Assembly: GCA_026387175.1 (NCBI GenBank)
Contig: JAPLME010000008.1
Location: 77,091 to 141,090 of the forward strand
Reading direction: 5' to 3'
Source of the DNA: Candidatus Omnitrophota bacterium
Lineage (GTDB): Bacteria > Omnitrophota > Gorgyraeia > 2-01-FULL-45-10
DNA: 64,000 nucleotides
In this document: positions 1-64,000 of the stretch, piece by piece
How positions within the stretch are numbered: the stretch's first letter is position 1
Layout of the letters: each line of letters opens with the position of its first letter
The notes under the pieces: generated by a model
Seen by the model: only the letters and a program-made list of their open reading frames with translations
Told to the model about the DNA's origin: nothing
Database searches by the model: none
Made by a program: the position numbers and the translations under genes

Positions 1-523
1 AAACCAGATGTGGGCGGCGCAGTTCTATAAGTTCACAAAGCCCAGGACGATGCTGTCATCGGGCGGGTTGGGGACGATGGGCTACGGTTTTCCAGCAGCT
101 ATAGGCGCGCAGTTGGGCGTGCCGGCAGCGCAGGTCTTCGATATCGCCGGAGATGGTTCGATACAGATGAATATACAGGAGCTCGCTACGGCGGTTGCGA
201 ATAAGCTGCCGGTGAAGATAGCTATATTGAATAATTGCTATCTCGGCATGGTGAGGCAGTGGCAGGAGCTATTCTATAAGCACAGATATTCATATACCTG
301 CCTTAACGGTACTGAGCCTGATTTTGTGAAGCTTGCCGAAGCCTACGGCGCGGTCGGCATGCTTATCACGAAGAAAGAAGATGTGCGGCCGGCTATAGAT
401 AAAGCGCTTAAGATAAATAATACGGTCATCATGGACTTCCGTATCGAACAGGAGGAGAATGTTTTCCCCATGGTGCCGGCGGGCGAAGCGATCAACAAGA
501 TGATAGGCGGAGGCCTGGCCTAA
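1..523 (+). CDS. ilvB: acetolactate synthase large subunit, C-terminal fragment (5' end lies outside the window)
   Basis: The frame is open from position 2. The translation carries ALS TPP-domain motifs ([27 protein letters not shown]). The small-subunit gene follows 3 nt later. Confidence 0.8.
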
Positions 524-525
524 AG

Positions 526-1041
526 ATGAAACATACGATATCGATCCTTGTGGAGAATAAATTCGGAGTGCTCGCGCGTATATCCGGGCTCTTCAGCGCA
601 CGGGGTTTTAACATATCGAGCCTCGCGGTAGGCGAAACCGAGGACCCTACGGTGTCGCGCATGACGATAGTGGTCGAGGGCGATGACAAGACCCTGGAGC
701 AGATAAAGAAGCAGTCGAATAAGCTCATCGACGTTATAAAGGTCATCGATTACAAAGAAGGCGATTTTATCGACAGGGAACTTATTCTTGTGAAAGTCTC
801 GATAAGCCCGAAGACGAAGAAGGAGGTCATGGAGGCGATAGAGGCTGTGGGCGCCAAGATAGAGTCTACTTCTGATAAGTCTCTGTGCGTAGAAGCGACC
901 GGAGATCGGGCCAAGATAAAGACGCTGCTCGAGTTATTAAGGCCTTTCGGTATACTGGAGGTCGTCAGGACCGGAAGGATAGCGATGGATACGACGGGTA
1001 AGGGTTTAAAGGCTGACGGAAAGCCTGAAGTCAACGAATAG
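526..1041 (+). CDS. ilvN: acetolactate synthase small (regulatory) subunit, ACT domain
   Basis: 171 aa. The N-terminus is ACT-like (ISILVENKFGVLARISGLFSARGFNISSL). It sits between the ALS large subunit and ilvC. Confidence 0.8.
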   Translation: MKHTISILVENKFGVLARISGLFSARGFNISSLAVGETEDPTVSRMTIVVEGDDKTLEQIKKQSNKLIDVIKVIDYKEGDFIDRELILVKVSISPKTKKEVMEAIEAVGAKIESTSDKSLCVEATGDRAKIKTLLELLRPFGILEVVRTGRIAMDTTGKGLKADGKPEVNE

Positions 1042-1059
1042 AAAGGGGATAGTAAAGAA

Positions 1060-2058
1060 ATGGCAAAGATTTATTATGATAAGGACGCGGACCTGAACAT
1101 CTTGAAGGGCAAGAAGATAGCTGTAATAGGATATGGCATACAGGGCCGTGGTCAAAGTTTGAATTTAAGAGATTCCGGACTCGACGTTATAGTGAGTGAG
1201 ATCCCGAGCTCAAAGAATTATGAGATAGCAAAGAAAGACGGGTTTAATCCGGTGCCGGCGGATGAGGCTTCAAAACAGGCCGATATTGTTCAGATATTGA
1301 CAGAAGACCATGTCCAGGCAAAGGTTTACCATGATTTGATAGCGAAGAACATGACGAAGGGGAAGGCTCTTCTCTTCTCCCATGGTTTCAATATACGCTT
1401 TAAACAGATAAAGCCGAATAAGAAGATCGACGTATTCATGGTGGCCCCTAAGGGGCCTGGTGCTCTCTGCAGGAGGATGTACGAAGAGGGCAAAGGCGTT
1501 CCATGCCTTATAGCGATATACCAGGATGCGACGGGCAATGCCAAACAGATCGCGCTTGCTTATGCCAAGGGCATAGGCGGGACGAGAGCGGGCGTTATCG
1601 AGACGACGTTCCAGGAAGAGACCGAGACGGATCTCTTCGGCGAGCAGGCGGTACTCTGCGGCGGAGCGAGCGAGCTCATAATGGCGGGTTTCGACACGCT
1701 GGTCGAGGCCGGTTACCAGCCCGAGATAGCGTATTTCGAGGTCCTGCACGAGCTTAAGCTGATCACCGACCTGATCCAGGAATACGGGATAAGCGGAATG
1801 AGGCGCAGGGTTTCCAATACGGCGTGCTATGGCGATGTGTCGCGCGGCAAGCGCATTATCAACGAGAGAACGCGCAAAGAGATGAAGAAGATGCTGAAAG
1901 AAATAGTCTCCGGCAAGTTTGCCAGAGAGTGGATAAGAGAGAATGAAGAGGGCAGACCTAGCTTCAATAAGATGCTTAAAGAAGGAGATGCTCATCCGAT
2001 AGAGAAGGTCGGCGAAGACTTAAGAAAGATGATGCCTTGGATGGGTAGCGGAAAATAA
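1060..2058 (+). CDS. ilvC: ketol-acid reductoisomerase
   Basis: 332 aa. It carries the KARI Rossmann motif ([21 protein letters not shown]) and lies in ilv context. Confidence 0.9.
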
Positions 2059-3572
2059 TGAGTAATGAGAAGATAACGATATTCGATACGACGCTCAGGG
2101 ACGGAGAGCAGTGCCCGGGAGCCAGTCTCGACATTAAGGCGAAGCTCGAGGTAGCGAAACAACTCGCTACCCTCGGCGTCGACATAATCGAGGCGGGATT
2201 CCCTGTCTCCAGTCCCGGAGATTTCGAATCAGTGAAGATGGTGGCCAGGAATGTGAAGGGGCCGATCATTTGCGGACTGGCACGCTCTATGGAAAAGGAT
2301 ATCGATGCGGCGTACGGCTCCGTGAAATTCAGCTCCCGGCCCAGGATCCACGTTTTCCTGGCTACTTCAAAGATACATATGAAATATAAGCTGAAGAAGG
2401 CGGAGGACGAGATCCTGAGGCTTGCGGTGGCCAGCGTAAAGTACGCGAAGTCGAAAGTCTCCGATGTCGAGTTCTCCCCCGAAGATGCTTCCCGGACGGA
2501 GAGGCCGTTTCTCTATAAGGTAGTGGAGGCTGTCATAGATGCCGGCGCCAGCACGGTGAACATCCCTGACACGGTAGGATATACCACGCCTTTTGAGTTC
2601 GCGGACCTGATCCGCAGTATTAAAGAGAACGTGCCGAATATCGAAAAGTGCGTTATCAGCGTCCATTGTCATAACGACCTCGGACTCGCTGTTTCTAATT
2701 CCCTGGCGGCCGTTTTGAACGGCGCCCGCCAGGTGGAGTGCACGATAAACGGCCTGGGCGAGAGAGCGGGGAACGCGTCACTCGAAGAGATCGTTATGGC
2801 GATAAAGACGAGGAACGACATATTCAAAGGGTTCTATACGGATATCCATACGAAAGAGATATATAAGACCTCAAAACTTGTCTCGAAGCTTACCGGTATA
2901 CTGGTGCAGCCGAATAAGGCTGTCGTGGGCGCGAATGCTTTTGCCCACGAGTCCGGCATACATCAGGACGGAGTGCTGAAAGAACGCATCACCTATGAGA
3001 TCATGAAGCCTGAAGATGTCGGGTTCGAAGAGTCGAAGATCGTGCTCGGCAAACATTCGGGCCGGCATGCCTTTGACTCGCGACTGAAGAGGCTGGGCGT
3101 GGATCTGAAGAAGGACGAGCTCGATAAAGCGTTCGAGCGCTTCAAGGTGCTTGCCGATAAGAAGAAAGAGATATTTGACGAAGATCTGGAAGCGATCATC
3201 GATGAGGAAATATTGAAAGTGCCGGAAAAGATACATCTTCTGCATTTTCATATATCCTCCGGTGACCGCGTTAAGCCGACCGCAGAGATAACTATAAAAT
3301 ACAACGGCAAGATCATTGAAGCGGGCTCTACCGGAGATGGTCCTGTGGATGCCTGTTATAAAGCGATTGACAAGATAACCGGCATTCCCGGGAAGCTCAT
3401 GGATTATCAGATACGCTCCGTTACCAGGGGTAAGGATGCTCTTGGGGAGGTATCGGTAAAGGTTGAGTCGAAGGGAAAGATATTTTCAGGCAGAGGCGCT
3501 AGCACGGACATAATAGAAGCCAGTATAAAGGCATATGTCAATGCTATCAATAAACGCGCTATTGCCGGTTAA
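2058..3572 (+). CDS. leuA: 2-isopropylmalate synthase (LeuA/CimA family)
   Basis: 504 aa. It has the DRE-TIM metallolyase motifs LRDGEQ and HCHNDLG and a C-terminal LeuA-type regulatory domain. Citramalate synthase cannot be excluded by eye. Confidence 0.7.
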
Positions 3573-3591
3573 CGCTTTTTAACCAGGTACT

Positions 3592-3659
3592 GAAAATTAC
3601 CTAAGGTAATTTTCGTAAAGGTCCGCTTCGGTCACAAAAATCGATCAAGCGGACTTTTT
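3592..3659 (+). terminator. tandem hairpins after leuA; the second is followed by a T-run
   Basis: A perfect 10-bp stem (gaaaattacc/ggtaattttc, 3592-3614). Then an 8-bp stem (gtccgctt/aagcggac, 3621-3654) followed by ttttt (3655-3659). Confidence 0.45.
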
Positions 3660-3667
3660 GGCTAATT

Positions 3668-4537
3668 ATGGAAAAAAAGATATACGGAATAGTGGGTTAC
3701 CCTGTGAAGCATTCGCTCTCTCCGGCGATGCAGAATGCCGCATTTCGCGAGCTTAAGATAGATGCCGAGTACCGTCTGTTTGAAGTTCCGGGCTCGGACC
3801 TCGAGCGGTTCCTTGATGACGTAAGAGGCGGGAACGATATCTCGGGACTTAACGTGACTATACCGCATAAGATAAAGGCCAAAGAATATCTTGAACGCAA
3901 CGGTTCTCTGGACGGGAACGCCGTAAGGCTCGGCGCGGTAAACACGATAAAGGTATGCGACGACGGGACTTTGCGCGGGTTCAATACGGACGGGCCCGGT
4001 TTTTACCGGTCGCTCGTCGAGGACCTTAAGTTCGAGCCCGAGGGCAGGAATATTTTCGTGCTCGGCTCAGGCGGCGCTGCCAAGGCCATCGTTATGTATC
4101 TGGGTAACGCTCCGAAGAGCATATCGGTATTCGACACGGACGCGAGGAAGGCCGCCGAGCTCGCCTCCCATTATGCAAAATACTTCGATCGTAAAAAACT
4201 GAGGATATTATCGGACGCTAAAGAGGTCGGAGGCGTTATCGCGAAGTGCGATCTTTTAGTGAACGCGACGCCTATAGGGATGAATGAGTCGGATCCCTCG
4301 CCCGTATCGAAAGAGTTACTGCGCCCGGGACTATATATATATGACCTAGTTTACAATAGGCCTCACACGCAGCTCGTGAAAGACGCCAATGCGGCGAAGG
4401 CTCACGCTTTAACGGGACTCGGTATGCTATTGTATCAAGGCGCGGCGGCCTTTGAGATATGGACCGGCGCTCAAGCGCCGGTGGCTGTTATGAGGCGCGA
4501 GTTAGGAAAAGCGCTTAAGGAACAGGGCAAAGCCTGA
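3668..4537 (+). CDS. aroE: shikimate dehydrogenase
   Basis: 289 aa. The N-terminus (YGIVGYPVKHSLSPAMQNAAF) and the NTDGPGF motif are AroE hallmarks. Confidence 0.85.
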   Translation: MEKKIYGIVGYPVKHSLSPAMQNAAFRELKIDAEYRLFEVPGSDLERFLDDVRGGNDISGLNVTIPHKIKAKEYLERNGSLDGNAVRLGAVNTIKVCDDGTLRGFNTDGPGFYRSLVEDLKFEPEGRNIFVLGSGGAAKAIVMYLGNAPKSISVFDTDARKAAELASHYAKYFDRKKLRILSDAKEVGGVIAKCDLLVNATPIGMNESDPSPVSKELLRPGLYIYDLVYNRPHTQLVKDANAAKAHALTGLGMLLYQGAAAFEIWTGAQAPVAVMRRELGKALKEQGKA

Positions 4538-4538
4538 T

Positions 4539-5351
4539 ATGGGGAATTATTTGGACAAAATATTTGTTTTTATGATCGGCGCTGGTATTGGCAGCTTCCT
4601 GAACGTTTGCATACACAGGATGCCCAAAGATAAGTCGATAGCATTCCCGCCGTCGCATTGCCCGAAATGCAATAAGGGCCTTTATTGGTATGACAATATC
4701 CCTCTCTTTAGCTATGTGATCCTTCTGGGGCGGTGCAGGTTCTGCCGGCAGAGGATATCGTTACGATATCCGGTAGTAGAGCTCGCTACGGCGCTCATCC
4801 TGACTGTGTTATTTGTCATATTCGGCATGACTTCAAAATTCTTCGCGTATTCGACTATGGCATGCGCCCTCATAGTGGCGACGTTCGTGGACTTCGAGAT
4901 CCAGGAGATACCCGACCAGGTTTCGTTAGGCGGCCTCGCGGCGGGCATAGCGCTCTCTTTTCTGTTTCCTTCGATCATGGACTCGGTAAGCAGGATGCAC
5001 GCTCTTGCGGGTTCGCTTGCCGGTGCCCTTACTGGAGGCGGCAGTATATTTATCCTGAAAATATTCGGCACCCTTGTGTTCAAAAATAAGATCAAAGAAC
5101 TCGGTATCGGGAGCGCGATGGGCGATGGGGATATCAAGCTGATGGCCATGATAGGGGCATTTTTAGGATGGAAGCTTGTCTTGTTGACATTTTTTATAGC
5201 GCCTTTTTTGGGTTCCGTGCCCGGGATTATTTCAAAGATCAGGAGCGGTTCCGAAACCATTCCCTATGGGCCGTTCCTTTCGATGGCGGCCATGATATCG
5301 GTTTTTTTCGGCAATAAAATTTTAAGTATGTTTTCATACGGTCTTTTTTAA
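4539..5351 (+). CDS. pilD: type IV prepilin leader peptidase (A24 family)
   Basis: 270 aa. It has the N-terminal tetracysteine (CPKC...CRFC), a polytopic membrane profile and the GDGDIKLMAMIGAFLGW motif. Confidence 0.8.
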   Translation: MGNYLDKIFVFMIGAGIGSFLNVCIHRMPKDKSIAFPPSHCPKCNKGLYWYDNIPLFSYVILLGRCRFCRQRISLRYPVVELATALILTVLFVIFGMTSKFFAYSTMACALIVATFVDFEIQEIPDQVSLGGLAAGIALSFLFPSIMDSVSRMHALAGSLAGALTGGGSIFILKIFGTLVFKNKIKELGIGSAMGDGDIKLMAMIGAFLGWKLVLLTFFIAPFLGSVPGIISKIRSGSETIPYGPFLSMAAMISVFFGNKILSMFSYGLF

Positions 5352-5373
5352 AAGAAAAAGAAAGAGAGGCTTT

Positions 5374-6498
5374 ATGCTCAGATATTTGACAAGCGGTGAA
5401 TCTCACGGGAAAGCTATGATGGCGATACTGGATGGCATGCCCTCGGGCCTTCGCATTGAGGAGTCGGCGATCAATAACGACCTCTCCCGCCGCATGCGCG
5501 GTTATGGCAGGGGAAGACGGATGAAGATAGAGGCCGATAAAGTGCAGATACTCTCGGGCCTGAGGAAGTCGGTCACGATCGGAAGCCCGATCGCGCTAAT
5601 TGTGAATAATGTCGACCACTCCATAGATAAGCTGCCGGCCGTTCTATGTCCGCGGCCGGGGCACGCTGATCTATCAGGCGCTCTTAAATACGATCTGAGG
5701 GATATGAGAAGCGTATTGGAGCGCGCCAGCGCCCGAGAGACCGTAGTAAGGGTCGCTGTCGGGGCCCTTGCGAAAACGCTCTTATCGGAATTCAAGATCG
5801 ATATCGCGAGCCATGTCACTGTTATAGGCGGCGTAGAAGCCGAGACAAAAGACCTGGGCTTTAATCATCTCGTCTCGATTTCGGAGAAGTCGCCTGTCCG
5901 TTGCGCCGATCCCGATGCATCAAAGCTGATGTGCGCCGAGATAGAGGACGCTATGGAAGAAGGCGATACGCTCGGGGGGGTGTTTGAGGTAATTGCAAGA
6001 GGAGTTCCTGTTGGGCTCGGCAGTTATACGCAGTGGGACAAACGCATAGGTTCGCGTATAGCTTCCGCCATTATGTCTATCCAGGCCGTCAAAGGCGTCG
6101 GTTTCGGCGCCGGCTTCGAGATGGCGCATCTCAGGGGTTCACTGATACATGACGAGATATTCTACGACAAAAGAAGGGGTTTCTTCAGGACGACTAATAA
6201 CGCCGGCGGCATAGAGGGCGGCATGACGACAGGCGAGGCTATCGTGGTTAGGGCCGTCATGAAACCGATAGCGACACTTTCGACGCCTCTTGAGAGCGTT
6301 AATATAAAGACTAAGAGTCCGGTGAAGGCGAGTGTCCAGCGGTCGGATGTATGTGCGGTTCCCGCGGCGGGCGTGGTCGGAGAAGCGATGGTCGCGATAG
6401 AGCTCGCTAACGCGATGATAGAGAAGTTCGGCGGCGACTCGCTGCGTGAGATGAAGAGGAATTACAACGGCTATCTCGAACAGGTCAAAAAGTTCTAA
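5374..6498 (+). CDS. aroC: chorismate synthase
   Basis: 374 aa. It carries chorismate synthase signatures (GESHGKA, RPGHAD, GRSSARETA-like SARETV). Confidence 0.9.
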   Translation: MLRYLTSGESHGKAMMAILDGMPSGLRIEESAINNDLSRRMRGYGRGRRMKIEADKVQILSGLRKSVTIGSPIALIVNNVDHSIDKLPAVLCPRPGHADLSGALKYDLRDMRSVLERASARETVVRVAVGALAKTLLSEFKIDIASHVTVIGGVEAETKDLGFNHLVSISEKSPVRCADPDASKLMCAEIEDAMEEGDTLGGVFEVIARGVPVGLGSYTQWDKRIGSRIASAIMSIQAVKGVGFGAGFEMAHLRGSLIHDEIFYDKRRGFFRTTNNAGGIEGGMTTGEAIVVRAVMKPIATLSTPLESVNIKTKSPVKASVQRSDVCAVPAAGVVGEAMVAIELANAMIEKFGGDSLREMKRNYNGYLEQVKKF

Positions 6499-6500
6499 CT

Positions 6501-7037
6501 ATGAATATAGTGCTGGTCGGGTTCATGGGAACGGGTAAGACGACGATCGCGATAGAGCTTTCGCACAGGCTCGGCATGAAGTACGTCTCGATCGACGATC
6601 TTATTGAAAAGAAGGAACGCCGCACCATAAACGAGATATTTACGAAGAGCGGAGAGGACTATTTCCGCGATGTCGAGAGCGCTGTCATAAGAGATGCCGT
6701 GTGCATGGACAACCTCGTGATCGATACCGGCGGCGGCGCCGTGATGCGGGACGAGAATGTGGCATATATGAAGTCGAACGGCGTTATCGTATGCCTTACG
6801 GCGGACGCGGATGTGATCATGGAGAGGACCAAGAAATACAAACACCGCCCGCTCCTTAACGTCGAAGACCCGAAGAGGAAGATACGGGATCTGCTTGCCA
6901 GGCGTTCGCCGTATTACGCGAAAGCCGATCATACGATAGATACCGGCAAATTTACAGTGAGACAGGTCATCGATAAGATAGCGGAGATAGCGGAGGCGAG
7001 ATTGAAACGGAGAGAGGGGCCAAAGGATGAATCCTAA
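6501..7037 (+). CDS. aroK: shikimate kinase
   Basis: 178 aa. It has the P-loop MNIVLVGFMGTGKTT and shikimate-kinase spacing. Confidence 0.8.
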   Translation: MNIVLVGFMGTGKTTIAIELSHRLGMKYVSIDDLIEKKERRTINEIFTKSGEDYFRDVESAVIRDAVCMDNLVIDTGGGAVMRDENVAYMKSNGVIVCLTADADVIMERTKKYKHRPLLNVEDPKRKIRDLLARRSPYYAKADHTIDTGKFTVRQVIDKIAEIAEARLKRREGPKDES

Positions 7038-7338
7038 AGCGAGATTATGGATAGGCGCGACGCTTCTTATCGTCATATTGATCAATTATGTCCTGATAGG
7101 CGTGCCACTTATGTCGAAATCGCATTCGATCCAGGGAAAAGCAAAGGCTATTCTTATCAAGCAGGCTAAGTCGACAGGGCTCTTTAATAACTCTGATGAC
7201 GAATATCTCCTCGATATCTTTCGCAAAGAGAAGTCGTCTATAGATACGAAGATAACTATACTGAATGCAGTCGCCGCGACGCTTGCTTTTTTCGCGGCAA
7301 GTTGGACAGTATTCGGGCTGATCTTTAAGAGGAAGTGA
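7027..7338 (+). CDS. small hypothetical membrane protein (two predicted TM helices)
   Basis: 103 aa with hydrophobic N- and C-terminal segments. It overlaps the aroK stop by 11 nt. No recognisable motif. Confidence 0.4.
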   Translation: MNPKARLWIGATLLIVILINYVLIGVPLMSKSHSIQGKAKAILIKQAKSTGLFNNSDDEYLLDIFRKEKSSIDTKITILNAVAATLAFFAASWTVFGLIFKRK

Positions 7339-7351
7339 GTAAGAGAAGGTT

Positions 7352-8263
7352 ATGGCAATAAGAAAAATAACGATAGACGATGCTGAGTATCCGAAGCTAT
7401 TGAGGAATATACACAAACCGCCGAAGCAGCTCTATGTAAACGGCAGCCTGCTGGAGACGGACGAGGTGGCGGTGGCTCTGGTGGGGTCGCGCAGGGCATC
7501 GTTATACGGCCTCGAGATGAGCGAGAAGCTTGGATATGAGCTTGCGTCGAGAGGTGTAACGGTTGTGAGCGGCATGGCGCGCGGCATAGATACCGCGGCG
7601 CACAGAGGTGCGTTGAAGGCTAAAGGCAGGACCATCGCTGTTATGGGAAGCGGCCACGGGCATATTTATCCGTCCCAAAACAAAAAGCTTTATGAAGAGA
7701 TTGTGAAACAAGGCGCTGTCCTTACCGAATTCGAAAATGATATGGAGCCGCTGGCATATAATTTTCCGCAGCGTAACCGTATCATAAGCGGCCTATCGCT
7801 CGGCGTCGTGGTTATCGAAGCGGCGAAGGACTCAGGTGCCCTGATAACGGCAAGCCTTGCGGCAGAACAGGGGCGCGAAGTCTTCGCGCTTCCCGGCAAG
7901 ATATCGTCCAGTACGAGTTCAGGCACTAACTCTCTGATAAAAGACGGGGCGCGGCTGGTTCAGTCGGTTGACGATATTCTGGAGGAATTACGGCTTCACG
8001 AGATAAAACCTCTTGAGCCCGGAGAAAAAGACGGCATAGGCGACAGGATAGAGAAGATGACAAAGGCGTATCTTTACAATTCACTTACCGGCAATGAACG
8101 AAAGGTATATAAGGCTATGTCGGACGAGCCGATGTATATAGACGATATTGTTGCTAGCTCAGGCATCGACCCGGCGAACGCGTCGAAGGCATTATTAAGT
8201 TTACAATTAAAGAAACTTATACTGGAAGTTCCAGGCAAGCAGTACGTTAGAAAGGAAAATTAA
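7352..8263 (+). CDS. dprA: DNA processing protein DprA (SMF family)
   Basis: 303 aa. It has the DprA Rossmann core (LVGSRRASLYG...GMARGIDTAAH). Confidence 0.8.
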   Translation: MAIRKITIDDAEYPKLLRNIHKPPKQLYVNGSLLETDEVAVALVGSRRASLYGLEMSEKLGYELASRGVTVVSGMARGIDTAAHRGALKAKGRTIAVMGSGHGHIYPSQNKKLYEEIVKQGAVLTEFENDMEPLAYNFPQRNRIISGLSLGVVVIEAAKDSGALITASLAAEQGREVFALPGKISSSTSSGTNSLIKDGARLVQSVDDILEELRLHEIKPLEPGEKDGIGDRIEKMTKAYLYNSLTGNERKVYKAMSDEPMYIDDIVASSGIDPANASKALLSLQLKKLILEVPGKQYVRKEN

Positions 8264-10278
8264 TGTCAAAATCATTAGTAATAGTCGAGTCTCCGGCAAA
8301 AGCCAAGACTATCAATAAGTTCCTCGGAGATAAGTATGTCGTAACAGCCAGTATGGGGCATATAATCGATCTGCCGAAATCGAAGCTTGGCGTGGATGTC
8401 GAGGACGACTTCAAGCCCGAATATATCGTGATGAAGGACAGGAAGAAGAACCTGACAGCGCTTAAAAAGGAAGCGAAGGGCAAAGCCGCGATATATCTGG
8501 CGGCCGATCCTGACAGGGAGGGCGAGGCCATAAGCTGGCATCTGCAGACCGCCCTCCAGGAGAAGGACAGGAAGTTCTACCGCGTCGAATTCGACGAGAT
8601 CACTAAAGAGGCTGTCACGAACGCCTTTAAGCATCCGAGAGATATCGATATGCATCTTGTCAACGCCCAGCAGGCCCGCCGTATCCTGGACAGGATAGTC
8701 GGCTATACCTTAAGTCCGCTCCTATGGAAGAAGGTGTCGAGAGGATTATCCGCGGGAAGGGTGCAGTCGGTCGCGGTCCGCCTGATAGTCGAAAGAGAGA
8801 ATGAGATAAATAAGTTCAATCCCAAAGAGTACTGGGATGTGCTGGCCGATCTCAAGCGTAAAGGAGACGAGCCTAAAGATAAATTCACCGCAAAACTGGA
8901 TAAATACAAAGATAAGAAGATAGACGTAGTGGCTAAAGACGAAGCCGACAGGATCACGGCCGAACTTAAACGTTCCGCATTTGTAGTCGGCGATATAAAA
9001 GAGTCCAGTAAGAGAAAGAGTCCTTATCCGCCATTTACCACATCGAAGCTTCAGCAGGAAGCCTTCAATAAACTGAGGTTCTCAGGTGCGCGGACAATGA
9101 GCATAGCCCAGGGCCTGTACGAAGGCGTCGACCTGAATGGGGAGGGGAGCGTCGGGCTCATTACATATATGAGAACCGATTCGGTGAAGATCTCAAAAGA
9201 CGCGCAAACCGACGCGAAGAAGTACATACTTGAAAAATTCGGCAAAAAATATTATCCGGAAACCCCCAATGTCTATAAGTCGAGGAAATCCGCTCAGGAG
9301 GCGCACGAATCCATAAGGCCGACGCTGCCTCTCAGGGAGCCTAATGCGGTAAAAGATTGCCTGACCCCGGATCAGTTGAAACTCTATACGCTTATCTGGA
9401 ACCGTTTCGTGGCCAGCCAGATGACTCCGGCGGTATATTCGCAGATTTCCGTGGAAATTAAAGCAGGGGACTATCTCTTCAGGGCCTCCTCGACCAGGAG
9501 CGTCTTCGACGGTTATACAGCTGTGTATGAAGTTGAAAAAGAGAAGGATGAATCCGATGAGGAGGCCAGGGCAAAGCTGCCCGATCTTTCAATTAACGAT
9601 CCGCTTGATCTATTGGAGCTCGTCCCAAGCCAGCACTTCACAAAACCGCCTCCAAGATATTCCGACGCATCGCTTATAAAGGTACTGGAAGAGCTTGGAA
9701 TAGGCCGTCCATCTACATATGCGCCGATCATACATACGATCACCACGCGTGATTACGTTACAAGGGAAGCCGGCTATTTCCGTCCGACGGAGCTGGGAGG
9801 CATCGTCACGAAACTTCTGATGGAACATTTCCCGAAGATCCTGGACGTAGAGTTCACCGCGAAGCTCGAGGATGAGCTTGACGGTATCGAGGAAGGCGAG
9901 ACCGACTGGGTGATGGTGCTTAAAGGTTTCTACTCACCATTCATTCATTCCGTGGAGCAGGCGAAGATCCAGATGAAAGATGTGAAAAGAGAAGTCATCG
10001 CTACGGACGAAATCTGCGCCCTGTGCGGCAAGCCGATGGTTATAAAGTGGGGCCGTAACGGCAAGTTCCTCAGCTGTTCGGATTACCCGACATGCAAGAA
10101 CGCCAAATCCATAACGACCGGCGTCAAATGCCCCACCGGCTGCGGCGGCGAGCTGGTCGCCCGCAAGTCGAGACGCGGCAGTTTCTTCGGCTGTTCCAGT
10201 TATCCGAAATGCAATTATATCAGTAAAAAGCTTCCTCAGGATACTGAGGAAAAGGCCGAAGACAAGGTGCTGGAATAG
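8263..10278 (+). CDS. topA: DNA topoisomerase I with C-terminal zinc ribbons
   Basis: 671 aa. It has a Toprim N-terminus (SLVIVESPAKAKTI), the active-site region and C-terminal C4 zinc ribbons (CALCGKPM...CSDYPTC; CPTGCGG...CSSYPKC). Confidence 0.85.
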   Translation: MSKSLVIVESPAKAKTINKFLGDKYVVTASMGHIIDLPKSKLGVDVEDDFKPEYIVMKDRKKNLTALKKEAKGKAAIYLAADPDREGEAISWHLQTALQEKDRKFYRVEFDEITKEAVTNAFKHPRDIDMHLVNAQQARRILDRIVGYTLSPLLWKKVSRGLSAGRVQSVAVRLIVERENEINKFNPKEYWDVLADLKRKGDEPKDKFTAKLDKYKDKKIDVVAKDEADRITAELKRSAFVVGDIKESSKRKSPYPPFTTSKLQQEAFNKLRFSGARTMSIAQGLYEGVDLNGEGSVGLITYMRTDSVKISKDAQTDAKKYILEKFGKKYYPETPNVYKSRKSAQEAHESIRPTLPLREPNAVKDCLTPDQLKLYTLIWNRFVASQMTPAVYSQISVEIKAGDYLFRASSTRSVFDGYTAVYEVEKEKDESDEEARAKLPDLSINDPLDLLELVPSQHFTKPPPRYSDASLIKVLEELGIGRPSTYAPIIHTITTRDYVTREAGYFRPTELGGIVTKLLMEHFPKILDVEFTAKLEDELDGIEEGETDWVMVLKGFYSPFIHSVEQAKIQMKDVKREVIATDEICALCGKPMVIKWGRNGKFLSCSDYPTCKNAKSITTGVKCPTGCGGELVARKSRRGSFFGCSSYPKCNYISKKLPQDTEEKAEDKVLE

Positions 10279-11151
10279 ATGCAGAGGTATATAGATAAGT
10301 TCATGAATTATCTGAAGGTCGAAAAGAATGCCTCGGAGCATACTATTATAAACTATACTATCGACCTGAATGTCTTTAAGGCCTTTCTCGGCGATAAAGA
10401 GATCGAAACGGTGGACCATCTGGCCTTGCGCCGTTATCTGGCGGAACTTCGAGCGAAGAATTATTCAAAGAGGACCGTCGCCAGAAAACTCGCTTCCTTG
10501 AGAAGCTTTTTCAGGTTTCTCTTCCGTGAAGGGCATATAAAAAAGAACCCTATAACCGCCGTCCTGACACCAAAGCTTGACAAGAAATTGCCGGTATTTC
10601 TGGACACAGCAAAGATAGATAGGCTTCTTTCTGCGCCTACGGATAAGGATCTTGCGGGCTTAAGAGACCGGGCGTTATTGGAGACATTATATTCGACCGG
10701 AATCCGCGTCAGCGAGCTGGTGGGTCTTGATCTCAGCGATATAGATTTTATAAGCGGAGTCATAAAGGTGCTCGGTAAGGGCCATAAGGAGCGGGTTGTA
10801 CCCATAGGGGAACCGGCATTGGCTGCTATAAGAAAGTATGTCGATAAGAAGGCCGATGAGAAGGTTAATGACAAGGATGCCGTATTCTTGAATAAATCCG
10901 GCGGCCGCCTCACGGATCGAAGCGTCAGGCGGGTATTGGATAAACATATTAAGACGTGCAGCATATCCGAAAAAATATCGCCGCATTCGCTCAGGCATTC
11001 CTTTGCGACCCATCTCTTAGATCGCGGCGCGGACCTGAGGAGCGTTCAGGAGCTTCTGGGCCACATGAACCTGTCGACGACGCAGATATATACGCATGTT
11101 ACGATGGAGCGGCTTAAGTCGGTATACGATAAAGCCCACCCACGGGCGTAG
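10279..11151 (+). CDS. tyrosine site-specific recombinase, XerC/XerD family
   Basis: 290 aa. It carries the R...HxxR...Y catalytic pattern (HSLRHSFATHLL...LGHMNLSTTQIYTHV). XerC versus XerD cannot be decided by eye. Confidence 0.75.
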   Translation: MQRYIDKFMNYLKVEKNASEHTIINYTIDLNVFKAFLGDKEIETVDHLALRRYLAELRAKNYSKRTVARKLASLRSFFRFLFREGHIKKNPITAVLTPKLDKKLPVFLDTAKIDRLLSAPTDKDLAGLRDRALLETLYSTGIRVSELVGLDLSDIDFISGVIKVLGKGHKERVVPIGEPALAAIRKYVDKKADEKVNDKDAVFLNKSGGRLTDRSVRRVLDKHIKTCSISEKISPHSLRHSFATHLLDRGADLRSVQELLGHMNLSTTQIYTHVTMERLKSVYDKAHPRA

Positions 11152-11435
11152 ATTTTTCGGCTCAAGCGTAAGTCTAGAGCCTTCGGGCACTTGCTTTCGC
11201 TCTTTACGAGCATCCCTCGCGTGGTGGTACTTCGCAGGGACGCAAAATTTCCCCTGCGAGGAAATTTTGCTCGGAAAGATCGCTCGCTCTTTTTGGCATA
11301 CAAGAATACCCGGGCCAAAAATCCGTGCCCGCTCGCGACTTTCGACGCCCTGCTTAGCACCACCCCGCGAGGGATAGCTGAGTAGCAGCGAAAGTATCGC
11401 CCGAAGGCTCTACTATTCGAGTGAGCCGAAAAATC
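11151..11435. repeat. 285-bp imperfect palindromic (long-hairpin) intergenic element, possible MITE or structured RNA
   Basis: The ends are perfect reverse complements. gatttttcggctca (11151-11164) pairs with tgagccgaaaaatc (11422-11435), and inside that tagagccttcgggc pairs with gcccgaaggctcta. Further inner arm pairs include atccctcgcg.ggtggt. The centre contains local hairpins (gcaaaatttcc...ggaaattttgc; tttttggc...gccaaaaa). Confidence 0.6.
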
Positions 11436-11528
11436 TCCTGGCGGAGTAAGTAGAGAGTGAGATTGGAGCAGTGACCTGTAATCAGGTCTAGGCAGGCGGG
11501 GGCCAGTAAAAACCTAACGAAAGAGGGC

Positions 11529-12794
11529 ATGTTATACGATATAGCGTTTTTCATATTCGCGGTGTTTTATATACCGACTTTGATATTTAAGGGGAAGCTG
11601 CATAAAGATTTCCTCGAGCGGTTCGGTGTCTACAGTGATGTCCAGAAGGAAGCTCTCTGGCGCGCGAAAGATGTTGTATGGATACAGGCGGTGAGCGTGG
11701 GAGAGGTCGCGCTCTGCAAGAGTTTTATTCCGGCGCTTAAAAAGGAATTTCCCGCAAAATCGATAGTCTTGTCCACGATAACAAGGACCGGCAATGATCT
11801 TGCGAAGAAACTTTTCTCAGGCGATGCCGTTATAATCTATTTTCCGCTCGATTACTCGTTCATAGTAAAGAGAGTCGTAAATAGGATACATCCAAAACTC
11901 TATATAATGATAGAGACCGAGATATGGCCGAATGTATTGAAGGAACTGCATTATAAACATGTGCCGGCGATTTTGATCAACGGCAGGATTTCGGACCGCT
12001 CTTTTGGAAAGTATAAACTTGTAAGAATATTTTTATCCGATACGCTCGATAGGATAAACTCATTCTGTATGCAGTCGGATATCGATGCCGAAAGGATAAG
12101 ATGCCTGGGCGCCGCGCCCGATAGAGTTAAGGTCACCGGCAATATGAAATTCGACGCGGATATTATGTTGAATAGCGCTCACGACGCGGATATTAAAGAA
12201 TTATTCGCCCTGAAAGACGGTGACGAGGTCTTCGTCGCGGGTTCGACTCACGGCGGCGAGGAGGAGACGGTGGTATCGGTATACAGGGAGCTCATAAAAG
12301 ACTTCCCGAAGCTAAAACTTGTGATAGCCCCCCGCCATATCGAAAGGGCGACTGAGGTTGAGAATATCGTAAAACGCTCCGGCCTGGACGTGGTGAGAAT
12401 GACGAAGAAGCAGGGTAGTTCTACGCCTCGCGTTTATGTTATTGACGCGATCGGCCATCTGAATGACGCCTATTCCATGGCCGAGATCGTTTTTATCGGA
12501 GGAAGCCTTATTTCTCACGGAGGGCAGAACCCTATAGAGCCGGCGCTTTTCGGGAAACCGGTGATATTCGGCCCTTATATGTTTAACTTTAAGGCCATCG
12601 CATCCGCTCTGCTGAAGAATAAAGGCGCCATCCAGGTTAAGGACCGGAAAGAGTTGCTTATGAAAGCCGATTATCTTTTGAAGAACAAAGATGCGAGGAC
12701 GGCTCTCGGCAATAATGCCAGGAACACAATATACGAAAACCGCGGCGCGGCCTCGCGGAACCTCGAAGCCGTTAAAGAGCTTGTGAATGGTTAA
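11529..12794 (+). CDS. waaA: 3-deoxy-D-manno-octulosonic acid (Kdo) transferase
   Basis: 421 aa with an N-terminal membrane anchor and the motif VWIQAVSVGE typical of KdtA/WaaA. Confidence 0.85.
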   Translation: MLYDIAFFIFAVFYIPTLIFKGKLHKDFLERFGVYSDVQKEALWRAKDVVWIQAVSVGEVALCKSFIPALKKEFPAKSIVLSTITRTGNDLAKKLFSGDAVIIYFPLDYSFIVKRVVNRIHPKLYIMIETEIWPNVLKELHYKHVPAILINGRISDRSFGKYKLVRIFLSDTLDRINSFCMQSDIDAERIRCLGAAPDRVKVTGNMKFDADIMLNSAHDADIKELFALKDGDEVFVAGSTHGGEEETVVSVYRELIKDFPKLKLVIAPRHIERATEVENIVKRSGLDVVRMTKKQGSSTPRVYVIDAIGHLNDAYSMAEIVFIGGSLISHGGQNPIEPALFGKPVIFGPYMFNFKAIASALLKNKGAIQVKDRKELLMKADYLLKNKDARTALGNNARNTIYENRGAASRNLEAVKELVNG

Positions 12795-13824
12795 GTTTAT
12801 ATATTCATTGATGACGGACAAAAGGCGCGGCGTGGTATGGGTGCCCTTTAAAGCGGCGCTATACCTGTTGTCTATTATTTATGGAATTGCTATCTTCTGT
12901 AGAAAGATATTATACGGGTTAAAAATATTTAAGGCGCACAGGGTCTCCCTTAAGGTAGTCAGCGTCGGCAACCTTACGCTCGGCGGCACCGGTAAGACGC
13001 CTTTTACGATAGCCCTCGCAGGGCTGTTGGAAGATGAGTTGCGTTCCTCGGCGGCCGTTCTGATCCGCGGTTATGGCTGGGATGAGCAGGCGCTTCTCAA
13101 GAAAAACCTGCCCGATACGCCGATACTTGTAGGAGAGGATCGCGTTAAATCGGCGCATAAAGCGATAAGGCTCTACGGCAGCCAGTTTGCCGTCCTGGAT
13201 GACGGTTTTCAGCACTGGGAGATCAAGCAGGACCTCGATATCGTGCTGGTCGATTCAAGGAACCCATTCGGGAATAATCGTCTCTTCCCGCGCGGAGTTC
13301 TTAGGGAACCCAAGAACGCTTTAAAGAGGGCACAGGTGGTAGTATTTACCAAGGTAAATAAGAAGGCCGCCGGTCTGGATATCCTCAAAGACGAGATAAA
13401 GAAGATAAACGGGGATATTATTTTTCTGGAGGCCTCTCACAGGCCCTCGCATATATATGATCCGAAGGCTCGGAAGGATCGCGGATTATCATTCGTATCC
13501 GGCAAGAGGGTGGCCTTAGTGTCCGGCATAGGCGACCCCGCGTATTTTGAAGAGACGGTGAAGGACCTCGGAGCGGTGGTCCTTGACCATATGATATTCG
13601 GCGATCATTACAATTTTAAAGAAAAAGATATAGAGCAGATTATAAAAATGTGCGGCGTGAAGACGCCCGATTTCCTGATAACGACCGAGAAGGACGCGGT
13701 GAAGTTCGCGCGTATGAGCTACTCGTTCGGAAAATACACAATGATGACGCTTGCTATCCGTATGGATATAACTAGCGGCAGGGAGCAATTAATTGATAGA
13801 CTTCGCAGCGTACGTATTAGTTAG
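12787..13824 (+). CDS. lpxK: tetraacyldisaccharide 4'-kinase
   Basis: 345 aa. It has the LpxK P-loop VSVGNLTLGGTGKTP. Confidence 0.85.
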   Translation: MVKFIYSLMTDKRRGVVWVPFKAALYLLSIIYGIAIFCRKILYGLKIFKAHRVSLKVVSVGNLTLGGTGKTPFTIALAGLLEDELRSSAAVLIRGYGWDEQALLKKNLPDTPILVGEDRVKSAHKAIRLYGSQFAVLDDGFQHWEIKQDLDIVLVDSRNPFGNNRLFPRGVLREPKNALKRAQVVVFTKVNKKAAGLDILKDEIKKINGDIIFLEASHRPSHIYDPKARKDRGLSFVSGKRVALVSGIGDPAYFEETVKDLGAVVLDHMIFGDHYNFKEKDIEQIIKMCGVKTPDFLITTEKDAVKFARMSYSFGKYTMMTLAIRMDITSGREQLIDRLRSVRIS

Positions 13825-15733
13825 GGCCTTAAACGTAATTTTCAGTGTCTTGCCCGTGAGTTTTGCCTTATGGCTCGGGCGCCGCTTAGGAATAGTTGCC
13901 TTCTGGGTCAATAAGAAGAGAAGATTGATAGCTTACGCGAATTTGAAAGCGGCGTTCGCGCATGAGAAATCTCCCCGGGAGCTTCGCGCTATAACCAAGC
14001 GTGTGTATCAGAATATGGTTCAGACTTTCATGGAAGTGTTGAACCTTACCAAAATAAATAAAAAGTATGTCGACAAATATATCGATATCGTCAACATCGA
14101 ACGCATACAAAATGCCGCGCAGTCGGGGAGAGGCACGATCCTGCTCACTGCGCATTTTGGCGACTGGGAACTCTCCAGCCTGGTGAGTTCCGCTGTCGGA
14201 TTTCCCATCGCGGTCCTTGTGCGCGAGCAGAAGATGAAACGTTTAAACGAACTGCTGAACCGTTTAAGGGAGTCGAATGGCTGTAAGGTGATAAGGAAAG
14301 GGATGGATGTAAAGAACCTCATAACGATGCTCAGAGAAAAGAAGATCGTGGGGATACTCGCCGATCAGGATGCCGGCAGGAACGGTACGCTGGTGGACTT
14401 CTTTGGCCGCCCCACATCATCTCATTCGGGATCGATGGAGATAGCGAGGCGCACAGATTCCATGGTACTGCCCGCGTTCATAGTGCGCACTAAGGGGCCG
14501 TACCATAAACTTTATCTCGAAGAATATATCGATTTCAGAAATACGCAGTCGCCGGATGCGGTAAAAGAGAATCTTCAGAAGTATATGAAGCTGCTCGAAA
14601 GATATGTGAGAGAATATCCCGATCAATGGTTGTGGCTTCATAAGAGATGGAAGTCCACGCCCGTCAGGACTGTACTGGTCCTGAGCGATGGCAAAGCGGG
14701 CCATCTCAACCAATCGCTTGCGATAGCGCGCCAGATACAGAAGGTCAGGATCACCCAGGGCTACAAAGAGGCGGACACAAGGATCGTAACCGTCGATGTT
14801 AAATATAAGAGTAAGTTTACCAGGGCAGTGCTTACCGCGGCCGCTAAATTCGCTACCTGGAGATGCCATGGCCTGATGAAGTGTATGAAGGCCTGTCTGG
14901 AGAAAGGGTCGTACGATACACTGATGAGGACATATTCAGAATATGTCGTCTCCTGCGGTTCCGTGACGGCCCCCGTAAATGTCTTTATGGCGAAGGAGAA
15001 TAACGCGGAAAATATCACAATAATGAAGCCCAGCATTATAAATTTAAGGCAATTCAGCCTTGCGATCATTCCGAAACACGATAAGCCGCCCTTAAAGAAA
15101 AATGTCGTGACGACAACGCTTGCCCCGAACCTGATAGACCGTGACAGTATGCGTGAATACGGCGCGCGGCTTAAGGATCAGGTGAATATTGAAAAGAACA
15201 TTGTGCTGGGAGCCCTGATTGGCGGCAGCAATCCTGAATTCACGATGACTAAAGATATGGCAAATAAAGCGATCTCGGGGCTTATCGAATTCTGCAAAGC
15301 CTATGACGCGGACCTTCTGCTTACGACATCACGGCGCACGCCGAAAGAAGTGGAAACGCTCATAAAGGAGAGGTTAAGCAAATACAGGTTTTGTAAGCTC
15401 ATCGTGATCGCGAATGAGAAGAATATGGAAGGAGCCGTAGCGGGTATACTAGACCTTTCGGATATAGTGACAGTCTCCGGCGAGTCGGTCTCTATGGTTT
15501 CAGAGGCGATACATTCCGGCAAGAAGGTCGTCGTCTTCGATCTCGAAAAGAATAATAAGCGTATCACAAAGTATGAACGTGTCCTGGATTCGCTGGAACG
15601 CGAGGGTTATGTTAACTGCGCGCATCCCGCGGATCTCGGGACGAGGCTCGATAAGGTCTGGAGGACCGTGCGCGCCATCAAGAAAGTCGATGACCGCGAC
15701 AGGACTATTGAGGCGGTCAAAAAATTGCTGTAA
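13793..15733 (+). CDS. fusion of lipid A lauroyl/myristoyl acyltransferase (LpxL/HtrB family) with a C-terminal ELM1/DUF1022-like GT-B-fold domain
   Basis: The N-terminal ~290 aa show the LPLAT HX4D motif (LLTAHFGDWE). The C-terminal ~350 aa begin VLVLSDGKAGHLNQSLAIA, which I recognise as the start of the Mito_fiss_Elm1/DUF1022 family. Confidence 0.6.
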   Translation: MIDFAAYVLVRALNVIFSVLPVSFALWLGRRLGIVAFWVNKKRRLIAYANLKAAFAHEKSPRELRAITKRVYQNMVQTFMEVLNLTKINKKYVDKYIDIVNIERIQNAAQSGRGTILLTAHFGDWELSSLVSSAVGFPIAVLVREQKMKRLNELLNRLRESNGCKVIRKGMDVKNLITMLREKKIVGILADQDAGRNGTLVDFFGRPTSSHSGSMEIARRTDSMVLPAFIVRTKGPYHKLYLEEYIDFRNTQSPDAVKENLQKYMKLLERYVREYPDQWLWLHKRWKSTPVRTVLVLSDGKAGHLNQSLAIARQIQKVRITQGYKEADTRIVTVDVKYKSKFTRAVLTAAAKFATWRCHGLMKCMKACLEKGSYDTLMRTYSEYVVSCGSVTAPVNVFMAKENNAENITIMKPSIINLRQFSLAIIPKHDKPPLKKNVVTTTLAPNLIDRDSMREYGARLKDQVNIEKNIVLGALIGGSNPEFTMTKDMANKAISGLIEFCKAYDADLLLTTSRRTPKEVETLIKERLSKYRFCKLIVIANEKNMEGAVAGILDLSDIVTVSGESVSMVSEAIHSGKKVVVFDLEKNNKRITKYERVLDSLEREGYVNCAHPADLGTRLDKVWRTVRAIKKVDDRDRTIEAVKKLL

Positions 15734-15772
15734 ATTTTTCAATCCACGAAGAAATAATTTGAAAACAAACTT

Positions 15773-17887
15773 ATGAATATACTGCAGATATTACCGACAC
15801 TCGATATAGGAGGGGTTGAGACGGGGACGATCGATCTGGCGCGGTATCTCGTGAAGAACGGTCATAAGGCGATCGTCGTTTCAGGCGGCGGCCGCCTTGT
15901 AAAAGAGCTGGAGGCGATCGGCTCGCGCCACTATATGCTTCCTGTGGGCAAGAAGTCGCTCTTTAACATCATCCGAATGGTCAATGAGCTTTCCGACATA
16001 ATACGCAGGGAGGATATCGACATAGTTCACGCGCGTTCGAGAGTTCCGGCCTTAATAGCGTATTTCGCATGCAAGAGAACGAACCGGGTATTGATAACGA
16101 CCGCTCACGGATATTATACAAAGCATCTAATGAGCGAGTCTATGGGGTGGGGTAAGTTCGTCATCGTCGCTTCCAACATAATGGCGAAACATATGGCCGG
16201 TCCATTCAACGTGCCGTATGACAGAATAAAACTGATACCCCGCGGCGTGGACTTGAGCCAATTCACTTTAAGGCAGGAGAAGCCCGCCGGAGCGAACGAA
16301 TTTGTGATAGGCATTGTATCGCGCATAACACCTCTTAAAGGGCACTCGGACTTCATAAAGGCCATATCGCTTATAAGGGGTCAGATACCGGGTCTTAAGG
16401 TCCTGATAGTAGGGTCCGCGCCTAAGGACAAATACAGGGAGGATATAGAACTGCTTATAAGGCAGCTTGGGCTATCGAAGACGATAGAGCTTACCGGCGC
16501 CCGCCAGGATGTGCCTAAGGTCATGAGCGGACTGGATATGCTCCTCTCCGCCACGGTTACGCCGGAGGCGTTTGGCCGCGTGATAATAGAGGCTCAGGCG
16601 ATAGGGGTGCCTGTGGTAGCGACTAATGTGGGAGGCGTCGTCGATATCGTTGAGAATGAAGAGACCGGATTACTATGCGAACCTCAGAATCCCCGCGATA
16701 TGGCGGATAAGATCCTGAAACTCTACAGAGATAACGAGCTGGCCAGGCGCATGGTTATAAAGGCCAGGAAGCGAGTGGAGGAAGATTTTAATTCCGATAA
16801 GATGATGCAGAGGACTTTGGCCGTATATGAGGAAGCGATAAAGACGCAAAACATTCTCATTATAAAGATGAGCGCCATAGGCGATGTTATATTGAGTATA
16901 CCGTCCCTGCGGGCAATACGGGCGAAATATCCGAACGCCAGGATCAAGGTTCTGACCGCCCTGTCATCCAGAGAGGTTCTTGACGGATGCCCGTATATAA
17001 ATGACCGTATAGTCTGCGATTTTAAAGAGAGGCACAAAGGAATTAAAGGATTGTGGTGGCTGGCTAGAGAGGTCCGGAAAGAGTGTTTCGAGATAGTGAT
17101 AGATCTTCAGAATAATCGCAAGAGCCATATACTGGCGTATCTGAGCCTGGCGGGTCTAAGATATGGTTATGACAATGGGAAGCTCTCGTTCCTTTTAAAT
17201 AGAAAGATAAAGAATGATGCTCCACATCTCGATCCAATAGAGCACCAGTTCAGGGCGCTTAGGATGGCTGGGGTGAAACCCGCTGATAAGCAGTTAGCTT
17301 TATGGCCTTCGGAGCGCGATAAGGCCTGGGCGAAGAAATTTCTGGAAGATAATTGGGTGAGACAGGGTCAGAATCTCATCGGTATAAATGTCAGGGCTTC
17401 TACCCGTTGGGTGAGTAAAAATTGGCCCTCCGGCCATATAGTAGAGTTATGCGATCGCTTGGCAAAAGAATATAATGTGCGCGTTATCCTTACGGGAACC
17501 GATGAGGATGTTGAGTACGCCGAAGCTATAGCAAGCTCCGCTAGGTCGAAACCCATTATATCGGCAGGCAAGACGACTGTCATGGAGCTTGCGGCGCTTA
17601 TAAAGTGCTTTAAGGTCTTTCTGACCCCTGATTCGGCTCCGATGCACATAGCGTCAGCTATGGGCACTCCTTTCGTAGCGTTATTCGGCCCGACGGACCC
17701 CGCGCGCCACGTCGCGCCTTCTGGGAACTGCGTTGTACTCTGCAAAGCCAGAGAAGTGAGATGCAGTCCGTGTTATAAATCCGAATGCCGCAAGAAAGTC
17801 ATCTGCATGCGCAAGATAACGGTGGATGATGTTCTCGAAGCCGTAAAGGTTTTTTTGCCGCGGCAAAAAGAAGGGGACGCGAAGTGA
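15773..17887 (+). CDS. fusion of a GT4 (family 1 fold) glycosyltransferase with a GT9 heptosyltransferase domain
   Basis: The N-terminal ~350 aa carry the GT4 EX7E region (EAFGRVIIEAQAIGVPVVAT). The C-terminal ~350 aa carry GT9 motifs (ILIIKMSAIGDVILSIP; DSAPMHIASAMGTPFVALFGPTDP). Confidence 0.7.
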   Translation: MNILQILPTLDIGGVETGTIDLARYLVKNGHKAIVVSGGGRLVKELEAIGSRHYMLPVGKKSLFNIIRMVNELSDIIRREDIDIVHARSRVPALIAYFACKRTNRVLITTAHGYYTKHLMSESMGWGKFVIVASNIMAKHMAGPFNVPYDRIKLIPRGVDLSQFTLRQEKPAGANEFVIGIVSRITPLKGHSDFIKAISLIRGQIPGLKVLIVGSAPKDKYREDIELLIRQLGLSKTIELTGARQDVPKVMSGLDMLLSATVTPEAFGRVIIEAQAIGVPVVATNVGGVVDIVENEETGLLCEPQNPRDMADKILKLYRDNELARRMVIKARKRVEEDFNSDKMMQRTLAVYEEAIKTQNILIIKMSAIGDVILSIPSLRAIRAKYPNARIKVLTALSSREVLDGCPYINDRIVCDFKERHKGIKGLWWLAREVRKECFEIVIDLQNNRKSHILAYLSLAGLRYGYDNGKLSFLLNRKIKNDAPHLDPIEHQFRALRMAGVKPADKQLALWPSERDKAWAKKFLEDNWVRQGQNLIGINVRASTRWVSKNWPSGHIVELCDRLAKEYNVRVILTGTDEDVEYAEAIASSARSKPIISAGKTTVMELAALIKCFKVFLTPDSAPMHIASAMGTPFVALFGPTDPARHVAPSGNCVVLCKAREVRCSPCYKSECRKKVICMRKITVDDVLEAVKVFLPRQKEGDAK

Positions 17888-18981
17888 AGGTACTGCAGGT
17901 GACAACGCACTTCAATATAGGCGGCATATCCGGGTACATACTGGCTTTGTCCAGGGCCCTTGAGGCCAAGGGGATCGAAGTGATAGTTGCCTCATCCGGT
18001 GGAGATCTTGAGAGCGGCCTGGCTGAATGCCGTATACCGCATCACCGTCTTGGAATAAGGACAAAATTTGAATTCGGCCCAAAGACGATACTGTCGGGTT
18101 TTAAGATCGCTGGAATAGTCAGGGATGAAAAGATAGACATAATACATGCGCATACACGCGTTTCGCAGGTTGCCGCGAGCTTAGCGTCGATGATTACGGG
18201 TGTGCCGTATATCACAACATGCCACGGATATTTTAAGAAAAGGGCTAGAGGCTTTCTGGATACATGGGGCCTCAAGGTTATCGCGATAAGCGATGCTGTA
18301 AGGAAACACTTGAAAGATGACCTGGGTGTCGCTGAATCAAGGATCGCTTTAATCTACAGCGGTGTCGACGAAGGACGATTTTCGCCGCGTCTTTCACAGG
18401 GTGAAATTGATATGGTGAAGAGGGCCGCAGGCTTAAGGGAGGGCCCGGTGATCGGGACTATTGGCAGGTTATCCTCCGTTAAGGGGCAGAGGTTTTTCAT
18501 TATGGCGATGAAGGATATCATTGCTGAGAGGCCCGATGCGCAAGCCCTGATAATCGGCAATGGCCCTGAAGAGGCGGTTCTGAAAGCCCTGGCTGGGTCT
18601 CTGGGGATCGACGGCTCCGTTAAATTCATAGAATCCTGCACAGGCACATATAAGTATTTGTCGATAATGGATCTCTTTGTATTTCCGTCAATAAAAGAGG
18701 GCCTTGGCATAGCGCTTCTCGAAGCGATGGCCTCGGGGAGGGCGTGTATCGCGTCTCGAACCGGCGGAATAGAGGATATAATTACAGACGGTTTTGACGG
18801 CCTCCTCGTTGACGTCGGAGACTCATCCGGTATAGCCAGCGCCGTGATACGTCTTTTGAAGGATGACGTTTTACGCAAAAAGCTGGGTGAGGAAGCCCTT
18901 GCGCTTGTCCGGAGCAAATTTACGCTCGATTCCATGGCCGATAAAGTTTCGAAATTATATAAGGAAACGGTAAAGAGATGA
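17884..18981 (+). CDS. glycosyltransferase family 4
   Basis: 365 aa with GT4 C-terminal motifs (FPSIKEGLGIALLEAMASGRACIAS). Confidence 0.75.
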   Translation: MKVLQVTTHFNIGGISGYILALSRALEAKGIEVIVASSGGDLESGLAECRIPHHRLGIRTKFEFGPKTILSGFKIAGIVRDEKIDIIHAHTRVSQVAASLASMITGVPYITTCHGYFKKRARGFLDTWGLKVIAISDAVRKHLKDDLGVAESRIALIYSGVDEGRFSPRLSQGEIDMVKRAAGLREGPVIGTIGRLSSVKGQRFFIMAMKDIIAERPDAQALIIGNGPEEAVLKALAGSLGIDGSVKFIESCTGTYKYLSIMDLFVFPSIKEGLGIALLEAMASGRACIASRTGGIEDIITDGFDGLLVDVGDSSGIASAVIRLLKDDVLRKKLGEEALALVRSKFTLDSMADKVSKLYKETVKR

Positions 18982-19754
18982 AGAAATTTCGTATAATAGC
19001 AGTTTCAGCCGTCTTCCTGATAATAGGCTCAGCCGCATTCGTGTTCATGAAGACGGCGTATGTTGTGCCGGTGCTCATGTATCACGCAATAGATTATAAT
19101 GATAAAGTGACCAAGCTGTCGGTCAGTCCCGAGAGCTTCGAAAAACAGATGAAGTTCCTGCATGAAAATAAATATAATGTCGTGACGCTCGAAAAGCTCG
19201 TCTCGTATATTAAAAATAAAGATAAAATTCCGCCGAAGACGGTAGTCATAACGCTCGACGACGGTTTTTATAATAATTACCAGTTCGCGTATCCCGTATT
19301 GAAGAAATATGATATTCCGGCAACGATATTTGTCATAGTCGAAAAGATAGGCCAGCCGGGTTGGCTCAGCTGGAAGGATATTAAAGAGATGTCCGATTCA
19401 GGGGTTATCACAATAGGAAGCCACACGCTATCGCATAAGTGGCTTACGGATCTGGGGACGAAACAGCTCAAGTCCGAGCTGTCGCTCTCGAAGGCGATGC
19501 TTGAAGAGAAGATCGGTAAACCGGTAAATGTGTTGTGCTATCCTATCGGGGCGCATAACCAAAGGGTGGAGAGAGAGGCAGGCCTGGCCGGTTATACATG
19601 CGCTGTTGCGACCAATCCAGGGCGGTTTTCACCTATTGATGACATATATTCCATAAAGCGCATAAAAGTATCCCGTACCTCTGATAACCTATTTGTGTTC
19701 TGGTTAGAGGCGAGCGGATATTATACATGGGTGAAGGAGCGCAGAGACAATTGA
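18978..19754 (+). CDS. polysaccharide deacetylase (NodB homology domain), membrane-anchored
   Basis: 258 aa with an N-terminal TM segment and the NodB motifs VVITLDDG and PATIFV. Confidence 0.75.
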   Translation: MKKFRIIAVSAVFLIIGSAAFVFMKTAYVVPVLMYHAIDYNDKVTKLSVSPESFEKQMKFLHENKYNVVTLEKLVSYIKNKDKIPPKTVVITLDDGFYNNYQFAYPVLKKYDIPATIFVIVEKIGQPGWLSWKDIKEMSDSGVITIGSHTLSHKWLTDLGTKQLKSELSLSKAMLEEKIGKPVNVLCYPIGAHNQRVEREAGLAGYTCAVATNPGRFSPIDDIYSIKRIKVSRTSDNLFVFWLEASGYYTWVKERRDN

Positions 19755-20770
19755 GTAAGCGGATACTGATAGTAAATGTCAACTGGGTCGGCGACGTGTT
19801 ATTCTCGACACCGTTTATAAGAGCCGTGCGCGAGGCGAACCCGGACGCTTATATCGCATGCCTGTTGCATCCGAGATGCAAGGAGATACTGGAATCCAAT
19901 CCCAGGCTTAATGAGATAATAGTATACGACGAGGAGGGCGCCCATAAGAGCCTTTTCGGTAAGTGGGCAATTATAAAAGAATTGAAAGAGAAGAGGTTCG
20001 ATACGGCATTCCTGCTCCATCGTTCATTCACGAAAGCCCTGCTCACATATCTGGCCGGAATAAAAGAGAGAGTAGGTTATCCGACCAAGAATAGAGGCGG
20101 TATTATCACGCATCTGGTTGAAGAGCCGTCCGAGGAACTGCACAAAGTCGAATATTTCCTGAACATCGCGCGCGCCTGCGGCATCGACGTCAAAGATTCT
20201 TCATATGAGTTCTTCGTTCAGGATCCGGACAGGAAGTACATTAAAGAATTGATGAGTCAATACGGTGTGACCGATAAAGATATAGTTGTTGTTCTCTGCC
20301 CTGCGGGAAACTGGCCCCCCAAGAGATGGCCGGTCGAGAATTTCGCGCGGCTGGGCGATGAGTTGGCGGAAAAATTCGGGGCGAAGATCGTGCTTTCCGC
20401 CTCAGAGAAGGATTTAAAGCTCGCTGAAGAGATAAAGAGTGTGATGGCGTGCAACCCGGTGATTACGGCGGGCAAGACCAACCTGAAGCAGCTCGGAGCG
20501 CTCTTGGAGCGCGCGGACCTCGTGGTGGCCAATGACACAGGCCCTATGCATATGGCAGTCGCGGTCGGCGCGAAGACGATCGCGTTATTCGGCCCGACAT
20601 CCGCGCGTCTTACGGGCCCGTATGGTAAAGGCAGTTATCGGGTCATATCCAGAAATGAATCCTGTGAAGTGCCGTGTTACGATATCAGATGCACGGATAA
20701 CGCCTGCATGTCGGCTATAAAGGTTGAAGATGTTCTTAGCGAAGCGAATGAGGCACTGGCGAAGATATGA
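19727..20770 (+). CDS. LPS heptosyltransferase (GT9)
   Basis: 347 aa. GT9 motifs RILIVNVNWVGDVLFSTP and NDTGPMHMAVAVGAKTIALFGPT. Confidence 0.75.
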   Translation: MGEGAQRQLSKRILIVNVNWVGDVLFSTPFIRAVREANPDAYIACLLHPRCKEILESNPRLNEIIVYDEEGAHKSLFGKWAIIKELKEKRFDTAFLLHRSFTKALLTYLAGIKERVGYPTKNRGGIITHLVEEPSEELHKVEYFLNIARACGIDVKDSSYEFFVQDPDRKYIKELMSQYGVTDKDIVVVLCPAGNWPPKRWPVENFARLGDELAEKFGAKIVLSASEKDLKLAEEIKSVMACNPVITAGKTNLKQLGALLERADLVVANDTGPMHMAVAVGAKTIALFGPTSARLTGPYGKGSYRVISRNESCEVPCYDIRCTDNACMSAIKVEDVLSEANEALAKI

Positions 20771-21744
20771 TAATAGATAAGGCCGAAGTAAAACGCATAC
20801 TTGTAATCACCTTAAGCAACCTGGGGGATATAATCCTCACGACTCCCGTCATCGCGTCTTTGCGGCTCGAGTTTCCCGATTCAAGGATAGACGTTCTGGT
20901 CGGGCCTGTCGGCAGGGAGGTCTTTGAAAAAGATCGGAATATATTCAAGGTTATCATATATGATAAACATATGCCGATCGCGGGGAAGAGAAGACTCCAA
21001 TTGAAATTGAAGAAATTGAGTTATGACCTTGTCGTGGATCTCAGAAACACCGTCTTTGGCCTTTTGATAGGTCCGAAATACAGGACGGCAACGATACAGC
21101 ATTTTCCTCCACACATTGTTCATAGTGTAGACAGGCATCTGCATAGGCTGAAGTCTCTCGGTATAAAAAGCCATGAAAGGCGGACATATATACATATTAT
21201 GCAGGAGGACGAAGCATATGTGTCGGGCCTTCTTAAGGCATCAGGGGTGCGGGAGAAGTTCATAGTTATATCCCCCGGCGCAAAGAGCCACCTGAAGCGC
21301 TGGACGCAGGAAGGCTTCGCGACTGTTGCCGACAGGCTTGCCGATGAATGCAAGGCGGATATCGTCTTTATCGGTTCCAAAGAAGACGAGATGATCGTGT
21401 CCGGCGTAGTAAAAAAGATGAAACATAAGCCGCACAATTTTACGAATAAAACCAATATAAGGCAGCTTGGTGATCTATTAAAACGCTCAAGATTACTGAT
21501 AACCAATGACAGCGCGCCGCTTCATCTCGGATGCGCTATAGGCGCCAGGGTGCTGGCGATATTCGGTCCGACCGACCCCAAAAAATATGGGCCCATAGGG
21601 GAGTTTGACGTGGTTATCAATAAGAAGCTGTTCTGTTCGCCGTGCGAAGATGCCGTGTGCAAATCCAATTACGAGTGTATGTCGCTGATAATGCCCGGAG
21701 ACGTGTTTGAATCGGCAAAGATGATCGTTGAGGGATATGAGTAA
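20767..21744 (+). CDS. LPS heptosyltransferase (GT9)
   Basis: 325 aa. GT9 motifs ILVITLSNLGDIILTTP and NDSAPLHLGCAIGARVLAIFGPTDP. Confidence 0.75.
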   Translation: MIIDKAEVKRILVITLSNLGDIILTTPVIASLRLEFPDSRIDVLVGPVGREVFEKDRNIFKVIIYDKHMPIAGKRRLQLKLKKLSYDLVVDLRNTVFGLLIGPKYRTATIQHFPPHIVHSVDRHLHRLKSLGIKSHERRTYIHIMQEDEAYVSGLLKASGVREKFIVISPGAKSHLKRWTQEGFATVADRLADECKADIVFIGSKEDEMIVSGVVKKMKHKPHNFTNKTNIRQLGDLLKRSRLLITNDSAPLHLGCAIGARVLAIFGPTDPKKYGPIGEFDVVINKKLFCSPCEDAVCKSNYECMSLIMPGDVFESAKMIVEGYE

Positions 21745-22798
21745 GAAGATATTGATAGTCAGGCTTGACAGGATAGGCGATGTGGCGCTTTCAACGCCTG
21801 TTATAAAGGCGTTGAGAGATGCCCATCCCGATAGCTATATAGCGATGATGGTCCTGCCTTACGCGCGCGAGATAGTCGAAGGGAATCCATATCTCGATGA
21901 GGTCATAATTTATGATAAGGGTCGCGGTCATAAAGGAGTCGTAGGTAATTATAAGTTTGTGCGGGAATTAAAGAAAAAGAAGTTTGACATCGCCATAATA
22001 TTGCATCCGACTGCCAGGACTCATATGGCGCTCATGTTCGCGGGCATACCGGAGCGCATAGGCTACGATAAGAAGGCCGGATTCCTTCTCACAAAGAGGA
22101 TCCCGCACACAAAACAGTTTGGCATGAAACATGAGATAGATTATTCACTGGATATTCTCAAATATATAGGCATAAAGCCTTCGGCGAGGGAGCTCTGCAT
22201 GCCGATCAATAGCGTCTCTGAGCGAAAGATAGAGGCCATGCTTAAGGAGAATAATATTAAAGATTCCGATATTATTGTAGCGGTCAACCCGGGCGCAAGC
22301 TGCGCGTCGAAATGCTGGAACGTAGAAAAATTCGCTAAAGTCTCCAACCGCCTGACGGAGAAATACGGCGCCAGGATAGTCGTAATATCGGGATCGGCCG
22401 ATAAGGTTCTCGGCGACAAGCTTGCCTCGCTTATCACTACTGGCTGTGTCAACCTATCCGGTAAGACCGGCATTGGTGACGTTGCGAGCCTCTTGAGGCG
22501 TGCCAGGCTCTTTATTTCTAATGACTCAGGGCCAGTTCATATAGGATGCGCCGTAGGCGTAAGCGTTATCGCGATATTTGGCAGGGGTGACCGCGGACTT
22601 TCTCCCAAGAGGTGGGGGCCCATCGGTAAGCATGATGCGGTGCTGCATAAGAGCGCAGGGTGTGAAATCTGTTATGCGCATAATTGCAAGTCAGCCTTCA
22701 AATGCCTTGATTCGATAACGCCGGAAGAAGTGCTTGCCGCCGCGGAAAAGATTTTAGGAAGCGGAAAAAAGCAAGTAGAAACAAAAGAGACCTTCTAA
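21728..22798 (+). CDS. LPS heptosyltransferase (GT9)
   Basis: 356 aa. GT9 motifs ILIVRLDRIGDVALSTP and NDSGPVHIGCAVGVSVIAIFG. Confidence 0.75.
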   Translation: MRDMSKKILIVRLDRIGDVALSTPVIKALRDAHPDSYIAMMVLPYAREIVEGNPYLDEVIIYDKGRGHKGVVGNYKFVRELKKKKFDIAIILHPTARTHMALMFAGIPERIGYDKKAGFLLTKRIPHTKQFGMKHEIDYSLDILKYIGIKPSARELCMPINSVSERKIEAMLKENNIKDSDIIVAVNPGASCASKCWNVEKFAKVSNRLTEKYGARIVVISGSADKVLGDKLASLITTGCVNLSGKTGIGDVASLLRRARLFISNDSGPVHIGCAVGVSVIAIFGRGDRGLSPKRWGPIGKHDAVLHKSAGCEICYAHNCKSAFKCLDSITPEEVLAAAEKILGSGKKQVETKETF

Positions 22799-22815
22799 CT
22801 TCGAAGGTCTTTTTG
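22788..22815 (+). terminator. rho-independent terminator closing the LPS gene block
   Basis: An 8-bp stem (agaccttc/gaaggtct) with a 7-nt loop containing the stop codon, followed by tttt (22811-22814). Confidence 0.55.
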
Positions 22816-23020
22816 TAGGTGATAGGCCTGGATTGCTTTCGCTATCGTGCCATCTCCTCCAGTATTTCTACTTAAAGTATGCCACAAGATTTTGGTTTCT
22901 ACAAGACCTCGGGCGAAATATTTATGGTTAAGAAAATAGTTAGAATTTCATTATGGCTTTTATTTCTTTACATAGTAGTGTCCGCATTTATTGAACTGAC
23001 GAAGGGGATAAGGTGGTGAT

Positions 23021-24094
23021 ATGAAGATAGGGATGATAGGGCTTCCACAGGTTGGTAAGAAGACATTGTTTGAGCTGCTCACTGCCCATAGGCCGACGGA
23101 GGCCGAGATCGCATCGCTCAAGCCCATTAAAGGCGTAGCGGAAATACTGGACGGCCGGTTTGACAGGTTATGCTCGATCTATAGCCCGAAGAAAAGGGTG
23201 CGCGCGAGGATCGATATAGAGCTGATCCCGAAAATCGAAAAAGATTCGATCGCCAAGGGCGACGTATTTAAGGACATAAACGACCTGGATGCCATCTGTC
23301 ATGTCGTGAGGGCTTTCAAGGATGATTCCGTATATCATGTAGAAGGTTCGATAGACGCAAAGCGTGATATAGATTTTGTTAATGCCGAGCTTATTCTCCA
23401 TGATCTTATCTTTATTGAGAAGAGAGTGGAGAGGCTCGACAAAACTATAAAGCAGACGAAGGAAGAGGCTGCTGTGAAGGAGAGGGAGGTCCTCGGAAAA
23501 CTGAAAGAACATCTCGATAAGAGCCTGCCCCTGCGCACCTTTGAATTGAGCCCTGAGGACAAGAAGTTTATAACAAGTTATCCGTTTATATCCTTGAAAG
23601 AGATGTTCATAGTCCTGAATGTTTCCGAAGACGCGCTTAAGGATACGAAACTGCGCTCGGAGCTTATAAATGAGCTTAAAGAAATTAAGATAGACGTGAT
23701 GCAGGTGTCGGCGAAGGTCGAAGAGGAGATAATGGCGCTTGAGTCCGAGGCGGAGAGAAGAGAGTTCATGCAGTCGCTCGGTATAACGGAGCCTGCAATC
23801 AACGTAATGACGCAACTCTGCCTGAGGACGCTGAATCTGATCTCTTTCTTTACCGTAGGCCCGGACGAGGTGCGTCAGTGGAACGTGAAGAGGGGCTCCT
23901 CTGCCCCAGAGGCGGCCGGAGTTATACATACGGACCTTCAGAGGGGATTCATCAGGGCCGAGGTGATAAAATACGGCGATCTGATAAGCCTCGGATCTGA
24001 AGAGAAAGTCAAGGAGACCGGCAAGTTTTACCTTAAGGGCAAAGACTACATTGTCGAGGATGGTGACATATTGACCATCCGGTTCAACGTTTAG
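23021..24094 (+). CDS. ychF: ribosome-binding ATPase YchF (Obg-like GTPase family)
   Basis: 357 aa with an N-terminal G domain (IGMIGLPQVGKKTLF) and a C-terminal TGS-like domain. Confidence 0.85.
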   Translation: MKIGMIGLPQVGKKTLFELLTAHRPTEAEIASLKPIKGVAEILDGRFDRLCSIYSPKKRVRARIDIELIPKIEKDSIAKGDVFKDINDLDAICHVVRAFKDDSVYHVEGSIDAKRDIDFVNAELILHDLIFIEKRVERLDKTIKQTKEEAAVKEREVLGKLKEHLDKSLPLRTFELSPEDKKFITSYPFISLKEMFIVLNVSEDALKDTKLRSELINELKEIKIDVMQVSAKVEEEIMALESEAERREFMQSLGITEPAINVMTQLCLRTLNLISFFTVGPDEVRQWNVKRGSSAPEAAGVIHTDLQRGFIRAEVIKYGDLISLGSEEKVKETGKFYLKGKDYIVEDGDILTIRFNV

Positions 24095-24102
24095 GGAACG
24101 GA

Positions 24103-24226
24103 GGCGAAAATATCTCTCCAGCTATCGTCGGATGGCGGAACTTTCGGGCGATGCTGGAGCGAGCGGCAAGCGGAAGCATTGCCCGAAAGTAAACGCCGGA
24201 CTGTAATATATAGATGATATTTTCGC
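24103..24226 (+). repeat. copy A of a small terminal-inverted-repeat element with a conserved internal hairpin
   Basis: The ends ggcgaaaatatc (24103) and gatattttcgc (24216-24226) are reverse complements. An internal 15-bp stem, actttcgggcgatgc (24140-24155) with gcattgcccgaaagt (24176-24190), closes a 20-nt loop. A near-identical copy lies at 53524-53733. Confidence 0.6.
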
Positions 24227-24241
24227 TGTAGTGGATAGCAT

Positions 24242-24271
24242 TTGACGTCGTTATCGCGCATATGTTAGAAT
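24242..24271 (+). promoter_or_regulatory. candidate sigma70-type promoter for the 24300 gene
   Basis: ttgacg (24242-24247), an 18-nt spacer, then tagaat (24266-24271). An SD (gaggaag) precedes the ATG at 24300. Confidence 0.3.
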
Positions 24272-24299
24272 AACGCAGATTTCGAGAGGAAGACCTATT

Positions 24300-25244
24300 A
24301 TGAAGAAGCCAAAGCACAAGATAGACCTTAGCAAGGTCAGGACCATCCCGCTTAATGCCCGCAAGTGTAAAGTCTCTATAAGCGATTTTGCGAAAAGAGC
24401 CGAAAAGGGCGAAAGTTTTAAAGATTTTTACGATTCGCTACCCAATATACTTGCGGTCCAGGACCTTAAGGCGCTGGTCGATGCCGTAATCTCCGCATAC
24501 AAGAAAAAGAGGATGGTGATCATCATGATGGGCGCGCATGTGATAAAGTGCGGCCTTTCACCGCTCATCATCGACCTGATGAAGCGAGGGGTCGTAAAAG
24601 CCGTCGCGCTTAACGGCGCAGGGGTGATCCACGACACGGAGATAGCTCTGATAGGACGCACGAGCGAAGATGTCGGAGAAGGCATTCTCGACGGCTCTTT
24701 CGGCATGGCGAAGGAGACGGCAAATTTCATTAACGGGGCTATAAATTCAGGGTTCACCGGAGGAACGGGCATAGGCGAGTCCGTAGGCAAAAAGATAGTG
24801 GAGTCAAAGCTTCCGCACAGGAACCTGAGCATCCTGGCCAACGCGTATGAGTTGGACGTTTCCGTCACCGCCCATGTCGCCATAGGCACCGACATCATAC
24901 ATCAGCATTATTCCGCGAACGGCGCTGCGATCGGAGAGGGCTCGCTTCTCGATTTCAAAAATTTCATATACAGTGTCTCCAAACTCGAAGGAGGCGTACT
25001 TATAAATCTGGGATCGGCCGTGATACTGCCCGAGGTCTTCCTGAAGGCCATCACCGTAGCGCGTAATCTCGGCAATAAGGTCGATACTTTAACTACCGCT
25101 AATTTCGATATGATAAGACAGTACAGGCCGTACCAGAATATATTATCCAGGCCGACTTCGAAGGGCGGCAGGGGTTATAATATAATAGGCCATCACGAGA
25201 TAATGGTGCCGTTAATGTACCGCTCTATAATAGAAAAGATATGA
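24300..25244 (+). CDS. hypothetical protein, possibly a Rossmann-like or DHS-like fold enzyme
   Basis: 314 aa with good coding statistics and an SD. Glycine-rich segments are present (MMGAHVIKCG; NGAGVIHDTE; VAIGTDIIHQH). I cannot place it in a named family. Confidence 0.5.
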   Translation: MKKPKHKIDLSKVRTIPLNARKCKVSISDFAKRAEKGESFKDFYDSLPNILAVQDLKALVDAVISAYKKKRMVIIMMGAHVIKCGLSPLIIDLMKRGVVKAVALNGAGVIHDTEIALIGRTSEDVGEGILDGSFGMAKETANFINGAINSGFTGGTGIGESVGKKIVESKLPHRNLSILANAYELDVSVTAHVAIGTDIIHQHYSANGAAIGEGSLLDFKNFIYSVSKLEGGVLINLGSAVILPEVFLKAITVARNLGNKVDTLTTANFDMIRQYRPYQNILSRPTSKGGRGYNIIGHHEIMVPLMYRSIIEKI

Positions 25245-25245
25245 T

Positions 25246-26241
25246 ATGAGGACGAAGAGTTTCAGCGATTTCAAAAAAACTATAGCTAATTTCAAAAAAT
25301 CGAGCGTACTTGTCATAGGCGACCTGATGCTCGACGAATTTATTTGGGGCGAGGTGACTAGAATATCTCCGGAGGCTCCCGTTCCGGTCGTATGGGTAAA
25401 GAAAGAGAGCTTTATGCCGGGGGGCGCGTCGAATGTCGCCAATAACCTGAGGAGCCTTGGTGCGGATGTCCATCTCGTAGGCGTGGTAGGCGATGATGAA
25501 AACGGCGCTATATTAAAGGGAGAGCTTGAACAAAAAGGTATAAGGACGGCAGGTATCGTTACCGACGATTCAAGGCCCACCATACTTAAGACGAGGGTCG
25601 TCGCGCACCATCAGCAGGTCGTTAGGATCGATAAAGAGAATAAGGACAGGCTGAAAGACACCGTGATAGACAAGATGTCGGCTCATATCAAAGGCATGAT
25701 AAAGAATGTAGATGCGGTCATAGTGGAAGATTACGCCAAAGGCGTTATCACGCCGGCGCTCTTAAAAAAGATAATACCGCTTGCCAGGCATAATAAGAAG
25801 ATCATCGCCGTGGATCCCAAGGAAGAACATTTCAAATATTATAAGGGTATCAGTGTTATCACTCCCAACAATCATGAGGCCTCGAAGGCTGTCGGTTTTG
25901 AAATAAAAGACGATGCGACTTTGAGGAAAGCGGGAGCAAAGCTCTTGTCCAAGCTGGGATGCAGGATAGTCCTTATAACTCTGGGCGAGAACGGTATGGC
26001 GGTATTCCAGAAGAATAAGCCGATGGAACAGATACCGACGGTTGCTCAGGAAGTATTCGATGTTTCGGGGGCCGGCGATACGGTCATCGCAAGCTATGCC
26101 CTGTCGCTTGCCGCCGGCGCGGATCCGATCGTTGCGGCGCACATATCGAATTGCGCCGCCGGAATAGTGGTCGGAAAAGTGGGCATAGCGGTTGTGTCCC
26201 CGGACGAGCTTCTTGAGAGGATCAGGAAAGAACTGTTTTGA
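25246..26241 (+). CDS. hldA: D-glycero-beta-D-manno-heptose-7-phosphate kinase (PfkB family; RfaE/HldE domain I only)
   Basis: 331 aa ribokinase-like protein with the motifs VLVIGDLMLDEFIWGEV and DVSGAGDTVIA. The HldE adenylyltransferase domain is absent. Confidence 0.7.
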   Translation: MRTKSFSDFKKTIANFKKSSVLVIGDLMLDEFIWGEVTRISPEAPVPVVWVKKESFMPGGASNVANNLRSLGADVHLVGVVGDDENGAILKGELEQKGIRTAGIVTDDSRPTILKTRVVAHHQQVVRIDKENKDRLKDTVIDKMSAHIKGMIKNVDAVIVEDYAKGVITPALLKKIIPLARHNKKIIAVDPKEEHFKYYKGISVITPNNHEASKAVGFEIKDDATLRKAGAKLLSKLGCRIVLITLGENGMAVFQKNKPMEQIPTVAQEVFDVSGAGDTVIASYALSLAAGADPIVAAHISNCAAGIVVGKVGIAVVSPDELLERIRKELF

Positions 26242-26256
26242 TAGGGAGGTCTATAA

Positions 26257-27009
26257 GTGAAGGCAATAGGAGTCATCCCGGCGCGTTGGGGCGCCACAAG
26301 GTTCGAAGGCAAGGTGTTAGCAAACCTGTTAGGAAAGCCGGTTATCCAGCATGTCTGGGAAAATGCGAAGAAGGCCAGGACGCTGGATGATCTGATCGTG
26401 GCATGTGACGATGAACGTATACTCAAGGCCGTCGAAGGTTTCGGCGGCAAGGCAGTTTACACTTCGCCGAGCCAGCCCTCGGGCACGGACCGCCTCGCCG
26501 AAGTAGTGAATGAGATGGATGTCGACATAATCGTCAATATTCAGGGTGATGAACCGCTTATAAGGCCTATCATGATCGATAATCTCGTGATGGCGCTTCA
26601 GGATGAGAAGACCGTTCAGATGGCGACTATAATAAAGAAGATCGACGACGCCTCCGAGCTTACCAATTCAAATGTCGTTAAGGTGGTAGTGGATAAGAAC
26701 GGGTATGCGCTCTACTTCTCAAGATACGCGATACCTTATAACAGGACGAGTGAGGTGGACCCGAAGAAGAGGCCCGTCTATTATAAACATATCGGTGTTT
26801 ACGCTTTCACGAAGGATTTCTTATTTACCTTTAAATCACTGCCGCACTCATCTTTAGAGAATGCTGAAAAGCTGGAGCAGTTGAGAGCGCTTGAATACGG
26901 ATATAAGATAAAGGTAGTTGAGACAAAGTTCGATACTGTCGGGGTGGACAGGCCGGAAGATTTAAAGAGGGCAGAAGAGGCTTTGCTGCGTGAGCATGAA
27001 ACTCAATAA
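26257..27009 (+). CDS. kdsB: 3-deoxy-manno-octulosonate cytidylyltransferase (CMP-Kdo synthetase)
   Basis: 250 aa. The N-terminus AIGVIPARWGATRFEGKVL is typical of KdsB. Confidence 0.85.
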   Translation: MKAIGVIPARWGATRFEGKVLANLLGKPVIQHVWENAKKARTLDDLIVACDDERILKAVEGFGGKAVYTSPSQPSGTDRLAEVVNEMDVDIIVNIQGDEPLIRPIMIDNLVMALQDEKTVQMATIIKKIDDASELTNSNVVKVVVDKNGYALYFSRYAIPYNRTSEVDPKKRPVYYKHIGVYAFTKDFLFTFKSLPHSSLENAEKLEQLRALEYGYKIKVVETKFDTVGVDRPEDLKRAEEALLREHETQ

Positions 27010-27829
27010 TACGGCAAAAGAAGTTACTGTAGGCAGCATCAGAATGGGCGCCGGCAATCCGTTAGTCCTTATAGCCGGGCCATGCGTTATAGAGTCGGAG
27101 GCAAGCGCCTTGAGACATGCCAAGGCCTTGAAGGCGATAGCCAGAAAGGCCGGCATCCCCTTCATCTACAAAGCAAGTTACGATAAGGCAAATCGGACAT
27201 CGATCACATCTTACAGAGGTCCCGGAATCAAGAAGGGCCTCAAGATACTTAAAAGAGTAAAAGAAGAATTGGGCCTGAGTGTACTCTCCGACGTTCATTC
27301 CGGAGAGGAGATAAAAGAGGCGGCGAAAGTTCTCGATATCATTCAGATACCGGCCTTTCTCTGCCGCCAAACCGACCTGATACTGGATGCGGCAAGGACA
27401 GGTAAGGTGATAAATATTAAGAAGGGACAATTCCTCGCGCCGTGGGATATGAAGCATGTCGTGAAGAAGATAGAGTCTGTGGGCAATAAGAAGATACTGC
27501 TTACGGAGCGCGGCGTCAGTTTTGGGTATAATACGCTTGTGAGCGATTTCAGATCGCTGTTGATAATGAAAGAATTGGGATACCCTGTGGTATATGATGC
27601 CACTCACTCCGTACAGTCGCCAGGGGGCATGGGCGAGAGATCCGGCGGCGATCGGAAATATATTCCCTATCTTGCCATGGCCTCGGTCACATGCGGCGCC
27701 GACGCTGTATTTATGGAGGTTCACGAGGAGCCGGAGAGCGCTCTTAGCGACGGCCCTAATATGGTGAAGATGAGCGAACTTGAAGGATTGCTGGTGAAGC
27801 TTGTGAAGATAGAGAGGATCGTCAGATAA
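26990..27829 (+). CDS. kdsA: 2-dehydro-3-deoxyphosphooctonate aldolase (Kdo-8-P synthase)
   Basis: 279 aa. It has DAHP/KDO8P synthase family motifs (LVLIAGPCVIES; KASYDKANRTS). Confidence 0.85.
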   Translation: MSMKLNNTAKEVTVGSIRMGAGNPLVLIAGPCVIESEASALRHAKALKAIARKAGIPFIYKASYDKANRTSITSYRGPGIKKGLKILKRVKEELGLSVLSDVHSGEEIKEAAKVLDIIQIPAFLCRQTDLILDAARTGKVINIKKGQFLAPWDMKHVVKKIESVGNKKILLTERGVSFGYNTLVSDFRSLLIMKELGYPVVYDATHSVQSPGGMGERSGGDRKYIPYLAMASVTCGADAVFMEVHEEPESALSDGPNMVKMSELEGLLVKLVKIERIVR

Positions 27830-28788
27830 TGCCGAGAGCCATAGCCAAAAAAGTCCTGAAGATAGAGGCGGACGCGATAGCCGGCCTGATACCGAGGATC
27901 GACGCCAATTTTGAGAAGATCGTAAAGCTCATCTATAAAGTGGAAGGCCGTATCATAGTGACCGGTATGGGTAAACCCGGATTCATCGCCCAGAAGATAT
28001 CGGCCACGCTCTCTTCGACCGGTACTCCGTCGCTATATCTGCATCCGGCGGAAGCCCTGCACGGCGATCTCGGCCGCGTTACTAAAAAAGACCTGATACT
28101 CGCGCTTTCGAACAGCGGAGAGACAGAAGAGATCATAAAGTTCCTGCCGATCGTGAAGAAGATAGGCGCAAAACTGGTTTCAATGACGGGTAATACCCGG
28201 TCTACACTCGCGCGTTTTTCGGATTACACGATGAACACTTCGGTGAAGAGAGAAGCGTGCCCGCTGGGACTCGCGCCGACTACATCTACTACGGTGATGC
28301 TCGCTATGGGTGATGCGCTCGCGGTCGCGCTTTTAGAAAAGAAGGGATTCAAGGAGAAGGATTTCGCGTTCTATCATCCGGGAGGAATCCTCGGTAAGAG
28401 GCTGCTGCTTACCGTGGCGGATATTATGAGAAAAGGGCATGATAATCCTATTGTAAAAGAAAATGCCAAAGTAAAACAAGTGCTATTAACAATAACAAAG
28501 TCGAGGGCTGGCAGCGCGAGTGTTGTTGATCGCAGAGGCAGGCTTGTCGGCATATTTACCGATGGAGATCTGAGGAGGCATCTCGAGACCAACCCAAGGC
28601 TGATCGAATGCGAAGTGAAGTATGCTATGACGAAGAACCCGACAGTGATAACTAAAGAGAGATTAGCCGCGGAAGCTTTTGACATACTGAGATCAAAAAG
28701 GATAGATGAGCTGCCTGTGGTCGATGATAAAAAGCGGCCCATAGGCCTTCTGGATGTGCAGGATATACTGAAGGCAGGGCTTGTATGA
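27829..28788 (+). CDS. kdsD: arabinose-5-phosphate isomerase (SIS plus tandem CBS domains)
   Basis: 319 aa. It has the SIS motif (IIVTGMGKPGFIAQKISATLSSTGTP) and a C-terminal CBS pair. Confidence 0.8.
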   Translation: MPRAIAKKVLKIEADAIAGLIPRIDANFEKIVKLIYKVEGRIIVTGMGKPGFIAQKISATLSSTGTPSLYLHPAEALHGDLGRVTKKDLILALSNSGETEEIIKFLPIVKKIGAKLVSMTGNTRSTLARFSDYTMNTSVKREACPLGLAPTTSTTVMLAMGDALAVALLEKKGFKEKDFAFYHPGGILGKRLLLTVADIMRKGHDNPIVKENAKVKQVLLTITKSRAGSASVVDRRGRLVGIFTDGDLRRHLETNPRLIECEVKYAMTKNPTVITKERLAAEAFDILRSKRIDELPVVDDKKRPIGLLDVQDILKAGLV

Positions 28789-29315
28789 TTAGCCAGGATC
28801 TTCTGGATAGGGTAAAGAAGATAAAGGTTCTGATCCTGGACATAGACGGCGTCATGACGGACGGCCACATCATCTATTCGATATATGGCGATGAACTTAA
28901 GTTCTTTGATGTGCAGGACGGGTTCGGTATAACGCTTTTACTCAGGGCCGGCATAAAGAGCGTGATAATCACCGCGAAGAAATCGAGAATAGTGAAATTA
29001 AGGGCGCGCGATATGAAGGTGGCAAAAGCTTACCAGGGCTATACGGTCAAGCTGAAAGCCTTTAATCATGTTATAAAGAAATTCAAGGTGAAACCCGAAG
29101 AAGTCTGTTTTATAGGCGACGACCTGATAGATATACCTGTCTTGAAACGTGTCGGGCTGGCTGTCGCGGTTCCCAACGCAGTAGAGGAAGTGAGGCAGTG
29201 CGCCCACTTTGTCACATCGAGAGCCGGAGGCCACGGAGGTGTCCGTGAGCTTTGTGATCTCATTCTCAAGTCCCAGGGTAAATGGGATCTCGCCACCGAT
29301 AAGTACTTCAAGTAG
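28785..29315 (+). CDS. kdsC: Kdo-8-phosphate phosphatase (HAD subfamily IIIA)
   Basis: 176 aa. It has the HAD motif ILDIDGVMTDG and the GDDLIDIPVLKRVG motif. Confidence 0.75.
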   Translation: MISQDLLDRVKKIKVLILDIDGVMTDGHIIYSIYGDELKFFDVQDGFGITLLLRAGIKSVIITAKKSRIVKLRARDMKVAKAYQGYTVKLKAFNHVIKKFKVKPEEVCFIGDDLIDIPVLKRVGLAVAVPNAVEEVRQCAHFVTSRAGGHGGVRELCDLILKSQGKWDLATDKYFK

Positions 29316-29364
29316 TATTTTTCCGCTCAAGCGGTTACTATAGCGCATCCAAGGATGGGGGAGG

Positions 29365-30297
29365 ATGTTTAGAAAAGCGTTATTTTTTACTATAGTGATT
29401 ATAACGGTATGTATCTTCAGCGCAATCGCCAAAGAAAGCACAGATATTGAGAAAGCGGAGGCTTGGAATCCTCCTTCCACCGGCCCTTTAAACACACAGA
29501 GCGCGCCCCTTTTAAAAGCCAAAGAATTAGTTATCCAGCCGTACTTCTTCTATTACCGCGCCCGCGGTATATTTAATGATAAAGGGTCTTATAAATCATT
29601 TAAAGACGGCAAAAAGGCCTATCAGTATGTGGGCGATCTCATTCTCTATTATGGTGTAACCGACAAATTAGAGATAGATCTCGAAGGGTTCTATTATTGG
29701 AATTATAAAGAACTTGCGCCGAACGTTAACGCGAATGACGGGGGTTTTGGAGATTCATATGCATATGCCCGATATTGCCTGGTCGAAGAGACGACCCAGG
29801 AGCCGTGGATGCCGTGCATAACGGCACTCGCCCAGATGAGATTTCCAACAGGTACATACCAAAAGGGAAGCCCGGGGAAGCTCGGCACCGATATAACGGG
29901 AACGGGTTCTTATGACCAGGGCTACGGGGTCATCCTGACAAAGAAGATAAAGCCTTTCATCCTGCACACGGACTTTATTTATAACATTCCGATGCGAACA
30001 AAGATCAATGGTGTTAAGATCAATTATGCTGATTACGTGAATCTGGATTACGCAGTAGAATATATTTTACCGAAAGGATTCAGCCTGATGCTGGAGACCA
30101 ATTATCTCTGGCAGGGCGATCAAAAGAGAAACGGAACTCTTGCTCCCGATACAGATTCAAGTTCGCTTTTACTGGTTCCCGGAATAGGGTGGTCATCTGA
30201 AAAGGTGAAGGCGCTCCTATGTTATCAGAGAACCATAGCCGGCAACAATACTAATGTGAATGATTCGCTCGCGTTTACAATGATATACACATTCTAG
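29365..30297 (+). CDS. putative outer-membrane beta-barrel protein
   Basis: 310 aa with a signal peptide and an alternating amphipathic pattern. The C-terminal residue is an aromatic Phe (…FTMIYTF), as in OMP beta-barrels. Confidence 0.45.
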   Translation: MFRKALFFTIVIITVCIFSAIAKESTDIEKAEAWNPPSTGPLNTQSAPLLKAKELVIQPYFFYYRARGIFNDKGSYKSFKDGKKAYQYVGDLILYYGVTDKLEIDLEGFYYWNYKELAPNVNANDGGFGDSYAYARYCLVEETTQEPWMPCITALAQMRFPTGTYQKGSPGKLGTDITGTGSYDQGYGVILTKKIKPFILHTDFIYNIPMRTKINGVKINYADYVNLDYAVEYILPKGFSLMLETNYLWQGDQKRNGTLAPDTDSSSLLLVPGIGWSSEKVKALLCYQRTIAGNNTNVNDSLAFTMIYTF

Positions 30298-30314
30298 GCG
30301 AAAAGAGAGGATAT

Positions 30315-30995
30315 ATGCATATACCCGATGGATATCTGGGGCCCGCTACCTGCGGTTTTTTTTACGCGATAATGGTCCCGATATGGGCCCTGGCTTCAAA
30401 GATAGTCAAGAAGACGCTTAATGCGAAGCAGGTGCCGCTTCTAGCCATAGGCGCGGCATTCAGTTTTGTCATTATGATGTTCAATGTGCCGATACCCGGA
30501 GGAACGACAGGGCACGCTGTAGGAGGTGTGCTGGTCGCTATCCTTATAGGCCCCTGGGCGGCGTGCATAGCTATCACGGTTGCTTTGGCAGTGCAGGCGC
30601 TTCTTTTCGGAGACGGCGGTATCACCGCTCTCGGCGCGAATTGTTTTAATATGGCATTTGCGCTGCCGTTCGCCGGCTACTATATATATAAAGCAATCAG
30701 CTATAACTCTCCTATAGGTTCAAACAGAAGGGTCATCGCCGCGGGTATTGCCGGTTATATCGCTGTAAGCGTCGCGGCCTCTTTGACCGGATTCGAATTC
30801 GGCATTCAGCCGTTATTGCATAAGACAGCGTCCGGACAGGCGTTGTATTGCCCTTATGGGTTGAATGTGGCGCTGCCTGTCATGCTGGGAGAGCATCTTT
30901 TAGTATTCGGATGGATAGAGGCCCTCGTGACGGCGCTTGTCGTCAAATATCTGCAAAAACAGGATCTTGGTTTACTTGGAGACGGGAGAGGGTGA
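30315..30995 (+). CDS. cbiM: ECF-type cobalt/nickel transporter substrate-capture subunit CbiM/NikM
   Basis: 226 aa polytopic membrane protein. It begins MHIPDGYL, the hallmark N-terminus of CbiM/NikM. Confidence 0.7.
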   Translation: MHIPDGYLGPATCGFFYAIMVPIWALASKIVKKTLNAKQVPLLAIGAAFSFVIMMFNVPIPGGTTGHAVGGVLVAILIGPWAACIAITVALAVQALLFGDGGITALGANCFNMAFALPFAGYYIYKAISYNSPIGSNRRVIAAGIAGYIAVSVAASLTGFEFGIQPLLHKTASGQALYCPYGLNVALPVMLGEHLLVFGWIEALVTALVVKYLQKQDLGLLGDGRG

Positions 30996-31330
30996 TGAAG
31001 AAGAACACTGCCAGGTTATGGATCGGACTGGTGATATTAGTTATCCTGTCTCCTCTTGGAGTAATTCTCCCAAAATATTTTAAGGCAGGAACCGCCTGGG
31101 GGGAGTGGGGCGCAGATGAGATGCGCAAGCTTGTTGGTTATATCCCTTTCGGTTTTGATAAGCTTTCAACTATGTGGAATGCGCCGCTGTCCGGCTATAT
31201 TTTTAAAGGCTGGGATGAGAAGGGGTTGGGACATTTAAGTTTGTCTTATTTAGCCTCTGCGATATTAGGGATAGCCATTACAGTGGCGATCATGTTGTTT
31301 TTGGGAAGAATCTTAACAAAAAAACGATAA
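30995..31330 (+). CDS. CbiN-like small membrane protein (two TM helices flanking an external loop)
   Basis: 112 aa. Its start overlaps the cbiM stop (ATGA). The topology matches CbiN. The longer ORF call from 30848 is rejected. Confidence 0.45.
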   Translation: MKKNTARLWIGLVILVILSPLGVILPKYFKAGTAWGEWGADEMRKLVGYIPFGFDKLSTMWNAPLSGYIFKGWDEKGLGHLSLSYLASAILGIAITVAIMLFLGRILTKKR

Positions 31331-31385
31331 AAATTTCAGAAACAGTAGCATATTCGCGGTAATTTTGGTATCATAATACCTTATC

Positions 31386-32492
31386 ATGGACCTCAAGAAG
31401 ACCCCTCTTATATATGAGCACGAACGTCTGGGCGCGAAACTTGCGCCGTTTGGCGGCTGGCTCATGCCGATACAATATTCCGGTATAATAGCCGAACATG
31501 TCTGGACGCGGAGCGAGGTTTCGCTCTTCGATATCTGCCATATGGGCGAATTCGTAATACGCGGCGAGCCTGAGAAGAGCGGATTCAACAATATTGTTAC
31601 TTTCGATCTAAGGACGCTCCCGATATTCAGTTGTCGTTACGGCTTTACACTGAATGATGCGGGCGGTATCATCGATGATCTGATTGTGTATAGGACGGCG
31701 GAGAACGAGTGGATGGTGGTGGTCAATGCCGCCACTATCGATGGCGATGAAGCTCACTTTCGTAAGCATTTATCCCGGAGTACAGATTTTCAGAATGTGT
31801 CATCCGCATTGGGGAAGCTGGATTTGCAGGGCCCTCGCTCATTAGATTCATTGAAGAGACTTGCGGGGCCCGGCGTAGCGAACCTTGACTACTATAAATT
31901 AGGTTATTTCAATGTTTTGGGCGAAAAAATCATTATCAGCAGGACCGGCTATACAGGGGAACTCGGATATGAGCTCTATATATCCGCCGATAAGGTGAAG
32001 GAGCTTTGGAAGAAACTCCTTGCGGATGGCCGAGTAAAGCCGGCGGGGCTTGGGGCCAGAGACACGCTTCGCCTGGAGATGACTTATCCGCTGTACGGCC
32101 AGGACATCACGGCCGATACCACTCCGCTCGAGGCGGATAAAGGAAAGTTCGTAGATCTTAATAAAGACTTTATCGGCAAACCTGCGCTTTTAAAAAAAAG
32201 CAAGCCGTCGAGAAAGTTGATCAGTTTTATTGCGGAGTCGCGCCGCTCGCCGCGGCATAATTACAGGATATTGGTGAACGGCAAAGACGCAGGTGTGGTC
32301 ACAAGCGGTTCATTCTCTCCCAGCCTTTCATGCGGCATCGGTATGGGATATGTCGATCTTCCATGCGCTCCCGGGAGCCGGATAACGCTTAAAGAGAATG
32401 ACGTCGAGATAGGGGCTACGGTAACGAAAGGGCCGTTTTATAAAAAGGGTACCGCAAAAATATCGGAGGATTCGCATGCACATACCGGATGA
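31386..32492 (+). CDS. gcvT: glycine cleavage system aminomethyltransferase T protein
   Basis: 368 aa. GcvT family motifs (LFDICHMGEF; RTGYTGELGYE). Confidence 0.85.
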   Translation: MDLKKTPLIYEHERLGAKLAPFGGWLMPIQYSGIIAEHVWTRSEVSLFDICHMGEFVIRGEPEKSGFNNIVTFDLRTLPIFSCRYGFTLNDAGGIIDDLIVYRTAENEWMVVVNAATIDGDEAHFRKHLSRSTDFQNVSSALGKLDLQGPRSLDSLKRLAGPGVANLDYYKLGYFNVLGEKIIISRTGYTGELGYELYISADKVKELWKKLLADGRVKPAGLGARDTLRLEMTYPLYGQDITADTTPLEADKGKFVDLNKDFIGKPALLKKSKPSRKLISFIAESRRSPRHNYRILVNGKDAGVVTSGSFSPSLSCGIGMGYVDLPCAPGSRITLKENDVEIGATVTKGPFYKKGTAKISEDSHAHTG

Positions 32493-32862
32493 TCTTTTAT
32501 ACACGAAAGAACATGAATGGGTAAGAATCAAAGGTAAGACCGCTGCTATCGGCATCACCGATTATGCTCAAGGGTCATTAGGTGATATCACATTCGTAGA
32601 TATAGCTAAAGCGGGAAATGCCATTGAGCAGTTTAAACAATATGCCACGGTCGAGTCGGTCAAGGCGGCGTCCGATGTGTATGCGCCGGTATCCGGCAAG
32701 ATTTCAAAGATTAACGGAGAACTTGCCATCCATCCGGAGCTTGTCAACCAGTCGCCGTACGATAAAGGCTATTTCGCGGTAGTTGATATAAATAATGACA
32801 AGGATCCCTCGAGGCTCATGTCTGCCGCAGAATATAAAAAATATGTAGAGGGATTGTCTTAG
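32476..32862 (+). CDS. gcvH: glycine cleavage system H protein (lipoyl carrier)
   Basis: 128 aa. It carries the lipoyl-lysine motif ESVKAASDVYAP. Confidence 0.85.
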   Translation: MHIPDDLLYTKEHEWVRIKGKTAAIGITDYAQGSLGDITFVDIAKAGNAIEQFKQYATVESVKAASDVYAPVSGKISKINGELAIHPELVNQSPYDKGYFAVVDINNDKDPSRLMSAAEYKKYVEGLS

Positions 32863-34200
32863 ATGAACTATGTCCCGCATACCGACAAGGATAAGGCCGA
32901 TATGCTGAAGGCTATAGGCGCCAAGTCGGTCGAAGACCTGTTTAAAGATATCGCTCCGGCGCTTAGGCCGAAATCGTTCGATATCCCCGAAGGTAAATCG
33001 GAGTTCGAGGTCTGCCGCTACATTAAGTCGCTTGCCTCGAAGAACGCCACAAACCTTATCAGTTTCCTGGGCGCCGGTTTCTACGATCACTATATTCCCG
33101 CGGCGGTCGATGCTCTTGCATCGAGGTCAGAATTCTATACCGCATACACTCCGTATCAGCCTGAGTCGTCTCAAGGATGGCTTCAGGCGATCTATGAATA
33201 TCAGACAGCCATCTGTGAACTTATGGAACTCGATGTCTCCAATGCGTCGCTCTACGACGGTGGAACGGCGCTCTATGAGGCCGCCATGATGGCGGTAAGG
33301 CTCACCGGGCGGAAAAAGATCATCGTGGACCAGGGTGTAAACCTTATTTACCGGACCATGCTCTACACCTATACGTCCAACCTGTCTATAGAATTTGTTG
33401 AAACGCCGGTCGTTCACGGCCAGAGCTCCCGCGAAGCGGTATTGAAACATCTTGATAGCAATACCGCCGCTGTTATACTGCAGAATCCTAACTTTTTCGG
33501 CGCAATCGACGATTATACCGATATAGTGAAGAAGAGCCACGAGGCAGGCGCTATCGCCATACAATCGGTATATCCGATATCGATGGGCATGCTTAAAACT
33601 CCCGGCGAGATGGGATTCGATATCGCCACCGGCGAAGGGCAGAGCCTTGGGATACCGCTTTCATTCGGCGGGCCGTATTTAGGGTTCATGGCCGCCAGAA
33701 AAGAGCATGTCAGGCAGATGCCGGGCAGGATAGTGGGCGCAACGGTCGATATGGACGGGAAGAGAGGATACGTGCTTACTCTGCAGACGAGAGAGCAGCA
33801 CATAAGAAGGGAAAAGGCGACCTCAAATATCTGTTCCAACGAGGCGCTCTGCGCCTTGCGCGCGGTCATATATCTTTCGCTTATAGGCAAGACGGGATTA
33901 AAGGAACTGGCGCAGCTTAATCATGACAAGGCGGAATTCGCCAAAAGCGTCCTTGAAAAGATATCCGGGGTGACGGTGAAGAGAAGTTCGCCGACGTTTA
34001 ATGAGTTTACCATATGCCTTCCGAAGAATGCCGATGATGTGGTACACAAGATGGTCGAGAAAGGTTACGCGGCAGGTTTTCCCTTGGGCAGGTTTTATAA
34101 AGGAATGGAAAATTATCTTCTCTTAGCGGTGACCGAGAAGAGGACGAAGGAAGATATCCTCAAGTTCGGGGATAGCCTGGAGGCCGTATTATGCGACTGA
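32863..34200 (+). CDS. gcvPA: glycine dehydrogenase (decarboxylating) subunit 1
   Basis: 445 aa with P-protein N-terminal-half motifs. It is followed by subunit 2. Confidence 0.85.
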   Translation: MNYVPHTDKDKADMLKAIGAKSVEDLFKDIAPALRPKSFDIPEGKSEFEVCRYIKSLASKNATNLISFLGAGFYDHYIPAAVDALASRSEFYTAYTPYQPESSQGWLQAIYEYQTAICELMELDVSNASLYDGGTALYEAAMMAVRLTGRKKIIVDQGVNLIYRTMLYTYTSNLSIEFVETPVVHGQSSREAVLKHLDSNTAAVILQNPNFFGAIDDYTDIVKKSHEAGAIAIQSVYPISMGMLKTPGEMGFDIATGEGQSLGIPLSFGGPYLGFMAARKEHVRQMPGRIVGATVDMDGKRGYVLTLQTREQHIRREKATSNICSNEALCALRAVIYLSLIGKTGLKELAQLNHDKAEFAKSVLEKISGVTVKRSSPTFNEFTICLPKNADDVVHKMVEKGYAAGFPLGRFYKGMENYLLLAVTEKRTKEDILKFGDSLEAVLCD

Positions 34201-35639
34201 TCTTCGAGAAGAATGTAAAGGGCCGGCGCGGCCTTAAGATCCAGGCATCCGACGTTCCGGCGACTTCCGCGCTGGAGGCTAAATATCTCCGGAAAGATCC
34301 GCCGGACCTTCCGGACATTTCGGAACTCGACGTAGTGCGCCATTACACGAATCTGTCACGGCTCAACTTCTCAGTCGATACTAATTTTTATCCCCTGGGC
34401 TCCTGCACGATGAAGTACAATCCGAAATTCACCGAAGTTCTCGCGGGCCTGGAAGGTTTCACCGCGGTCCATCCTCTTCTACCGCAGCTTTCAGGCGGCG
34501 GCATCCTGACGCAAGGTTCTCTCGAAGTTATCTATAATACAAAAAAACTTCTTTGCGAGATAACGGGTATGGCCGGGTTTACTATGCAGCCGCTTGCCGG
34601 AGCTCATGGGGAGTTGACGGGCGTTATGCTGATAGCCGCCTATCACAGGCACCACGGATTGCGGAGGAAGTATGTTATAGTTCCGGACTCTTCACACGGC
34701 ACAAACCCTGCGAGCGCGGCGATAGCCGGTTATCAGGTCATAGTGATACCGACAGATAGCGATGGTTACATGAATATAGCGGAGTACAAGAGGCGGCTGA
34801 ACGATGAAGTGGCCGCGGTCATGCTTACGTGTCCTGACACTCTGGGCATATTCAATCCACGTATTAAGGAGATCACCGATCTTGCGCACGACGTGGGGGC
34901 GTTGATGTATTATGATGGAGCGAATCTGAACGCCGTTCTGGGCAAGTGCCGCCCGGCGGATATAGGGTTCGATGTAATGCACATTAACCTTCATAAGACA
35001 TTTGCGACACCTCATGGCGGCGGCGGCCCGGGATCCGGACCGGTAGGCGTGTGCGAGAAGCTGATAGATTTTCTGCCGATCCCGCGCATAGTTAAGCGCT
35101 CCGACGGCACATTCGCCCTCGATTATCACAGGCATAAGTCCATAGGATATATAGCGCCGTTCTACGGCAACTTCGGCGTAATATTGAAGGCATATGCCTA
35201 TATGCTTTTATTGGGGAAGAAAGGCCTTATAGAGGCATCGGAATCCGCGGTCCTCAGCGCCAATTATTGCAGGGTAAAACTTAAAGGCCATTACGATATA
35301 CCTTTCGACAGGATATGTATGCACGAATGCGTCCTATCCGCCTCGAAACAGATCAAAAACGGCGTGCATGCCCTCGACATCGCCAAATATCTTATCGATA
35401 TGGGGTATCATCCTCCTACAATATACTTCCCGCTGATAGTCAAAGAGGCGATCATGATAGAACCCACAGAGACAGAATCTAAAGAGACGCTCGATGAATT
35501 TATCGAAACGATGATAGCGATAGCCAAACTCGCCGAGACAGATCCGCAAGCTGTAAAGCGCGCGCCGCTTACAAGGTCCGTGAAGAGGCTCGATGAGACT
35601 AAGGCGGCCCGAGAGCCTAACTTGCGCTGGCGCGCCTAG
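34191..35639 (+). CDS. gcvPB: glycine dehydrogenase (decarboxylating) subunit 2, PLP-dependent
   Basis: 482 aa. It has the PLP-lysine region (HINLHKTFATPHGGGGPG). Confidence 0.85.
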   Translation: MRLIFEKNVKGRRGLKIQASDVPATSALEAKYLRKDPPDLPDISELDVVRHYTNLSRLNFSVDTNFYPLGSCTMKYNPKFTEVLAGLEGFTAVHPLLPQLSGGGILTQGSLEVIYNTKKLLCEITGMAGFTMQPLAGAHGELTGVMLIAAYHRHHGLRRKYVIVPDSSHGTNPASAAIAGYQVIVIPTDSDGYMNIAEYKRRLNDEVAAVMLTCPDTLGIFNPRIKEITDLAHDVGALMYYDGANLNAVLGKCRPADIGFDVMHINLHKTFATPHGGGGPGSGPVGVCEKLIDFLPIPRIVKRSDGTFALDYHRHKSIGYIAPFYGNFGVILKAYAYMLLLGKKGLIEASESAVLSANYCRVKLKGHYDIPFDRICMHECVLSASKQIKNGVHALDIAKYLIDMGYHPPTIYFPLIVKEAIMIEPTETESKETLDEFIETMIAIAKLAETDPQAVKRAPLTRSVKRLDETKAAREPNLRWRA

Positions 35640-35648
35640 AGTCAAAAG

Positions 35649-36470
35649 ATGAGCGTATCCTGGCGGATCATCGATACCGGGCCCATGGATCCTGCCGCTA
35701 ACATGGCATTCGATGAGGCTATCCTGCAGGGATATCAATGTCATTCTTCTCCTCCGACGCTGCGTATTTACGGATGGAAAAATCCGGGCCTTTCGCTCGG
35801 GTATTCACAGGATCCTGAGCAGGAGCTCGATATCGAGTTCTGCCGAAAGGTATCGATGCCGTTCGTGAGAAGGATTACGGGCGGCGGGATCATATTACAC
35901 GGTAACGAACTCACCTATAGCCTTGTCTGTTCAAAGTCCGACCTTAGCATTCCCGCGCATGTATTGTCATCATATAAGATCATCTCTTCGTTCTTGATTG
36001 CATTTTATAATGCCTTAGGTATAAAGGCCCGGTTTGCGTGCGATGTCGTGAAGAATGAAACGCTTTCGGAGCCTTCGGCAATATGTTTTGCGGCAAAAGA
36101 GAAGTATGATATAGTTTCAGGCGGTAGAAAGATAGGCGGCAGTGCCCAGAAGCGGACGCGCGGCGTAATATTTCAACACGGCAGTATTCCTTTCAATTTC
36201 GACAGGGGGCGGGCCTTGTCCTTTTCGAGAGCGGAGCTTCCTCGCGGTAGTGAATACGATGCGGTCTGTCTGGAAGAAGTTCTGGGCCGTGGTGTTAATG
36301 CGGCAGATATGTCTAAGGTCATGATAAGAGCGTTTACAGAGTCATTCGATATTAGGGCCGAGGTGGGCGGGCTTTCAAGCGCAGAAGAAGAGTGTTTCTC
36401 GAAGCTGAAAACGATGAAATATGAAAGCTCCGATTGGAATTTTAACAGGATAGATAGGTTGCGAGCATAA
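35649..36470 (+). CDS. lipoate-protein ligase / octanoyltransferase family protein (BPL/LPL catalytic domain)
   Basis: 273 aa. It has the motif VRRITGGGIILHG characteristic of LplA/LipM-type enzymes. Confidence 0.7.
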   Translation: MSVSWRIIDTGPMDPAANMAFDEAILQGYQCHSSPPTLRIYGWKNPGLSLGYSQDPEQELDIEFCRKVSMPFVRRITGGGIILHGNELTYSLVCSKSDLSIPAHVLSSYKIISSFLIAFYNALGIKARFACDVVKNETLSEPSAICFAAKEKYDIVSGGRKIGGSAQKRTRGVIFQHGSIPFNFDRGRALSFSRAELPRGSEYDAVCLEEVLGRGVNAADMSKVMIRAFTESFDIRAEVGGLSSAEEECFSKLKTMKYESSDWNFNRIDRLRA

Positions 36471-37366
36471 TGATGGATAGAATAGAAAGAAATATAAAAC
36501 GGCCCTTCTGGATAAATAAAAAGATCAATCTTAGAGATTGCGCCGATGTGAAGAAGAAACTCGGTAGTCTGGGTCTCAATACCGTCTGTGAAGAGGCGCT
36601 TTGCCCGAATATAGGGGAGTGTTTCTCTAAGGCTCAGGCCACGTTTCTTATCCTGGGAAAGATATGCACCAGGCAGTGCTCATTTTGCGGAGTGAAAAAG
36701 GGCTCTCCGTCACCGGTCGACCCCGATGAGCCCGCGAAGGTGGCAGATGGGGCGCGGCGACTGGGCCTGAGACATGTGGTTATAACAAGCGTTACGCGCG
36801 ACGACCTGCCAGACGGCGGAGCGCAGGCCTTTATCGATACCATATCGTGCCTGCGCAGGCACGAACGGAAAATCGTGATCGAGATATTGACGCCCGATTT
36901 TAATTTTGACAAATCCGCGATACAAAATGTAGCTATGGCCGAGCCGGATATCTTCGCTCACAACATAGAGACTGTGCCGCGGCTGTATATGGAAGCGCGT
37001 AACGGCGCGGATTACGACAGATCGCTCAGGGTGCTATCATATATAAAGGAATGCGATAATGCCATGCATGTGAAATCAGGCATCATGTTGGGCTTGGGTG
37101 AGCGCGAGGATGAGGTGCTTAGCACCTTCCGCGATATCGCCGGAACCGGATGTGATTTTTTAAGTATCGGGCAGTATCTCGCGCCAAGCAAGAATCATCT
37201 GCCGGTGAAGGAGTACGTATCTCCCGATAGATTCAAGCGGTACAAAGAGGATGCATTGAAAGCAGGTTTTCGCCATGTCGTAAGCGGCCCATATGTACGA
37301 AGCTCGTATTCGGCATCGGAATATCTGGAATCGGAAGGGGCACCGGTCAATGGCAGCTGTCAATAG
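36470..37366 (+). CDS. lipA: lipoyl synthase (radical SAM)
   Basis: 298 aa. It has the N-terminal auxiliary-cluster cysteines (CEEALCPNIGEC) and the radical-SAM motif CTRQCSFC. Confidence 0.85.
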   Translation: MMDRIERNIKRPFWINKKINLRDCADVKKKLGSLGLNTVCEEALCPNIGECFSKAQATFLILGKICTRQCSFCGVKKGSPSPVDPDEPAKVADGARRLGLRHVVITSVTRDDLPDGGAQAFIDTISCLRRHERKIVIEILTPDFNFDKSAIQNVAMAEPDIFAHNIETVPRLYMEARNGADYDRSLRVLSYIKECDNAMHVKSGIMLGLGEREDEVLSTFRDIAGTGCDFLSIGQYLAPSKNHLPVKEYVSPDRFKRYKEDALKAGFRHVVSGPYVRSSYSASEYLESEGAPVNGSCQ

Positions 37367-38189
37367 CAACAGGTTCATAGAGCGGTCGATTTCCGGTACG
37401 GTCTCTTTCTTGAAAGAGTCCGTCTTTTCGGATGAATACGCATCGAGAAAAGGCCTCCTGCAGTCCATTGATCCGAGGATGAAGCTTGTGACATTCGCGC
37501 TCTTGCTCCTGACGGTCTTGTTCACTAAAAGTATAGCAACGGTCTTTTATCTTTATGTCGTATCGCTTATATTTACCTATTTATCGAAGATCGATCTGGC
37601 CTTCTTCCTTAAGAGAACCTGGATATTCATTCCGCTATTCTCTCTCTTTATAGCTATTCCGGCGTTATTCAGTGTCTTCACTCCGGGGGAGACGATATCG
37701 GGCTTTAACGTCTTCGGATTACACTTTATTATTACGCGACAGGGATTATACGGCGCTTCATTATTTATTATGCGCGTTATAACTTCCGTATCTTTTGCTG
37801 TACTACTTAGCATCACCACGAAACATTTTGAACTTTTGAAGGTATTACGCATATTCAGGGTGCCTCAAGTCTTTGTTATGATACTGGGGATGTGCTACCG
37901 GTACATCTACTTATTTGCAGAAGTTGTAGAAAATACTTACCTCGCGATAAAGAGCCGCGTGGGGACAGCGATGCATTACAAGAAAGGCCAGCATATCGTA
38001 GCATGGAGCATGGCATCGCTCTGGTATAGGTCGTACCGGTTTAATGAGGAAGTGTATAGCGCGATGCTCTCGAGAGGGTATAGGGGAGAGCCCGTCATCT
38101 TCAATGATTTCAGGATGAGGTCAAGGGATTGGCTGTGGTTAGGTTTCGTGGTAATAATATGCGCTGTGCCCATATATCTGGCGCGTTAA
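37350..38189 (+). CDS. cbiQ: ECF transporter transmembrane component CbiQ/EcfT
   Basis: A polytopic membrane protein. The conserved CbiQ start (IDPRMKLVTFALLLL) supports an ATG at 37350 rather than 37293. It overlaps the lipA 3' end in another frame. Confidence 0.6.
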   Translation: MAAVNSNRFIERSISGTVSFLKESVFSDEYASRKGLLQSIDPRMKLVTFALLLLTVLFTKSIATVFYLYVVSLIFTYLSKIDLAFFLKRTWIFIPLFSLFIAIPALFSVFTPGETISGFNVFGLHFIITRQGLYGASLFIMRVITSVSFAVLLSITTKHFELLKVLRIFRVPQVFVMILGMCYRYIYLFAEVVENTYLAIKSRVGTAMHYKKGQHIVAWSMASLWYRSYRFNEEVYSAMLSRGYRGEPVIFNDFRMRSRDWLWLGFVVIICAVPIYLAR

Positions 38190-38208
38190 AATAAAGGCTT
38201 GATGGATC

Positions 38209-39024
38209 ATGAGTGATGCTGTATTTCAGTTAAGCGATATTCACTTCTCGTACCTTGGAAAATATCCGGCTCTTTGCGGGATAGACATGACGATCGAGAA
38301 GGGCCAGAAAGCGGTGATCATCGGCGCAAACGGCTCCGGCAAGTCAACACTTCTGCATATGCTCGATGGGCTCATATTCCCCAACAGAGGCACCATTACG
38401 GCTTTCGGCAGGGCGATGAGCGAAGAGGTGTTTAGCGATCAGGAGTTTTCTCGGGATTTCCGCAAGAAGGTCGGATTTGTATTCCAGAATCCCGATGTTC
38501 AGTTATTCTGCCCCAGCGTAAAAGAAGATATTCTCTTTGGGCCGCTCCAACTTAAAGAAGATAAAAAAGAGATCGAAAAGCGCCTTGAGAGGCTCATCGA
38601 CATTTTGGACATTAAAGAGTTGCTCGACAGGTCGCCTCATCAGTTGAGTGTCGGTGAAAAGAGAAAGGTTACGATAGCCTCGACCCTGATCATAGATCCT
38701 GAAGTGCTCCTTCTGGATGAGCCGACGGCCGGACTCGACCCATTGACCACCAGGCATATCATGGATTTTCTTATCAATGAGAACAAAGCCGGAAAGACGA
38801 TAATCACATCCACGCATGACCTGCATATCGTCGAAGAGATAGCGGATAAGGTCCTTGTATTCAGCCGAGATAAAAAGATAGTGAAGTCCGGATCCCCCGA
38901 AGAGATATTGAAGGATATGGCGCTTCTTCAGGAGCATAACCTGGTGCATATACATGCGCACAGGCATGACGGCCGGACACATGTCCACCCGCACGAGCAC
39001 CCCAGCCATGATCATACTCACTGA
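38209..39024 (+). CDS. cbiO: ECF/cobalt transporter ATP-binding subunit CbiO/EcfA with a histidine-rich C-terminal tail
   Basis: 271 aa. It has Walker A (GANGSGKST), the ABC signature (LSVGEKRKV) and Walker B (LLLDEPTAGLD). The C-terminal 25 aa are HIHAHRHDGRTHVHPHEHPSHDHTH. Confidence 0.75.
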   Translation: MSDAVFQLSDIHFSYLGKYPALCGIDMTIEKGQKAVIIGANGSGKSTLLHMLDGLIFPNRGTITAFGRAMSEEVFSDQEFSRDFRKKVGFVFQNPDVQLFCPSVKEDILFGPLQLKEDKKEIEKRLERLIDILDIKELLDRSPHQLSVGEKRKVTIASTLIIDPEVLLLDEPTAGLDPLTTRHIMDFLINENKAGKTIITSTHDLHIVEEIADKVLVFSRDKKIVKSGSPEEILKDMALLQEHNLVHIHAHRHDGRTHVHPHEHPSHDHTH

Positions 39025-39076
39025 TCATCTAGTTAAATTATAAAAAAGTTATATTTAGGCTATTGCTATATGGTAA

Positions 39077-39103
39077 ATTGTACTATATACTATATAGTAC
39101 AAT
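39077..39103. promoter_or_regulatory. perfect 27-bp palindrome, a likely operator, 18 nt upstream of the giant ORF
   Basis: ATTGTACTATATA-C-TATATAGTACAAT is an exact reverse complement about its central C (39090). It sits in an AT-rich leader just before the RBS and ATG at 39121. Confidence 0.5.
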
Positions 39104-39120
39104 AAAAAGGTAAATCATGT

Positions 39121-48388: not shown

Positions 48389-48574
48389 ATGAAAGTAAAG
48401 ATAGACGCTGATACCTGCATAGGTTGCGGCCTTTGCGTCAGCACATGCCCGGAAGTTTATAAGATGGAAGATGATAAGGCGGTAGTATACGTATCTGTTA
48501 TCCCGAAGGATGTCGAAGATACCTGTAAAAAAGCTGCCGATGATTGCCCCGTAACGGCAATATTGGTGTCATAA
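48389..48574 (+). CDS. fdx: small 4Fe-4S ferredoxin
   Basis: 61 aa with CIGCGLCVSTCP and a distal Cys. It has an SD (aggaagg). Confidence 0.7.
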   Translation: MKVKIDADTCIGCGLCVSTCPEVYKMEDDKAVVYVSVIPKDVEDTCKKAADDCPVTAILVS

Positions 48575-48589
48575 AGGATATAGAGGCGC

Positions 48590-50266
48590 TTGATGAACGA
48601 GTTTTCAGTTCTTATAGGCGGCAAGGCTGGCTTTGGTATAGACAAAGCCAGCCTTATTATTGCCAGCCTTCTGGGCCAGCTGGGATACAGGAGCTATATA
48701 TATCGCGATTATCCCTCGCTGATCCGCGGCGGGCACACTTTCTCTATCATCAGGGCATCGACAGAAAAGGTGGCTACGTACAGAGATCAGATAGACGCGC
48801 TTCTGGCTTTAAATCAGGAGACGGTCGACCTTCATAAAGCGAGACTGAAAGGAAGCGGCATTATCATCTATGATTCCGATTCTGTGAATGCCGGAACGGT
48901 TTCCGGCGTCAAGAACGCGATAGGCTTGCCGCTGACAAGCATTATCAAAGAAGAGAAGGCCGGAGAAATAATGCGCAACACCTGTATTATAGGCGCCTTC
49001 GCGAAGTCCATATCCATCGAGTGGAATACCCTTGACGCTACGTTCAGAAAGAACTTTTCGAAAGAACTGGACCAGAATTTGAAAGTGGCCAGGAGGGCCT
49101 TCGATACCTCGAAAGAATTTACTGCATTGAAGAAATTAGCAAAGGAGAGATTGCCGTTAGTCACCGGTAATGAGGCGGTTGCCCTCGGGCTTGTGAGAGC
49201 AGGGCTTAAGAGCTATATCGCATATCCGATGACGCCGTCTTCGCCTATACTGCACTATCTCGCGAACCTGGCGGAAGAGTTCGATCTGAAAGTCGTTCAC
49301 CCTGAGAGCGAGATATCCGTTATAATGATGGCGCTCGGGATTGTCTATTGCGGCCATAAGGTCGCTGTAGGGACATCCGGCGGCGGTTTTTGTCTGATGA
49401 CAGAGGGGCTCAGTTTCTCAGGAATGGCGGAGCTGCCTGTAGTGATAGTAATGGGGCAGAGGCCGGGACCGTCGACAGGGCTGCCCACCTATAGCTGTCA
49501 GACCGAACTTCAGTTTGTCTTAAGCGCCGGGCAGGGTGAATTTACGCGTTTTGTGATAGCACCCGGTGACGCCGAGGAAGCTTATTATGCTTCACAGCTG
49601 GCTCTGCAGATATCATGGAAATATCAGATCCCGTCTATAGTGCTTACCGATAAAGCGATGGCCGAAGGGACTTATAGTTTTGATATAGGTTCGTGCGATG
49701 AGATAAAAGAAGAGGCCGCGGCATTATGGGACGGCCGGCCGCCATACAAGCGTTACTCTAATACCGATAGCGGCGTATCGCCTCTGGCGTTTCCCGGTAA
49801 GCCCGGCGTGGTGATTAAGGCCAATAGTTATGAACATGACGAGGCCGGTATCTCTACGGAAGATCCGGCCGTTACGGTTAAGATGCAGGATAAGAGGCTT
49901 CGCAAAGAGAAATATCTGGCAGCGGAGCTGGAGAATTATGAGTCTGTGAAGGTCCACGGCAATAAGAATTCCGCTACGGCGCTATTATGCTGGGGATCTA
50001 ACAAGGGTGTCTGCGTCGAGATCGCGAATATGCTGAATTTGAAAGTCATACAACCTGTTATTATGTCGCCTTTTCCGGCAGGGCGGTTCCGCAAGGCGCT
50101 CGAAGGCGTAAACAAAGTTATAGCGGTGGAAAATAACGCTATGGGACAGCTCACAAAAGTTATTAATACCTATGGGTTCAATGTCAATGCATCCATATTG
50201 AAATATGACGGCAGGGATTTCAGCCTCGAAGAACTGGAAGACAGGGTGAGGAAGGTGATAGGGTGA
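48590..50266 (+). CDS. korA: 2-oxoacid:ferredoxin oxidoreductase alpha subunit (fused alpha/gamma type)
   Basis: 558 aa. It has the N-terminal gamma-like domain and the YPMTPSSPI motif of OFOR alpha subunits. Confidence 0.8.
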   Translation: MMNEFSVLIGGKAGFGIDKASLIIASLLGQLGYRSYIYRDYPSLIRGGHTFSIIRASTEKVATYRDQIDALLALNQETVDLHKARLKGSGIIIYDSDSVNAGTVSGVKNAIGLPLTSIIKEEKAGEIMRNTCIIGAFAKSISIEWNTLDATFRKNFSKELDQNLKVARRAFDTSKEFTALKKLAKERLPLVTGNEAVALGLVRAGLKSYIAYPMTPSSPILHYLANLAEEFDLKVVHPESEISVIMMALGIVYCGHKVAVGTSGGGFCLMTEGLSFSGMAELPVVIVMGQRPGPSTGLPTYSCQTELQFVLSAGQGEFTRFVIAPGDAEEAYYASQLALQISWKYQIPSIVLTDKAMAEGTYSFDIGSCDEIKEEAAALWDGRPPYKRYSNTDSGVSPLAFPGKPGVVIKANSYEHDEAGISTEDPAVTVKMQDKRLRKEKYLAAELENYESVKVHGNKNSATALLCWGSNKGVCVEIANMLNLKVIQPVIMSPFPAGRFRKALEGVNKVIAVENNAMGQLTKVINTYGFNVNASILKYDGRDFSLEELEDRVRKVIG

Positions 50267-51105
50267 TACTAAACACTAACGCGAAGAACACCTGGTGCAT
50301 CGGCTGCGGAAATTTCGCTATCTTAAACGCGATCAAGGCCGTTATAAATGAGCTTGTGGCGGAAGGATTGCCTGTCGAGAATATCGTGCTGGTATCCGGT
50401 ATCGGATGTCATGCGAAGATAGTTGATTACATTGATGTAAATAGTTTCTATTCTCTCCATGGCCGCGTTATCCCTCCGGCGACCGGCATCAAGATCGCAA
50501 ATCCTCATCTCAAAGTGATAGGCCACTCAGGTGACGGAGACGCTTACGGGGAAGGCATCGAACACCTTATATTCGCCGCCAAGCGCAATATAGATATCAC
50601 GGTTATCGTGCATAATAACAGGGTATACGGACTGACGACGGGACAATACACGCCGACTTCGCCTGAAGGATACAAGGGGCGATCGACGCCTTACGGCACG
50701 AAAGAGATGCCGATGAATCCTCTCGAGATAATGCTGGCCTCCGGTGCGACATTCATCGGCCGGGGCACATCGGGCGCGATGGAATCACTCAAGAAGATCA
50801 TCAAGGAAGCGATAGCTCATAAAGGTTTCTCGATAGTCGACGTCCTCCAGACCTGCGTCACATATTACAATATGTACGATTACTACGATAAGAGAGTTTA
50901 CGAATTAAAGGACCACGACCCGTATAATTACGATCAGGCGATAGGTAAGATAAGGGAATGGGACTATAATAAAGACGCCAAGATCCCGATCGGCGTATTT
51001 TATAAGAGGGAATCGCCGGTATTCGAAGAGAGCTTTAAGCCTTCCGGCGCCGAGGGCCGCGACAGAAGCAATGGTATAAAAAAGATATTGGCGGAATCCG
51101 TCTAA
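50263..51105 (+). CDS. korB: 2-oxoacid:ferredoxin oxidoreductase beta subunit (TPP-binding)
   Basis: 280 aa. It has the motifs SGIGCH and GDGD...G for TPP and Mg binding. Confidence 0.8.
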
Positions 51106-51106
51106 T

Positions 51107-51802
51107 ATGGATCCTAACGTTCTGCATAATTTAAGTTACGGGATGTATATAGTTTCGTCCAGTAAAGGGGACCTGTTGAACGCCCAGATAGTGAATACCG
51201 TATTTCAGATAACGAGCGACCCCGTGACGATAGGGATAAGCGTTAATAATAAAAATCTTACACATGAGTATATCGAGTCGAGCAGGCGTTTTGCGTTATC
51301 GATCCTGGATGAGAAGACGCCGCTGTCATTCATAGGTAAGTTCGGATTCAAGTCCGGCAGGACCGTGGATAAATTTAAAGGCACCAATTTTATTAAACTT
51401 ACCTCAGGGTGCCCTGTGGTATTGGACAATGCCCTATGCTACATAGAGGCTAAAGTTATTAAGGAGCTGGACTGTTTTACGCATACCCTGTTTATAGGCG
51501 AGATGACGGACTCGAAGATGTTAAAGACAGGCAGGCCGATGACGTATGATTACTACCACCAGGAGAAACGCGGAACGACGCCATCGTCCGCGCCGACTTT
51601 TATAAAAGAAGAGATGGTTGGAATAAAAAGGGAGGTTACCATGCAGAAGTACAGATGTACCGTGTGTAATTACATATATGATCCGGCTATAGGTGATCCC
51701 GACAGCGGCGTGCAGCCCGGGACCGCATTCGAGAAATTGCCGGACAATTGGGTCTGCCCTGTATGCGGCGCGGATAAATCAGAGTTTGTGAAGGAGGGTT
51801 AA
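51107..51802 (+). CDS. flavin reductase-like domain fused to rubredoxin (high-molecular-weight rubredoxin type)
   Basis: The N-terminal ~170 aa are a flavin-reductase-like FMN domain. The C-terminus has [10 protein letters not shown]...WVCPVCG, the rubredoxin CxxCG...CPxCG motif. Confidence 0.75.
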
Positions 51803-51805
51803 CCG

Positions 51806-52993
51806 ATGGTGCCGGTCGAAATAAAGAAAGGCATCTACTGGGTCGGCGTGATCGACTGGAATATGAGAAGTTTCCATGGACATACTTTCGCGACGAAACG
51901 CGGCACCACCTATAATGCCTATTTGATCGTCGATGAAAAGATAGCCCTGATCGATACTGTATACGGGCCATTTGCGAACGAATTAATAGAGAAGATACGG
52001 GCCATAGTGCCGCCTGAGAAGATCGACTATGTGATCGCGAACCACGTCGAGACGGACCATTCCGGAGCGTTACCTGCGCTTATGAAGTTATGCCCGAAGA
52101 CTAAGGTATATGGCACTCAGAAGTGCAAAGAGGGCCTCTATAAGAACTATTATGGCAATTGGGACTTTCAGGTTGTGAAGACGGGCGATACATTGAAACT
52201 CGGAAAGCGCACCCTTACATTTATCGAGGCCCCGATGATCCATTGGCCGGACTCGATGTTCACCTATTGCCGCGAAGAAGAGCTTTTGATGCCGAATGAC
52301 GCGTTCGGCCAGCATCTGGCGACGAGCGAGCGATTCGATGATGAGGTGGACCAGTGCGTGCTGATGGATGAAGCTGCCAAATATTACGCGAATATACTTA
52401 TCCCGTTCGGAGCTATAATTTCGCGCAAGATCGATGAGATATTGAAGATGAATGTGCCGGTCAATATGATCGCCCCGAGCCACGGTATAATCTGGCGCAA
52501 GGATCCGGGGAAGATAGTCAAATCGTATGTTTCATGGGCGGGCAATGAGACGAAGAAGAAGGCTGTGATCGTATACGAAACTATGTGGGGATCGACCGGG
52601 AAGATGGCCGTTCGTATTGCGGAGGGGTTGAGGGACACAGGGGTAGAAGTGAAGTTGTATGATATAGCGCAGTCAGACCGGACAGAGGTGGTAAAGGAGC
52701 TCCTGGACGCGAAAGGATATATCATCGGCTCATCGACGCATGATAATGACATGCTGCCGTCGATAGCCGCATTTATGTCATTTCTTAAAGGCCTAAAGCC
52801 TAAGAATAGAGTCGCTGCCGCGTTCGGTTCTTACGGATGGGGTTCCGGTGCTGTCGCCTCGATAGAAAAAGAGCTTAAAGAAGCCGGTATAGAGATAGCT
52901 CAAGCGCCAATAGCTTTTAAGTACGTGCCGGACGACAACGAAAATAAGAAGTGTTACGAATTCGGCGTAGAATTCGCTAAAAAGTGCGGTTAA
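51806..52993 (+). CDS. fprA: flavodiiron protein (rubredoxin:oxygen/NO oxidoreductase)
   Basis: 395 aa with a metallo-beta-lactamase-like diiron domain (ANHVETDHSG) and a C-terminal flavodoxin-like domain. Confidence 0.8.
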   Translation: MVPVEIKKGIYWVGVIDWNMRSFHGHTFATKRGTTYNAYLIVDEKIALIDTVYGPFANELIEKIRAIVPPEKIDYVIANHVETDHSGALPALMKLCPKTKVYGTQKCKEGLYKNYYGNWDFQVVKTGDTLKLGKRTLTFIEAPMIHWPDSMFTYCREEELLMPNDAFGQHLATSERFDDEVDQCVLMDEAAKYYANILIPFGAIISRKIDEILKMNVPVNMIAPSHGIIWRKDPGKIVKSYVSWAGNETKKKAVIVYETMWGSTGKMAVRIAEGLRDTGVEVKLYDIAQSDRTEVVKELLDAKGYIIGSSTHDNDMLPSIAAFMSFLKGLKPKNRVAAAFGSYGWGSGAVASIEKELKEAGIEIAQAPIAFKYVPDDNENKKCYEFGVEFAKKCG

Positions 52994-53017
52994 CGGGTAA
53001 ATAAAAAGGGAGGTAAT

Positions 53018-53500
53018 ATGGGTAAGAGAGCCAGAGAGATAACGGGATTGGATGTGAAAGATCTGATAAAGGATCTCGATAAAGCGTATTGCGACGAATG
53101 GCTTGCGTATTACGCATGGTGGTACATGGGCCAGGCTGTCGATGGCAAGGGATATGAGGATATGCAGGAGTTCCTGCTGGATATCGCTAAAGACGAGCTC
53201 GAGCATGCGACGGAGCTGGCGGAGAGAATAATAGAGCTCGGCGGGCTTCCGACTAATATCCCAACGCTCCTTGTAAAGGGGTCGAACGGCGGTTATCCCG
53301 GGGTCATGAAGAGCCTGAGCGATTACGATGAGATCATAAAGATCGTGACCAAAGCCGAGGCGGGCGCGATAGATGTGTATAATAAGCTTGCCAAGAAGAC
53401 TTTCGGCAAAGATCATGATACATATCAGCTTGCTGTGCATATCCTAGGCGAGGAAATTGGACATGAAGAAAAATTCGAGAACCTCATAGGTAGTAAGTAA
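53018..53500 (+). CDS. ferritin-like diiron protein (bacterioferritin/Dps-like)
   Basis: 160 aa with four-helix-bundle ExxH motifs (DELEHA; EEIGHEE) and a strong SD (aagggagg). Confidence 0.6.
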   Translation: MGKRAREITGLDVKDLIKDLDKAYCDEWLAYYAWWYMGQAVDGKGYEDMQEFLLDIAKDELEHATELAERIIELGGLPTNIPTLLVKGSNGGYPGVMKSLSDYDEIIKIVTKAEAGAIDVYNKLAKKTFGKDHDTYQLAVHILGEEIGHEEKFENLIGSK

Positions 53501-53523
53501 ATTTTTAAGGACGAGAGAGGGTA

Positions 53524-53733
53524 GGCGAAAATATCTCTTCTGTATCGTCAGATGGCGGAACTTTCGGGCGATGCTGGAGCGACTTTCTGAAATTCCGATA
53601 CCTATAGGCGGTTTAGGCTTCACCATCGGAATTTTAGCAACAGCGAGCGAGGAAGCCTATTCCGAGCGAGCGGCAAGCGGAAGCATTGACCGAAAGTAAA
53701 CGCCGGATTGAGGTGCTTATAAGATATTTTCGC
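53524..53733 (+). repeat. copy B of the terminal-inverted-repeat element, carrying a nested 87-bp insertion
   Basis: It shares ggcgaaaatatctct...gatggcggaactttcgggcgatgctggagcga and gcggcaagcggaagcattg.ccgaaagtaaacgccgga...gatattttcgc with copy A. An 87-bp insert (53583-53669) is flanked by a gagcga duplication and carries its own inverted repeat (aaattccgat...atcggaatttt). Confidence 0.6.
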
Positions 53734-53752
53734 ATTAACGAAGGAGGATGAT

Positions 53753-54148
53753 ATGGCAGAGCTTAAAGACTTGTTGCAGAGCGCTGACTGGAAGAAGGAG
53801 AAGCACGTTCCGGTTATAGATGCCCCGGACAGCGCGAAGAAGGGTGACGTGGTGAAGATATCGGTGACCGTGGGCAAAGAGATCGCCCACCCGAATACGA
53901 CCGAGCACCATATAAGATGGATCGAGGTCTATTTTATGTCAGACGGCGAGAAGTTTCCGTGCCAGATAGGACGCTTCGACTTCACGGCCCATGGTGAATC
54001 GGCTCAAGGTCCCAACACGAGCACGATATTTACGAGCCCGGATGTTGCCCTTAGTTTTAAGACCGAGAAGAGTGGGGTCATAATGGCTTCGTCTTATTGC
54101 AATATACACGGCCTCTGGGCGAGCTCAAAGAGACTGGAAATTAAATAG
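53753..54148 (+). CDS. sor: superoxide reductase (1Fe-SOR, neelaredoxin type)
   Basis: 131 aa with the EKHVPVI motif and the C-terminal CNIHGLW Fe-ligand motif. It has an SD (aaggagg). Confidence 0.8.
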   Translation: MAELKDLLQSADWKKEKHVPVIDAPDSAKKGDVVKISVTVGKEIAHPNTTEHHIRWIEVYFMSDGEKFPCQIGRFDFTAHGESAQGPNTSTIFTSPDVALSFKTEKSGVIMASSYCNIHGLWASSKRLEIK

Positions 54149-54151
54149 CGC

Positions 54152-54796
54152 GTGGCATCGTTCGATACCATATTATTCGATGTCGACGGCACCCTCGTTG
54201 ACGCGACGTCCGACATTGCCAATGCGATGAACCATGCTCTGCGCATGCTGAAGCTGCCAGAACTACCTAAAGAAACTATAGTGTCATACATAGGTGCCGG
54301 CGTTAAGTATCTGATAAGGAATAGCATTGGCACCGACGATGATGCGATCATCGAAAAAGGCACGAAACTTTACGTCGACCACTATCTTGCCCATGCGGCT
54401 GACGAAACCGTCCTTTATCCGCATGTGACGGATATTCTGGAATATCTAAAGGGCAAGAGAAAATTTATATTTACCAATAGATATGCGTCGTTCGCCGATG
54501 TGGCGCTTCGAGCCCTGGGCGTGCGTAATTATTTCGAGGCGATAATAGGCGGGGACGATGAGAACTGCATTAAACCTTCAGCCTGTTCAGTGGACAGGAT
54601 AGTGAAAAAGTTCGGTATCGATAAGAGCAAGTCTTTGATAGTGGGCGATATGGATATCGACGTAATGACCGGAAAGAATTCCGGCATAAAGACATGCTGG
54701 GTTACGTACGGGCTGGGCAAGATAGAAGAGGTAGGCCCTCTGAGGCCGGAATATATAATAGATGATCTGATAGAGCTGAAAGATATAGTAAAATGA
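54152..54796 (+). CDS. HAD-superfamily hydrolase (phosphoglycolate phosphatase-like)
   Basis: 214 aa with the HAD motif I FDVDGTL and the motif GDMDIDVMTG. It has a GTG start. Confidence 0.65.
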   Translation: MASFDTILFDVDGTLVDATSDIANAMNHALRMLKLPELPKETIVSYIGAGVKYLIRNSIGTDDDAIIEKGTKLYVDHYLAHAADETVLYPHVTDILEYLKGKRKFIFTNRYASFADVALRALGVRNYFEAIIGGDDENCIKPSACSVDRIVKKFGIDKSKSLIVGDMDIDVMTGKNSGIKTCWVTYGLGKIEEVGPLRPEYIIDDLIELKDIVK

Positions 54797-54858
54797 GGCC
54801 GATATCGGGGATATCGGCACTTAGCCTACGATAAGGCTGAATAAACTAGGAGGGGACT

Positions 54859-55095
54859 ATGGCAAAAAAAGTGACAGTTTACTCGACGCCTACATGTCCG
54901 TTCTGCATAAGAGCGAAGCAGTACCTGAAAGATAATAATATCCAGTTTACCGAATATGATGTCGGCTCGGATCCGGCTAAGGCGCAGGAGATGATAGATA
55001 AGTCGGCCCAGATGGGAGTTCCGGTGATCGAGATCGATGGTAAGATCGTTATCGGGTTCGACAAAGAAAAGATAAATGAGGCATTAAGTCTATAA
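54859..55095 (+). CDS. glutaredoxin-like protein (NrdH/Grx fold)
   Basis: 78 aa with the CPFC active site near the N-terminus (VYSTPTCPFCIRAK). Confidence 0.65.
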   Translation: MAKKVTVYSTPTCPFCIRAKQYLKDNNIQFTEYDVGSDPAKAQEMIDKSAQMGVPVIEIDGKIVIGFDKEKINEALSL

Positions 55096-56000
55096 TGGTC
55101 TACGACCTTATCGTGATAGGCGCGGGTCCTGCGGGCATAACCGCCGCTGTATATGCCGCGCGCAAAAAGCTGAATTTTCTGGTAGTAACCGGGGATATAG
55201 GCGGCCAGACCGCCTGGTCGGGCGACATAGAAAATTATACAGGTTATCAGTTTATCACGGGCCCGGAACTTGCCGCTAAGTTTGAAGAGCATATGCGCAC
55301 ATATGGCATATCGGTCAGGGAAGGCGAGGAAGTACGCGAGATCGCCAGGCGCGAGGACTCTATTTATGTCAGGACCGATAAGGCCGAGTATTTTGCTAAA
55401 ACAGCTATAATAGCTTCCGGCAAGGCTTCAAAAGAGCTCGGTGTTCCGGGGGAGAAAGAATTTAAGAACAGAGGGCTGACATATTGCGCTACCTGCGACG
55501 GCCCGCTATTTTCAGGTAAGCAGGTGGCGATAATAGGCGGAGGCAATTCGGCGCTGGACGCCGGCATGCAGCTTATCAAGATAGCTAAAAAGGTCTATAT
55601 GATCAATAATACCCCTCAACTTGGCGGAGATGCCGTGATGCGCGAGAAGATCGAGGCGAGTCCTGTAGTTCAAATCCTGAATGGCGCCGAGGTCCTTGCG
55701 ATCGTCGGAGGCAAGATGGTGTCGGGCATAAGGGTGAAGAAGGATCTTAAGGAAGAACTGATACCGGTAGAGGGTGTATTCGTCGAGATAGGGCTCACCC
55801 CGAACTCAAAATTCGTTAAAGGCGTAGATAAGAACGAACGCGGCGAGATAAAGATAAATTCCAGAAATGAGACGAATGTCGCCGGCGTCTTTGCCGCGGG
55901 CGACGTTACGGATGTTCCCGAAAAACAGATCGTCATAGCGGCCGGCGAAGGATCGAAGGCCGCGCTCTCCGCATTCAAATATATAAGCCGCAATAGATGA
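55095..56000 (+). CDS. trxB: thioredoxin-disulfide reductase
   Basis: 301 aa with FAD and NAD(P) GxGxxG/A motifs and the redox-active CATCDG. Confidence 0.8.
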   Translation: MVYDLIVIGAGPAGITAAVYAARKKLNFLVVTGDIGGQTAWSGDIENYTGYQFITGPELAAKFEEHMRTYGISVREGEEVREIARREDSIYVRTDKAEYFAKTAIIASGKASKELGVPGEKEFKNRGLTYCATCDGPLFSGKQVAIIGGGNSALDAGMQLIKIAKKVYMINNTPQLGGDAVMREKIEASPVVQILNGAEVLAIVGGKMVSGIRVKKDLKEELIPVEGVFVEIGLTPNSKFVKGVDKNERGEIKINSRNETNVAGVFAAGDVTDVPEKQIVIAAGEGSKAALSAFKYISRNR

Positions 56001-56701
56001 AAAACTTTTTACCGTTTCCCGTACCAAGGCCCCGCTCGCAGGAAGATATCTCCCCCAAAGAGCTCATCGCGCATTATAATAAGATCAAACCCGAGATAAA
56101 ACGGCGCATAGCGGAGTTCCGCAGTATAATAAAAAGCGGCAGCGAGCAGGATATTTTCGCGGAACTATGTTTCTGCATACTTACCGCGAACGCTAATGCC
56201 GTCAAATGCCATGAGGCCATAAAAGAATTATCCGGCTGCGATCTTTTAGCAGGCGCTCCGGCTTGCAGGATAAGGCCGAAGCTTAAAGGGCGCGCCAGAT
56301 TCCACAATAAAAAAGCCGATTATATCGTCGGCGTCAGGAAGACCTTTATAGACCCCGGGGGTCTAGGCGGTCTGTGTATTAAAGCCAAGCTGGATAAGAA
56401 AGATATAATAGGTACCCGCGACTGGCTTGTAAACAGTATAAAAGGTTACGGATATAAAGAGGCCAGCCATTTTCTTCGCAATATAGGCCTCGGCTCGGAC
56501 ATAGCTATTCTCGACCGGCACGTATTGAAGAACCTGAAGAGATACAGCGTTATAGATAAGATACCTGCTTCAATGGGCCCGCGAAAAGTCTACATCGAAA
56601 TAGAAGAGAAGATGCGCTCTTTTTCAAGGGACATCGGAATACCGATGGATGAACTAGATCTTCTATTCTGGTCGATGCAGACCGGATTTATATTTAAATA
56701 G
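55997..56701 (+). CDS. ogg: 8-oxoguanine DNA glycosylase/AP lyase, short archaeal-type Ogg (HhH-GPD superfamily)
   Basis: 234 aa. It resembles type-2 Ogg proteins (EQDIFAELCFCILTANANA; the GYGYKEASHFLRNIGL HhH region). The assignment is by overall resemblance. Confidence 0.55.
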   Translation: MKNFLPFPVPRPRSQEDISPKELIAHYNKIKPEIKRRIAEFRSIIKSGSEQDIFAELCFCILTANANAVKCHEAIKELSGCDLLAGAPACRIRPKLKGRARFHNKKADYIVGVRKTFIDPGGLGGLCIKAKLDKKDIIGTRDWLVNSIKGYGYKEASHFLRNIGLGSDIAILDRHVLKNLKRYSVIDKIPASMGPRKVYIEIEEKMRSFSRDIGIPMDELDLLFWSMQTGFIFK

Positions 56702-56708
56702 GAGCGTT

Positions 56709-58613
56709 ATGCACGGCGTTACATTGTTTACCGAATACGATATCCATCTATTCAGGGAAGGTAGCCACTTCCGTCTTCATGAAAAACTTGGATCACATAT
56801 AATGACCGTGAATAAGGTCACAGGCGTATATTTTGCCGTATGGGCGCCTAATGCGGAATACGTATCGGTAGTCGGAGAATTTAACGGGTGGGACACGCAG
56901 TCCCATGCGATGGAAGTCAGGTGGGATGGTTCCGGGATCTGGGAGGCTTTCATCCCCGGTATAGGAAATGGGACCCTTTATAAATATTATATACGATCGA
57001 AATTCAATAATTATACCGTTGAGAAAGGGGACCCATTCGCGCTTCGCTGGGAAACTCCGCCGAAGACCGCCTCGATGGTGTGGGATACTACATATGAATG
57101 GGGCGATCGTTCCTGGTTAGATGAACGCCCAAAGCGTAACGCGCTATCTTCGCCTATATCCGTCTATGAGGTACACCTGGGGTCATGGAGGAGGGTTCCC
57201 GAAGAGGGCAACCGTTCCCTGGCGTATAGAGAGATTGCTCCTCTTCTCGCTGACTATATCAAAGAGATGGGATTCACTCATGTAGAGTTCATGCCCGTCA
57301 TGGAACATCCATTTTACGGTTCTTGGGGATATCAGATAACCGGATTTTTCGCGCCGACTTCCCGTTACGGTACGCCGCAGGATTTCATGTACCTTGTAGA
57401 TTACCTTCACCAAGAGGGGATAGGGGTGATCCTGGACTGGGTGCCTTCGCATTTTCCCGATGACCAGCACGGATTGATATATTTCGACGGCACGCATCTT
57501 TACGAACACGCGGACCCGCGTAAGGCCCTCCAACCCGAATGGAAGAGTTTCATATTTAACTATGGCCGCAACGAAGTCCGCAACTTCCTGGTCTCAAGCG
57601 CGATCTTCTGGTGCGACCGGTATCATGCCGACGGCATTCGCATCGACGCCGTCGCGTCTATGCTCTATCTGGACTATGCCCGGAAAGAGGGCGAATGGAT
57701 ACCTAACCAGTTCGGCGGCCGGGAGAATCTCGAGGCGGTGAGCTTTCTTAAGCATCTGAACGAAAGCGTCTATAAGGAATTTCCTTCCGTGCAGATCATT
57801 GCGGAAGAATCCACTGCCTGGCCGATGGTCACCCGTCCCATATATGACGGAGGCCTGGGGTTCGGCATGAAGTGGAACATGGGATGGATGCACGATATGC
57901 TCGAATATATTTCAAAAGATCCCATATTCCGAAAATACCACCATGGCTTGCTCACGTTCAGTCTCTTGTATGCCTTTACGGAGAATTTCATGCTGCCGTT
58001 ATCTCACGATGAAGTGACGCACGGCAAAGGGTCCCTTCTGAATAAAATACCGGGAGACTTATGGCAGAAATGCGCGGGGCTTCGCCAGCTGCTCGGATAC
58101 ATGTGGACGCATCCGGGAAAGAAGCTTCTCTTCATGGGATGCGAATTCGGCTCTACGGGAGAATGGAACCATGATCAGAGCCTGGACTGGCACATGTTGA
58201 GCGATCCCGGGCATCCGGGTATTCAGCGCTGGATGCGCGATTTGAACCATTTTTATAAGAACGAACCGGCTCTGTATGAGATAGATTTTTCATATGAAGG
58301 GTTCGAATGGGTCGATATAAAAGATTACGAAGAAAGCGTTATCTCTTTCCTCAGGAAAAGCCGCTCCAACCCGGCCGATACGCTCCTCATAGTCTGTAAT
58401 TTTACGCCTGTGCCGCGTTATAATTATCGTGTCGGTGTGCCCGCAGAAGGTTTCTGGAGAGAGGAGCTGAACAGCGATGCTCTGGAATATGGCGGAAGCG
58501 GCCAGGGCAATCTCGGCGGAGTCCTGTCCGAGTCCGTATCCTCCCACGGAAGGAGCCATTCCTTATCATTGATTCTCCCACCGCTTGGAATATTGATATT
58601 TAAAAGAGCATAA
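56709..58613 (+). CDS. glgB: 1,4-alpha-glucan branching enzyme (short form lacking the N1 domain)
   Basis: 634 aa. It has a CBM48-like N-terminus and GH13 regions (DWVPSHF; GIRIDAVASMLY; AEEST; SHDEV). Confidence 0.85.
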   Translation: MHGVTLFTEYDIHLFREGSHFRLHEKLGSHIMTVNKVTGVYFAVWAPNAEYVSVVGEFNGWDTQSHAMEVRWDGSGIWEAFIPGIGNGTLYKYYIRSKFNNYTVEKGDPFALRWETPPKTASMVWDTTYEWGDRSWLDERPKRNALSSPISVYEVHLGSWRRVPEEGNRSLAYREIAPLLADYIKEMGFTHVEFMPVMEHPFYGSWGYQITGFFAPTSRYGTPQDFMYLVDYLHQEGIGVILDWVPSHFPDDQHGLIYFDGTHLYEHADPRKALQPEWKSFIFNYGRNEVRNFLVSSAIFWCDRYHADGIRIDAVASMLYLDYARKEGEWIPNQFGGRENLEAVSFLKHLNESVYKEFPSVQIIAEESTAWPMVTRPIYDGGLGFGMKWNMGWMHDMLEYISKDPIFRKYHHGLLTFSLLYAFTENFMLPLSHDEVTHGKGSLLNKIPGDLWQKCAGLRQLLGYMWTHPGKKLLFMGCEFGSTGEWNHDQSLDWHMLSDPGHPGIQRWMRDLNHFYKNEPALYEIDFSYEGFEWVDIKDYEESVISFLRKSRSNPADTLLIVCNFTPVPRYNYRVGVPAEGFWREELNSDALEYGGSGQGNLGGVLSESVSSHGRSHSLSLILPPLGILIFKRA

Positions 58614-58617
58614 TTTC

Positions 58618-64000: not shown

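Follow-up and report, generated by a model that had tools for sequence, protein, structure and literature searches.

The question raised by this locus is what kind of element separates xerC from waaA in a Candidatus Omnitrophota genome, where the window (the whole 64-kb stretch of DNA that was analysed) carries a long imperfect hairpin of 285 bp, here called module A (11151-11435, plus strand) and delimited by its inverted repeats, its folding and its 86% identity to a copy at another locus (L017). The first-pass annotation had considered a MITE-like insertion, a long hairpin RNA recalling 6S RNA, a terminator and attenuator complex between two operons, and a one-off palindromic spacer. In our judgement the stretch from 11151 to about 11510 is likely to be an inserted, non-autonomous and modular palindromic repeat that belongs to a mosaic family of the MITE/REP-like type. 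From the sequences compared, and as far as they were searched, this family appears to be confined to a clade of Candidatus Omnitrophota, and it is new and previously undescribed, though of a known kind.

The palindrome proposed earlier is real. Its left outer arm (11150-11164), which reads AGATTTTTCGGCTCA and contains the GATTTTTCGGC core of closing stem M1a, is complementary to the right arm at 11422-11436 over all 15 nt (15/15) rather than the 14 bp first given, and a second arm block (11175-11188 with 11399-11412) is perfect over 14 nt, just as had been described. Further arm pairs had also been announced, and they are borne out by a third pair of 28 nt (11212-11239 with 11348-11375) that is 86% complementary. 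Inverted repeats and comparison of the copies together define module M2, with its left arm at 11175-11202 (TAGAGCCTTCGGGC and ACTTGCTTTCGC) and its right arm at 11385-11412, and an inner core, M3 (11212-11375, plus strand), in which the 28-nt stem pair surrounds a three-way junction and which is further delineated by copy alignments and compensatory changes. A local 11-bp side hairpin (GCAAAATTTCC/GGAAATTTTGC; 11242-11270, plus strand), recognized by its inverted repeat and a compensatory change, is asymmetrically placed, so that module A has a polarity. The fold is far beyond chance, the minimum free energy of the RNA being -156.4 kcal/mol (z -10.6) for the plus strand and -164.4 kcal/mol (z -12.9) for the minus strand, values equalled or beaten by 0/100 shuffles, with about 106 base pairs predicted in the rod; among 13 spacers of the window, the xerC-waaA spacer stands apart by its structure (z -9.3, versus -5.4 to +0.6 for the rest). 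As had been noted, the element lies at the xerC stop codon, and the hairpin overlaps this TAG (11149-11151). The ORFs called across the hairpin had been dismissed as palindrome artefacts, a label which is reasonable since they have no significant Pfam match and no protein relatives, and a concatenated six-frame translation of the element retrieved nothing at E<=10 from 5.8 billion proteins, so that gene callers apparently call no ORFs in such elements.

Contrary to the initial description, the hairpin does not fill the whole intergenic region, since it covers only part of a 377-bp spacer that runs to 11528, and the repeated unit is longer than the palindrome, ending no earlier than 11475 and probably near 11510. 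The hairpin is followed by a conserved, unpaired and purine-rich tail of about 40 nt (..AGTAAGTAGAGAGTGAGATTGGAGCAGTGA; 11437-11475, plus strand), which is seen in the L017 and L022 alignments and follows module A in other copies. The next stretch (GGCAGGC..GTAAAAAC; 11476-11510, plus strand) is tentatively read as the probable remnant of a second hairpin module, B, following a by-eye comparison with the right end of B (L018b, L022) and with empty sites, and native spacer sequence starts again at about 11510 (CTAACGAAAGAGGGC ATG). The inserted unit (about 11151-11510) probably consists of hairpin A, the purine-rich tail and a reduced B, and the general build of the unit would be a rod-like hairpin A, a single-stranded purine-rich tail of about 40 nt and a rod-like hairpin B, with conserved closing stems GATTTTTCGGC/GCCGAAAAATC (11-15 bp) for A and GGCGAAAATATC/GATATTTTCGC for B.

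The origin of the unit by insertion is indicated by the same junction in close relatives, in which xerC and waaA are separated by only 18 bp (L024, XerC 94% identical), 19 bp (L021, 88%) or 40 bp (L026, 91%). As judged from these spacers, the insertion between the xerC stop codon and the waaA ribosome-binding site postdates the split from the relatives with 94% identical XerC. Homologous copies are found elsewhere: one (L017, 1071-1393) is 86% identical over 328 bp and sits between a 103-aa ORF and dprA, a second (L022, 430-680) occupies the same site directly after the stop codon of that ORF, and a third (L018a; L018, 1-197) is located at the same dprA-upstream site on a contig that begins inside the copy. 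In the window the spacer between the 103-aa ORF and dprA measures only 13 bp, and the dprA site is therefore empty there. Additional copies were identified at the lpxL stop codon (L018b, at 8700-9035 of L018, and L026 from 6934) and 3' of a DeoC-family aldolase gene on an unrelated metagenome contig (L014, 5183-5486), the latter sharing its 52-nt ends with the window copy around another core. The three dprA-upstream copies may derive from one ancestral insertion, and hence only about four A-type sites can be counted as independent. The comparison of this spacer between relatives, which had been put forward as a check, accordingly reveals no hairpin at the orthologous junction but homologous copies at other loci. 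The closing stem TTTTCGGC...GCCGAAAA is paired in 5/5 A-type copies that are readable end to end; the contig-cut copies keep only the right closing arm (L018a) or only the left (L026).

Within the window itself, the earlier statement that there is one copy holds for the full A type but not for its parts, given that an isolated piece similar to the left end of A (TATTTTTCCGCTCAAGCGGTTACTATAGCG; 29316-29345, plus strand) immediately follows the stop codon of a HAD-hydrolase gene and that two intact B-type elements are present. The first of these, B_24k (24103-24227, plus strand), has the closing stem of B and is flanked by a ychF-like gene and the ORF that comes next. The second, B_53k (53524-53734, plus strand), corresponds to B_24k with an extra 87 bp inserted at the apex, flanked on both sides by the 6-bp direct repeat GAGCGA, and is preceded 5' by an A-remnant and a tail-like stretch (53501-53523, plus strand). 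Allowing at most one mismatch, GGCGAAAATATC has 6 matches in the window versus 0.8 expected. Two further spacers, at 48.3 kb and 54.8 kb, were considered as remnants and rejected, because what they contain is a promoter-like site and small genes absent from the gene list. A look-up of the window-end proteins provided about 13 kb more of the source genome, with no further copy, and as there is only one full A copy in about 77 kb (the 64-kb window plus about 13 kb), a high copy number in this genome is suggested only by assembly breaks. In this regard, Logan contigs with an identical XerC, in 7/7 cases among the matches listed (seven runs), end 49-50 nt into the element, at 11200, and contigs with an identical WaaA begin inside it.

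Comparison of the copies also indicates how the element varies. Module M2 is common to the window copy, L014 and L017 and is missing from L022, and M3 is about 87% identical in L017, L022 and L018a and is missing from L014, which has a side hairpin analogous to that of the window copy, and L018a carries a 40-nt palindromic insertion. On these alignments, the closing stem is conserved while copies gain, lose and exchange the hairpin modules inside it. Stem pairing is maintained, since across three copies 96.8% of cells are paired over 91 pairs, as compared with at most 51% in slid controls, and compensatory double changes occur at 8 stem pairs, a number reached by 1/500 shuffles; in the side hairpin, pair 96/120 shows a compensatory change from GC to AU. 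Compensatory changes in a DNA palindrome can also be obtained by arm-to-arm correction, without RNA selection.

Searches of larger collections suggest a restricted distribution. An exact gapped-pattern scan of 185,579 GTDB species-representative genomes gave 0 matches, and the two matches to a relaxed pattern were rejected as chance occurrences inside coding DNA of Acidobacteriota and Prevotellaceae genomes. Three patterns run against IMG/VR gave 0 matches, a pattern scan of JGI metagenomes recovered only L014, and blastn against PLSDB plasmids and INPHARED phages found no match to the element. As the GTDB and IMG/VR scans retrieved no true copies, either the family is narrow or the patterns were too strict. 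Our literature search found no report of such repeats in Omnitrophota.

Elements of this kind are well documented in Neisseria, enterobacteria, pseudomonads and cyanobacteria; Correia repeat-enclosed elements (CREE), to take the neisserial case, are about 100-155 bp long, with a fixed 26-bp terminal inverted repeat, a conserved core and a TA target duplication. Like CREE/NEMIS, the Omnitrophota repeat is a short intergenic sequence without coding capacity that has inverted repeats at its ends and differs in occurrence among close relatives, and this system is its best functional analogue. On the other hand, module A measures 285 bp (the A-tail-B unit about 360-620 bp), has a conserved closing stem of 11-15 bp and variable inner modules, shows no TA duplication and is unrelated in sequence, its termini (GATTTTTCGGC..) differing from the 26-bp Correia repeat. 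CREE are often co-transcribed with their neighbours, and RNase III binds or cleaves the RNA hairpin and can alter neighbour expression (PMC2649163). REP units are palindromes that measure 20-40 bp, carry GTAG or CGTC as an unpaired tag and typically occur in high copy number, and pairs of units fold into larger hairpins (REP/BIME/REPIN) without target duplication (PMC3733652). Like REP/BIME, the Omnitrophota repeat is a mosaic of variously combined palindromic units, situated mainly downstream of coding regions, between co-directional genes, and plausibly forming RNA hairpins; unlike REP, its stems are nested over 100-285 bp, a short palindrome with such a tag was not found, and no Pfam family for RAYT, the Y1 transposase that mobilises REPs, occurs among the genes listed for the window and the fetched loci. 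The tetranucleotide GTAG does precede the element, in two sites only, where it is the native stop-codon context. ERIC/IRU, RUP, BOX, RPE and other MITE-like 'small mobile sequences' of bacteria have been reviewed (PMC2229807), and stem-loop families have been surveyed systematically (PMC2267715). With these the Omnitrophota repeat shares imperfect, non-coding palindromes in intergenic regions that are presumably transcribed, a modular build (as in BOX A/B/C) and size variants due to internal insertion, but it differs in its unrelated sequence, other phylum, longer rods, two-rod A-tail-B architecture and constant orientation relative to genes. As regards MITEs, the terminal inverted repeats (15/15-nt outer arms), the small size and non-coding nature (285-620 bp) and the dispersed copies with presence/absence polymorphism (at least four distinct sites across relatives) all agree with the MITE-like insertion first suggested, as do the empty orthologous site and the assembly breaks, while strict membership falls short of being established because no clear target-site duplication emerged and an autonomous parent IS sharing these termini did not turn up in the window, the fetched loci or the pattern scans.

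How such a repeat moves can be approached from its insertion sites. Wherever the sequence of a copy reveals its orientation, this is the same relative to the flanking genes. No unambiguous target-site duplication emerged from the three filled/empty site pairs compared: the xerC/waaA pair offers a possible imperfect TARA, nothing consistent appears at the other pairs, and the dinucleotides flanking the copies are TA/TC, CT/AC, TA/TG and GT/TC. At the six readable left ends, the 4 nt 5' of the shared ATTTTTCGGC are GTAG, GTAG, TTAG, GTAA, AGTG and GCTG; the final base of the left flank of the copies is always A, and this flank usually reads T-R-R-A. The termini are not repeated elsewhere in the window or the fetched loci, in association with a transposase or otherwise, and no TnpA or TnpB gene lies near any copy. 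An ORF of 242 aa after xerC in L017, preceded by TAGATTTTTAC, was considered as a partner enzyme and rejected, given that it has no Pfam match and a RhuM-family neighbour, so that the region looks like an unrelated island. We infer that the enzyme responsible for movement acts in trans and has its gene elsewhere. IS200/IS605 elements and their miniature derivatives rely on DNA hairpins, insert next to a short target motif with a fixed strand and orientation, and leave no target duplication. The Omnitrophota repeat likewise keeps one orientation and shows no clear duplication, two features that favour a strand-specific single-strand (HUH/Y1-like) or site-specific mechanism over classical DDE cut-and-paste, although IS200/IS605 hairpins are subterminal, whereas here a terminal inverted repeat closes the whole element. 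A more far-reaching interpretation, which we regard as unlikely, is that the A and B rods are undescribed mobile DNA which grows by palindromic modules inserted into hairpin apices and which is moved, strand-specifically and without target duplication, to stop-codon-abutting positions (..T-R-R-A / TTTTTCGGC). On this view, movement could be due either to an enzyme of the single-strand HUH/Y1 type or to a tyrosine recombinase of the host that acts on the ATTTTTC core, a sequence which one 'empty' site also contains, and the host may have recruited the rods as RNA processing or insulator sites between the genes of a very compact, almost entirely co-directional genome.

The inserted modular repeat must also be weighed against functions specific to this junction. 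It could be argued that the hairpin evolved locally as a terminator, attenuator or insulator between the dprA-topA-xerC unit and the LPS (waaA-lpxK-lpxL) operon, since it is very stable and is placed precisely between one gene's stop codon and the following gene. By eye, near-consensus promoters follow two other family members, TTGACG-17-TAGAAT 3' of B_24k and TTGCAA-17-TATAAT 3' of the L014 copy, and such a position between a stop codon and a near-consensus promoter would suit a 3'-end structure. Nevertheless, an origin as a terminator or attenuator built for this junction, as previously envisaged, is improbable, because in close relatives the xerC-waaA junction consists of just 18-40 bp and carries no hairpin, the same sequence recurs at unrelated junctions, and a terminator scan of 11150-11528 detected no hairpin-plus-U-tract, the closing stem having its U-run 5' and its A-run 3', which is the reverse of an intrinsic terminator with its GC-rich hairpin followed by a U tract.

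The data are even harder to reconcile with a separate gene for a structured non-coding RNA, whether a 6S-like rod or some other long hairpin RNA, and this reading appears very unlikely. In favour of an RNA one could cite the rod shape of the fold, which has internal bulges and bears a side hairpin and which recalls the long imperfect rod of 6S RNA (RF00013), together with the compensatory base-pair changes, the conserved unpaired tail and the constant orientation relative to flanking genes. However, the element has no match to 6S RNA or to any other of 4227 Rfam families, even at E<=10; the whole window gave no match at the gathering threshold, and permissive searches that also took in the window and three related loci yielded chance matches only (Lambda_thermo, E 4.5; MIR898, E 0.95). 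Rather than being a conserved single-copy gene, it is missing at the orthologous locus in relatives and found at varying loci, and its inner modules are swapped, whereas a functional RNA would keep its core. Neither strand folds markedly better than the other, and the G-U pairs are not skewed towards one of them, as might be expected if that strand acted as RNA. A promoter scan of the element found no canonical promoter, only one weak promoter-like site (9/12), and terminator signals are likewise missing. The reading as a 6S-type RNA is consequently not supported, and the hairpin is in all likelihood not a discrete RNA gene.

The gene context invites the idea of an invertible, phase-variable DNA switch in the style of fimS with FimB/FimE, flipped by the adjacent XerC-like tyrosine recombinase and controlling LPS genes. 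A tyrosine recombinase gene lies directly upstream, surface-polysaccharide genes lie downstream, a segment of about 260 bp is enclosed by perfect 14-15-bp inverted repeats, and assemblies break within the element. This scenario is highly improbable, as the recombinase is the housekeeping XerC of a conserved dprA-topA-xerC arrangement, other copies adjoin neither a recombinase nor LPS genes, and the weak 9/12 site is the sole promoter-like sequence inside. Moreover, the six independent right-hand contigs, from six runs, all carry the core in the window orientation (6/6) and read past the mirror of the left break, and that break, at 11200, is 12 nt past the perfect repeat block, so that crossing-over within the block would not produce it. 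Finally, a one-off palindromic spacer without relatives, arisen by chance or by local duplication-inversion, could appeal only to the single full copy in the 64-kb window and is refuted almost beyond doubt by the homologous copies that relatives and an unrelated contig carry at no fewer than four other sites.

The modular repeat may nonetheless influence its surroundings. Since xerC and waaA are only 18-40 bp apart in relatives, they are presumably co-transcribed, and the element would be transcribed within that mRNA. In the xerC-waaA message it would fold into a long double-stranded rod acting at most as an RNase III-type RNA processing or stability site, and an effect of the element on this transcript is plausible.

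Nothing about this repeat family is surprising in kind. For annotation, it means that the hairpin, the ORFs over it and similar spacers in Omnitrophota MAGs are to be treated as repeat elements and not as genes or sRNAs, and the repeats fragment short-read assemblies of this clade, with contigs ending inside them in every sample examined. The family provides a first glimpse of such repeats in an uncultivated phylum with compact genomes, and its distinguishing features are modular nested rods, a constant orientation, a stop-codon-abutting position and no obvious transposase. If it is transcribed in the xerC-waaA message, the element would place a long double-stranded rod directly upstream of a key lipid A/Kdo gene and would be well suited for testing operon processing of the RNase III type.

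The spacer between the gene for a XerC/D-type tyrosine recombinase (10279-11151) and waaA (11529-12794) holds a 285-bp hairpin (11151-11435), referred to here as module A; the TAG that ends the recombinase gene runs into its left arm. According to a repeat finder, the outer arms pair without mismatch over 15 nt (11150-11164, AGATTTTTCGGCTCA, with 11422-11436), a second block does so over 14 nt (11175-11188 with 11399-11412) and a third arm pair of 28 nt is 86% complementary (11212-11239 with 11348-11375); the element also contains an 11-bp local hairpin (11242-11270). When 11145-11445 was folded as single-stranded RNA, the plus strand reached -156.4 kcal/mol (z -10.6) and the minus strand -164.4 (z -12.9), and this fold was matched by none of 100 dinucleotide shuffles. 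The xerC-waaA spacer as a whole (z -9.3) is a clear structural outlier, the rest of the 13 intergenic spacers in the window ranging from -5.4 to +0.6. The ORFs called over A have no significant Pfam match, and a six-frame translation search returned no related protein; together with the arms and the fold z-scores, this confirms the palindrome described in the first-pass annotation. The spacer with z -5.4 contains a perfect 14-bp inverted repeat (TTGAACCAGCTTCA/TGAAGCTGGTTCAA, 20-nt loop, 58618-58665) just after the stop of the gene at 56709-58613, which could be an ordinary terminator-like hairpin.

Around A, dprA and topA lie upstream, and waaA, lpxK and an lpxL-Elm1 fusion downstream. The product of this fusion, a 646-aa protein (13793-15733), joins a lipid A acyltransferase domain (PF03279) to an ELM1-like domain (PF06258), an arrangement also kept in the relatives examined. 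The plus strand holds 56 of the 59 window ORFs (a greedy, non-overlapping selection of the longest ones, minimum length 90 aa); of the three minus-strand ORFs, two overlap plus-strand genes and are probably spurious. Most spacers are shorter than 25 bp, and the genome is therefore compact and nearly all co-directional. An ORF of 1872 aa is found at 39121-44739. A XerC identical to that of the window is on record from a MAG labelled Candidatus Omnitrophica bacterium, and the named sources among the nearest 120 XerC homologues are likewise Omnitrophota. The sequence analysed covers ~77 kb of this genome.

Comparison with fetched contigs carrying close XerC homologues shows that A is an insertion at xerC|waaA, the orthologous site being empty in relatives: the spacer measures 18 bp in L024 (XerC 94% identical), 40 bp in L026 (91%) and 19 bp in L021 (88%). 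Homologous copies lie elsewhere in relatives and in L014, a JGI metagenome contig, which refutes the idea of a one-off palindrome without relatives. In L017 (XerC 96%) a copy at 1071-1393, between a 103-aa ORF and dprA, is 86% identical to A over 328 bp; in L022 (XerC 95%) a copy at this ORF103|dprA site starts directly after the TGA of the ORF, and the start of contig L018 falls inside another. The window's own ORF103|dprA site is empty, as its spacer is only 13 bp long. Further family members are found at the lpxL stop codon in L018 (8700-9035) and L026 (6934 onward), where the window has a 39-bp spacer, and the L014 copy follows a DeoC-family aldolase gene, sharing with A the 52-nt left end (50/53 identical) and a right end of ~40 nt while differing in the core. 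Independent insertion events are few, ~4 for A-type and ~4 for B-type elements, the second hairpin kind of the family. In L018, L019 and L020 (XerC 90%) the xerC|waaA site holds another near-perfect palindrome of ~110 bp (4333-4441, 3078-3192 and 4071-4185, respectively; arms GATTTAGGGGACGTGTCACTTTGGGACACTCCACTTT...), which is unrelated to A; two hairpin elements have thus landed at this junction independently of each other.

Other features were noted at this junction. The L026 spacer (2657-2696) includes three direct copies of GTGAAGCG. In L017 (5603-7241) xerC is followed not by waaA but by a 242-aa ORF lacking a Pfam match and a RhuM-family gene, possibly an island put into the same hotspot; the junction starts with TAGATTTTTAC, a motif present again at L017 1421. 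In the relative with XerC 95% identical, contigs L022 (4728-4758) and L023 (889-917) extend only ~30 nt beyond the stop codon and break off in ..GAAATTTTTCGATCGAAACAGC, which suggests yet another repeat at the xerC junction, with a ATTTTTCG-type start.

The family is modular. In every copy readable end to end, the copy alignment shows the A rod closed by GATTTTTCGGC/GCCGAAAAATC, two copies truncated by a contig end having one closing-stem arm apiece. The window and L017 combine module M2 (TAGAGCCTTCGGGC.., arms 11175-11202/11385-11412) with core M3 (11212-11375); L022 and the first L018 copy (1-197) have M3 without M2, the latter with its core enlarged by a 40-nt palindromic insert; L014 combines M2 with a different core, and the second L018 copy and L026 carry other contents inside the closing stem. 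A conserved, unpaired, purine-rich tail follows 3' of A (11437-11475 in the window) and leads in relatives into a second rod, B, with closing stem GGCGAAAATATC/GATATTTTCGC, which, like A, forms a long hairpin when folded (z -6.4 and -5.7). At ~11476-11510 the window retains, as read by eye, only a short stretch like the right end of B before native spacer. Intact B-type elements occupy two other window spacers (24103-24227 and 53524-53734) and are ~93% identical to each other; relative to the former, the latter has an extra 87-bp hairpin-containing insertion at its apex, between 6-bp direct repeats (GAGCGA), which looks like a nested insertion with target duplication. The sequence GGCGAAAATATC, allowing at most one mismatch, occurs six times in the window (0.8 expected). 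A 30-bp fragment like the left end of A (TATTTTTCCGCTCAAGCGG.., 29316-29345) lies immediately 3' of a HAD-hydrolase gene ending in TAG and is possibly left over from a deletion.

For the three full A copies with a common core, RNAalifold predicted 91 pairs, with 96.8% of cells paired vs 33-51% after sliding partners, and eight pairs show compensatory double changes, a number reached by 1 of 500 shuffles; coming from three sequences, these figures are suggestive only. Because both strands of A fold about equally and G-U counts have no consistent strand bias, these data are compatible both with selection on an RNA and with upkeep of a DNA palindrome.

Every copy with readable orientation has the same orientation relative to its co-directional flanking genes, at the A-type sites xerC|waaA, ORF103|dprA, lpxL|GT (second L018 copy) and aldolase|PG-binding ORF, and at the B-type sites upstream of dprA, upstream of GT, and at 24 kb and 53 kb in the window; at the lpxL stop of L026, the element has just the 11-nt closing-stem arm in common with the others, identical on either strand, and its orientation is therefore unreadable. 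Since nearly all genes are on one strand, this bias fits the direction of transcription and that of replication alike. At several sites the element starts next to or within a stop codon (TAG|ATTTTTCGGC for the window and L026, TGA|TTTTTCGGC for L022, TAA|ATTTTTCGGC for the second L018 copy), which may simply be the sole tolerated place where spacers are at most 20 bp. Comparisons of filled and empty sites gave no consistent target duplication. The 'empty' lpxL|glycosyltransferase spacer of the window (15731-15772, TAAATTTTTCAATCC) includes ATTTTTC, the core found beside the element inserted at this site in L018 and L026; it may represent a target core or a footprint, or be there by chance. By eye, near-consensus sigma-70-like promoters lie just 3' of two family members (TTGACG-17-TAGAAT, window 24243-24272; TTGCAA-17-TATAAT, L014 5508-5537), so that these copies have a stop codon on one side and the following promoter on the other.

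Of the three readings initially proposed, the MITE-like insertion stands in so far as the element is inserted and multi-locus, while the other two failed specific tests. A 6S-like RNA, suggested by the long imperfect stem, is not supported: xerC|waaA is empty in relatives and no RNA family matches A, Rfam 15 returning for its region (E<=10) nothing but one 15-bit chance match on a small hairpin, and no match for three related loci or, at gathering thresholds, for the entire window. A terminator is not supported, a simple scan having found no intrinsic terminator in A. A promoter scan of the element gave only one weak site (9/12). An inverton likewise fails specific tests: six contigs with identical WaaA start within A (11321-11393) with the window's sequence. 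All seven Logan contigs listed with identical XerC stop 49-50 nt past the stop codon (11200-11201), and we infer that such fixed k-mer breaks are what repeats yield in de Bruijn assemblies. A blastn search against plasmids and phages gave no match for A.

In conclusion, the element is multi-locus and modular, with its hairpin maintained, and is best interpreted as a non-autonomous mosaic palindromic repeat, new as a family, inserted where relatives have a spacer of 18-40 bp, apparently an intra-operonic one. Such an element would be mobilised in trans, would be co-transcribed with its neighbours and may act at the RNA level, an effect for which the closest functional precedent is the Correia element, where RNase III binds or cleaves the RNA hairpins (PMC2649163).

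Follow-up and report, generated by a model that had tools for sequence, protein, structure and literature searches.

In this work, we have analysed a 64-kb stretch of DNA from a Candidatus Omnitrophota MAG (the window), in which two intergenic segments, copy A (124 bp) and copy B (210 bp), both on the + strand and flanked by + strand genes, resemble each other. Copy A lies 8 nt beyond the ychF stop codon and is separated by 72 nt from the ATG of a gene coding for a 314-aa protein. Copy B begins 23 nt past the stop codon of a ferritin-like gene and ends 18–19 nt before the ATG of sor, with 8 nt between its end and GAAGGAGG, the ribosome-binding site of sor. As the original prediction had stated, both precede a gene start in the same orientation and share near-identical blocks, one of 40 nt (98% identity) and one of 70 nt (86%); 110 of the 124 aligned bases are identical (89%). 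Each copy starts with GGCGAAAATATC and ends with GATATTTTCGC, that is, with the reverse complement of its start as had been noticed, 11 of 12 positions being complementary (an 11-nt terminal inverted repeat). The similarity stops exactly at these inverted repeats, and the flanks are unrelated. With at most one mismatch, the end word GGCGAAAATATC occurs six times in the window against 0.8 expected, and four of the six occurrences are element ends. The only ORFs that overlap A and B are short ones on the reverse strand, considered artefacts, and no transposase gene lies inside the units. A third, diverged and larger copy, C, had been overlooked when two copies only, at 24.1 and 53.5 kb, were proposed; those two are both real.

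Table 1. Positions of the elements, their predicted helices and the neighbouring promoter in the window
Feature	Position	Strand	Basis
Copy A, short form	24103–24226 (124 nt)	+	sequence, fold, model scores
Copy A, P1	24103–24117 pairs with 24212–24226	+	fold
Copy A, P2	24127–24138 pairs with 24194–24201	+	fold
Copy A, P3 (16-bp stem)	24140–24155 pairs with 24175–24190	+	fold
Copy A, apical loop (19 nt)	24156–24174	+	fold
Promoter of the 314-aa gene, sigma-70-like, outside the element	24242–24271	+	TTGACG-18-TAGAAT, with TG
Copy B, long form	53524–53733 (210 nt)	+	sequence, fold, model scores
Copy B, P1	53524–53538 pairs with 53721–53733	+	fold
Copy B, P2	53547–53558 pairs with 53701–53711	+	fold
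Copy B, P3	53560–53575 pairs with 53682–53697	+	fold
Copy B, junction strands	53576–53587, 53637–53642, 53672–53681	+	fold
Copy B, P4 hairpin	53588–53636, apical loop 53600–53624	+	fold
Copy B, P5 hairpin	53643–53671	+	fold
Internal segment of 87 nt (P4, P5, junction strands), in B, absent from A	53583–53669	+	A–B alignment
Copy C, diverged, larger	11148–11438	− (conserved core)	fold, models R1 and R2, filters off

The predicted fold is a long stem (P1–P3), capped in full-length copies by a three-way junction with hairpins P4 and P5, and its stability exceeds that of shuffled sequence by far (z = −5.35 in copy A, −4.72 in copy B). The covariance models of the family, R1 and R2, recover both copies: R1 scores A at 75 bits and B at 192 bits, and R2, within the window, at 72.5 bits (E = 4.5e-18) and 181 bits (E = 4.5e-48). 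A common hairpin closing a loop of about 20 nt had been attributed to A and B; the stem, of 16 bp, is present in both, but the 19-nt loop belongs to A only, and in B the stem closes a three-way junction of two further hairpins. Relative to copy B, copy A is shorter by 87 nt; the missing segment is bounded in B by the direct repeat GAGCGA (at 53577 and 53664), within which the exact deletion edges are ambiguous. P4–P5 are present in 10 of the 11 aligned family members and missing in A, and because of this distribution and of the GAGCGA-bounded difference from B, the comparison of the sequences indicates that copy A is a deletion derivative of the long form.

The original prediction also considered a UTR element shared by two transcripts. 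The strong sigma-70-like promoter of that gene, which is also found in the related locus L009 and in L019, a relative in which the site is empty, lies downstream of copy A, and the copy is therefore located in the 3΄ region of ychF and not in the 5΄ UTR of the next gene. A degenerate remnant had been suspected upstream of ychF at 22830–22900, where neither model matches even with the filters off; the sequence there is a terminator followed by a leader, present in relatives at the same position, and the suspected remnant is rejected. The initial description of the element is partly confirmed, with corrections to the loop of B, the placement of A, the remnant and the number of copies.

Copy C is opposite in orientation to A and B. 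On the + strand its closing helix is formed by AGATTTTTCGGCTCA (11150–11164) and TGAGCCGAAAAATCT (11422–11436), it contains the TAG stop codon of a xerC-like gene (11149–11151), and it is followed by a purine-rich linker, CCTGGCGGAGTAAGTAGAGAGTGAGATTGG (11437–11466). Copy C folds with −154 kcal/mol and, on the − strand with filters off, reaches 18 bits with R1 (E = 0.0018) and 25.5 bits with R2 (E = 4.1e-05). The same closing helix and linker recur at copies in L002, L003, L004, L006 and L028, and the terminal repeats (A)GATTTTTCGGC / GCCGAAAAATC(T) are common to copy C and the copies in L002–L006 and L028. Taking 12 copies together, the core is gene-sense in five and antisense in seven. The four gene-sense copies with the standard terminal helix all have an A-tract-first bracket; the fifth, in L010, is without the standard closing helix. 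The antisense copies, read in gene sense, all start with a U-tract word (7/7), and six are closed by a U-tract-first bracket; L028-b ends in a second U-tract word. The sequence of the closing helix is variable, and its pairing is always kept. A simple DNA inversion fails as the origin of the two classes: a unit with inverted repeats at its ends would keep the same closing helix when inverted, and here the closing helix is found flipped. The strict link between the type of closing helix and the orientation of the core is not explained by simple two-way insertion.

The proposed search for further copies found them both in the window and in other Omnitrophota genomes. The covariance models detected 11 clear copies, at 75–202 bits, in at least six Omnitrophota genomes or contigs, to which copy C is additional, so that the family comprises at least 12 loci in at least six genomes or contigs, the related DNA covered by the search amounting to some 300 kb. 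Long-form copies were also located with exact-word scans, in two Omnitrophota MAGs besides the present one and in two metagenome contigs. The elements measure 124–300 nt (124–291 nt for the units of the window); one contig has three copies inside 32.7 kb, and the 645-nt ribH–nusB spacer of L004 holds two. All copies are intergenic and lie exclusively in spacers of same-direction genes, which are functionally unrelated: ychF, ferritin-like/sor, xerC/kdtA, ribH/nusB, asd/truA, dxs and tRNA-Phe/NUDIX. A resemblance by chance or a one-off local duplication without a family, with which the presence of just three copies (A, B and C) in the 64-kb window and of none, by covariance model, in the next 10 kb (L022) would agree, can be practically dismissed in view of clear copies at unrelated loci in other genomes, with E-values down to 1e-55, and of covariation far above controls.

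We then compared the family with described sequences. The window contains no tRNA or tmRNA, and a gathering-level Rfam search of the whole window and eight related loci gave no match except tRNA. A permissive Rfam search (E up to 10) around A, B and the L004 and L006 spacers, as had been suggested at the outset, returned noise only and no family. By blastn (word size 11), copy B has no match in 5,426 complete E. coli genomes, carriers of ERIC and REP/BIME, nor in plasmids and phages. In viral contigs, neither covariance model had a match, and the word matches from three pattern scans were attributable to chance. Weak model matches in L002 (4892–4958) and L003 (2204–2270) proved to be a different hairpin repeat. 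A literature search on the phylum Omnitrophota retrieved no account of its repeat elements or of non-coding RNAs. Copies A, B and C belong to a previously undescribed family of non-coding, hairpin-forming intergenic repeats of Candidatus Omnitrophota.

The fold is strongly maintained by compensatory change. In an alignment of 11 sequences, 96.1% of the cells are paired, and the covariation test that had been called for gave double compensatory changes in 29 of 49 pairs; slid controls reach 34–42% pairing and at most eight doubly changed pairs, and none of 500 shuffles matches the observed value. All well-supported helices have compensatory changes, with 14 of 16 pairs doubly changed in P3, six of eight in P5 and six of 15 in P4. 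A helix first predicted within the P4 loop (75% paired, no covariation) was replaced by a candidate loop-loop pairing, AUAGGC with GCCUAU, of the P4 apical loop with the P5 loop, which is 88% paired, with two of its five pairs doubly changed. Of the 60 internal unpaired columns, 24 show no variation between subfamilies of only 60% identity, and overall conservation is about equal in unpaired and paired columns.

Several observations bear on mobility. Identity in the core is 95% between A and B and 98% between L002 and L003, which belong to one MAG, against 79–93% between genomes, and the copies within a genome are each other's closest relatives. The site downstream of ychF is empty in L019 (69-nt spacer; the YchF proteins are 85% identical), holds a partial copy in opposite orientation in L020, and is filled by other sequence in L009, L010 and L015, L010 having a copy upstream of ychF instead. 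The xerC–kdtA and dprA-upstream sites also vary among relatives. Logan runs, an example of near-identical strains, have flanks in common that are 100% identical. A MITE-like mobile element, one of the two possibilities raised initially, is consistent with the terminal inverted repeats that bound the unit, the small size without a transposase, and the multiple loci with presence/absence differences. On the other side, no target-site duplication is seen at any of the 12 copies (flanks of A, ...AACGGA / TGTAGT...; of B, ...GGGTA / ATTAAC...; in one class, the conserved linker is the right flank), and no transposase, parent IS or other mobilising gene is present among the checked ORFs of the window or the called genes of the related loci. 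The core is conserved across the subfamilies (60% identity, with the fold kept) and the terminal repeats differ between the orientation classes; variable ends with a conserved core are unusual, being the reverse of the usual MITE pattern.

Our preferred explanation, which we consider probable by a modest degree, is that the family is a new, non-autonomous, structured intergenic repeat of the ERIC/MITE-like type, co-transcribed with its neighbours. We propose that the element is mobile or was so recently, as a non-autonomous repeat of the ERIC, BOX or MITE kind, and that it would multiply within a genome, inserting only into spacers of same-direction genes. Gain, loss and internal deletion would all take place within short evolutionary distances, and copy A is an example of such a deletion. 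Copying, by a factor encoded elsewhere, may need the folded single-stranded form and a small number of fixed bases at the junction. Since its position is within transcription units, the element would be co-transcribed with the neighbouring genes, giving rise to a very stable RNA hairpin, which could act as a barrier or a processing site between neighbouring cistrons; the placement of A directly 3΄ of ychF and before the next promoter, and of B in the ferritin-like/sor spacer, would suit such a role. What we observed directly are the copies, their covarying fold, the differences in occupancy between orthologous sites and the grouping of the copies by genome. Published small repeats form long RNA stem-loops, are found at gene 3΄ ends, are co-transcribed and have effects on mRNA stability (PMC3184786), and by analogy this likeness would support the mobile-repeat explanation. 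Against it count the strict link between closing-helix type and core orientation, and the possible loop-loop pairing, which would point to a compact tertiary fold more typical of functional RNAs.

How does the family compare with known repeats? ERIC has no sequence similarity to copy B in the 5,426 E. coli genomes and its hosts belong to another phylum. From the work of Wilson and Sharp in 2006, ERIC is said to have size variants in which internal segments distinguish longer and shorter forms, as in the Omnitrophota family. ERIC units (IRU) are imperfect palindromes of about 125 nt, found in either orientation in transcribed intergenic regions and conserved in sequence between species at different loci, and their stable RNA hairpin can alter the decay of the neighbouring mRNA (PMC3184786); these features recall our elements. 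ERIC-type units have been reported with terminal inverted repeats, target duplications and flanking TA (PMC3184786), whereas in the Omnitrophota element no duplication was seen, the core is built around a three-way junction, and the closing helix is of two types that go with orientation. Bacterial MITEs such as Correia/CREE, RUP, Nezha and Chunjie are likewise small, non-coding and bounded by terminal inverted repeats, occur in several copies per genome as long stem-loops with presence/absence differences, and include internal-deletion variants, like the short and long Correia forms (PMC3184786). The Omnitrophota family differs from them in that no target-site duplication and no parent IS with the same ends were found, and in that its terminal repeats vary around a conserved, covarying core.

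In E. coli, REP/BIME are modular mosaics of hairpin units in alternating orientation with conserved linkers, in operons or at their ends. The Omnitrophota units are 4–8 times longer and branched, have no sequence similarity to REP by blastn against E. coli, and to our knowledge lack a RAYT-like or IS partner. BOX of Streptococcus pneumoniae is also a modular mosaic (PMC3184786). The hairpin–linker–hairpin arrangement of the Omnitrophota elements is comparable to both REP/BIME and BOX.

A second explanation, which we hold to be doubtful, is a multi-copy class of functional structured RNA, which might process itself, serve as a scaffold for proteins, or act in cis as a dedicated module for processing or stability. 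It is likewise doubtful, to the same degree, that the three-way-junction core, with its fixed bases and loop-loop contact, is the active part and that the outer helix merely closes it. The compensatory changes in every well-supported helix, the invariant unpaired columns, the candidate P4–P5 contact and a closing helix that varies in sequence and always pairs all argue for such RNAs. So does the strand: in all four gene-sense copies for which both strands were folded (A, B, L004-2, and L007-2, a bracket with a different filling), the sense strand gives the better fold, and these copies have G-U pairs and no A-C pairs. In the antisense copies, however, the strand test is neutral (two G-U against two A-C pairs, a count of too few events to decide the strand, with similar folding energies on both strands), and a strand-specific function would not be expected to keep the complement equally well. 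In 7 of 12 copies the conserved strand is antisense to all neighbours, and the upstream regions of these antisense copies have no promoter-like site in common. The about equal conservation of unpaired and paired columns, the lack of Rfam matches at E = 10 and the changing occupancy of orthologous sites also speak against a functional RNA. The other initial possibility, a cis-acting structured RNA, is thus borne out in its fold and strong covariation; a gene-specific role is unsupported because the flanking genes are unrelated, the core occurs in both orientations and copy A lies before the promoter.

Riboswitches and gene-specific leaders were rejected for these reasons. An integron attC origin was likewise rejected: no integrase array is adjacent, the only nearby integrase-family gene being the syntenic xerC-like gene, the copies lie 13 and 29 kb apart among housekeeping genes, and their ends are GGCGAAAATATC and GATATTTTCGC, where the hairpins of attC cassettes would have GTTRRRY-type end boxes. 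Retron RNA, bridge RNA and omega RNA were set aside since the element has no gene for a reverse transcriptase, IS110 or TnpB next to it and its 5΄ and 3΄ ends pair with each other. The rejection of attC, retron, bridge and omega RNA leans partly on general knowledge of those systems.

In a further proposal, which we regard as rather speculative, the core, with its 16-bp stem, three-way junction of fixed bases and P4–P5 loop contact, would be a functional RNA of a new class, or else a folded single strand, that drives the spread or processing of the element itself. Examples would be a small RNA that cleaves or ligates itself, or the recognition scaffold of a novel, Omnitrophota-specific mobilising enzyme, and the two orientation-linked closing helices would belong to the mechanism of spread or processing.

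It is improbable, in our view, that the copies running from GGCGAAAATATC to GATATTTTCGCC are elaborate Rho-independent-terminator-like elements that end or attenuate transcription of the upstream gene, as could be imagined from pneumococcal SPRITE, a published repeat with a terminator-like motif and fold at gene 3΄ ends (PMC3184786). The place of copy A, precisely from the ychF stop codon to the next promoter, is one in which a terminator would be looked for, L009 has the same GGTATTTTCGCC word after a small hairpin just before the same promoter, and the A/B bracket reads A-tract, hairpin, U-tract on either strand. Here, however, unlike SPRITE, the U-run is short (four U) and lies inside the closing helix, the adjoining stem being AU-rich. 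A terminator consensus scan, which allows only loops of 3–8 nt, found nothing at A or B. Moreover, B, L004-2, L006, L007 and L025 end 3–25 nt before a ribosome-binding site, and no promoter lies between the end of B and that site, so efficient termination at that point would shut off the gene that follows. In the other orientation class the tracts are reversed, the U-tract coming first and the A-tract last on both strands, and such copies cannot terminate. The conserved core would also be left unexplained.

We assign a similarly small chance to a DNA-level site, at which a recombinase, a nucleoid protein or, as in REP/RAYT or IS200/IS605 ends, an HUH-type enzyme recognises a hairpin of single-stranded DNA or a cruciform, and it is just as improbable that the RNA fold is a by-product of it. 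The elements are conserved to the same extent whichever way they face with respect to transcription, the hairpins are near-perfect and Watson-Crick in the antisense-oriented copies, the fixed unpaired bases could be protein contacts, and inner parts are deleted or replaced at the hairpin tips (copy A; likewise the stem base that follows copy C, and L006). No gene for such an enzyme lies near any copy, as judged from the window ORFs checked and the called genes of the related loci. REP units and IS200/IS605 end hairpins are also much smaller and less branched than the Omnitrophota elements. A DNA-level site is indistinguishable here from our preferred mobile repeat, and may be its copying mechanism.

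What does the family mean for the biology of these bacteria? Omnitrophota have been described as an uncultured, widespread phylum in which many members are ultra-small and depend on a host (PMC10066038). The family, for which there is a covariance model and whose covariation is strong, is a defined, searchable marker. It also explains why short-read assemblies of Omnitrophota genomes break at particular spacers, contigs beginning or stopping within copies in L013, L021, L027, L030 and L031. As natural insertions between housekeeping genes, the copies permit the study of how long RNA hairpins in operons are tolerated or exploited. Should the core turn out to be active as an RNA, or to be the handle by which a new enzyme mobilises the element, a new mechanism for the spread of small elements would be added; otherwise, the family is an ordinary, though well-structured, addition to the bacterial intergenic repeats.

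Two further observations concern the architecture of the units. The order class-I hairpin, purine-rich linker, class-II hairpin is found in L004, L002/L007 and L027, and the stem base that follows copy C matches the base of the 330-nt module of L006.

Our results fit best with a non-autonomous, structure-dependent repeat of the ERIC/BOX/MITE kind, new for the Omnitrophota. This reading is based on the inverted-repeat bounds of the element, its clustering by genome, non-orthologous positions and empty sites, and also on internal-deletion variants, a strictly intergenic location, the presence of both orientations and assembly breaks. Copies A and B are both present where the original prediction had placed them, at 24.1 kb and 53.5 kb, and carry the inverted-repeat ends that it described, starting with GGCGAAAATATC and ending with its complement GATATTTTCGC. 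Of 124 aligned bases, 110 are identical between them; two shared blocks, of 40 and 70 nt, reach 98% and 86% identity, respectively. Their similarity ends at the inverted repeats. The terminal word, with at most one mismatch, occurs six times in the window, as compared with 0.8 expected; four of these are the element ends of A and B, and the remaining two lie inside coding sequence.

Both copies fold as a single long imperfect hairpin (-60.9 kcal/mol, z = -5.35 for A; -85.8 kcal/mol, z = -4.72 for B). The same hairpin with a loop of ~20 nt had been proposed for the two of them; this holds for copy A, where P3 closes a 19-nt loop, but in copy B P3 opens onto a three-way junction from which the hairpins P4 and P5 branch. 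The difference corresponds to 87 nt between two GAGCGA repeats (53577 and 53664 in copy B). Since P4 and P5 are present in 10 of the 11 aligned family members, the long form is ancestral and copy A is an internal-deletion derivative.

Features of the repeat family and its surroundings (L006 and L009 are contigs of other Omnitrophota; P1 to P5 are the helices of the fold)
Feature	Position	Size	Description
Copy A	window 24103-24226	124 nt	
Copy B	window 53524-53733	210 nt	
Copy C	window 11148-11438	291 nt	hairpin, -154 kcal/mol; core on - strand
Sigma-70-like promoter (predicted)	window 24242-24271		TTGACG-18-TAGAAT; also carried by relatives
Terminator and leader	window 22798-23020		GACCTTC..GAAGGTCTTTTT, then conserved ~150-nt leader upstream of ychF
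Conserved module	L006:2660-3050 (+); L009:4720-5170 (+)	~330 nt	long-range pairings
P1		11+3 bp	closing helix, then internal loop
P2			helix around GGCGG/CGCC
P3		16 bp	stem
P4 (copy B)		12-13 bp	hairpin with 25-nt loop
P5 (copy B)			stem with tandem G-A/A-G mismatches, loop GCCUAUU

MCX5678396.1, a protein of a Candidatus Omnitrophota MAG, matches the KdtA of the window at 100% identity. Scanning species-representative genomes with a 20-mer revealed the long form in two further Omnitrophota MAGs (loci L002, L003 and L004) and two chance matches in Planctomycetota coding sequence, and a JGI metagenome scan with a word of the 3' half gave two contigs (L006 and L007); both scans used exact words and are therefore biased toward one subfamily. 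In related Omnitrophota, the regions around the homologues of YchF and KdtA were collected and searched with the models, which added copies in L010, L027 and L028 (two in the last), the related DNA searched amounting to ~300 kb. Further copies thus exist in other Omnitrophota genomes: with A and B there are 11 clear copies (75–202 bits), to which copy C and a partial one in L020/L021 are added, from at least six genomes or contigs, these being counts of sequences and not of independent events, with five closely related alpha copies. The alpha group (A, B, L002, L003, L004-1, L006-1 and L028-a, suffixes marking individual copies) is 79–98% identical; the beta group (L004-2, L027 and L028-b) has an extended P4 tip and is ~60% identical to alpha, and L010 is intermediate. 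Alpha and beta copies occur together in one genome, in L004 and in the L010/L028 contig. There are signs that the element multiplies within a genome: the L002 and L003 copies, from one MAG, are 98% identical, and the closing helix and a G-U pair in P3 are lineage-specific states common to A and B, whose cores are 95% identical as against at most 91–92% to any foreign copy.

The fold is kept by compensatory change. In A4, a model-based alignment of 11 copies whose fitting to the model favours structure, 96.1% of cells are standard pairs and both sides have changed in 29 of 49 pairs (P3 14/16, P5 6/8, P4 6/15), whereas controls with partners slid by 1–3 columns gave 34–42% pairing and at most eight doubly changed pairs, and none of 500 shuffles reached the observed values. 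The diverged copies came from a sequence-plus-structure search and were not hand-picked; by eye, the P3 and P5 stems of L004-2, L010 and L028-b are wholly different in sequence yet still paired. Among the internal unpaired columns, 24 of 60 are invariant, including most of CUGGAGCGACUUUC, GAUAC, CCAUC, CAACAGC and GCGACAAGCGGAAG, and overall conservation is not clearly higher in unpaired than in paired columns. A candidate loop-loop pairing of AUAGGC (P4 tip) with GCCUAU (P5 loop), 88% paired and doubly changed at two of five pairs (in L028-a and L010), has weak but suggestive support. A functional RNA class, the main rival explanation, could point to the strong covariation, the fixed bases of the junction, this possible tertiary contact and the better folding of the gene-sense copies on the sense strand. 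What weakens that explanation is the equal conservation of the seven antisense-oriented copies. An Rfam search with the element matched no family.

The large ORFs around the window copies are all on the + strand, and the genes on both sides of every copy run in the same direction. The core lies with the gene direction in five copies (A, B, L004-2, L010 and L027) and against it in seven (C, L002, L003, L004-1, L006-1, L028-a and L028-b), and the flanking genes are diverse: ychF/314-aa, ferritin-like/sor, xerC/kdtA, ribH/nusB, asd/truA, dxs, tRNA-Phe/NUDIX and ilvC/leuA-like, with L028-a upstream of dprA. This context argues against a gene-specific role, also for the cis-acting structured RNA common to two transcripts that had been suggested. 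Copy A lies 8 nt past the ychF stop codon and 15 nt short of the strong sigma-70-like promoter, which stands between it and the 314-aa gene; copy A therefore belongs to the ychF 3' region and not to the 5' UTR of the 314-aa gene, a UTR element having been one of the suggestions. Copy B extends from 23 nt past the ferritin-like stop codon to 8 nt short of the sor ribosome-binding site, and no promoter- or terminator-like site was predicted around it. The 314-aa protein (24300-25244, 3' of copy A) is without Pfam match; its gene is kept beside ychF and rfaE-like/kdsB genes in L010, L015 and L019, and the L009 contig holds its 5' end only.

Related genomes differ in the occupancy of the same sites. 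Downstream of ychF, the spacer of L019 (YchF identity 85%) measures only 69 nt, consisting of the stop codon, 12 nt and then the same promoter; L020 (80%) carries an incomplete copy in opposite orientation 5 nt past the stop; in L009 (92%) other hairpin modules fill 669 nt; and different sequence again is found in L010 and L015. The site appears to be an insertion hotspot. Its other fillers, repeat-like and lineage-specific, are a ~150-nt hairpin closed by GCTAAAATTTGGGT/ACCCAAATTTTAGC in L009 (4560-4710), runs of GGTCACCAG/CTGGTGACC words in L015 (11075-11296) and a small hairpin, ATGCTGAGCGAAGCGAAGCAT, like the tip of copy A, in L010 (11075-11301). The xerC-kdtA site contains different, short hairpins in L027 and L028, and the kdtA site of L025 a 37-nt spacer with another upstream gene (Fic domain). 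Upstream of dprA there is an alpha copy in L028, a differently filled bracket in L027 and a 13-nt spacer in the window. Assemblers break at repeats. Several short-read contigs, from the source organism or its relatives, do so here: L030 and L031 begin inside B and are then 100% identical to the window, and L013, L021 and L027 also break inside copies; as A and B alone have only ~25 identical bases in common at the L030/L031 break point, additional copies elsewhere in the source genome are likely.

A MITE-like element, as originally considered, accords with the inverted-repeat bounds and the non-orthologous and empty sites, but no target-site duplication flanks any copy and no transposase-like domain was found in the window ORFs checked or the called genes of related loci. 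ERIC, REP and BIME are ruled out by sequence, since E. coli genomes gave no match; plasmids and phages gave none either, and IMG/VR viral contigs no true copy. For the structure-dependent repeat that we favour, a fold that is conserved whichever way the core runs suggests that the form recognised during copying is a folded single strand. Lying inside transcription units, the element should be transcribed with them into a very stable RNA hairpin. If REP, ERIC and Correia elements (PMC3184786) are a guide, such a hairpin could stop 3' exonucleases, provide sites for RNase cleavage or cause partial termination of transcription, and would thereby uncouple the two neighbouring cistrons.

Copy C lies in the 378-nt spacer between the xerC-like gene and kdtA, and its core is matched, with filters off, by both covariance models (R1, 18 bits, E = 0.0018; R2, 25.5 bits, E = 4.1e-05). 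Its closing helix is AGATTTTTCGGCTCA / TGAGCCGAAAAATCT, within which the TAG stop codon of the xerC-like gene falls. Beyond A, B and C, the model search of the whole window gave nothing at E = 0.5 or better. This includes 22830-22900, upstream of ychF, once viewed as a possible remnant of the element; it is a canonical terminator and leader, at the same place and nearly base-for-base common to L009, L015, L016 and L020. In L010 a full element copy upstream of ychF, in place of the downstream site, replaces this terminator and leader.

The closing helices, or brackets, are of two types. Copies with a gene-sense core are closed by GGCGAAAATATC...GATATTTTCGCC, A-run first and U-run last, except L010, which is without the standard closing helix. 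Antisense-core copies, read in gene sense, start with (A)GATTTTTCGGC, and six of the seven end with GCCGAAAAATC(T), U-run first, followed by a purine-rich linker, e.g. CCTG..GGGGTGAGTAGAGAGTGAGATTGG; the end of L028-b is a second U-run word. As bracket type is tied to core orientation, the word GAT(A)TTTTCG(G/C)C is found on the transcribed strand whichever way the core runs, either immediately 3' of the stop codon of the upstream gene or immediately 5' of the ribosome-binding site or promoter that lies downstream. Simple inversion cannot convert one bracket into the other. The same brackets surround unrelated contents in L007 (533-791), in L027 (143-437) and in the conserved module of L006 and L009. 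Solo GATATTTTCGCC words without hairpin partner, 5–12 nt before ribosome-binding sites (L025:2617; L016:17 and 38, in tandem; L027:426), could be what is left of deleted elements, or else a leader motif in their own right. The purine-rich word GGGGTGAGTAGAGAGTGAGATTGG and its variants, at window 11437-11466 and in L004, L006, L009 and L027 spacers, lie directly 3' of U-run-first hairpins and directly 5' of A-run-first ones, always on the gene-sense strand, and resemble an extended Shine-Dalgarno sequence.

The L006/L009 module, with pairings such as CCGAAGTTATAG...TAACTTCGG and GAAAAAGGG...CCCCTTTTTC, comes after the purine-rich linker, and its end, GATATTTTCGC, immediately precedes a ribosome-binding site or promoter. 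Rfam gave no match in L006 up to E = 10 and none in L009 at gathering level, and the module may be a second structured element of these genomes, without known family. A hairpin repeat, GAAGCCTGCCTGCCTGCTGCC...GGCAGGCAGGCAGGCAATCTTC, preceded by GTCATTGCGA, occurs at L003:2204-2270 and L002:4892-4958, in one MAG; it gave only weak model matches and is a different repeat, not a member of this family. In the window, the apparent spacers 45900-46120 and 48395-48585 contain short cysteine-rich reading frames, one of which resembles a small 4Fe-4S ferredoxin (IDADTCIGCGLCVSTCP...), which makes them probable small genes and not non-coding DNA. At 39085-39110, just upstream of a 1872-aa ORF, lies a perfect 12-bp AT-rich palindrome, TGTACTATATAC/TATATAGTACA.

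Follow-up and report, generated by a model that had tools for sequence, protein, structure and literature searches.

The DNA analysed here, a stretch of 64,000 nucleotides from an uncultured Omnitrophota bacterium that we refer to as the window, contains a perfect palindrome of 27 bp just ahead of the gene for a very large multidomain protein (the giant gene). Is this palindrome an operator for the giant gene, and if so, for what kind of regulator, or does its symmetry have some other origin? The two features at issue are the following.

39077..39103, no strand assigned: perfect 13-1-13 palindrome ATTGTACTATATA-C-TATATAGTACAAT, candidate operator
39121..44739, + strand: gene for a multidomain protein of 1872 aa

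The palindrome and its expected frequency

All of the pairs around C39090 are complementary (13/13), and the palindrome is bounded by an A/A pair at 39076/39104. The original prediction, which had described a perfect 27-bp palindrome at 39077-39103, 18 nt before a start codon, proved to be exact in sequence and in coordinates: the in-frame ATG of the giant gene is at 39121, with 17 bases between, and its first base lies 18 nt past the palindrome end. Another ATG, at 39117, is out of frame with respect to the giant gene and opens an ORF of 8 codons. The palindrome can alternatively be read as ATTGTAC-N13-GTACAAT with a TA-repeat spacer, and the TTGTAC-N13-GTACAA contained in it spans 25 bp; when viewed as halves of the TGTACTATA type, its spacing is TGTACTATA-N5-TATAGTACA and its full pattern is TGTACTATANNNNNTATAGTACA.

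Chance alone is an unlikely origin for this symmetry, as the original prediction had also held. Of 200 order-2 Markov copies of the whole window, 4 had perfect arms of at least 13 nt with a spacer of 0-8 nt. When only the window's 1.5 kb of intergenic DNA was simulated, 3000 runs gave no such arms, and arms of at least 11 nt were reached in 0.5% of the runs; the 27-mer with 3 or fewer mismatches occurred in none of 100 shuffles. The informative portion of the palindrome is the outer pair ATTGTAC/GTACAAT (P ~5e-4 at the local base composition), because the inner 13 nt, TATATACTATATA (TATATA-C-TATATA), resemble a TA repeat, for which self-complementarity is cheap.

It had also been claimed that the window contains nothing comparable elsewhere. 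This is correct insofar as the 27-mer is the longest perfect inverted repeat with a spacer near zero, but the window contains other perfect inverted repeats as well. A second perfect odd palindrome, GAAAATTACCT-A-AGGTAATTTTC (11-1-11), occupies 3592-3614 in the leuA-aroE intergenic region and is followed directly, at 3617-3668, by a terminator-like hairpin with a T-run (GTCCGCTT...AAGCGGACTTTTT). At 11242-11270, 93 nt after a gene for a XerC/D-type tyrosine recombinase (region 10279-11270), there is a perfect 11-7-11 repeat, GCAAAATTTCC-CCTGCGA-GGAAATTTTGC. A perfect 13-7-13 G+C-rich repeat, AAGGCTGGCTTTG-GTATAGA-CAAAGCCAGCCTT, which may form an mRNA hairpin near the translation start, lies at 48623-48655 in the first ~25 codons of an oxoacid:ferredoxin oxidoreductase gene (ORF 48590-50266), and a perfect 14-20-14 repeat with no T-run after it lies at 58618-58665, just past a glgB-like branching-enzyme gene (56709-58613).

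Genes flanking the site

38209..39024, + strand: ECF-type ABC ATPase, cbiO-like, with the His-rich C-terminal tail HIHAHRHDGRTHVHPHEHPSHDHTH
44812..45219, + strand: rrf2 regulator gene, with likely start MKLLTRN at 44812 (longest ORF from 44785)

The genes upstream of the giant gene are gcvT-H-P1-P2, lplA, lipA, cbiQ and the cbiO-type ATPase, and those downstream are rrf2, a ferredoxin-like gene, a small Zn-ribbon ORF, hcp, a tpx-PCD fusion and more oxidative-stress genes. We confirmed the flanking genes named in the original prediction, cbiO before the giant gene and rrf2 after it, as an ECF/CbiO-type ABC ATPase and an Rrf2 protein, respectively. Its further statement that no regulator gene is adjacent did not hold, as rrf2, next door to the giant gene, encodes a dimeric wHTH regulator (Pfam Rrf2, 1e-31; NCBIfam rrf2 superfamily). 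No regulator other than Rrf2 was found among the ~65 ORFs of the window or in the 13-kb extensions.

The ECF Ni/Co transporter genes of the window are split (30315-31330 and 37293-39024): cbiM and a PDGLE-domain gene come first, 6 kb ahead of cbiQ-cbiO, and the interval is occupied by a separately promoted gcvT, H, P1, P2 set and lplA-lipA; two related loci, L003 and L004, keep the order gcvP-lplA-lipA-cbiQ-cbiO. On the other side of the giant gene, the segment 44785-56700 is a dense oxidative/nitrosative stress island with genes for Rrf2, Hcp, the Tpx-PCD fusion, ferredoxin, OFOR, flavin reductase-rubredoxin, a flavodiiron protein, a ferritin-like protein, desulfoferrodoxin, glutaredoxin, a thioredoxin reductase-like protein and Ogg. 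Almost every gene of the window is on the + strand, and every 2-kb bin has a positive GC skew; the window is probably part of one replichore whose genes are strongly co-oriented.

The promoter region of the giant gene

39063..39068, + strand: candidate -35 hexamer TTGCTA, from a consensus scan
39086..39091, + strand: candidate -10 hexamer TATACT, within the palindrome and 17 nt past the -35, from the same kind of scan; identical in L003
39106..39111, + strand: Shine-Dalgarno-like AAAGGT, read from the sequence, with its end ~10 nt before the ATG

The genome is very compact, and the spacer between cbiO and the giant gene, at 96 nt, counts among about a dozen true intergenic regions. The spacer's best sigma-70-like match is TTGCTA-17-TATACT, the -10 hexamer of which lies in the middle of the palindrome, and transcription would likely start in the palindrome's right arm. 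This match agrees with the consensus at 9/12 positions, which is weak when taken alone, and the scanned region contained 19 such matches as compared with 15.4 expected from shuffles. At the aligned position L003 reads TTGACG-17-TATACT, and an A/T-rich block farther upstream is conserved as well; the conserved promoter and the block together argue for an independent promoter of the giant gene. L004 has a TGgTATAAT promoter at the aligned place, and the Shine-Dalgarno region, AAAAAGG/AAAAGGG, is kept in both relatives. A terminator scan detected no terminator-like site after cbiO.

The placement of the palindrome fits that of a repressor site, because it covers the best sigma-70-like promoter and the position of this promoter is kept in a relative. 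To this extent the original prediction, which had placed the palindrome in the position of an operator, was strengthened by our observations, although its interpretation as a whole was supported only in part.

Comparison with related loci

We compared the site with its counterparts in L003 and L004, which are syntenic with the window (the order lplA-lipA-cbiQ-cbiO-giant-rrf2-fer is kept) and whose giant proteins are 71% and 70% identical, respectively, to that of the window. L003 reads ATATCAATATATA-C-TATATAATATAAT at the site. The 13-nt core is identical to that of the window, and all 6 differences fall in the outer arms. In L003, 9/13 pairs are complementary, which is unremarkable for a pure A/T sequence; the 4 pairs that do not match there all match in the window, in which the other 9 are also intact. 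Taken by itself, the alignment would point to selection for symmetry or else to one templated mutational event in a single lineage, and neutral decay of an ancestral palindrome in L003 would fit equally well; three sequences do not determine the direction of the change.

No palindrome was present in the aligned region of L004, and no comparable dyad was found upstream of more distant homologues (38-46% identity) at 6 loci, L005 and L007-L011, where the wHTH module of the giant protein is kept. Among the loci compared, the perfect palindrome was confined to the window's species. L001, L002, L052 and L053 match the window at 100% identity, and L054 has 3 SNPs, which lie outside the palindrome. 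The organism had been assembled from SRR20698638 and SRR25046533. Over the locus, three independent assemblies of the species show no differences; these copies are clonal throughout and carry no population-level signal. Upstream of the homologue of 38% identity (L009 2900-2990) we observed an 11-mer, TATAGTACAAT, and a 13-mer, ATAAAAAGGTAAA, that are common to the promoter region of the window and are set apart by ~20 extra bases. Such shared blocks are unexpected at that divergence and may represent a -10 or start-site signal plus a Shine-Dalgarno signal.

A separate inverted repeat in the rrf2 promoter

44777..44805, + strand: promoter of the rrf2 operon, TTGACA-17-TATCAT, with TGg before the -10; 11/12 consensus match, identical in L003 and L004
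44784..44806, no strand assigned: 23-bp inverted repeat AATGATAC-N7-GTATCATT in the rrf2 promoter, which differs from the 27-mer in sequence and register

The rrf2 promoter and its repeat are identical, base for base, in the window (44777-44817), L003 (9231-9262) and L004 (7559-7590), and the Rrf2 proteins of the three loci are 63-86% identical. The three proteins do not differ in the segment PRPFLRKILQ-LNK, the putative recognition helix. No match to the repeat was found elsewhere in the window. The repeat is a strong candidate for the autoregulatory operator through which Rrf2 would probably control the rrf2-ferredoxin-hcp-tpx operon.

Searches for further copies

The original prediction had proposed a search for other copies of the half-site as a check. 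Searches for the half-site and for the 7-N13-7 arrangement returned only the site itself in the 64-kb window and 13 kb more of the same genome, and returned none in ~100 kb of related Omnitrophota loci. The palindrome is single copy in the 64 kb + 13 kb of the genome that were covered; a dispersed REP- or MITE-like repeat would be recognized by multiple copies in the genome. Scans of genome contigs and of metagenome contigs used TGTACTATA-N7-TATAGTACA, where the site has N5, and their 10 and 30 matches, respectively, which were mostly scattered among unrelated taxa at about the frequency estimated for chance, are not informative on copies of the real site. An N5-spaced scan of viral contigs gave 1 match, in an unrelated phage, and the literature searched by palindrome sequence yielded only primers and unrelated sequences.

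Half-sites of the TGTACTATA type do adjoin regulator genes in other bacteria, as two leads from the N7-spaced scans show. In Lactobacillus iners DSM 13335 (L018 6741-6767; also L033), TTGTACTATA-N7-TATAGTACAA lies over a TTGACA-16-TATACT promoter; a GntR-ABC operon follows directly, with a YtrA-like GntR gene and a gene for an ABC ATPase. The 10-nt half-site TTGTACTATA is common to this site and the palindrome, and the two L. iners half-sites are 2 bp farther apart. The L. iners GntR ORF, in the frame listed, appears to be without a canonical start codon. In Acidobacteria-type contigs (L019 4171-4195; also L022, L029, L038 and L045) we observed recurrence of TGTACTATACCATTGGTATAGTACA, as the perfect 25-bp palindrome TGTACTATACCA-T-TGGTATAGTACA, with flanks conserved in most copies and one copy that differs by one base. 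In L019 this palindrome is directly upstream of a gene pair for an AbrB/VapB-like antitoxin and a PIN-domain protein, and it is probably a toxin-antitoxin operator.

Comparison with known operator systems

Three operator classes have a geometry similar to that of the palindrome. Rrf2 operators are inverted repeats of 23-27 bp that overlap the -10 and are bound by dimers, and the HypR operator of S. aureus, TAATTGTAACTA-N3-CAGTTACAATTA (12-3-12), is 27 bp long and overlaps the -10 (PMC6067689). The 13-1-13 palindrome is likewise a dyad of this size over a core promoter, where it covers TATACT; an Rrf2 gene is nearby; and ATTGTA/TACAAT is present in both the palindrome and the HypR site, although the ATTGTA blocks of the palindrome are 2 bp farther from the dyad on each side. 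In contrast to what is expected of an Rrf2 operator, however, the same motif does not recur at the autoregulated promoter, since rrf2 carries a different repeat there, and L003 and L004 conserve the regulator but not the 27-mer.

NikR operators are 27-28 bp long, with the sequences GTGTTAC-[N13/14]-GTAACAC in delta-proteobacteria and GTATGAT-[N13/14]-ATCATAC in enterobacteria (PMC545781). The arrangement ATTGTAC-N13-GTACAAT agrees with this geometry of 7-bp half-sites that lie 13-14 bp apart within 27-28 bp; its half-site ends in TAC, and genes of the cbiQ/cbiO type adjoin it, with a His-rich tail on the ATPase. Unlike NikR operators, which precede nickel transporter or nickel-enzyme operons, the palindrome lies downstream of the transporter genes and faces a carbohydrate enzyme gene, and its half-site matches at only 4/7 positions. 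No similar site occurs elsewhere in the window, the region upstream of cbiM at 30315 included. No RHH/NikR_C protein was found among the ORFs of the 64-kb window.

Bacterial operators of YtrA-type GntR regulators are ~24 bp long and have distant half-sites (PMC6746942), and TTGTAC-N13-GTACAA, at 25 bp, agrees with this pattern. The palindrome resembles the L. iners site, in particular, in being a long dyad whose outer half-sites are specific and whose centre is A/T-rich, and both are positioned over TTGnnn-16/17-TATACT, whereas the spacer of the palindrome is 2 bp shorter. Also unlike the YtrA-type systems, the adjacent ABC ATPase is ECF-type, is upstream, and is outside any regulator-led operon; no GntR-domain protein was found in the window or in the 13-kb extensions. 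The palindrome is operator-like, and we assign it to no family: its geometry agrees with that of Rrf2, NikR and YtrA-type GntR operators, and in each of the three comparisons at least one feature of its context disagrees.

Several other readings were rejected. An intrinsic terminator does not fit, as only 2/13 pairs are G-C, AAAAAGG follows instead of a T-run, and the terminator scan made no call. No known structured RNA was matched in Rfam at the gathering threshold anywhere in the window, and a tRNA reading of the palindrome was likewise dismissed. LacI/cre-type sugar operators are sites of 14-20 bp with a central CG, and neither the length nor the centre of the palindrome fits. There is a resemblance to the NrdR box and the LexA box, but the register and spacing are wrong and nrd or SOS genes are absent.

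The giant protein and its wHTH module

43789..43920, + strand: wHTH-like module of the giant protein, ~aa 1557-1600, from AlphaFold and Foldseek

The product of the giant gene is 100% identical to an NCBI entry, 'glycogen/starch synthase [Candidatus Omnitrophica bacterium]', encoded on a MAG contig of 237 kb. The order of its domains is a signal-peptide-like N-terminus, a GT5/alpha-glucan-phosphorylase-like region, a GH13 alpha-amylase, the wHTH module and a conserved C-terminal alpha/beta region. All homologues have a K/R-rich N-terminus followed by ~15 hydrophobic residues and then xWA, and because this signal-peptide-like stretch is the sole hydrophobic segment, the bulk of the protein is predicted to be exported and to lie outside the cytoplasm. 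Apparent export is odd for a glucan enzyme of the nucleotide-sugar or phosphorylase type. The homologues are mainly from Omnitrophota MAGs, are up to 3098 aa long, and show many alternative fusions (debranching enzyme, ROK, PFK, GNAT and Sigma70_r4).

An AlphaFold model of aa 1533-1872 had a mean pLDDT of 77, with ~85 in the module, and predicted a helix-helix-beta-hairpin at aa 1557-1600. Foldseek matched the module to wHTH regulators of the PDB (MarR, SmtB, IdeR and CymR; probability ~1, E ~1e-2) and also to O-methyltransferase dimerisation domains; Pfam gave HTH_36 only, at E=0.055. Distant homologues have the module conserved, and it is deleted from the giant proteins of the two nearest relatives: aa 1536-1650 are missing from P0002 and aa 954-1667 from P0003.

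Alternative explanations for the palindrome

The symmetry of the palindrome could be a functionless by-product of mutation, whereby a TA-rich -10 quasi-palindrome such as that of L003 was perfected and the promoter alone is functional, a reading that we regard as somewhat doubtful, although it is the main rival of the operator. The route would be a few substitutions at unconstrained spacer or start-site positions, or one intramolecular template switch (quasipalindrome correction, an established mechanism), and one such switch would give perfect symmetry without selection. The part of the site that is conserved is exactly the promoter-like core TATATACTATATA and the flanking AATAAAAAGG; the outer arms differ from L003 at 6/14 positions, similar to the neighbouring promoter spacer at 6/16; and a site that is single-copy and absent from relatives is what this explanation predicts. 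Yet chance alone is unlikely, as described above, and the template switch is no more than a possibility here. A perfect AT-rich palindrome over a -10 would moreover be expected to affect the promoter and, if neutral, to decay fast, whereas the palindrome is identical in three independent samples, though clonal ones. Alternatively, the palindrome might act as a nucleic-acid structure, either a cruciform extruded at the -10 under supercoiling, or an RNA hairpin with a role in stability, processing or start-region masking in transcripts that read through from cbiO. Extrusion is easy for perfect AT-rich palindromes whose loops are very small, and promoters in engineered constructs are reportedly regulated by cruciforms when a palindrome over the -10 responds to supercoiling; the site resembles these as a perfect AT-rich palindrome centred on a -10 hexamer. 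The DNA hairpin has a computed energy of -8.3 kcal/mol (z = -6.6), the RNA folds at -13.8 kcal/mol with an outer helix in which 39067-39074 pairs with 39114-39121, and the lack of a terminator after cbiO would permit read-through. The RNA z-score is only -2.3, however, and 3/200 shuffles fold as well; the stem is A-U/G-U apart from two G-C pairs, with no U-run after it and no Rfam match; its pairing is not kept in L003 or L004; and a start after TATACT would leave the right arm alone to be transcribed. We consider a structural role very unlikely.

The remaining alternatives assign the palindrome to a protein encoded at the locus itself. Binding by the adjacent Rrf2 (44812-45219), under whose control the giant gene would come alongside the hcp/tpx stress operon of Rrf2 itself, is suggested by the position of rrf2 immediately downstream of the giant gene and by the size, location and ATTGTA/TACAAT blocks that the palindrome has in common with Rrf2-family sites. 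This appears quite unlikely to us, in that the strong promoter of rrf2 bears its own repeat, identical in the window, L003 and L004, and the putative recognition helix is invariant in the three proteins, yet the 27-mer is absent from L003 and L004. Furthermore, the TGATAC half-sites of the one site and the TGTAC half-sites of the other are 2-3 bp out of register from the dyad, with inner gaps of 7 nt and 13 nt, and it is unlikely that the two would be recognized alike by one Rrf2 dimer. The original prediction had suggested instead that the C-terminal wHTH of the giant protein could be the binder. Its fold is, as far as structure prediction can tell, a real one, and among the three syntenic loci the perfect palindrome is present only where the wHTH is present, although this co-occurrence rests on three loci. 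One could then conceive of the giant protein as a trigger enzyme of the PutA kind, whose wHTH would bind its own promoter before or instead of export, and whose two closest relatives would have lost wHTH and operator together; such autoregulation would couple the state or localisation of the enzyme to its own transcription. The signal-peptide-like N-terminus in all homologues, which would place the bulk of the protein outside the cytoplasm, the lack of a comparable upstream palindrome at six loci whose proteins keep the wHTH, and the occurrence of wHTH folds in non-DNA roles such as O-methyltransferase dimerisation all speak against this suggestion, and we consider it extremely unlikely.

A candidate lineage-specific operator

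The explanation that we favour, with a probability of roughly 0.45, is that the palindrome is a lineage-specific operator over the core promoter of the giant gene, bound by a regulator that is encoded outside the DNA read here. The outer half-sites ATTGTAC and GTACAAT would be contacted by a symmetric regulator, which might be a dimer of the wHTH type or a NikR-like tetramer. They are separated by about two turns of the helix, with the TA-rich spacer and its -10 hexamer in between, and the bound regulator would block RNA polymerase. Direct observations on the sequence are the palindrome itself, how improbable it is, and that it overlaps the best promoter match; from these we infer use of the promoter, binding of a protein and repression by that binding.

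The operator reading is favoured by the perfect symmetry over 27 bp, with arms of 13 nt reached in none of the intergenic simulations, and by the confinement of all 6 L003 differences to the outer arms, a pattern that drift from an L003-like sequence is not expected to give. It is also favoured by the agreement of the geometry with the published Rrf2/HypR, NikR and YtrA-type GntR operator classes and by the half-site TTGTACTATA, which overlaps a promoter upstream of the GntR-ABC operon of L. iners. The same reading is weakened because the site is not conserved, L003 keeping only the core and L004 being without a palindrome; because no second copy or paired half-site was present in the DNA searched; because the only candidate regulator found, Rrf2, has a different conserved repeat of its own; and because the promoter call is 9/12, with matches no commoner than in shuffles, and the copies from the same species are identical.

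To our knowledge, almost nothing is known of regulation in the Omnitrophota phylum. If the palindrome is a real operator, it would provide a handle on the control of a very large, apparently exported alpha-glucan-processing protein in an uncultured member of this phylum. As one unconserved candidate site, it matters little beyond the annotation of the locus; the more useful by-products of the analysis are the firmly conserved repeat at 44784-44806, a candidate operator of Rrf2, and the unusual architecture of the giant protein family.
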